From assembly GCA_051439505.1 (NCBI GenBank), contig JBFRWI010000165.1, positions 1 through 33,200 on the forward strand: a stretch of DNA of 33,200 nt, written 5' to 3'. The notes under the pieces are model-generated. The model was not told the origin of the DNA. It made no database searches and was given only the letters and a program-made list of their open reading frames with translations. This document shows positions 1 through 33,200 of the stretch, piece by piece. The stretch is from Hormoscilla sp. (GTDB lineage Bacteria; Cyanobacteriota; Cyanobacteriia; Cyanobacteriales; Desertifilaceae). Both the position numbers and the translations under genes were made by a program. Numbering within the stretch: position 1 is the stretch's first letter; every line of letters begins with the position of its first letter.

Positions 1-915
1 GCCAATGACTGTCTCGAATATAAATGGTTATTCCGAGAACTGGTAGCAACGGAACATCGGAGTAAAATTATCTTTATCAGTCGGGAAAGCATAGCCGAAA
101 TGCCCCCTACTCTCACCCGGGAACTGCCCCTGACAGGACTGCAACCCATTGCTGCCATTGCCCTGCTGCAAACTTTTCACCTGACCGCCTCAGACACAGA
201 ATTAGCACGACTAGCTACAGGCTATCAAGGGCATCCCCAAGCCTTAGAACAGCTAGCCACCTTAATTATCAATGACTTGGAATTTGCTGGCAACGTCGGC
301 AAGTTTTTGCAGGATAGAGACTGGCTGCTAATTCGGGAGCTAGAAAAGCTGACTGATGAAATTATAGCGCGTCTGAGCGACATAGAACGGACATGTCTGG
401 GCCGCATTTCCATCTATCAAACGGCAGAATATCCCCTGGACTGTGGCGCCATTGCCGCACAGATGCCAGAAGTGAGTTTGTATGAATTGAAAGAAGATAT
501 CATCCGCGCCCTCAAACGCCGACATTTATTATCTTATCACCCCGAACGAGAATCTTTTCAACTGCATCCCCTCCTGCGGGCCAAGGGCGAAGTTATACTA
601 TGTGAAAAACCAGAAAACCTGCGCACAGCCCATCGTCAAGCATACAAATATTTCTTGAATATTCCCCTCAAACCGGAAGCGGAATGGCAAGACATAGAGG
701 ACATAAAACCGCTACATTTAGCCCATTACCATGCGCAGCAAGCAGAAGATGAAGAGGAAGCAGCAGCAGCAATTTCGAGAATAGAATGTATCTGTAGGGT
801 GGGCACCGCCCACCAGCAAGATGACCGTAGGGTGGGCACCGCCCACCAGCAAGATGACAGGGAAGAGAAAGAATTCCAGGGCTTACAATATAGTCATAAT
901 AGTCATAATATGTAG
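1..915 (+). CDS. 3' part of an NB-ARC/NACHT-like (STAND) ATPase gene, 5'-truncated by the window edge
   Basis: Frame 1 is open from base 1 (ANDCLEYKWLFRELVATEHRSKIIFISRE...), so the ATG at 100 is internal. The IIFISRE, LPLTGL, YQGHPQALE (GxP) and FQLHPLLR motifs match the NB-ARC C-terminal half and winged helix of cyanobacterial STAND proteins. The last ~40 codons are read through REP repeats. Confidence 0.7.
   Translation, partial: ANDCLEYKWLFRELVATEHRSKIIFISRESIAEMPPTLTRELPLTGLQPIAAIALLQTFHLTASDTELARLATGYQGHPQALEQLATLIINDLEFAGNVGKFLQDRDWLLIRELEKLTDEIIARLSDIERTCLGRISIYQTAEYPLDCGAIAAQMPEVSLYELKEDIIRALKRRHLLSYHPERESFQLHPLLRAKGEVILCEKPENLRTAHRQAYKYFLNIPLKPEAEWQDIEDIKPLHLAHYHAQQAEDEEEAAAAISRIECICRVGTAHQQDDRRVGTAHQQDDREEKEFQGLQYSHNSHNM
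794..858 (+). repeat. Two tandem GTAG-type REP palindromes (33-bp period), GTAGGGTGGGCACCGCCCACCAGCAAGATGAC
   Basis: Identical copies start at 794 and 827, each with a GGTGGGC-acc-GCCCACC hairpin. A related inverted copy lies at 14576-14596. Confidence 0.9.
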
Positions 916-944
916 GTTGGGTAGAGCGCTAGCGAAACCCAACA
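912..944 (+). repeat. GTAG-type REP palindrome (GTAGGTTGGGTAGAGCGCTAGCGAAACCCAACA)
   Basis: GTAG foot with GTTGGGT...ACCCAAC arms. A related inverted copy lies at ~1479-1509. Confidence 0.8.
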
Positions 945-974
945 TGACCATTTCCTCGTTCCCAGGGTCTCCCT

Positions 975-1192
975 CAATATTTCTCGGTTAACAACCTGTC
1001 ATTGCGAGGGGGTCTTCCCAGCTAACTATTTGTTAGCCCCCGAAACAATGCCCCCGAAGCAATCTTACCGAGTCTGTTACGCTCGTGAGGGGATTGCTTC
1101 GGTGGGGGTTAACTCAAGAAAGCATAAGTTAATCGCGGAGTCCTCCCCCCCCTCGCAATGACAGCCTCTGATGCAAAACCTACTAGGTATTG
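975..1192. mobile_element. MITE-like element with CAATA...TATTG ends and a 10-bp target-site duplication
   Basis: GGGTCTCCCT occurs at 965-974 and 1193-1202. The interior carries a TGTCATTGCGAG...GAAGCAATC...GATTGCTTCG...CTCGCAATGACA palindrome. Confidence 0.8.
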
Positions 1193-1266
1193 GGGTCTCC
1201 CTGGGAACGAACATTCTGAGGCTCTGCCTCTTGTCTTATACCATGATTGAGATACACCCGATCGCC

Positions 1267-1473
1267 CAATACCTCTCAGTTAAGAATATAGATTGTCATT
1301 GCGAGGGGGGGGCAACCGCGATCAACAAGCAGGGAAATCTCCTTAACCCCCCGAAGCAATCTCCCCGACGACGTATGAGATTGCTTCGGGGGGATCTTGG
1401 ACGGGGATCGGAACAATTTCGTATGGTGCGCCCCCCTCGCAATGACAAATAAGATGTTAGCCGAGAAGTATTG
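1267..1473. mobile_element. Second MITE-like element of the same family
   Basis: Terminal inverted repeats CAATACCTCTCAGTTAA / TTAGCCGAGAAGTATTG (14/17 match) and the same internal GTCATTGCGAG...CTCGCAATGAC palindrome. No clear target-site duplication. Confidence 0.7.
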
Positions 1474-1515
1474 GATCCGGTTGGGTAACGTTCCGGAAAC
1501 CGAACCTACAGGATC

Positions 1516-1548
1516 TAGCCCGCGCAGGCGGGCTTTGTTTGTGTAGCC
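1516..1548 (+). repeat. Dispersed palindromic repeat TAGCCCGCGCAGGCGGGCTTTGTTTGTGTAGCC (copy 1)
   Basis: Identical to 2357-2389 and contains an AGCCCGC-gcag-GCGGGCT hairpin. Confidence 0.9.
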
Positions 1549-1578
1549 TCACTCTTTAGGGTGAGAGCGATCGCCCGT

Positions 1579-2190
1579 TTATAATTCTCCCAACCGCCTC
1601 AAAATACTCAAAACCCGGTATAACTCATTCTCTCTGCGATACAAACTCAACTCTTCAGACAACCCGTACTTAGGAGTATCCTGGTGAGTCAGTTTGATAA
1701 AGGTGAAATGACTGCCATTCGTCATCAAGCCAAAGGTTTGTTTCTCAGGATGAGGATTTTTCATCATATAGAACAAAGCTTGCGGTAAAGCTTGTTCTAG
1801 ACTGAAGTGCTTATTTTTGGCTTCTATCACAGTCACCCAAAAATCTTCCCGTAAAATCAGCACATCAATTCTTCCACGTATAACTTTTTCCTCATCTTCA
1901 TCTTCAACTCTTACCTCTGCTTCAGGGTGAAAAGGATAACGAAAAAAACCTGCTAAAGACAGCAATGGACCTAATACAGCTATTTTGACAATTTCTTCAT
2001 GGAAGCGATACTTTCCCAAGGAAATAAAATCATTTTTTATCAGATCCAGCCATTGCTTTTCCACCTCAGTCACCTCTGGCATATCCGTCTCCCATTCAGG
2101 GAAGAACTTTTCATCATCGACCTTCTGAAGACTGAATTTATCTTCCACATCGTATAAAGTAAGGTCACTTGCCTGGATGATTTGTGTCAT
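1579..2190 (-). CDS. PD-(D/E)xK nuclease-fold protein (HSDR_N-like, cyanobacterial 'type I restriction endonuclease subunit R'-like small protein)
   Basis: GRIDVLI...VIEAK motif, ALPQALFYM and FGLMTNGSHFTFIKL. The ATG at 2190 (MTQIIQASDLTL) is preferred over the TTG at 2214. Confidence 0.8.
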   Translation of the reverse strand: MTQIIQASDLTLYDVEDKFSLQKVDDEKFFPEWETDMPEVTEVEKQWLDLIKNDFISLGKYRFHEEIVKIAVLGPLLSLAGFFRYPFHPEAEVRVEDEDEEKVIRGRIDVLILREDFWVTVIEAKNKHFSLEQALPQALFYMMKNPHPEKQTFGLMTNGSHFTFIKLTHQDTPKYGLSEELSLYRRENELYRVLSILRRLGEL

Positions 2191-2356
2191 AATGTAATCC
2201 TCAGGTTGCTGCAATTATAGGATATAGCATTTCTAAAATTGATTATTTACTCTCAAGAGAGAGAAACGCTATAAAAATAATTTTCACGAGCAGTTAATCC
2301 GGTCGGATGCATCTGAATGCACGCAAATGTACATTAATAATACATGTAATGTAATT

Positions 2357-2389
2357 TAGCCCGCGCAGGCGGGCTTTGTTTGTGTAGCC
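2357..2389 (+). repeat. Dispersed palindromic repeat (copy 2)
   Basis: Identical to 1516-1548. Confidence 0.9.
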
Positions 2390-2450
2390 GGACCCTTTAG
2401 GGTTCGGGCGACGCAAATATGCAGTGTACCCATCCCATCATTGGGCAACA

Positions 2451-4733
2451 TTATTTTAATGATTTATATAGTTTCTCAAACATCGCCTGAATATCGGGAG
2501 GTTTAGCAGTGAAATAAATGTAAAAAGATCCCTTCTCCTCCGCTTGTTTTTCCGTGACCTTAGCATAGATATCTTCGCTGACCGACCCGGGATTGGTAAC
2601 CAAATTCAGCTTGATATTGGACATGGGAGACACAACAACATCCCCTTCTGTAGATTCGCCGCATTTCACCAAACCACCCGATTCAGAAAGCTGGACTAAA
2701 CTTCCTGGGAAGCTGCTGTCACCGACATTCTTGCCATCCAGAAGGGCGTATTGGAGGGATATGCAGGACTCTAGACATTTAAACACTTCTTCTTTCTTAG
2801 GCAGAAACAAATTATAATCCCCTTCGATGCCGCCAATATCATAGATGGTAATTTCATTCTTCACCCCTTTCGGCTTGACCTGCTTTTCGCCATTCACCTT
2901 AATAATAGATGGGTCGCCCTCATGCAAAGTCTGTTCGGAAATCAGAATTTGTCCCCCCGTAGTATAGGATTCGATCCGATAAGTCAAGTTTACCTGAGAC
3001 CCTACCACACCATACTTAGTCCGTTTCTCCGAGCCAATATTTCCTACCACTACTTCCCCAGTATTGATGCCAATGCCCATTAACAGAGGCGCATATCCCC
3101 ACTCCTTCATCTGTTCGTTTACTTTTACCATCGCTAACTGCATTGCTATGGCACAGGCGATCGCCCTTTGAGCGTCATCCCGTCTTTGATTAGGAGCGCC
3201 AAAGAGCACCAAAATTCCATCCCCCATGAACTCATCGATCGTCCCCTGGTAGGATGTAATCGCATCTGCCATATAGCATAGATAGAAGTTGAGGATTTTT
3301 ACCACCTCTTCGGGGGGCAATCGTTCTGACGTAGCGGTGAAACCTCTTAAATCAGAGGTCAGGATAGTTATTTTCCGGCGTTCCCCACCCAGTTTCAAGC
3401 CTTCCGGGTGTTCCAGCAAGTTAGCGACAACTTCATCAGTCAGGTAACGCCCGAAAGTCTTGCGAATCTGTCCGGCGCTCTGGGCAATGTAACTGGTGAC
3501 TGCCACTGCTGACCCCGCGATCGCCACCAAGGGCGGCACCACCGGGATCCACCAGCCTGCCAAGAAAGCCCCATAGGTACTACCCAACAGTACGCCGCTG
3601 GACATCGTTGCCGCACTCACCCTTTGCAAATGGCTGCACTTGCTACCGCGCAAGCTCCAAGTGAGGCTAGCGCCAACAAAAGACCACAGCAGAATCCACA
3701 GCCACTCCATCGGTTCCGACCAACTCCGAAACAGGGGGCGATCGCCCTGTGCTGCACTGATAATCTGACTGGTAATATTGGCATGGATCTCTACCCCAGA
3801 CATCGGTCTGGGCAGCATCAGGACACCGCCACTGTAGGGAGTATAAAACAAATCGTTAAAACTCTCCCCCACTGCCCCGATTAAGATTATCCGATCGCGC
3901 CCCCAATCTGGCGGTACCCGGTCTTCGAGGATATCCCTCATCGAGACCATCTCGAAATGTTGGCTCGGTCCTCGGTAGTTCACCAGTAGCTGAAATCCAC
4001 CGGCATCCGATCGCACGTAATCACCGTCATTGCTTTCAAAGGGAGCGAATACCTGCTTGCCTAACTTAAATTTTGCCCCCTCCAGATCCTCAGGAATAAT
4101 CCCTTCTGCGTCCAGATAGAGCAATGCCAGATAGAACCCAAAGCTGAAAACTGTTTCTCCAGCACTGGTCATGTACAGAAAGCCTCGCCGCACCCTGCTA
4201 TCTGCATCAACTATCAAGTCATTTGCACCCACCTGCCCCTTCTCCTTGAGCACGGGAGGCGGCGCTACCACCTCTCGCGGGCTAGAGCCCACTGCCTTCT
4301 GGATGCCTACTAGATTCTGGGTTTGAGCAAATATCTCGACTAATTGCTCGTGACCTGGAGGTACCGGAACGTCACGATAAATATCTAGCCCGATCGCCCG
4401 GGGTTCCATTGCCTGCAATTTTCCCAGTAACTGGGCATAGACACCATCGGGAATAATCGCCTGCCCGATTTTTTCGACATCCGCGTCATCTATGCCCACG
4501 ATCGCGATTCTGTCGTCCCGGGGTACTTCGGGTCGCCAACGCATATATTGATCGAAAAATAACCAGGACGGCATCTGCAAAAGACCTACAAAGCGCAGTA
4601 GGATTACCGCTGCCGTCACTGACGGAGCAGTAATCCACACGCAGCGTTCCGACCAAAATAGCTTGTTAGGTCGCTTAATGCGTCCCCAAAAATCTTTTAC
4701 CCTGCCGCGACCTGATTTTAAGATTGCCCACAT
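2451..4733 (-). CDS. cya2: CHASE2-domain class III adenylate/guanylate cyclase, Cya2-like
   Basis: N-terminal TM, CHASE2 (RIAIVGIDD, AIGLDIYRD, GVEIHANITSQ) and further TM helices. The cyclase domain (TILTSDLRGFT, IDEFMGDGILVLFGAP, GSEKRTKYGVVG, VNLTYRIESY) closely matches my recollection of Synechocystis Cya2. Confidence 0.9.
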   Translation of the reverse strand: MWAILKSGRGRVKDFWGRIKRPNKLFWSERCVWITAPSVTAAVILLRFVGLLQMPSWLFFDQYMRWRPEVPRDDRIAIVGIDDADVEKIGQAIIPDGVYAQLLGKLQAMEPRAIGLDIYRDVPVPPGHEQLVEIFAQTQNLVGIQKAVGSSPREVVAPPPVLKEKGQVGANDLIVDADSRVRRGFLYMTSAGETVFSFGFYLALLYLDAEGIIPEDLEGAKFKLGKQVFAPFESNDGDYVRSDAGGFQLLVNYRGPSQHFEMVSMRDILEDRVPPDWGRDRIILIGAVGESFNDLFYTPYSGGVLMLPRPMSGVEIHANITSQIISAAQGDRPLFRSWSEPMEWLWILLWSFVGASLTWSLRGSKCSHLQRVSAATMSSGVLLGSTYGAFLAGWWIPVVPPLVAIAGSAVAVTSYIAQSAGQIRKTFGRYLTDEVVANLLEHPEGLKLGGERRKITILTSDLRGFTATSERLPPEEVVKILNFYLCYMADAITSYQGTIDEFMGDGILVLFGAPNQRRDDAQRAIACAIAMQLAMVKVNEQMKEWGYAPLLMGIGINTGEVVVGNIGSEKRTKYGVVGSQVNLTYRIESYTTGGQILISEQTLHEGDPSIIKVNGEKQVKPKGVKNEITIYDIGGIEGDYNLFLPKKEEVFKCLESCISLQYALLDGKNVGDSSFPGSLVQLSESGGLVKCGESTEGDVVVSPMSNIKLNLVTNPGSVSEDIYAKVTEKQAEEKGSFYIYFTAKPPDIQAMFEKLYKSLK

Positions 4734-5530
4734 ATCAATTTTTCTGCATCATTGACCGCTGCATCATTTGGCAATGCTTGTGCTGAGCATGCAAACAACG
4801 GTTCTGAAGCTATTTCTTGCAGATGTTCTACTGAGTTCAATAGCTCTTGCCATTCTGACCTGCGCAGCTGTTCTGTCAGCTTCAGAGTTTCGTGCCATAT
4901 CAACTCATCTGCATATATTTGAGCCTGCTGTTCCGGTTCAGCTTTTTCTAGCCGCCTATTCACTTCTGGACTCACTTCCGTGCGTCGCAACCACCCTTCC
5001 ACAAACGCATCCTGTTCGGGATCCGCTTTGTTGCAATAGATTGCAAACTGCCACAGATAATCCTGACCGATTTCCAGAGCCGCTTTTTTCGGGATGTTCA
5101 GTTTATATATGCCCGAATTGTTCCCTGGCAGTTCCACCTCTGCCAGGTAAACTATCTTCCCTTGTTCGTCGGCTATCAAAAATTCTCCCTCAACAGTAGT
5201 TGCTTCATCTGTTATTTTGGGAACGTACACATATATTGTCGGATTTGGATCGATCGTGGTCTCCACCCGCTCGGGATTCGCTGTCGGCATCAATGCCATC
5301 AGCGGCATTTTGCTCTGGGCCAGTTCGCAAGCTTCGTTATCACCGCGCGATCCTCCCCCATCCGTTACACTGGTTGCCCCTCTGTCTTCCGTCTTAGGAA
5401 ATCTCACTGCCACCCGTTCCGGGTATGACTGTGCCAGCAGCTGTGACGGCAAGCCCGCTGCCACTGCCACTGCGGTTGAGAGCACTAAGGTAAGGATACC
5501 CCTTGACTGTCGATACTTTGATGTACCCAT
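4718..5530 (-). CDS. DUF928 domain protein with N-terminal signal peptide
   Basis: GGGSRG..C, LMALMP, PTIYVYVP, LEIGQDYLWQFAIYC, YADELIWHETL, WQELLNSV. It overlaps the CHASE2 gene start, a typical DUF928-CHASE2 pairing. Confidence 0.88.
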   Translation of the reverse strand: MGTSKYRQSRGILTLVLSTAVAVAAGLPSQLLAQSYPERVAVRFPKTEDRGATSVTDGGGSRGDNEACELAQSKMPLMALMPTANPERVETTIDPNPTIYVYVPKITDEATTVEGEFLIADEQGKIVYLAEVELPGNNSGIYKLNIPKKAALEIGQDYLWQFAIYCNKADPEQDAFVEGWLRRTEVSPEVNRRLEKAEPEQQAQIYADELIWHETLKLTEQLRRSEWQELLNSVEHLQEIASEPLFACSAQALPNDAAVNDAEKLICGQS

Positions 5531-5765
5531 GTTCTCGATCCCTCTTCCTTGATTTTACTTAACTTTCCCCCACTTCAACTTTCTGGGGCGCAGCGCCAAG
5601 CAGGGCGCCAGTTTCACCCTTACGTTACTAATATGACCTATAATTCGTCAGACGTAACCGTGCTCGCAATTGTTTCCTGTTACTAATATAATTTCAGACG
5701 CAACCCAATACTTTTCGGTTAAGCACCCAAGGAGCTATTTAAAAACGGTGCTTGTACTTATTTCC

Positions 5766-6330
5766 TCACCAAGGGCTACCGATCGTGGTAAAGGCTGCCC
5801 AATAGTAGGGATGTTCTAGATTTTCGTTCCCTAGTTTTGCCAGGGCGGGTGGCAGGGACAGTACCCGGTTGGAACCTCGTAACTCACCTCCTTCCAAACT
5901 AACTTTACCCTCGATCGTGGCGATTTGCGCCTGCCGCAGGGCCTCGGCTTTGATTGGTGCCGTCCGTAAATGCAGATCAATTCAGTCATCAACGCTAAAG
6001 TCCCGGCATCGCCGACCTGCCAAATACTGGCTATAGCTGGCTTGACACCAGCCTGTAGCACTAACCCGGCCAAACCGGGCCTCGGCATCTCGATCGCCGG
6101 TTAGCAGTTTTACAGGCACGCTCGCACTAATAGCTCTATTGGCCCCCTGTTCCAGTCTAGATCTCGCATCCGATCTAATTTTAGCTTGCTGTCCCAAAAT
6201 TGCAATGTTGGAATCGGCGATCCGGGCTGAAACTCAGCATGGGTCGCCAGTTGAACGTGTCTTTCCCATTTTTCCTCGATCGCATCAGCAGCTTTTGCCT
6301 GACTAATCATCTTCCCACAAAGCATTGCCT
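5766..6330 (-). pseudogene. Frameshifted CHAT (caspase-like HetF-associated) domain gene remnant
   Basis: Motifs are spread over several frames: LATHAEFQPG, IELLVRAC, GDRDAE, GLAGLVLQAGVKPAIASIWQVGDAGTLALMTE and the terminal HPYYWAAFTTIGSPW* (TGA at 5766-5768). The 5' boundary is approximate. Confidence 0.85.
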
Positions 6331-6538
6331 ACAATCTTCCCTGGGGGAACCGATCGGGCGATCGGGCTCAAGCAGACAGCGGCCAACAGGGCAACTGCAA
6401 ATATGCCTAGTTTTACTCTTGTGTGCTTGACTTCTTAGGTTTTTCCCTTCCGAACAGCTGCTCTAAGTTGCATAATTCTTCTTTTCAATGATTTCATCTG
6501 CTTGACGATGAGTAGTCAAGTATATTTGTACCCAAAAC

Positions 6539-8395
6539 TCATACATCGGGCTGTGACCGATCGGATAGTTCTTGAAGCCAAGCTGCTACGACTGGTGGTT
6601 TGGCCGTAAACCGGATGTAAAAACTGCCCGGTGCCGCTGGTCTTTCTAATACTTTAGCATATATATCTTCTCTCACATCAGTTGGAGCGTTAAGCACGAG
6701 CAAATTCAGCTTAATATTGCTCAACCCACGGGGCAGATTTTCTTCTGCCACATCCTCACAGTACACCTCTGCTTCTTTAGCCGAAAGCTTGACAATTATT
6801 CCCGACAATATCCGCTCGTCAATATGTTTGCCATCCACAACCCTATATTGAATATTGATAGCTGACGCCAGAGGTTTTAATTCTGCTTCTGCTTGAGACA
6901 AAAACAGGTTGTATTCACCGCCAATACCCCCAACTTCATAAATATTAATCTGTTCTTTAACCCCTTTCGGCTGTACCTGCTTTTGCCCCGAAACATTCAC
7001 CATCTCTCCCGCTTCTTTTAATGTTTGTTCTGCAATTAATATCTGACCTCCTATTGTATAGGATTCTATCCGATATGTCAAGTTGACGTTACTGCCCACA
7101 ATTCCGTATTTGGTGCGTTTCTCGGAACCAATATTTCCCACTACCACTTCCCCGGTATTAATTCCAATTCCCATTTCTAGGGAAGGTAACCCCCATGCTT
7201 TCATCTGAGCGTTAACTGGTTCCATCGCTAATTGCATTTCTACCGCACAGGCGATCGCCCTTTGCGCATCGTCTTCTCTAGCAGTTGGGGCTCCAAATAG
7301 CACTAATATCCCATCTCCCAGAAATTCATCGATCGTACCTTGGTACTTGGTAATCGCATCTGCCATGTCTTCAAAATAAAAATTGAGAATTTTTACTACT
7401 TCTTCGGGAGATAATCGTTCTGATATGGCTGTAAACCCCCTCAGATCGGAGGTCAGGATAGTAATTTTCCGCTTTTCGCCGCCCAGTTTTAATCCTTCAG
7501 GAGTTGCCAACAAATTTTCTACTACTTCATCGGTCAAGTAACGCCCAAAAACTTGACGAATTAGTCTGTTACTTTTTTCTAATTCTCTATTGGTGCTTGC
7601 CAAATTAGCTTCCGCCCGCTTGCGATCGCTTATCGCCTCGGTGATTTGATGAAACATTTGATTGAAGGCAGAAATCACATCTCCCAACTCATCTTCCCGT
7701 TGCACTGAATATGAGTAAAAATCCGGCGGTTCTGCGTCTTGGATGACTGCTTCACCCGCCCCAATTAAGTCATTTCTCAGACGGATAATCGGAGTAATTA
7801 CTAGAGGATTTAATGCTATCCAAGTTCCCGCCGTGACAAACACTGATATAATCGCAACTAGACCGGCAATCCGGAAAATAAAAGCCTTTAACTCTAGTTT
7901 AACCGAACTCGTATCGTGACGCAAAATTAACGTGTAATCTTTCTGCATCATATCCGGCGTCCAGGCCGAGTCATAGCGATCGCCATTTTGGCTTCTCAAA
8001 TTTAGTACCTTAGCGCCTTTGACCTCATCAAATGATAGTTCTGGTTCTTCCCCAAAAATACCCACCAGCGAGCCGTCATATTTGTAAAGTACACCTCCTA
8101 CAATTATATGCTGAAGCTTCCTACTCAGATTAATCGGCTGCAATTCTTGAAGTTTTTTTACTTCTGCCAATAATTCTTCATCATCGATTTTGTTTTCGGC
8201 AATCTTTTTAATTACAGCCACTTTTCCCGCTGACACCTCCGATATCTGAGAGAAAAACTCTCGTTCCCTTCGCCATACTGAAGGAATTAGCAGAATTGCT
8301 TCGATCGCCACCACACTGATAAACACCCAGAACACCACCTTCCTGGACAAGCAACCTGTGGGCAGTTTCCAACCACCTTTAGCTCGAACCGACAT
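6539..8395 (-). CDS. Membrane HAMP-domain class III adenylate/guanylate cyclase, Cya2-type catalytic domain
   Basis: Two TM segments, HAMP (REDELGDVISAFNQM), a coiled coil, and a cyclase domain with TSDLRGFT, IDEFLGDG and KRTKYGIVG. Confidence 0.9.
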   Translation of the reverse strand: MSVRAKGGWKLPTGCLSRKVVFWVFISVVAIEAILLIPSVWRREREFFSQISEVSAGKVAVIKKIAENKIDDEELLAEVKKLQELQPINLSRKLQHIIVGGVLYKYDGSLVGIFGEEPELSFDEVKGAKVLNLRSQNGDRYDSAWTPDMMQKDYTLILRHDTSSVKLELKAFIFRIAGLVAIISVFVTAGTWIALNPLVITPIIRLRNDLIGAGEAVIQDAEPPDFYSYSVQREDELGDVISAFNQMFHQITEAISDRKRAEANLASTNRELEKSNRLIRQVFGRYLTDEVVENLLATPEGLKLGGEKRKITILTSDLRGFTAISERLSPEEVVKILNFYFEDMADAITKYQGTIDEFLGDGILVLFGAPTAREDDAQRAIACAVEMQLAMEPVNAQMKAWGLPSLEMGIGINTGEVVVGNIGSEKRTKYGIVGSNVNLTYRIESYTIGGQILIAEQTLKEAGEMVNVSGQKQVQPKGVKEQINIYEVGGIGGEYNLFLSQAEAELKPLASAINIQYRVVDGKHIDERILSGIIVKLSAKEAEVYCEDVAEENLPRGLSNIKLNLLVLNAPTDVREDIYAKVLERPAAPGSFYIRFTAKPPVVAAWLQELSDRSQPDV

Positions 8396-8443
8396 GACCT
8401 TCTCTTCTGCCTATTTTATCTTTTGTTCTGCTGATTATAGCAG

Positions 8444-8869
8444 CTAACCCGTTGGTCGATTCATCACAAATATATTGCGATTGCGGTCTCCCACCCTTTC
8501 GTAGATGAACTTGTCCACCCCCTCAATTGCCAGATACACTCCCAAACCCCCGATCGGTCTATCTTCTAAAGGTCTATTCAACATTTCCTCTGCTACCGTT
8601 TTCTTTTGGGTCGGATCGTAGGCTTCCCCTGTATCTTCAATCCAAAGTGTTAAAGTTTTCTCATCTATTTTTGCCTGCAATTGGACCTCCCCTTCTAGTT
8701 CCGCTTCCTCATATCCGTGAGTAATAATATTGGTGGCAACTTCATCCACTGCTAGCCGCAGTTTATAGGATAATTTTTTGTCCAATCCTGCCGTTTTTGC
8801 TGCTGCCATCACGTATTGCGCGATCGCACTTAAAGACTCCAGCTTTCCGGATACTTTCAAACTTTCCAT
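8444..8869 (-). CDS. RsbW/SpoIIAB-like anti-sigma-factor Ser/Thr kinase (HATPase_c), Slr1861-like
   Basis: LAVDEVATNIITHGY, IEDTGEAYDP, RPIGGLGVYL. Confidence 0.9.
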   Translation of the reverse strand: MESLKVSGKLESLSAIAQYVMAAAKTAGLDKKLSYKLRLAVDEVATNIITHGYEEAELEGEVQLQAKIDEKTLTLWIEDTGEAYDPTQKKTVAEEMLNRPLEDRPIGGLGVYLAIEGVDKFIYERVGDRNRNIFVMNRPTG

Positions 8870-8917
8870 AGGAACACCTCCTTTTTGCTGACTTTTGCTT
8901 TAATTTGATGGGCTATA

Positions 8918-10384
8918 TTACCCAAGCATTTGATTCAATTCTTGTCTGTCAACTGACGGGTAGCGATGCACCGCTAGCATGGTAATGTCATCAAACTGTG
9001 GCGCGTCATCCATATAAGCAAACAAACTGCTTTTTATCCGCTCCAATAACTCAGATGCTGATGCTGCTTGGTTCTCTATAAGTTCGCGCAGTCGCTTGTC
9101 AGTAAATAACTTACCCTCAGGGGATTTGGCTTCAGTCACCCCGTCTGTATAGCTAATTAAAATGTCACCCGGTTCTAGCTGCACCTGCTGAATGCCAAAC
9201 TTCATCTTCGGCATCATTCCCACTGCTGGTCCCGTTGATGGAAGCGTTAACTTCACGCCTTTGTCCCCGACGACAAAAACCGGTTCATGTCCCCCATTAA
9301 TGTAAGTCAGCAAGCCAGTAGCCGGATCTAGCACGGCAAAAAATACTGTGGCAAACATACTCATTTGCCAGTGATAAAGGCCGACGTAGTCGTTCGTGAG
9401 GGCGATCGCGCTCAAAGCATTGATATGAGCTAAATTAATTGATTCGCAATCGCAGATCCAGCCGGTACTGGGCTGATTTTCCTGAAGAATATCCGATGGG
9501 GATCCTTCCAGTTGACTTTGCTTGGAAAAGATGCGGATCAAGCTGCGGAATAGAGCCATAAACAGGGCTGCACCCACCCCCTTGTCGCACACATCCGCAA
9601 TTACCAGTCCTACATGCCCATTACTCAGCTCGAACACATCGTAGAAGTCCCCCGCGCATTGCTTGGCCGGATGGAAACAAGTTGCTATCTCCCAGTTGGG
9701 CAGTTGTGGGATTTCATAGGGGAGAAAATCTATCTGAATCTGCCTGCCTTTTTCTAGTTCGGCGTCCAGAGCTTTTGCATACTGGTTGAGTTTTGAATAT
9801 AGCCGCGCATTTTCCAGCACTAGCGCTATCTGATTGGTAGTTGCCTGCATCAGAGCGGCGCTTTTATTGGTAAAATGATTGGGAGCTGAGTGCAAAAGTG
9901 TGAGAATTCCCAGCAACTCCCCACCTCTGAGAATGGGAATGCCTAAGGCCGATCGCACCTGGTAAGGCTGATTGGGCAGGGTTACCCAGCGATCGTCTGT
10001 CTCCGTGTCCGCGATCGATCCTATTTGGCGGTGGCGCGAAACCCAACCTGCTAGCCCCTTGTCCAAGACATTGCCGATCAGGCGATCGCGCTGTTCTGGC
10101 GTCACCTCCGCGCGGGTGAGAATCGCGTCTACGATCTTACCTGCTGGATCTAGGATAAACAGACTGCCTTTCTCTGCACCCGTTAGATCTGCTGCTAGGT
10201 CTAAGGTTTGCTGCAAGGCTTTTTTTAGCACCCCTTCTTCCGATGGCGTGCTGGCCATCGTCACCAAATTCTCCAGCAGCATCGTTTGAGCCTCTAAAGC
10301 CGTTCTCTCGTTTTTGAGTTTGGCCACTTCTGCGCGCAGCGCTGCTAATTCTGAGTTCTCGCCTGGTAAATTTTGACTATTCAT
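8918..10384 (-). CDS. GAF + SpoIIE/PP2C phosphatase (RsbU/IcfG-like)
   Basis: GAF domain, then AGDFYD, IADVCDKGVGAALFM, YINGGHEP, YTDGVTEA and FDDITML. Confidence 0.9.
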   Translation of the reverse strand: MNSQNLPGENSELAALRAEVAKLKNERTALEAQTMLLENLVTMASTPSEEGVLKKALQQTLDLAADLTGAEKGSLFILDPAGKIVDAILTRAEVTPEQRDRLIGNVLDKGLAGWVSRHRQIGSIADTETDDRWVTLPNQPYQVRSALGIPILRGGELLGILTLLHSAPNHFTNKSAALMQATTNQIALVLENARLYSKLNQYAKALDAELEKGRQIQIDFLPYEIPQLPNWEIATCFHPAKQCAGDFYDVFELSNGHVGLVIADVCDKGVGAALFMALFRSLIRIFSKQSQLEGSPSDILQENQPSTGWICDCESINLAHINALSAIALTNDYVGLYHWQMSMFATVFFAVLDPATGLLTYINGGHEPVFVVGDKGVKLTLPSTGPAVGMMPKMKFGIQQVQLEPGDILISYTDGVTEAKSPEGKLFTDKRLRELIENQAASASELLERIKSSLFAYMDDAPQFDDITMLAVHRYPSVDRQELNQMLG

Positions 10385-10497
10385 ATTCCCCCGTGCTATG
10401 CAGTTCCCTTACTCCAGGAGGGAGTCCCTTGTTTAGAGGTGTACCCGCCTGCTTGGTAATCTTATCCTACTATAGCACGTAGGTCAGCTTCCTTGGG

Positions 10498-10545
10498 AGT
10501 CAGTTGTCAGTTGCCAGTTGCCAGTTGTCAATTGTCAGTTGTCAT
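10498..10545. repeat. Degenerate heptamer tandem repeat (GTCAGTT/GCCAGTT)
   Basis: Run gtcagttgtcagttgccagttgccagttgtcaattgtcagttgtc, typical of cyanobacterial STRR-type repeats. Confidence 0.8.
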
Positions 10546-10587
10546 TTCTCCATTCTCAATTATCCATTTCTCCCAAAGCTTCTGGCT

Positions 10588-11394
10588 TCAAAAACTTGAC
10601 TGAATAATCCCTCCTTCTACACGTTGGGCGGCACCATTGATCGCTGAAGCCTTTGCCGAACTCAAGAACACTATTGTATCCGCTACCTCTTCCACCCTGG
10701 CAAAACGCTGAATCAACGAAGATGGTTGCGTTTTGAAGAAATTATCAGTTAATTCAGAAATTGACTGACCTGTAGATTGAGAGATTCCTCCCAAATACTT
10801 CTCCACCCCTGAAGTCCAAGTGGGACCGGGCAGGATACTATTGACCGTGACATTAGTGCCTTTGGTCAGTTCTGCCATCCCCCGTGCCAAACCAATTAAT
10901 GCCGTTTTCGTCATCGAGTAATGGATCATGTCTGGGTACGGTTTCACTCCCGTCTCACTTGCGATTAGCAGAATTCTGCCGCTATTTCGTTCCAGCATGT
11001 GCGGCAAAAAACTACGGGACAGGCGCACCGCACTCATCACGTTGACATTAAAGTAATGCAGCCATTCTTCATCGGTAATTTGCGCAAATTCCTTAGCTCC
11101 AAAAATGCCCACATTATTAATGAGAACATCTAATGAGTCCTGTTTAATTATTTCCCCATAGATTTTCTCTGCTCCGGCAGATGTTCCCACATCCGCAACG
11201 ATGCCGACTACTTCACCAAGCGGACTGAGTTCCTTGACTGTCGCCTCTACTGTTTCCGATTCTTCCGGAACGGTAGAGCGACCATTGATAAATACTTTCG
11301 CACCTTCCTGGAGAAAAGCTCTAGCTGTCGCCTTGCCAATTCCAGATGTTGACCCCGTGACCAATACCTTTTTTCCTGCCAAGCCTAAATCCAT
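10588..11394 (-). CDS. SDR family oxidoreductase
   Basis: VTGSTSGIG, NNVG and YSMTK (YxxxK) motifs. The ATG at 11394 follows an AAGGAG RBS. Confidence 0.92.
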   Translation of the reverse strand: MDLGLAGKKVLVTGSTSGIGKATARAFLQEGAKVFINGRSTVPEESETVEATVKELSPLGEVVGIVADVGTSAGAEKIYGEIIKQDSLDVLINNVGIFGAKEFAQITDEEWLHYFNVNVMSAVRLSRSFLPHMLERNSGRILLIASETGVKPYPDMIHYSMTKTALIGLARGMAELTKGTNVTVNSILPGPTWTSGVEKYLGGISQSTGQSISELTDNFFKTQPSSLIQRFARVEEVADTIVFLSSAKASAINGAAQRVEGGIIQSSF

Positions 11395-11444
11395 AATTTT
11401 CTCCTTTTCGGGGTGAAGGGATTGATGCTTCACCCTCGATCTTT

Positions 11445-11786
11445 CTACAGGTTTTCTATCTGAGCCGCGTCGTACTCATCCAGAATATACACGCTCTGAT
11501 CGAAGCCCGTCTTCTTAATAGTATCCAACACTAGATCCTGAACACCCACCATATAGATGTCAACAGATGGACCCATCTTTTGCTTGGAGAAAATCAGCAC
11601 CCGCAGACCAGCACTGGCCATAAACTCTAGGTCTTGCATTAGCAAAACCAGGCGTTTGGGATTTGCTGCTGCTGCTTCTTCTACCTTATCCTTGAACGCT
11701 CCTGCTGTCGAACCATCCAGTTCTCCTGATAAAGTAATTTTCGCGATGCCGCTGCTTGTTGTTTCTAGAGTTGCGTCAAAAGCCAT
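11445..11786 (-). CDS. STAS anti-sigma-factor antagonist (Slr1859-like)
   Basis: LSGELDGSTA, LEFMASAGLRVL with the phospho-acceptor Ser, and KTGFD. Confidence 0.92.
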   Translation of the reverse strand: MAFDATLETTSSGIAKITLSGELDGSTAGAFKDKVEEAAAANPKRLVLLMQDLEFMASAGLRVLIFSKQKMGPSVDIYMVGVQDLVLDTIKKTGFDQSVYILDEYDAAQIENL

Positions 11787-11835
11787 AATTTTCTGCTATT
11801 ACTGTTTGTAGTAAGCGCTTTAGCGCTTCTTCGCG

Positions 11836-13950
11836 CTACTTGCCCACGAGGATGACCACAGATCGATCGCCCAGCAGGATGCCGTGCTGTTCTGAGAGCA
11901 CCGGTTCCGTACCCGGTTGCCAACTCCCCTGGGGGTCACCGGTGTTAGCGAAGACATGCCACTGCATTCCGTCTCCCAGTCCTGGGATGTCAAACCAATG
12001 AGCTTCCCAGTGCATATTCATCGCCACATAGATATAATTATCTGGTACTGTGCCTTCTTTGGCATGTTTGCCGCAGAGCATAAAGGCCAGGGTACTGCTG
12101 GAGTCCGACCAGTCCGCGTTCCATGCCTGGGTACCATGCCAGCTAATATCAGCATAGCCGCTGCCGACGTAGTCCCGATTCTGAAAATGATACCGATTTC
12201 TCAGCACTGGGTGGGCTTTGCGAAAAGCAATGCAATTCTTGACAAAGTTAAATATGTCGGTATTGCGTTCCAATAGGGTCCAGTCCAGCCAGTTCAGATC
12301 GTTATCGTGGCAATAGGTATTGTTATTGCCATGCTTGGTGCGCCCCATCTCATCTCCCATCAGCATCATGGGCACCCCCTGACTCACCATCAACATGGCG
12401 ATCGCATTCTTTACCTGCCGGTGCCGCAGATCGTTAATCCACTGGTTATCCGTCGGGCCTTCCCAACCGCAGTTCCAACTATCGTTATCGTTAGTCCCGT
12501 CATTATTGTTTTCCCCGTTGGCTTCGTTATGCTTGCCGTCATAGGAAACCATATCCATCAGGGTAAAACCGTCGTGGGCCGTAATGAAGTTTATCGATGT
12601 TGCCGGTGCCCTTCCCGCCCAAGCATAGAGGTCCGGGGAACCTTGTAACCGCTGGGCCATATCCCCGACCGTTCCATCTCCCTTCAGGAACTTGCGGATG
12701 CCATCCCGATACTTGCCATTCCACTCCGCCCAGCGTCCGAAGGCGGGGAAAGAACCCACTTGGTAGAGTCCGCCTGCATCCCATGCTTCAGCTATCAGTT
12801 TGCATTTAGCTAAGATCGGATCGAAAGCTAGGGTTTCTAACAGGGGCGGGTTCGCTAAAGGTGCCCCCCAAGGATCCCGTCCCAAGATCGAGGCCAGGTC
12901 AAAACGAAAGCCATCAATGTGATATTCACTCGCCCAGTAGCGCAGGCAATCTAGTACGATATTCCGGACGATCGGGTTATTGCAGTTGAGAGTATTGCCA
13001 CAGCCCGAGAAGTTATAGTAGTAACCTTCCGGCGTCAGCATGTAGTATGTTTTGTTGTCAATGCCTCGGAAAGAGATATAGGGACCATTTTCATTTCCTT
13101 CCGCCGTGTGGTTGAACACCACATCGAGAATCACTTCTATGCCATTTTTGTGCAATTCTTTCACTAGGGTTTTTAGTTCGTCCACTTGCATCCCTAGCTT
13201 TCCCGTCGCCGCGTATCCTGCCTTGGGGGCAAAGAAACCTACCGTACTGTATCCCCAATAGTTGTAAAGCGTTTCCCCCGTTTGCGGGTTGGGGCGGGAA
13301 TTTTCAAACTCGTCAAATTCATATATGGGCATCATTTCTACAGCATTGACGCCCAACTCCTTCAGGTAGGGGATTTTTTCTCGCAGTCCTGCAAATGTGC
13401 CTTGATGCTGAGTTTTTACCCCTGAAGAGCCATGGCGGGTAAAACTGCGGACGTGCATCTCATATACGATCATATCCTCTGGCGGTATTTCCAGAGGCCG
13501 ATCGTCCTCCCAGTCGAAATCATCTAAGGCTATTCTGGCCCGATGGTGGTAAATATCATTCCAGTCTGGCGTTACTCCCCAAACATCCCGACCCCCGATA
13601 ACCTTAGCGTAGGGGTCCATGAGAATTTTGCTTTTATCAAACCATTGACCTTCATGAAAATTGTTCGGCCCATCCATTCTATAGCCGTATTCTAGATTTT
13701 CGTAATCGAGATCGAATACCACCATGCAGTACACATTCCCTATCCGAAATTCCTCGGGAAATGGTATTTCTGCCATTGGTTCCTTTGCATCTTTTTTAAA
13801 CAGCACCAACGTACAGGATGTCGCATGGCTTGAGAAAATCGAGAAGTTAATGCCCGACGGCACTATTGTCGCACCAAAAGGAAATGGCTTCCCACGGCGC
13901 AGCTTGTACTCGCCGTAACTATGTGTCGGATGAATGTCTATTCTTTCCAT
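11836..13950 (-). CDS. glgX: Glycogen debranching enzyme (isoamylase, GH13)
   Basis: YEMHVRSFT, NYWGYST, DVVFNHTAEG, DGFRFDLAS, IAEAWD, FITAHDGFTL. Confidence 0.97.
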   Translation of the reverse strand: MERIDIHPTHSYGEYKLRRGKPFPFGATIVPSGINFSIFSSHATSCTLVLFKKDAKEPMAEIPFPEEFRIGNVYCMVVFDLDYENLEYGYRMDGPNNFHEGQWFDKSKILMDPYAKVIGGRDVWGVTPDWNDIYHHRARIALDDFDWEDDRPLEIPPEDMIVYEMHVRSFTRHGSSGVKTQHQGTFAGLREKIPYLKELGVNAVEMMPIYEFDEFENSRPNPQTGETLYNYWGYSTVGFFAPKAGYAATGKLGMQVDELKTLVKELHKNGIEVILDVVFNHTAEGNENGPYISFRGIDNKTYYMLTPEGYYYNFSGCGNTLNCNNPIVRNIVLDCLRYWASEYHIDGFRFDLASILGRDPWGAPLANPPLLETLAFDPILAKCKLIAEAWDAGGLYQVGSFPAFGRWAEWNGKYRDGIRKFLKGDGTVGDMAQRLQGSPDLYAWAGRAPATSINFITAHDGFTLMDMVSYDGKHNEANGENNNDGTNDNDSWNCGWEGPTDNQWINDLRHRQVKNAIAMLMVSQGVPMMLMGDEMGRTKHGNNNTYCHDNDLNWLDWTLLERNTDIFNFVKNCIAFRKAHPVLRNRYHFQNRDYVGSGYADISWHGTQAWNADWSDSSSTLAFMLCGKHAKEGTVPDNYIYVAMNMHWEAHWFDIPGLGDGMQWHVFANTGDPQGSWQPGTEPVLSEQHGILLGDRSVVILVGK

Positions 13951-14018
13951 TCTCTTGTAATATTTTTTGGTCCCTATTGCTGCTATTTTTTAATTGCTAA
14001 TTGCTAATTGTCAAGTCT

Positions 14019-14102
14019 CCATTAGCCATTAGCCATTAGCCATTAGCCATTAGCCATTAGCCATTAGCCATTAGCCATTAGCCATTAGCCATTAGCCATT
14101 AG
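14019..14102. repeat. Perfect heptamer tandem repeat (CCATTAG)x12, STRR-type
   Basis: Twelve exact units counted. The last unit overlaps the stop codon of the STAS gene. Confidence 0.95.
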
Positions 14103-14440
14103 CCTTTGAGTGCTGCTATTCCTTCCTCTCGTTTTTCGCAAGTTGTGAAAAAATCCAGAAATCCTGTTACGGACATGGTGTCTTGCAACTCTTCGGACAG
14201 CCCCACAAGAACTAATTTTCCTTCCTTTGCTTGGGTCTGCCGGTACATAGACAGCAGCATCCGCAACCCGGCACTGGACATGTAGGGTACTTGGGTCATA
14301 TCCATGAGAATCTTACTCCCGGGCTTGGCTAGGGGTAAAACTTGCTTTTGCACCTCCGGTGCCGTGCTAGCATCCACGTCACCATTCAGTTCTACTACCT
14401 CTATCTCTTCAACTGTCTTAATTTCGATCTCTATTGCCAT
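14099..14440 (-). CDS. STAS anti-sigma-factor antagonist (Slr1856-like)
   Basis: LNGDVDASTA, VPYMSSAGLRML, VTGFLDFF. Confidence 0.92.
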   Translation of the reverse strand: MAIEIEIKTVEEIEVVELNGDVDASTAPEVQKQVLPLAKPGSKILMDMTQVPYMSSAGLRMLLSMYRQTQAKEGKLVLVGLSEELQDTMSVTGFLDFFTTCEKREEGIAALKG

Positions 14441-14502
14441 GATTCCAATTTTTTGAGTATTCTTGCGGTCATGGGTTATTCATGACCCCTATTGCCAAAC
14501 GG

Positions 14503-14596
14503 CAAACGCGCTTCGCGTTTACTACAAACGGGTGTGGTCAAAACCAGTTGGTTGTTTTTGGCCACACCCGCGAATGGTGGGCAGTGCCCACCCTAC
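14503..14596. repeat. Cluster of three short palindromes: AAACGCG..CGCGTTTACTAC, a 40-bp GGGTGTGG...CCACACCC mini-element (14530-14569), and an inverted GTAG REP
   Basis: Each motif recurs elsewhere in the window (26370-26452, 17112-17362 and 794-858 respectively). Confidence 0.8.
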
Positions 14597-14605
14597 CAAC
14601 GATGG

Positions 14606-16429
14606 TTAAACGGGGACTATCTCTACCTTGACTTTAACCCGCTCTTTGGTATCGGGCAACTTGACTGTCAAGCCATCGGCGTCGAAGTCGCTGTAGGCTT
14701 TGCCGTCAATTTCACAGGAGCCAATTTTAATACTCCCTGCTGGTAGAATATCGGGGGACACCCGCAGGATGTTGTCCGGGAACCCTCCTGGTATCGGTTT
14801 GAAGTAAAAGGTCATCGGTTGTTTGGTGATCAGCAGGTTCGTATACACTGCCGCTAGATAGCACAACTCCGTCGAGTGATAACCACTCATGGAGTGAGAA
14901 CCTTTGCCCCGTTCGTTTCCACCGGCGAGGAAGGGAATGCCGTTGGCCAAAACGTTGAAGTACACCCCGCCATCTTCTGTATCCAGGAACCAGGCATTGT
15001 AAAATGCTGCTGATTCCCGAGCCAAACGGTGATATTCTTCATTTCCCAAGGATCCTGCTAGGATGTAGTAGGCCAGGATGCCCTGTTCTTGCTGCCACCA
15101 GGCTTTGCGATCGTGCCAGACATGGCGATAATCAGTTTCGCCTTCCCCCAGTACCCGCTCTACAACATCGTACCATCCGCCGCGCTGTTGGTCCCCGCCT
15201 GTAGCTGGCATGATCTCTGCTATTTTTTCCGCCAGCTTGACATACTTATCTTTCGCTTTCAGATGCTGCATTCGCATCAGGTTCCAGGCGATCTTCAGGT
15301 TGTGACCGACTACGGCCCGGTTTTGCTGCCACCCCCAGGTCTGGTCGGGACTCCAGTCCTGGTAAAACTTCTCATTGACAAAGGGACTGTTCTCGTAATC
15401 TGGAAAACGTCCTTCGATCGTATCAAAGGTGTATTCCAGCATATCAGCGTATTCCTGCTTGCCAGTGGCCAACCACAGGTTAATCAGATATGCTGGAGCA
15501 TGGTCCCCCACCGAGTTCCAATTCTTTTTCCCTTTGTTGCGGCCCAAGGACTCGCTGACGGGGTCTAGGGTCACCGGATCCAGATGGGAGAAGTACCCGC
15601 CATGGTCGCTTTTGTCCAGGAAAAAGTCCTGAAATAGCTTGATGGTCTTCTCCGTGTCGTCCATGATCTTCGGGTCCCCATTTGCCCGATAGGTCTGGAT
15701 CGGGCCAGCTAGGGCGTATATTTGCTCGTAGGCCGGGATAGCGTCATAGTCATCCCCGAACTCTGAGGCGAAGATTTTCTGTTCCCGTGCTCCCTGCACG
15801 TCGATGCCGTGATACCAATAGACTATGTCTTCGTCTAGGTCCACAAACCGCATGTGGTCCCGCAGGTATTCGGTGCCTTTTTCTGCTGCTTCCAGGAACT
15901 TGTCTTCCCCCGTCATCATGAATGCACTGGCAAACCCGTACACCAGGCGGGATATGGTGTCCGTTTCTTGGCGGAAATTATCCAGGGACCTGACACCTGA
16001 CAGACTCAGGCTGGTACGATAATTGCGGTAGTCTATCTCTTCTTCACCAAACTGGGCCTTCAGGTAAAATTTGGCTAGCGATCGCACCTGATCTACCCAC
16101 CAATTTGGCTTCTCGAAAATATAATCCTTTTCCGTGCGCCCCACGAACACCATTTGTCGGGCTTCAAATATGGGACTATCTGGATAAAACACCCCATACA
16201 CGAATACATAGCGACCCGGAACCAGCATCGATCGCATTTGGCCCGTAGCATCCGGGTAGGCTTCATCTAGATTCTGGATCAATTTGGCATAGGCCGTTGC
16301 CCCAATTTTTGCCTGGAACTCCCGACCATCCGATGTTTTGATGCCAAACATTTCCGTCTTGGAGTCGTACTGCTGGGTCACGTACCCCGCGATCAGGTCT
16401 GAAAAGGAAAATTCTACGTTACTCCCCAT
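14606..16429 (-). CDS. AGE-family epimerase/isomerase (N-acylglucosamine 2-epimerase superfamily), Slr1855-like
   Basis: ISRLVYGFA, NWNSVGDH, VGHNLKIAW, KAWWQQEQ and KGSHSMSGYH resemble the (alpha/alpha)6-barrel His motifs. Position between DJ-1 and STAS/glgX fits the icfG cluster. Confidence 0.85.
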   Translation of the reverse strand: MGSNVEFSFSDLIAGYVTQQYDSKTEMFGIKTSDGREFQAKIGATAYAKLIQNLDEAYPDATGQMRSMLVPGRYVFVYGVFYPDSPIFEARQMVFVGRTEKDYIFEKPNWWVDQVRSLAKFYLKAQFGEEEIDYRNYRTSLSLSGVRSLDNFRQETDTISRLVYGFASAFMMTGEDKFLEAAEKGTEYLRDHMRFVDLDEDIVYWYHGIDVQGAREQKIFASEFGDDYDAIPAYEQIYALAGPIQTYRANGDPKIMDDTEKTIKLFQDFFLDKSDHGGYFSHLDPVTLDPVSESLGRNKGKKNWNSVGDHAPAYLINLWLATGKQEYADMLEYTFDTIEGRFPDYENSPFVNEKFYQDWSPDQTWGWQQNRAVVGHNLKIAWNLMRMQHLKAKDKYVKLAEKIAEIMPATGGDQQRGGWYDVVERVLGEGETDYRHVWHDRKAWWQQEQGILAYYILAGSLGNEEYHRLARESAAFYNAWFLDTEDGGVYFNVLANGIPFLAGGNERGKGSHSMSGYHSTELCYLAAVYTNLLITKQPMTFYFKPIPGGFPDNILRVSPDILPAGSIKIGSCEIDGKAYSDFDADGLTVKLPDTKERVKVKVEIVPV

Positions 16430-16464
16430 TCTTCAGCTTGCCTCTTAATTTTTTGTTGTTAAAA

Positions 16465-17070
16465 CTAGCTATTTTTCTTGTCCATTTCTGCCAAGAAAAT
16501 CTGCATAAATTCCTCGACTACCCCTGGGTGACGCCCCGATATCAGACCTCCGTCAATATAGGTTTCCACCGTTTCTCCATTCTCATACATTACATTTCCA
16601 CCAGCATTTTCCACGTCGCAAAGGATGTTGTGGGCGCAGGTTACTTTCCGACCTTTCATCAGTTCTGGATCTGCGCAAAATAGCCACATACTATGACAAA
16701 TTGTCCCGACCTTTACTTCGTCTGCATCCATGGCCTTGACCGCTTTGCGGAGAAATTCCACCGCTGGCGACTGGTTGGGCTGACCTGGTTGTACCTGCAC
16801 TTGATAGCGCAGGCGATCCATCGCATAACCGCCAATCAAGATAAAACCTTTGTAAGCTGATACATCAACATCTTGGAAATCTTTCGTGACCGTGACTTCT
16901 TCTGTGTGGTCGTTTCCCTTGAAAGTGAGGCTGGGCTGATTCCAAAGATTGGAAATATATTCTACTTCGTATCCATTTTTCGGGAAAAATTCTCCAAATA
17001 GACGATATTCTGTTTCGTCAAAGTGTTCCTCAACGATTACGCCGATCTTACCTTTGCTTGCCGTTGTCAT
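16465..17070 (-). CDS. DJ-1/PfpI family protein, Slr1854-like
   Basis: EHFDETE, ILIGGYAMDRLR and the nucleophile elbow TICHS. Confidence 0.9.
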   Translation of the reverse strand: MTTASKGKIGVIVEEHFDETEYRLFGEFFPKNGYEVEYISNLWNQPSLTFKGNDHTEEVTVTKDFQDVDVSAYKGFILIGGYAMDRLRYQVQVQPGQPNQSPAVEFLRKAVKAMDADEVKVGTICHSMWLFCADPELMKGRKVTCAHNILCDVENAGGNVMYENGETVETYIDGGLISGRHPGVVEEFMQIFLAEMDKKNS

Positions 17071-17111
17071 AGTCTCCTACTTCTGTCAGTTGTTAGTTAT
17101 CAGTTCTCGAT

Positions 17112-17362
17112 GGGTGTGGTCATAGGTTAGTTGGTACAGTCGGAAATCGCGATTGGCCAGAAACCCGGGGGTGTGGTCATGCATTTGTTGGTTCCGATCC
17201 CCCCCAAACCCCCCTTCCAAAGGGGGGGCCTTCCTGAAGCCCCCCTTTTTAAGGGGGGTTTGGGGGGATCCGGCGACTGGGAGGGCCGCCCGAACGATCA
17301 ACGGGTTTTGACCACACCCGAAACCCGGTTTCTTATCTGCTTGACTACTTGTAACCACACCC
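17112..17362. mobile_element. Nested MITEs with GGGTGTGG...CCACACCC ends (outer 17112-17362, inner 17169-17319)
   Basis: The inner element is flanked by a perfect 9-bp duplication GAAACCCGG (17160-17168, 17320-17328). The outer one is flanked by GTTCTCGAT/GTTCTCGGT (17103-17111, 17363-17371). The inner element carries a GATCCCCCC...CCCCCCTTTTTAAGGGGGG...GGGGGGATC palindrome. Confidence 0.85.
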
Positions 17363-17453
17363 GTTCTCGGTGGACCCTCTTGACCTTTTTCCGTAACCTC
17401 TGTCTAGCTTAACCGATCCCTGCCCTTTTCGCAAGTATGACCCTAATCAAACC

Positions 17454-18614
17454 TCAGACAAAAGTGAAAGCACTACTGTTAAGATTTAAGCCAGAAACAT
17501 CTCCTTGGACAATAGCAATCAGTTCCGACATTGAGTTACCCATGCCATTGCCAGCTTGGTCAAGATAGATGCCAATCTGGTCTTGTGAGGATCCATAGGG
17601 TGCTGCACCGAGTCGATAGTCACGGGCAATTCCTTTGAGTTGAATAGTATCTCCATCGGCAAAATCAGTAATCATCGCGAAATCCCGCACACCCATCGTG
17701 CCTCGATCGCGATCGTCGTAATAGACGTAGTTGGCATCTCCCAGCACGAAGGTATCAGATCCGGCCCCGCCAGTCAAGGTATCCATTTCGCCCCATCCGG
17801 GAGGTTTGCCACCATTCCGACGGCGAACGCCAATCAACCTGTCATTACCATCGCCGCCTTCCAGCAGGTCATCGCCCCGACCTCCCACGATGCGATCGTT
17901 GCCACCGCCACCCAGCAACATGTCATCCCCATCCAGACCAAACAGGCGATCGTTTCCTTGGCCGCCTCGGAGTCCGTCGGGGTTTTCTAGCCTGTCAATC
18001 AGCAGTAAATCTAGACCTGCTGCATCTGTCCTTTCTAGAATACCTTGGAATCCTACCTGTGGGATCCCGTACCACAGGACGTTATGAAACCCGATGGTAT
18101 TATCCCGACCGTTGTAGCTGACCACTCCCGTTAGAGCTGGATTATCATCTGTCCCAGTTGTTCTCACTTCCACATTACCAGTTAAATGGGTCGCGATTAT
18201 GTTAACTGGTAGACCACCTGATCCCAAAACTTCTTCTGCTGCATTCACCACCCCATCAACTAATTGATCCTCGACCGATTCGTTCAAGGCCAGGTCAACT
18301 GTGCGACTTTCAAATTGAGCATAAATACCCCCCTCTAGTACGAAGTCCAAAACCGCTGGCACGTATTCCAGAGGACTGATATCTACCACGATATAACCGG
18401 GAAATGATTCACGCACCGTTTGTTCGGCGATGTCGTTTTGCCTCGGATCTCCTGGCCGGTCTACAAAACCCAGTTGATCTGGGAAATTTTCCACCACCAC
18501 ATCTAGGAGATTTTCGACTATCTTATCTTGTAACTCAGCTACTTGAGCCGCCGTGGGGGGATTGATTTCCCCATTCTCACCTATAATCCCGATTCGTCCA
18601 TTAACCAATGGCAT
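17454..18614 (-). CDS. RTX/haemolysin-type Ca-binding repeat protein with unrecognised acidic N-terminal domain
   Basis: Multiple GGxGxDxL nonapeptides and a DTLTGGAGSDTFVLGD...ITDF...DTIQL...LIAIVQG...FTFV C-terminus. No Sec signal. Confidence 0.85.
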   Translation of the reverse strand: MPLVNGRIGIIGENGEINPPTAAQVAELQDKIVENLLDVVVENFPDQLGFVDRPGDPRQNDIAEQTVRESFPGYIVVDISPLEYVPAVLDFVLEGGIYAQFESRTVDLALNESVEDQLVDGVVNAAEEVLGSGGLPVNIIATHLTGNVEVRTTGTDDNPALTGVVSYNGRDNTIGFHNVLWYGIPQVGFQGILERTDAAGLDLLLIDRLENPDGLRGGQGNDRLFGLDGDDMLLGGGGNDRIVGGRGDDLLEGGDGNDRLIGVRRRNGGKPPGWGEMDTLTGGAGSDTFVLGDANYVYYDDRDRGTMGVRDFAMITDFADGDTIQLKGIARDYRLGAAPYGSSQDQIGIYLDQAGNGMGNSMSELIAIVQGDVSGLNLNSSAFTFV

Positions 18615-18724
18615 TTGCTGCTATCTCCTCTTTTTTTATTTCCTACTTCTTAGAGCTTATCAGCTATTATCCTCGTCCACCTCTAACTTAATTCTTTTTT
18701 AATATTTATCTTTTTCATCTGAAA

Positions 18725-18755
18725 GGAGTCTGAAGTCTAGTTGGCTTCAGACTCC
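18725..18755 (-). terminator. 11-bp perfect hairpin, possible intrinsic terminator
   Basis: GGAGTCTGAAG-N9-CTTCAGACTCC, followed by only a short TTT tract on the minus strand. Confidence 0.45.
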
Positions 18756-18894
18756 GGTTGAGTTACGCTCAGAATAGCGAATCAAGATGGCCTGTCACTC
18801 TATAAATTGCGGGAGTGCATCTTGCAGTTCTTTGTCGTCAAGAACTGCGTTTTAGGGAGGGCCTTTGGGTTTAATTTCAGTTGCTGTCATGAGC

Positions 18895-19461
18895 TTAGGT
18901 CGTAATCAGCTTCAATAGCGAATCTGGGGCAAAAACATCGCGGTAGAAGGTCAGTTGCTCGGTTTTCAGGTAGCAACCGCCTCGGTGTCCCCGTCGCACC
19001 CAGGTAACATTTCCCTTGGCAATGGTTTCATTGGTTTCGTCGTCTACAGACTTCCATTCAAAGTATGTATGTTCGCCATGAAACATGACGATCGGCCAGA
19101 CCATGGTCACCCCTGGTTGAGAGATTAACGCCCACCAATGTTTTTCCCGCTCTTGTTGTTCTGTCAAGCCTTGATATTGTCCGTCCTGGCATAAATAAAC
19201 CAGATTCTCGTGATATTCTGCTGTTAAAATATCTCCCCGTCCCTGGCGCAAAGCTTCGCAATGAGTGGGCCACCACTCTTTATTCTCTTTTTCAATTTGT
19301 TCCAGGGTGTAATCTGGTCCGATCGCCGGCAGGGTGGCTTCTTTCATGGCCACTATTTTTTCCGCCTGCTCGATTAATTTTTGCTTGAGGTCTTCTGGGA
19401 CTAACCCTTGTTTGGAATAGTCTGCTGCTAAGTCCTTGTAGTAGTTGACTCGTTTCCTCAT
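18895..19461 (-). CDS. NTF2/SnoaL-like fold protein (Slr1852-like member of the icfG cluster)
   Basis: WWPTHCEALRQGRGD...LVYLCQDG...VTMVWPIVMF...YFEW pattern fits an NTF2-like fold. AGGAG RBS; position fits the cluster. Confidence 0.65.
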   Translation of the reverse strand: MRKRVNYYKDLAADYSKQGLVPEDLKQKLIEQAEKIVAMKEATLPAIGPDYTLEQIEKENKEWWPTHCEALRQGRGDILTAEYHENLVYLCQDGQYQGLTEQQEREKHWWALISQPGVTMVWPIVMFHGEHTYFEWKSVDDETNETIAKGNVTWVRRGHRGGCYLKTEQLTFYRDVFAPDSLLKLITT

Positions 19462-19739
19462 GGGTGCGAATATCTCCTTATTTTTTTACCGTTTTCGCCA
19501 CGTTCCCTTTTGACAGGATAGCACGGGAACTATCCGTAAATTTGGGCAGCCCTTGGGCCGGCAGAGGATGCTATCCCCTCCTCTTACTATTGTAGCCGAG
19601 TTCTCATTTCTTTGTCAAGGTCTAAAACCAGATTGTCGTTTTTTCTGCTTGCCTGCCAGGAGATGCTTTTATCCTGTTATCCGATCGCACGCTCTCCCAT
19701 GATGCTCTAAGACTCTGTGGGACTTGTTCTGCGCACAGC

Positions 19740-19858
19740 TTACCCTGGGTAGCAAAGGCACTAGCGGCCTTATTAAACCCAGTATAAACACGAACTTGAG
19801 TAGTTCCTCGATTTCTTCGCGGGTTATGCCTTACTTAAATGTCATATCCACCAGTCCT
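19740..19858 (-). pseudogene. Carboxymuconolactone decarboxylase (CMD/AhpD-like) gene remnant, Slr1853-like
   Basis: Minus strand reads GLVDMTFK*GITREEIEELL, then after a frameshift VYTGFNKAASAFAT, matching the CMD C-terminal G.T.EEI.E.L....YxGF..A pattern. It has an internal TAA and lacks the 5' half. Confidence 0.65.
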
Positions 19859-19860
19859 AG

Positions 19861-20376
19861 CTAAAACATGGGGTTTTCCATTGGTTCGATCAGCTCATAA
19901 GTTACCCCCCTAATATCGTAAATTCTGATCTTGGGTTCGCCATCGACAATTTCATTAAATCTTGACAACAAAGCCTGGGTATAAGGCTGAGCCAGATGTG
20001 TTGCGAGAGCTTCGTAACTTTGCCATTCCTCGAAGTATATAAAGGAATTGGGGTCGCTTGATTCCTCGTAGAAGCTATAGCTGATGTTTCCTGGTTCTTT
20101 CCTGGTCGGTTCTAGAGTTGCCGTGGCCAGCCTTAAAAATAGTGAGCGTTTGGACGGTTTTACCCGAAATCTTGCTGACAGCACGAGGGGAACAGAGACT
20201 TCTTGAGTCTCCTCCATCATCTGCTCCATCATTTCTGACATCGCGGAGGTGGTTCTTTGGGGAGACTCTTGACTTTTCAGATCCTCTTCGCATCCGGTGC
20301 TAAACAGGGCAACCACCAGAAGCAACCAGGAAAATGCTTTCTTAAGGGACTGGCTCTGAGGGTTCATGTATGGCAT
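19861..20376 (-). CDS. ABM-family (putative quinol monooxygenase) protein with probable lipoprotein signal
   Basis: TRKEPGNISYSFY, FIYFEEWQS and ALATHLAQPY. N-terminal KK + hydrophobic stretch + STGC lipobox-like motif. Confidence 0.8.
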   Translation of the reverse strand: MPYMNPQSQSLKKAFSWLLLVVALFSTGCEEDLKSQESPQRTTSAMSEMMEQMMEETQEVSVPLVLSARFRVKPSKRSLFLRLATATLEPTRKEPGNISYSFYEESSDPNSFIYFEEWQSYEALATHLAQPYTQALLSRFNEIVDGEPKIRIYDIRGVTYELIEPMENPMF

Positions 20377-20543
20377 TTGACAGTCAGTAGGAATTCGCCT
20401 TCATCCCATAATTGCCGATCGCACCGGCGATCGCGACTCACGGGCATGGCTGACGCCAGCACTGACTCAGACTAAACGGGCTGACAATTTCTATGATCGA
20501 CCAACTGCTAGGATAAAGCAAGGTTATTTTTCCGATTGGTCTG

Positions 20544-20558
20544 ATAGATTTTATCTAT
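20544..20558. promoter_or_regulatory. LysR-type operator ATAG-N7-CTAT (T-N11-A)
   Basis: ATAGATTTTATCTAT lies 4 bp upstream of the LysR ATG, in the divergent promoter region. Confidence 0.65.
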
Positions 20559-20562
20559 AGCA

Positions 20563-21426
20563 ATGGATCTGTATCAAATTCGGTACTTTGTGACGATCGC
20601 TCAAACCGGTAACTTCACAAAGGCTGCCGAACGGCTATTTGTGTCCCAACCCTCCCTGTCAGCAGGGATCAAAAAGCTGGAACGGGAACTGGGGGTGATG
20701 CTATTCGAGCGCGGCGGGCGACGGGTACTGCTGACGCCTGCCGGTCGGTTCTTCCTGACCAAGGCTGAGGCCATGCTCAAAGATTACCAATTTATGTTAC
20801 AGGATATACAGAAATTCAAAGAGCAACCGACCCTGAGACTGGGAACTCTGCATACCCTGCGGGGCTGCGACTTGGCTGAGTTGATAGGCGCTTTTCGCTC
20901 GCAACATGGGAATGTGGCCATTGAGCTGCACAGCGGTCATCTGGAAAACCTGGAAGACTGGCTGGACAGTGGCGATATTGACCTGGCCATCACCTGGTTG
21001 AGGGCCGATGAGAGTAAGGACTCTTTATTTCTGTTTTCCCAACAGCTGATGCTGGCGGTCTTCCCATCTCATCCCTTTGCTCAACGCCCCACTGTTCCTT
21101 TGATGGACTTAAATGGCCAACCCTATATCGAACGTCTCCATTGTGAATTTTGGAGATCGGGCCCTCATCTGTTTGAATCGGCTGGGGTTGAGCCCCATAT
21201 AGTTTATTCTGCTAACAGTGAAGAATGGGTCATCTCTCTGATCCAAGCTGGCTTAGGCATGAGCCTTATGCCCAAATGGCGGCAACTTAGCAATCTGATC
21301 TATGTCCCGATCGATAATCTGAGTATAGCGCGCACTATTGGCTTAAAATGGAGAAACCATCATACCTCGGAGGCGGTCGAATGGTTTCGGATATTTGCCT
21401 CTAGCTATGCTTGGCAAGTTCAATAG
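20563..21426 (+). CDS. LysR family transcriptional regulator
   Basis: MDLYQIRYF...NFTKAAERLFVSQPSLSAGIKKLERELGVMLFER HTH plus substrate-binding domain. Confidence 0.97.
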   Translation: MDLYQIRYFVTIAQTGNFTKAAERLFVSQPSLSAGIKKLERELGVMLFERGGRRVLLTPAGRFFLTKAEAMLKDYQFMLQDIQKFKEQPTLRLGTLHTLRGCDLAELIGAFRSQHGNVAIELHSGHLENLEDWLDSGDIDLAITWLRADESKDSLFLFSQQLMLAVFPSHPFAQRPTVPLMDLNGQPYIERLHCEFWRSGPHLFESAGVEPHIVYSANSEEWVISLIQAGLGMSLMPKWRQLSNLIYVPIDNLSIARTIGLKWRNHHTSEAVEWFRIFASSYAWQVQ

Positions 21427-21434
21427 AATTGAAA

Positions 21435-21485
21435 ATGGAGAATGGAGAATGGAGAATGGAGAATTGAGAATGGAGAATTGAGATT
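21435..21485. repeat. Heptamer tandem repeat (AATGGAG/AATTGAG)
   Basis: About seven units directly after the LysR stop. Confidence 0.85.
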
Positions 21486-21504
21486 AGCAAGCCCGCAATT
21501 AATG

Positions 21505-21592
21505 GTAGGGGCACGGCCCTTCGGCTCACGCTCAGGGACCACATCAGTAGATGAGCGGGATAAACGAGGATAATTGTACTTTGCCGTGCCCC
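21505..21592 (+). repeat. GTAG-type palindrome (GGGGCACGGC...GCCGTGCCCC) with internal CCCTTCGGCTCACGCTCAGGG
   Basis: 10-bp terminal inverted arms preceded by GTA(G). Confidence 0.65.
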
Positions 21593-21639
21593 GGAGCGCA
21601 ATTAGCAATTAGCAAAAATTACCAAATTAGGAGGTAGCC

Positions 21640-21930
21640 ATGACTACTACAAATCAAATCGCAATTCAAGTCGATCGCCAAGCAAGTTCAGAACGCCTAC
21701 AAAAATTGGGTGTATATAGCTGGCCGATTTGGACCAAAGAAGTTTCGGAATTTCCCTGGACTTATGGGGAACAGGAAACCTGCTATTTGCTAGCAGGGGA
21801 GGTGATTGTAACGCCGGATGGGGGCGAACCCGTTCAATTTGGCCAGGGGGACTTGGTGATTTTCCCTGCTGGCATGTCTTGCACTTGGAATATTTTACAA
21901 GATGTGAAAAAGCATTATCAATTTGGATGA
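21640..21930 (+). CDS. Cupin domain protein (Cupin_3/DUF861)
   Basis: LGVYSWPIWTKEVSEFPWTY, ETCYLLAGEV, GDLVIFPAGMSCTW; GGAGG RBS. Confidence 0.92.
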   Translation: MTTTNQIAIQVDRQASSERLQKLGVYSWPIWTKEVSEFPWTYGEQETCYLLAGEVIVTPDGGEPVQFGQGDLVIFPAGMSCTWNILQDVKKHYQFG

Positions 21931-22077
21931 TTGTTGCTTGTTTCGGGTTCGTAATGGCAGCAGCGGGCACAGGGACCTAATCAATTCAAAAATCAAAATT
22001 CAAAATTCAAAATGTAAAAAGCCTTTGAGGGCAATGCTTTTAGAAGATCGACCGTAGCAAGTTAAATGCGCGACAGC

Positions 22078-22665
22078 TTAGGCTTGAGCTCCGCTTTCTC
22101 CAGTCATGACCGCAGCACCGATTAAATGAGCAATCCTCAAGGCTTCCGGTACTTTACCACAGTCTGTTAGGTTTGCTAAGACACGAGCGATCGCATCTGG
22201 GTCATCGGCGCCGCAGACTTGAAAGAAAAAGGGTGGATAGGCATGAATTTTACCAGCGCGCTGCAACAGGGAAAGACGTTTTTCTGGCTCTGGTAAATGA
22301 CGCAAAGCTTTTTCCATTGCTGGGATGTCTGGTTGACGCCGCATGACTGCGACGCAGGGGAGTTGCAGTCGGGATGCGAGGGTGGGCAAGTCTACAAGAT
22401 TGAAACCGCCAAACCCAATGCCATCTAGCAATACTATATGTAATTGGGGCAAGAATTTGCTGCCAATGAGTAAATTGCAGATGGCGTCGGTAGCGTCCCA
22501 TCCATCTTGCTGCACTTGTCCCCAGACCATCCCTTCAAAGCGAGTCCCGCCACAGACTACTCCGGTAATGAATACCTTTTCGCTACTATGGCGCACAAAG
22601 GGGGCGTCGTCAAACCCGATCGCCCGGATAACCCGATCCAGTCTCACTAAATCTTCCAGTTTCAT
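22078..22665 (-). CDS. DUF99 family protein (endonuclease V-like fold)
   Basis: IGFDDAPF, DGWDAT, LLDGIGFGGFNLVD, GKVPEALRIAHLI. The ATG at 22665 follows GGAGG. Confidence 0.88.
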   Translation of the reverse strand: MKLEDLVRLDRVIRAIGFDDAPFVRHSSEKVFITGVVCGGTRFEGMVWGQVQQDGWDATDAICNLLIGSKFLPQLHIVLLDGIGFGGFNLVDLPTLASRLQLPCVAVMRRQPDIPAMEKALRHLPEPEKRLSLLQRAGKIHAYPPFFFQVCGADDPDAIARVLANLTDCGKVPEALRIAHLIGAAVMTGESGAQA

Positions 22666-22727
22666 CGTACCTCCGGGAGTTACTTTCAAGGTAGGAATAC
22701 AGACGGGAAATATCAGAGGAAATTAAT

Positions 22728-22931
22728 ATGTCAGAAAAACAGCCCTCAGCCAACCGGCAACTGCTGGAAGCATGGCGGTTAAAAATAGAGGTTGCTAACC
22801 GCAATAATATTTTCTGCCACTGTCGCAGTTGTGGCTATGAATGGGTAGATTCTTCGGAAGATGTTATCTGTAGTAACTGTGGCAGCAAGTCTGTCCACAA
22901 GATCTTGTGCTGGCAGTTCCCAGATGATTGA
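22728..22931 (+). CDS. Small zinc-ribbon protein
   Basis: CHCRSC...CSNCGS with a CWQFPD end; AGAGGA RBS. Confidence 0.75.
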   Translation: MSEKQPSANRQLLEAWRLKIEVANRNNIFCHCRSCGYEWVDSSEDVICSNCGSKSVHKILCWQFPDD

Positions 22932-22985
22932 GTATCATCGCAGTAGAGGGAATGGTTTGTCCCCTATCTACTGGGACGCGGGTGC

Positions 22986-23001
22986 AGTGATCGCCGTCAC
23001 T
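22986..23001. promoter_or_regulatory. CRP-like palindrome AGTGA-N6-TCACT
   Basis: AGTGATCGCCGTCACT upstream of 23124; a weaker GCTGA-N6-TCACA lies at 23030-23045. Confidence 0.45.
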
Positions 23002-23123
23002 GCTAAAAGCGAGGTGCGTCGCATTGAAGGCTGACAGGGATCACAAAGGATCTGGGGGAGAATCACTGTAACTGCAGGAAGTAGAGTAGATACTAGAGGG
23101 GTAGAGCTAAGGGCGGACGAAAA

Positions 23124-23405
23124 ATGACAGATAGAGTTGAAGGGATCTCAGATGCAGTATCGGAAATTTTCTACACGGTCGCCGAAACCGGGGTTCTAAA
23201 TTTGTCAGATTATTATAAGCTGATGGCAGCAGCCTTAAATGAAGCCCTAGACGAACAAGAAAAAGGCTCCATTAATAGAGTCCTGTATTTTGTGCGGAAA
23301 AGACGTATTGCAGTAGTGGATGATATTGCTGCGAGGTTCGGAAAATATGCAAAGCAGGATAGTGACTATACGGAACTGGATTTACCGATGCTGCAAGTGG
23401 CATAA
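23124..23405 (+). CDS. Small hypothetical protein, tandem paralogue 1
   Basis: Aligns by eye with 23774-24049 (SEIFY.VA.TG....SDYYK...A.LN..LDE.E..S..R....V....IAVV). Confidence 0.8.
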   Translation: MTDRVEGISDAVSEIFYTVAETGVLNLSDYYKLMAAALNEALDEQEKGSINRVLYFVRKRRIAVVDDIAARFGKYAKQDSDYTELDLPMLQVA

Positions 23406-23611
23406 GATAGGCGATCGTGCGATCGCCAAATTTCAGATAATATGGCAAGTGAAATTGCGGGGCTAGGTGCAGCTGCGCGGAATTCAAAATTCTCTCATTC
23501 AATTATTCCGGCTTTGGGAGCAAGGTAAGAAGCCACTATCCGGCTAGTGGATTATTTCTGCCGTGTGTACTAGGCTGGAAAGGTAAGGAAAATCTGGATC
23601 GCTTCTGGTTC

Positions 23612-23627
23612 TGTGATCTAGGTCACT
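23612..23627. promoter_or_regulatory. CRP-like site TGTGA-N6-TCACT
   Basis: TGTGATCTAGGTCACT matches 9/10 positions of TGTGA-N6-TCACA. Confidence 0.6.
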
Positions 23628-23773
23628 CAAATCTCAAGTTGACGGTCACCAGAGCTGATGCAGTGCCATCACGTTTCCAGACCAGAACGGATCACGAAGA
23701 AATGCGGGTAACGGTCACGGTAGTAACGGGAAGTTGAGGAGATATTGGAATAGTAGAGTTGAGAACTTCCCAG

Positions 23774-24049
23774 ATGCTATCTCCAGTTGAAATCTCCTCC
23801 GATACAATCTCTGAAATTTTCTATTCTGTGGCAGTAACAGGCAGAATTACTGAGTCGGACTATTATAAAACAATAACCGCAATGTTAAATAACTCTCTGG
23901 ATGAAGAAGAGATCAACTCAGTTAAGAGAATGGTGCATTCTGTGAAGAGAGGAAAGATTGCAGTAGTCAATGACTCTGACAAGGTTGAGACATCGATTGG
24001 TGTTGATGATACTGCTGAAATTTTACTTCCCATATACCAAGCGGCATAG
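23774..24049 (+). CDS. Small hypothetical protein, tandem paralogue 2
   Basis: Paralogue of 23124-23405. Start is ATG 23774 or TTG 23759. Confidence 0.8.
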   Translation: MLSPVEISSDTISEIFYSVAVTGRITESDYYKTITAMLNNSLDEEEINSVKRMVHSVKRGKIAVVNDSDKVETSIGVDDTAEILLPIYQAA

Positions 24050-24103
24050 GCAGATGGGATTTATGGGATGTTTTTGAGGCTCTCCAAGGGTTTGGGTTGT
24101 GGC

Positions 24104-24376
24104 TCAACAATAAAGCTTATCCTCAAACAGGTCTTCACAAGTAACTGGGATGACATCCTTTAGTCCCAGGCTTTCCAAGTAGGAGATCCACCCTTGGGGA
24201 GTATTTTCGACTTCTATAATACCCAGGGCCCTGGCCACATCGGCTATCCAGGGAAGGGTAGAGATCCGATATCCTTGCCAATTTACTCCTACGGATAGCC
24301 ATTCAGGTGTAGTGCTTTGGTCAAAGTCAGTTGAAAGTTCGTAGCTGGCCCGGAAGCAATAGATTTTGCTGTTCAT
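24104..24376 (-). CDS. Hypothetical protein (90 aa)
   Basis: Clean ORF filling the gap with protein-like composition; family not recognised. Confidence 0.65.
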   Translation of the reverse strand: MNSKIYCFRASYELSTDFDQSTTPEWLSVGVNWQGYRISTLPWIADVARALGIIEVENTPQGWISYLESLGLKDVIPVTCEDLFEDKLYC

Positions 24377-24474
24377 AGTTAATTGGGCGTTGCTATTAGG
24401 AAGGTAGCGGGTCGCAAGTAGTCATTTTAGCACTTGAAACTCAGGATCGTAATCTAATCACTACATCTCGATCG

Positions 24475-25698
24475 CTACCTATTGACTGTACTGGGGAGTG
24501 ATGCGGCAATGGCATCGGCAATGGGCAGATAATTATCAAGCAAACTCTCGGGGACATCATTGACGAGACTGGGCAAGGTTGTAATGTTAGGATTGTAAGG
24601 CACTTCTAACGGTTGTAACCCAAGAGTTGTTCCACTAGGCAAACTCCAGTTTTCTTCAATCCAATGGGAGACTTTTGTTCTCCAAGTTTTGTTCTTTTCG
24701 GCAACTGGTGGCATCGGTGTTACCAGAAAGCGCAGATCTGGTTTGCCTTGATAGTCCCGTTGTTTGCGAACGCCCTGCACGACCCAATGCAGTCCTGCAA
24801 AACTTTGGTCCGTAGGTGCAAAGCAGATGATTGCTGTATCGGCTAGATCGAATAAGGCGATCGCGCTGGCATCGTTAAACCCAGGGCGGGCATCAATCAG
24901 GATAACATCGGGATTAAGTTGAGCTTTAATACCTGCCATCAGTTGCTCTACAGGATTTTCTTCTCTCCGATAAAAAACTTGCCAAGTTCTCCGATCGAGG
25001 TCTGCCAACCGATGAATATAATTTTCGTCATACTCCCCTACCGGGACTAAAAACAGTTCGCCACGAGTCCGCAAGTCGATCTTGCAGATACAGCTCTCAA
25101 TGGTCGGATAATTTTCTTCGGGAGTCAGAAAGCGTTGGTGCAAGTAATCCAGCACCCCATACTGTTCTTCATTAAGAATCTCAACATCTGGTTGCAACAA
25201 GATTGATAGTCCCGGAGCTTCCAAGTCGAAATCTACGATCGCCACCCGACGATTTCGGGTAGCCAATATCCCGGCGACTAATCCTAATGCGGTAGAGCGA
25301 CCTACCCCTCCCTTGAAAGAGTAAAAAGTCACAATTAATGGGCGTTTAGGAGTATCTTCATCCAATTCTACTGGTTGGTCAGGTTCCGCTGCCATTAAGA
25401 TGTCTGACCAAAGAGGTAGCCGAAGCTGGAAATATTCGGGAGGCTTTTCTTCGGGAGTCAACAATTCATAGCCTGAAATTGGATATTTACTCAGGTGAAA
25501 ATCGATATCTGCTAGTAGATTGTCAATTTTTTGTTCTCGTTCATCTGACGGTAGTCCATCAAAACAACTCGTAACAATCCTAATTCTCAGCCAACCCAAT
25601 GAGGTCCGCTTGATACTCACCTGTGCTTGTGTATCTTCAGTCTGTAACCGACTGGTCAGATGGGTCTTAATCTTTTCAGATAATGTAGTAAAATCCAT
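24475..25698 (-). CDS. ParA/MinD-like ATPase (KGGVGRS variant) with N-terminal BolA/MNT-like domain
   Basis: VTFYSFKGGVGRST, VDFDLEAPGL, GVLDYL, ILIDARPG. N-terminus IRIVTSCFDGL...ERE...LLTPEE. Confidence 0.8.
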   Translation of the reverse strand: MDFTTLSEKIKTHLTSRLQTEDTQAQVSIKRTSLGWLRIRIVTSCFDGLPSDEREQKIDNLLADIDFHLSKYPISGYELLTPEEKPPEYFQLRLPLWSDILMAAEPDQPVELDEDTPKRPLIVTFYSFKGGVGRSTALGLVAGILATRNRRVAIVDFDLEAPGLSILLQPDVEILNEEQYGVLDYLHQRFLTPEENYPTIESCICKIDLRTRGELFLVPVGEYDENYIHRLADLDRRTWQVFYRREENPVEQLMAGIKAQLNPDVILIDARPGFNDASAIALFDLADTAIICFAPTDQSFAGLHWVVQGVRKQRDYQGKPDLRFLVTPMPPVAEKNKTWRTKVSHWIEENWSLPSGTTLGLQPLEVPYNPNITTLPSLVNDVPESLLDNYLPIADAIAASLPSTVNR

Positions 25699-25700
25699 GA

Positions 25701-26147
25701 TTATGACGTTTCTCCTTGTTTATCCAACAATAGTCTGTGTATTTTTTGGACCGCCTCTATAAACCGTTTGCTGTCTTTCTCGTTGCCCAATTTGTTTGAG
25801 TAGCGTAATTCATCATTGCGCCATTGGGATACAATTTTGTTCCATGCCTCTCGATAACCATTCGTGCGGTCCAACGAGATTAATCGTTTTACTGAATCCA
25901 CACAATCTAACAACTTTGCTAGATTATGTAAATCCGCTCCTTGTAGTCCCTTCTTAAACACCTGAGTATCCTTGAAGTTATTTTTGTCCTCCTCGTCACA
26001 GATGAGAGATTTTAGGGCACATTCAATAGCATACCCACCCAGATAAATAGCACCGGTCCAACGCTTTTGGTTATGCAGAACCTGAGCATCTTCAAGGCGA
26101 CGACGAGAAGCACCTAGCTGGACGCGCCTGTCATAAGTATCTGGCAA
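25701..26147 (-). CDS. HEPN domain protein
   Basis: RRLEDAQVL, AIYLGGYAIECALKSLI, HNLAKLL, W...LRYS. TTG start after GGAGG; 2-bp gap to the ATPase. Confidence 0.8.
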   Translation of the reverse strand: MPDTYDRRVQLGASRRRLEDAQVLHNQKRWTGAIYLGGYAIECALKSLICDEEDKNNFKDTQVFKKGLQGADLHNLAKLLDCVDSVKRLISLDRTNGYREAWNKIVSQWRNDELRYSNKLGNEKDSKRFIEAVQKIHRLLLDKQGETS

Positions 26148-26369
26148 GCGTTCTACCTCCTATATAATAGCATGTTATTTCTCTAATCATACCTCCTCCT
26201 CAAATATGTTAATCTCCTTACCTTGAGAACTGGAATGGTTGGGCGGACTTCGCTGTTCGCGCCTCTCCTATTTTAACATCTTGGCACGGCAACGACATTA
26301 CTTTTTCATATCTTACCTATAAATATTCTTCGATCGCCTCCTTAATCTTCTCCTCACCCTCTGCCCGAA

Positions 26370-26452
26370 AAACGCGCTTTGCGTTTACTACGAACGGCAA
26401 ACGCTTTAGCGTTTACTACGAACGGGCAAACGCTAAAGCGTTTACTACGAAC
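26370..26452 (-). repeat. Three tandem GTAG-type REP palindromes (AAACGC..GCGTTTACTACGAAC)
   Basis: Three near-identical ~26-28 bp units just past the chelatase stop. Relatives lie at ~11808 and ~14504. Confidence 0.88.
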
Positions 26453-26455
26453 GGT

Positions 26456-29400
26456 TCAAAGTCTTACGCCTTCGATCTCTTCTTCTGCCCGATCGTACAA
26501 CTCCCGCAACTTCTCCAACTTCTCTCCATCGGGTTGCCAGAAACCTCGCCCATTCGCTTCTAACATCCGACCCACTATATTCCGAAATGCCTCGGGGTTC
26601 GCTTCTCGCAGTTTGGACGCCATCTGCCCATCTAATGCATAGGTCTCTGCTGCCTGGTCGTACACCCAACTATCGGTGAAATTTGCTGTCCCTCCCCAAC
26701 CAATTAATGCTGTCATCCGCTGGGATATCTCATAGGCACCCCCCGAACCTTGATCTGCCATTGCTTCTGCCCATTTCGGATTTAGCAATTTGGTCCGATA
26801 TTCCATCCTCAGCACATCTTCTAAGTTCCGGGGTGTCGTATCTTTGGAGAAACTTTCTACAAAACTGGCCTGCACTTTTTCGCCCCGCTGTTTCTCTGCT
26901 GCTTGTTTTAATCCTCCCGTGTTCGCGTAATATTCCTGTATGTCTGTCAGGCCATATTCCACTGAGTCGATTTCTTGGATGATGCGATCGGTCGTCTGCA
27001 ACAGTTGATTAAATATTTCCTGTCTCGCTTCTCCTTTGTCCTTCCTGCCATAACTGAAGCGGTTCCGCCCCGCCCATGTATCCCCTAACTCGGACCCTGT
27101 TTCCCAGTTCCCGTCTACTACCCGATCGTTCACTAGGGAACCAAAATCTCCGGCGGGGTTAGAAAACAGTCTCGCTGCTGCATTTTCTACACCTTGCTTT
27201 TGCAAAGCTAAGGCATGTTTGCGGATAAAGTTCATCTCTTCGGGTTCCTCGGCATCCGCCGCCCTTTGGAACAAGTCGTCCAGCAATTCAATGATGTTCG
27301 CAAAGCTGTCTCGGAAGATCCCCGAAAGGTTGCCTAAAACATCAATCCGGGGATGATTTAATTCGGATAATGGTTTTAATTCATAGCGGACTATCCGCCC
27401 GGTTCCTTCTTTCACTGGAGAGGCCCCTACTAATTCTAGCAAAATCCCGATCGACTCTCCCCTGGTTTTGATTGCATCTAATCCCCACAGCATCACTGCT
27501 ACGGTTTCGGGATATTTTCCCTCTTCCTGAAGATGCTGGGCGAGGATCTTTTGCGCTATCTCTTGCCCCCGATCGCGCGCGGCAGGTGAGGGCATGCGAT
27601 AGGGGTCTAAGGCATGAATATTGCGACCGGTGGGCAATACTCCCGGACCATCCCGCAAGAGATCTCCACCTGGGGCGGCGGGGATATACTCGCCGTTCAA
27701 TCCTCGCAGCAGGTTGGTTAATTCATCTGGGGTTTGCATTAATAATTCGCGAATTGCCGATGATGATGTCTCGGGGCGATCGCCCAAATAAGCCTCCAGA
27801 TAGGATGTCATTTCCTCTTCATCGGGGGCTTTTCCCAATACATGCAACCCCGAGGAAAACAGCCGTTGTTCCAATATTTGTAGGTATTCGTAAATGTTGA
27901 CAAAATAGCGGTTTAATGCTTCAGCACTAAACATGCGCGCATTCTCAGATGTAAAGGCAATGCCTAATTTTTTTGCGTCCTCGAAGGGACAGTCGGCATC
28001 TAGTCCCGCGTCTACAATTTTCTGGCAAATAGCTTCCTTGAGGACGTAATCCTTTTCGGGGGATTCCCGATATTCGGAGATTAAATCTCGCAAGGCCAGC
28101 AATTCTTTGTATAACCCCGCCCGACCGTAGGGCGGGACATTGTGCGAAATTAAAACTCCATAGCCCCGCCGCTTTGCTAGCATAGATTCGGAGGGGTTGT
28201 TGGCAGCATAGATATAAAGATGGGGTAAGTCTCCCAGGAGTATGTCCGACCAGGAATAGCCGGTATTTCCTAAGGGCGACCCCGGTAACCATTCTACCGT
28301 GCCGTGCATCCCAAAGTGGACGATCGCATCTGCTTGGAATTCATTTTGCAGCCATTTGTAGAAGGCAGCATATTGGGGATGGGGGGTCAAATCTTTTTCA
28401 AACATGAGTCGCATGGGGTCCCCGGCAATTCCTAGGGGAGGTTGCACTCCGATCCAAATATTTCCCAACTGCACGCCGCCCAGGTAAAAGTCATCTCCCA
28501 AGGTTTTAATTCCCGTACCCGTGAGGGAATGCCATTGCTTCTCGATGCGGGTGGTTAATATATATCCCAGCCATTTATCTAGGCTTTTGACATTAACCTT
28601 GTTAGGAATTATATCCGAAACTTTGTTTTCCGTTATTTCATCTGCTTCCTTGACCATGCGGATCAGTTCTTCGGCATCTTCGGGAATATCCCCGACATGG
28701 TAACCTTCATATTTGAGGGCCTGGAGGAATTTTATCAGCGATCGGGGGACGTTCAGCAAGGCCGCCGTTCCCGTGGCACCATATCCGGGGGGGAACCCAT
28801 ACAGGATAATGGCAATTTTGCGATCGCCCTTCGGCAGTTGTCGCAATTTAATCCAGTTCTTAATTCTACCGGTCAGGCGCTGCACCCGATCGGGCATCAG
28901 ATAGATGTCTTCTCCAACCAAACCGCCCAGGGGTAAGGGGTCGATCGCGCCATCAAGTTCTGGCAAAGCATATAGTACGACCGTTTGCAAGCCGCCAATG
29001 CCCTGACGAGTCCAACTGTGAATATCTTGAATCAGCAAAGGTGCGGCAACAATATAAGGTACATTCTTAGCAGAGAGAATCTGTTTAGCGACTTCCACCT
29101 GACGACCTGCTGCCATGGAACCCGCCGGACCTCCGACCAAGGGAAAGCCGATGGTAGAAACTATAGCATCTACCTTTACTGCTTCTGGGGAGAGAGAATC
29201 TATTTCTATGTTACCCCCTTGGCGCTGAGTTTGTTCGGATGTCGTAGTCATCCAATCTCGCACGGCGACGTGACCTTCCACCCCATTGATAAAAATCGGT
29301 AAAGGGATTAATTCTGCGTCCTCAAAGTAGCGAATAAGCTGGTGGATATAGGCTTGTTTTGTGACCACATGCTTGCGATAAAGTAAGATGCCCACTACGG

Positions 29401-30091
29401 GTCTTGTAGTCCGGAACTTAGAGGGATACCATTCCAGGTATTGGCGGGGAGATGTGAAATAACCCTGATAGTCGGGATGGAGTAAACCCATGTTGGGAGT
29501 TTCCACGGGGGGCGGAATTTCTCCTACCTTTAACCCCAAGTATTTCTCCGCCAGTTGCCAGCACATGGCGGCGACGTTTTCTACACCGCCAGCATTCCAG
29601 TATCCGTAAATAATCAGCCAATTGCGCAAGTCTTGCACTTTCTGGACGGGTACATACTTTAACAGCTTCGGTCCGGTCTTCAGAAAGCTGATGTAACCTG
29701 CAAGCTTGTCTTCTTCCCGTCCTTTGCTAAATTTTTCCAGGACGAATTTAACGGGTTTGGGCATTCCTTTGGGTTTATCCCCAATCTTAAAAGCCCCAAT
29801 TTGAGTCAGACTCATTAATTCTAAGGCGGACTCGAACACGAGGCGAATGGGTATCTGCTGCACCCTCTCCCGCAACCACAGGACTTGGTCGTAGTCGAAA
29901 ATGAGACTGGCAAAGAAGACATCCGCCCCTCGGAGTGCCGCTTCGACCACTTCTGGTTCCGATGCCAAGGCCCGATCGCTAAACACGCGAATATCCAGTT
30001 CGCGGCAGCGGGAAGTAGCCAGATCGGCAGCTTGACGGTACAACTGGGCATTGAAGGATTCAAACCCGGCGATCAGGACGATGCGTTTCAT
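26456..30091 (-). CDS. bchH: Magnesium chelatase subunit H family protein (CobN/ChlH/BchH), second cyanobacterial paralogue
   Basis: STIGFPLVGGPAG, HFGMHGTVEWLPG, YAANNPSES, LPTGRNIHALDP, LLNPKW. 1211 aa. Confidence 0.9.
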   Translation of the reverse strand: MKRIVLIAGFESFNAQLYRQAADLATSRCRELDIRVFSDRALASEPEVVEAALRGADVFFASLIFDYDQVLWLRERVQQIPIRLVFESALELMSLTQIGAFKIGDKPKGMPKPVKFVLEKFSKGREEDKLAGYISFLKTGPKLLKYVPVQKVQDLRNWLIIYGYWNAGGVENVAAMCWQLAEKYLGLKVGEIPPPVETPNMGLLHPDYQGYFTSPRQYLEWYPSKFRTTRPVVGILLYRKHVVTKQAYIHQLIRYFEDAELIPLPIFINGVEGHVAVRDWMTTTSEQTQRQGGNIEIDSLSPEAVKVDAIVSTIGFPLVGGPAGSMAAGRQVEVAKQILSAKNVPYIVAAPLLIQDIHSWTRQGIGGLQTVVLYALPELDGAIDPLPLGGLVGEDIYLMPDRVQRLTGRIKNWIKLRQLPKGDRKIAIILYGFPPGYGATGTAALLNVPRSLIKFLQALKYEGYHVGDIPEDAEELIRMVKEADEITENKVSDIIPNKVNVKSLDKWLGYILTTRIEKQWHSLTGTGIKTLGDDFYLGGVQLGNIWIGVQPPLGIAGDPMRLMFEKDLTPHPQYAAFYKWLQNEFQADAIVHFGMHGTVEWLPGSPLGNTGYSWSDILLGDLPHLYIYAANNPSESMLAKRRGYGVLISHNVPPYGRAGLYKELLALRDLISEYRESPEKDYVLKEAICQKIVDAGLDADCPFEDAKKLGIAFTSENARMFSAEALNRYFVNIYEYLQILEQRLFSSGLHVLGKAPDEEEMTSYLEAYLGDRPETSSSAIRELLMQTPDELTNLLRGLNGEYIPAAPGGDLLRDGPGVLPTGRNIHALDPYRMPSPAARDRGQEIAQKILAQHLQEEGKYPETVAVMLWGLDAIKTRGESIGILLELVGASPVKEGTGRIVRYELKPLSELNHPRIDVLGNLSGIFRDSFANIIELLDDLFQRAADAEEPEEMNFIRKHALALQKQGVENAAARLFSNPAGDFGSLVNDRVVDGNWETGSELGDTWAGRNRFSYGRKDKGEARQEIFNQLLQTTDRIIQEIDSVEYGLTDIQEYYANTGGLKQAAEKQRGEKVQASFVESFSKDTTPRNLEDVLRMEYRTKLLNPKWAEAMADQGSGGAYEISQRMTALIGWGGTANFTDSWVYDQAAETYALDGQMASKLREANPEAFRNIVGRMLEANGRGFWQPDGEKLEKLRELYDRAEEEIEGVRL

Positions 30092-30148
30092 ATCCCTATC
30101 CTCAACAACGATTGTTATAATTCTGATTTCAATGATAAACTAATAAGG

Positions 30149-31984
30149 CTATACAGGTGAATATTCTTTAATCATCTTTATATACCTACGGTCTGTGATC
30201 GTGGTAAGCAACTCATTGTGAAGATTTATTTTTTGTTGACGATCTAACTGACCTTTTAGTAAAGCTACAGCAATAATTACCTTTGGTAGCGGATATGGAA
30301 ACCCGGAACTCGGCTGATGTTTGAGGTAGCTGCTTAACTGCTTATCTTTATCTAAATTAGGTAATCTTTTGACACTGGCTATGTGCTCAATTACTTGTAA
30401 CGCTTGGCCAAGTCCATTTCGAGTAATCGTTTCACATATATCACTACAATTTATATCTAATAGTGGAGTTATCCCAGCAATTTGTCTAGCTGTCCAAGAA
30501 GATTTTTCCCACAGATATTTTGATGAATTTATCAAATTAGTTAATTCGGATCTTGAACCATACTTGGCTAAAAGCCACACAGCAGCAATCACGCCTGAAG
30601 GCAAGTACGAATTATTCTTATTTACAACTTTCTGAGCAAGGGTAACGATCTGAGATACGAGTTTGCCTGTGGCTGGAGTTTCCCAAGCTATAATACATCG
30701 GACCGCTGCAAAAAGTGAGACTTCATCTTCACAGTGACCGGATACAACAAATTCTTCTATCATGCTCAGTCGTTTGCTAGTCGGACCAAGCCGTGCAAGG
30801 TATTTAAATGCTGGTTCTCTGAGATTTGGATGCTCTTCTAGCAATGCGGGAATATGCTTCTCCAAATATGGATCTCCTATACGACCAAAAAGAGTAAAAT
30901 AACGCTTCAATACTTTATCCCAATTTCCTATTTTATGTTCCCTATGTAATGTTTTTTTGTATTTGTTGAATTCTTTTTTCAGTTTATCTATATGTTTTTT
31001 TTGTGTCGCTGTACTTCCTGAACCATGCTTAATACAGTTATTAATAATTGTGAGTGCTCGGTTTTCCTGAACCCAGAAGTGAGCAATTGCCTCCTTACCA
31101 GATAGTATTTTACTTTTACTGGCGTTTAGCCTGAGTCCTTGACTGCCAAGGACGTTATCTAAATTTCGTAGTAGTCGTTTTCCCTCTTCCCGCGAATTAA
31201 CACCAGCATCAACATCATCCATCCATCTAACAAAGTCTCCATTGGTAGCTTTATCTAGTTCTTCATCAATTTTGAATAAGTATGCATGTGCTAGCAAACG
31301 CGGAGCATCAAACTGGATTTGAGGTAACCCAACGCCGGAATGAGGCATGTAATAGGGACGCCACGAAAATTCTTCAAGTAAATAAAATAACAGGTTGAGA
31401 AGATTCTCACTGAACTTTCCTAGAGATGCTATGGTATTACGGAGGGCTGTTAGAGGAATGCAGTCGAAGTAATTTGCAATATCGGCAACTACAACATATT
31501 GATGCGAACGGGTGAATTCCCATATCCGTTTCTGAAATTCTGGCCACAGTATCCACCAAGGATAAGCAAAAGTATCATCGACCTGCTCTACATAATTTGG
31601 TCCGTCGTGGCTACGCGAGTAATAGGCATTATCAGAAGGCTGTGCTTTTTTTAGTTCATCTTCAAGAACTTCGACAATACATTGAAGTGCAAGGGCATCC
31701 GCTGGTTATGGGATTGCTAGACGTCGAGGTATCCCATCTCTTTTTTCCTTATTTACAAACTCAGGGGCCGATGGTTTGTAGTGACCATCAAGCACATCCT
31801 CACGCAGGCGTTCGGCAAATGGTTTAATATTTCTGTGAATGTCTAGAAAATCATGAATATCCTCTAATGGCTGCTTGCGCAGTCCATTACGAACAGTTTT
31901 TTTCCAAACCTTGACCACTTTCTGAACTTGGAAAGTTTCCTCAAGCTCTACCGATAACTTCTGTGCGCGATTAGTCCCTTGCAT
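30149..31984 (-). pseudogene. Stand-alone reverse transcriptase (UG/Abi-like, ~611 codons) interrupted by one in-frame TAA at 31706-31708
   Basis: ORFs 31706-31984 and 30149-31348 are in the same frame, and the intervening 31349-31705 is stop-free. Motifs: EKRDGIPRRLAIP*PADAL, VVVADIANYFDCI, GLPQ...APRLLAHAYL, FVRWMDD, GLRLNASKSKI. Confidence 0.88.
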
Positions 31985-32011
31985 TTGAGATAAACCTCTA
32001 GTTTTTAAACT

Positions 32012-32020
32012 TGATTATAG
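32012..32020 (-). promoter_or_regulatory. Extended -10 promoter element TGcTATAAT for the RT gene
   Basis: Minus strand TGCTATAAT lies about 28 bp upstream of the ATG, with an AGAGG RBS-like sequence in between. Confidence 0.55.
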
Positions 32021-32095
32021 CAGCCCCCGATCGCCAGTTGGAAGCAGAGCTTCCGGAACTACCCCATCGCCTGTCTTGACGAGTGCGGTGAAGGG

Positions 32096-32353
32096 TTATA
32101 CTCCATACTTTGCTCTGATCTCCTCTATGCTAACACCCTTACCCTCTCTCAGATCCTTTCGGGCCTGCGCCACCCGAGAGAGAAATTTGGGATTATGTAA
32201 CAGTAGTTCTTCCCACCAGTCTTCAGGATCTTCTAAACCCATTAGAATTCCTACTGCTACTCCTTCGCGAGTGATAATTACATAATCCTTCTGGGCCTGC
32301 TGCAAATAACCTGATAAATCTGTTTCAACTTCTTCTATTGACACTTGCTTCAC
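32096..32353 (-). CDS. Phd/YefM family antitoxin
   Basis: LSGYLQQAQ..YVIITREGVAVGILM...ARKDLREGKGVSIEEI. The GTG at 32353 overlaps the toxin stop (GTGA). Confidence 0.85.
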   Translation of the reverse strand: MKQVSIEEVETDLSGYLQQAQKDYVIITREGVAVGILMGLEDPEDWWEELLLHNPKFLSRVAQARKDLREGKGVSIEEIRAKYGV

Positions 32354-32658
32354 GGTTCTTTCCTCCCGTACTCCGATAACCACGTGATTGCTTGAGGCTT
32401 TTCTTTAATTGCTATAATTTCTACTGCTTCCGTGTCTACATTATAAATCACATCGTAGAACACGCGCAAATTATCAATTCGTAACCGGTATTGTGGCCGC
32501 TGCATTCGGATCAGACGCTTTATGCGACTTTTGCTCACTTTCTCGGGCTCATATCTGAGATGTGTCTCAATTCCATCAAGAACTTTTGCCCGATCGCTTG
32601 CTCTGAGTGCTGCTATATCATCTTCTGCTGCTGGCGAAAAAATAATCTCGAATCTCAC
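32350..32658 (-). CDS. RelE/ParE family toxin
   Basis: IIFSPAAEDDI...IKRL....YRLRIDNLRVFYDV...VEIIAI. Confidence 0.88.
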   Translation of the reverse strand: MRFEIIFSPAAEDDIAALRASDRAKVLDGIETHLRYEPEKVSKSRIKRLIRMQRPQYRLRIDNLRVFYDVIYNVDTEAVEIIAIKEKPQAITWLSEYGRKEP

Positions 32659-32734
32659 AATCGTTACAGTATATCTAACTACCGTTGATGTTTACCTACT
32701 TTTAACGAACCCCAAAATAGATCTACGGTTAGCG

Positions 32735-32971
32735 TCATTCATAAATGCTGTCTCTGCTAAAGGCTCGATCGGATAGACTCGGACTATTGAAGGGAAGTTG
32801 CGAGATCCAGGCGCGAAAATCCCTAGCCCGTTCCTCTGGTGTTTGCCAACGAGAAGCAACTCTCTCAAGCTTACCAGTCTCAAACTCTCGCGATGCAATC
32901 AAATCAGCAATTATTTTCAGTTGCTCATCGCTGAGTTTATCTATTTCTTGCTTCAGGTTTTCTTTGAGCAT
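32735..32971 (-). CDS. Small antitoxin-like protein (VapB/DUF2281-like), no adjacent PIN toxin
   Basis: LKQEIDKLSDEQL..IADLI N-terminus and SLSDRAFSRDSIYE C-terminus; GGAGG upstream. Confidence 0.6.
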   Translation of the reverse strand: MLKENLKQEIDKLSDEQLKIIADLIASREFETGKLERVASRWQTPEERARDFRAWISQLPFNSPSLSDRAFSRDSIYE

Positions 32972-33200
32972 AATTACGGTTCGTATAACCTCCTCAACCC
33001 AACAGTTCCATGATATACCAACCTATTGCTTTTGACAACCCCATATGCCCGACCCATGTTATCTTCTTCTCAACAATCGCTCAAATCTATGTATCCCAAG
33101 GGTTTTAATAATTGTTAAATTTTTATTAAGCTTGCCACTGTCCCCCCCGATCGCCGGTTATCAGCAGCTTGCTACCACATCGGACGCGCTGTCTTTATTC

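Follow-up and report, generated by a model that had tools for sequence, protein, structure and literature searches.

A UG13a-type UG/Abi reverse transcriptase gene with an internal stop codon in a variable genomic slot of Hormoscilla sp.

Described class 1 enzymes and assignment of the gene to UG13a

Among the UG/Abi reverse transcriptases (RTs), the class 1 enzymes DRT4, AbiA, DRT7 and DRT3b employ protein priming and operate without a nucleic acid template. The priming sites differ between class 1 enzymes: AbiA, DRT7 and DRT3b are primed from different sites, and the published positions include a fingers loop in AbiK and the linker between RT and helical domain in AbiA (PMC11077055). The products of DRT7 and DRT3b are defined in sequence. 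DRT4, a hexamer encoded by a single gene, synthesizes random ssDNA from Tyr125, and its defence reaction is triggered by a phage DNA-binding protein (PMC12783706); a later preprint describes an RNase output for this system. Hexamers have also been described for AbiK, DRT6 and DRT3b. DRT11 corresponds to UG5. Additional sources for this background are PMC13174585, 10.64898/2026.02.16.706125 and 10.64898/2026.10.27.754916. The group UG13a was named in 2022 (Mestre et al., PMC9226505) and is modelled in PADLOC as PDLC03749. In that study its defence prediction is given as 'inconclusive', UG19-UG23 are treated as class 1 and the class of UG13a is not stated in the main text. The passages of PMC8934634 used here do not mention UG13. 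Our literature searches, for which subscription papers were mostly out of scope, yielded Mestre et al. (2022) as the only relevant paper on the names UG13 and UG13a, and they returned neither an activity or defence test of UG13a nor relevant screens of UG/Abi RTs in cyanobacteria.

The DNA analysed here (the window) is a stretch of 33,200 nucleotides from Hormoscilla sp. (GCA_051439505.1, contig JBFRWI010000165.1). Its RT gene is located on the minus strand (30149-31984) and comprises 611 codons plus the final stop, with an internal TAA at codon 93 in the assembly. The read-through protein contains the motifs K81-x-x-G84-x-x-R87, DIANYFD (D168), GLPQ (219-222), RWMDD (253-257) and LNASK (286-290), so that the frame and all RT motifs named in the preliminary description are present. 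An RT domain consisting of fingers and palm (residues ~1-296; 31097-31984, minus strand) carries the catalytic residues D168, D256 and D257 together with W254. It is followed by a predicted alpha-solenoid (alphaRep, HEAT/ARM-like; residues ~297-611; 30152-31096, minus strand), in which no enzymatic domain was detected.

When the protein was compared with the PADLOC profiles, the model RT_UG13a scored 692 bits (E 1.9e-208) and protein residues 3-606 aligned with positions 2-587 of 589 in the model. The runner-up models UG21 and UG13b reached 162 and 113 bits. In File S1 of Mestre et al. (2022, PMC9226505), the homologue WP_055074868.1 (P0012), which shares 66% identity over 99% of the length, carries the UG13a label, as do two further homologues (P0113, P0121). 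With its 611 codons the gene also has the length of the UG13a class (~600 aa; model lengths 589 positions for UG13a versus the shorter 430 for UG13b). In a quick tree of 43 homologues, which did not take in other UG groups as outgroup, the query and P0012 fell into a 15-row clade (SH-aLRT 100) whose named members are cyanobacterial. The sister of this clade was P0015, and its cluster includes a protein assigned by NCBI to Hormoscilla sp. Taken together, membership in UG13a is near certain. The preliminary description had suggested a candidate novel RT from a little-studied clade without assigning a UG group, and novelty as a clade has to be abandoned in view of the RT_UG13a score and the labelled homologues. 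The gene shares with the catalogued group the full-length profile match, the 66% identity to a labelled member, the length of ~600 aa and the stand-alone organization, and the premature stop is the only difference of this copy.

None of the curated NCBIfam cut-offs was reached for DRT3a (31 bits vs 200), DRT4 (41 vs 450), DRT5 (47 vs 550) and AbiA (24 vs 250). The group II intron RT model scored 73 bits against a cut-off of 300, and Rfam detected no surrounding intron RNA. A profile search retrieved 414 clusters at E<=1e-30 among 1.84 billion representatives, a number that may include neighbouring groups, and a search of the ESM Atlas gave generic RT clusters only. No fused longer form of the RT was found at E<=1e-20 among 7115 candidates of 1058-3020 aa, which is weak evidence.

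The predicted structure of the read-through protein (pLDDT 88.7, pTM 0.89) is of low confidence only at residues 1-3 and 129-146. Residues ~296-606 are all-helical in this model, in agreement with the helical C-terminus of ~300 aa that had been anticipated. Foldseek ranked DRT6, AbiK, DRT4 and Abi-P2 at the top, and VIA aligned both domains with DRT6 (Z 17.4, rmsd 4.5, 446 residues), DRT4 (Z 15.6, rmsd 4.7, 439 residues) and AbiK (Z 14.8, rmsd 5.1, 467 residues). For the structures of DRT4 and DRT6 (PDB 9vdo, 9vdv, 9wy8), 439-453 residues could be superimposed on the model at 11-14% sequence identity. AbiK, AbiA and Abi-P2 (PDB 7r06, 8oz7, 7r08) likewise combine an RT with a helical solenoid, and 380-470 residues align for AbiK and AbiA; AbiA involves a HEPN domain, which UG13a lacks. 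The highest Z in VIA (21.9, above the 17.4 of DRT6) was obtained for the maturase RTs of group II introns, which also rank first in PDB sequence searches, but this match covers 283 residues of the RT core only. The alignment ends at residue ~380, and UG13a differs from these enzymes by the solenoid following the palm and by the lack of intron RNA. End to end, the two-domain architecture aligned only with Abi/DRT enzymes among the matches listed. The tail folded alone (pLDDT 92.8) matched generic HEAT/ARM solenoids (best Z 12.9), with no enzyme domain and no class 1 RT among the matches listed.

These models and fold searches predict a thumb-less RT with an alpha-solenoid like DRT6, DRT4 and AbiK, in which the class 1 feature of an RT fused to a C-terminal HEAT-like alphaRep is present. 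Because of this predicted fold and of the nearest profile models (UG21, UG19, UG20, UG22, UG23), we infer that UG13a is a class 1 UG/Abi RT. With DRT4 (UG15) and DRT6 (UG12) it has in common the single gene, the absence of an ncRNA and the fold predicted here, but the UG13a protein is about 70 aa longer than DRT4 and carries WMDD instead of YIDD. The preliminary description was right in seeing a horizontally acquired, stand-alone UG/Abi-type RT of a little-studied group with a HEAT-like tail. The profile and fold matches likewise speak against a group II intron, retron, DGR, CRISPR-associated or characterised DRT enzyme.

Genomic slot and neighbourhood of the gene

The RT gene was recently acquired by horizontal transfer and occupies, upstream of a chlH-like gene, a variable slot for toxin-antitoxin genes. 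The anchor of the slot is this CobN/Mg-chelatase gene (26456-30091, minus strand), which three congeners match up to window positions 30119-30145, where the similarity ends. In the congeners the slot holds HepT/nucleotidyltransferase, Phd, CopG, ParE-like and Uma2 genes. The RT was found in none of four congeners (94-97% complete), and three of 401 genomes from the phylum, this genome included, carry it; together with the low GC and the varied congener cargo, this distribution is a sign of mobility. No match was obtained in 50,697 phage records, and 7 of 72,556 plasmid records matched at about 30-34% identity.

The gene has a GC content of 39.9% compared with 48.2% for the genome, a value as low as that of only 0.7% of 3402 equal-sized genome windows, and its GC3 is 31% versus 53% in the chlH-like neighbour. 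The AT-richness noted before is therefore borne out by the numbers. The HIP1 octamer is indeed absent from the gene, as had been pointed out, but 19.5% of equal-sized genome windows also lack it (Poisson P 0.16), so that its absence is too weak to prove transfer. A stronger signal is the absence of the CGATCG core (P 0.004).

Upstream of the gene, direct reading of the sequence shows an extended -10 box TGC-TATAAT (32014-32022, minus strand; hexamer 32014-32019), which is not among the predictions of the promoter scanner. It lies 29 nt 5' of the ATG, close to the ~28 bp given earlier, and an AT-rich element resembling this region also precedes the gene in the close relatives L013 and L053. The intergenic gaps measure 111 bp upstream and 57 bp downstream. 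At the upstream edge of the insert there is a genus-wide, CGATCG-containing repeat (32023-32074), and since it starts at 32023 hardly anything besides the RT gene and its -10 box belongs to the insert. The ~36-bp CGATCG-containing unit was also seen at 33115-33163 and at L010:3394-3514, and it is arranged in tandem in congeners. This unit borders several cargo genes of the slot and may mark a site of gene swapping.

Next to the repeat, a Phd/YefM antitoxin gene (32096-32383) and a ParE toxin gene (32350-32658) form a pair (32096-32658, minus strand), which we regard as separate cargo of the same slot. An operon of the RT with this upstream pair was ruled out: a congener carries the pair without an RT match, and the pair does not recur beside RT homologues. 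In one congener (L011:3940-6532, genome G002) the Phd/ParE pair is preceded by no more than the 3' half of the chlH-like gene, pointing to a deletion that spans the slot. On the other side of the chlH-like gene, a HEPN-like protein (25701-26147) and a KGGVGR-motif ATPase (24475-25698; together 24475-26147, minus strand) match the PADLOC candidate system PDC-M28A/B, and thus defence-like cargo is present on both sides of the chlH-like gene.

Across 42 related loci we found no conserved partner gene beside the RT; shared neighbouring ORFs are confined to a few related genomes at a time or belong to widespread families. PADLOC matches were detected near 8 of 30 probed loci (65 hand-picked neighbours, without background control). 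They comprise Lamassu LmuB, PRTase, restriction-modification, AbiE with dGTPase, PDC-M48B and PDC-S03, as well as PD-DExK in two sister loci. Within this sample, which is centred on one subclade, restriction genes lie near the RT at L034 and L040 only. Pfam searches of 102 neighbours added MazEF, HNH, GIY-YIG, Mrr and DUF4145, along with many housekeeping genes. In two Cloacimonadota loci (L042:58-3024, L046:708-5919) a large SspC-like protein and a DUF6602/PD-DExK nuclease are encoded ahead of the RT in the same orientation, and this arrangement may be a defence operon of its own. In a single case from Longimicrobiales (L029:4385-7755), a fusion of a metallo-beta-lactamase fold with PRTase-CE adjoins the RT near a resolvase.

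Elsewhere in the window, a type I restriction HSDR_N-like ORF (1579-2214) lies between two 58-nt direct repeats (1513-2411) that share 88% of their sequence and give one Rfam match each, to CRISPR-DR28. We rejected a CRISPR array here, and dispersed palindromic repeats are more likely. Short direct and inverted repeats with arms of 18-22 nt at 1037-1448 resemble a small repeat element or MITE. The stretch 8444-17070 (minus strand) presumably forms an operon-like group, its translations resembling an anti-sigma kinase, a GAF/PP2C phosphatase, STAS proteins, a GlgX-like debranching enzyme and a DJ-1/PfpI-like protein. Two further RVT_1 genes are present in the genome (G000:C125:26795-27451, C213:3827-4468).

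The internal stop and broken copies in cyanobacteria

The stop to which the preliminary description alluded only among its proposed checks is the TAA of codon 93 (31706-31708, minus strand). Six public runs contain the stretch, and no RNA run is listed for it. Four of the six (X1-X4) belong to a single study, and the assembly may derive from one of these. In X1 both covering contigs (depth about 130 each) carry the sense base at 31708, and the same base was found in X4 (depth 4.3) and in X5 and X6, which originate from two other studies and are about 95-97% identical here. In all these sense runs codon 93 encodes Glu, as it does in the closest homologues. The contigs of X2 break at this site, the first ending at 31707 and the second starting at 31709, and this one-base break looks like an SNP bubble; in X3 the site is uncovered. 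Since four of six runs carry the sense codon and X2 breaks in this way, the stop is not fixed. Either an allele present in a minority or at strain level is involved, or the consensus is in error; contigs cannot distinguish the two. The stop allele would be null because the ATG-started product loses all three catalytic aspartates, which lie beyond the TAA and are intact in the read-through.

For a programmed stop, either read through or deliberately splitting the gene into two proteins, one might invoke that a 509-aa product 3' of the TAA has been called in a protein collection (P0002). However, a split at this position would separate K81 and R87 of the fingers from the palm, codon 93 is not a stop in any of the 42 related loci, whose breaks are elsewhere, and the sense codon in the public runs rules out programmed read-through. 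We therefore give this explanation practically no credence.

A second, independent break is present in a near relative, where X6 carries foreign sequence inserted at about 31510 (codon 159). The homologue P0015 begins at this very point with foreign residues. Among the 42 loci, 6 of 11 assessable cyanobacterial copies were broken compared with 2 of 22 others (Fisher P 0.008), and P becomes 0.04 when two doubtful non-cyanobacterial loci are scored as broken. These two were left out of the count together with four cyanobacterial and three other loci that were contig-limited or too distant. Because related copies do not count as independent and some breaks may stem from faulty assembly, the cyanobacterial excess is a lead only. 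Stops, frameshifts, deletions or a transposase interrupt the cyanobacterial UG13a genes of L022, L026, L039, L044, L052 and L053. The lineage itself shows purifying selection, with dN of 0.21-0.28 and dS of 2.4-3.1 or saturated in three of three comparisons.

Proposed function and rival explanations

Among 204 full-length homologues, D168, D256, D257, R87 and R253 are invariant and R229 is present in 203; K81 is also invariant across the family. The Trp of WMDD was considered atypical in the preliminary description, and it is unusual among RTs at large, but within UG13a it is the norm. Trp254 was found in 119 of 119 close homologues, and position 254 is W in 162, F in 21 and Y in 21 of the 204 sequences, WMDD interchanging with FMDD and YMDD among distant family members. 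This distribution rules out Trp as a special catalytic mark of this gene. No paper pairing 'WMDD' with 'reverse transcriptase' was found in our literature search. Since the equivalent Tyr238 of DRT4 stacks on the last nucleotides of the product (PMC12783706), Trp254 is most simply read as a conservative aromatic swap.

The family also deviates from group II intron RTs at motif B, where the Gly following the Gln is replaced by I, L, V or M. In group II intron RTs this Gly has a role in holding the template. Family-specific conserved residues of the RT domain are R229, D226, D42, D48 and W147, with R229 being a single inserted residue that group II intron RTs lack. The low-confidence loop of residues 129-146 (31547-31600, minus strand; pLDDT<50) contains the conserved Tyr141 (Tyr in 185/204, Phe in 3/204), a candidate priming residue located 27 positions before D168. 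In DRT4 the priming Tyr125 precedes D149 by 24 residues (PMC12783706), and the candidate is placed elsewhere than the published sites of AbiK and AbiA. Tyr212 (197/204) and Tyr69 (191/204) are more conserved than Tyr141, and no conserved Tyr was seen in the corresponding loop of four Drt4-like proteins, which score below the family cut-off and are uninformative on this point. A plasmid search for labelled DRT4 returned none. A Drt3b search for comparison of gate residues gave no match in 301 genomes, where the positive controls also remained unmatched.

As best explanation, to which we attach moderate confidence, the intact UG13a product would probably be a self-priming, template-free DNA polymerase that makes random ssDNA for phage defence. 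By analogy with DRT4, DRT6, AbiK and AbiA, the protein would oligomerise and a tyrosine, at best guess Tyr141 in the flexible loop before motif A, would take the first nucleotide. The D168/D256/D257 site would then add dNTPs without template, and Trp254 would stack on the bases added last, like Tyr238 of DRT4. Persistence of the DNA might be brought about by a phage ssDNA-binding protein or by altered dNTP pools, and growth arrest or death would be triggered. The predicted two-domain architecture, the invariant triad, the loss of the motif-B Gly and the spacing of Tyr141 point in this direction. Against it stand the defence prediction of Mestre et al. (2022), the few loci with PADLOC neighbours (8/30), the many copies among housekeeping genes, the RT core being nearer to group II intron RTs by Z and the generic solenoid character of the isolated tail; the higher conservation of Tyr212 and Tyr69 and the varying priming sites of class 1 enzymes speak against Tyr141.

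The same housekeeping surroundings, the inconclusive defence enrichment reported for UG13a (Mestre et al., 2022, PMC9226505), the structural closeness of the RT core to group II intron and G2L4 RTs and the breakage of 6 of 11 assessable cyanobacterial loci would also fit an active polymerase that has no anti-phage role and serves as repair-type enzyme or drifts as mildly costly accessory gene. We consider this rather unlikely, since only Abi/DRT enzymes aligned end to end among the matches listed and since Lamassu, AbiE, dGTPase, restriction and retron-type PRTase neighbours do occur. Defence genes, too, typically show a patchy distribution and are often lost. If UG13a acts in defence, its product might alternatively be a defined sequence (homopolymer or short repeat) set by side chains, as for DRT3b, which gates bases with one Glu and one Arg, and DRT7, which makes poly(dT). 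R229, D226, D42, D48 and W147 could serve such a purpose. However, R241 of DRT3b lies 37 residues before the first YxDD Asp and R229 only 27 before D256, so that by spacing the two arginines are not equivalent, and no partner RT or primase is present for a second strand; this variant appears unlikely to us. Even more doubtful is the extended version, in which R229, D226, D42, D48 and Trp254 would replace the template of a single-gene, Tyr141-primed system that is costly in cyanobacteria, with null alleles arising repeatedly and coexisting with the intact gene in one natural population.

Copying of an RNA template, supplied in trans or from inside the gene as in class 2 DRTs or retrons, is very improbable compared with the template-free synthesis that we prefer. 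Little space is offered by the 29 nt between -10 box and ATG and by the gaps of 111 bp upstream and 57 bp downstream, Rfam gave no match in 29900-33200 at E<=1, and the tail is an alpha-solenoid. When 400-bp flanks were compared (29 upstream, 24 downstream), no conservation was found beyond sister loci and two short promoter-proximal matches. From flank comparison, gaps and Rfam, which concern the flanks only, no conserved adjacent ncRNA of the class 2 DRT/retron kind emerged, and an RNA overlapping the ORF or encoded elsewhere is the room left for such a template.

The locus is an ordinary further member of a catalogued group. In 2022 the question of a role in defence stayed open for 16 UG/Abi groups, UG13a among them, and later work on class 1 enzymes has revealed differing products (random ssDNA, poly-dT, dCdA repeats) and priming sites. 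For this family, our analysis supplies naturally intact alleles, a tyrosine that may serve as primer and active-site residues specific to the family, and the repeated breakage in cyanobacteria together with the apparent intact/null polymorphism hints at a measurable fitness cost of the gene.
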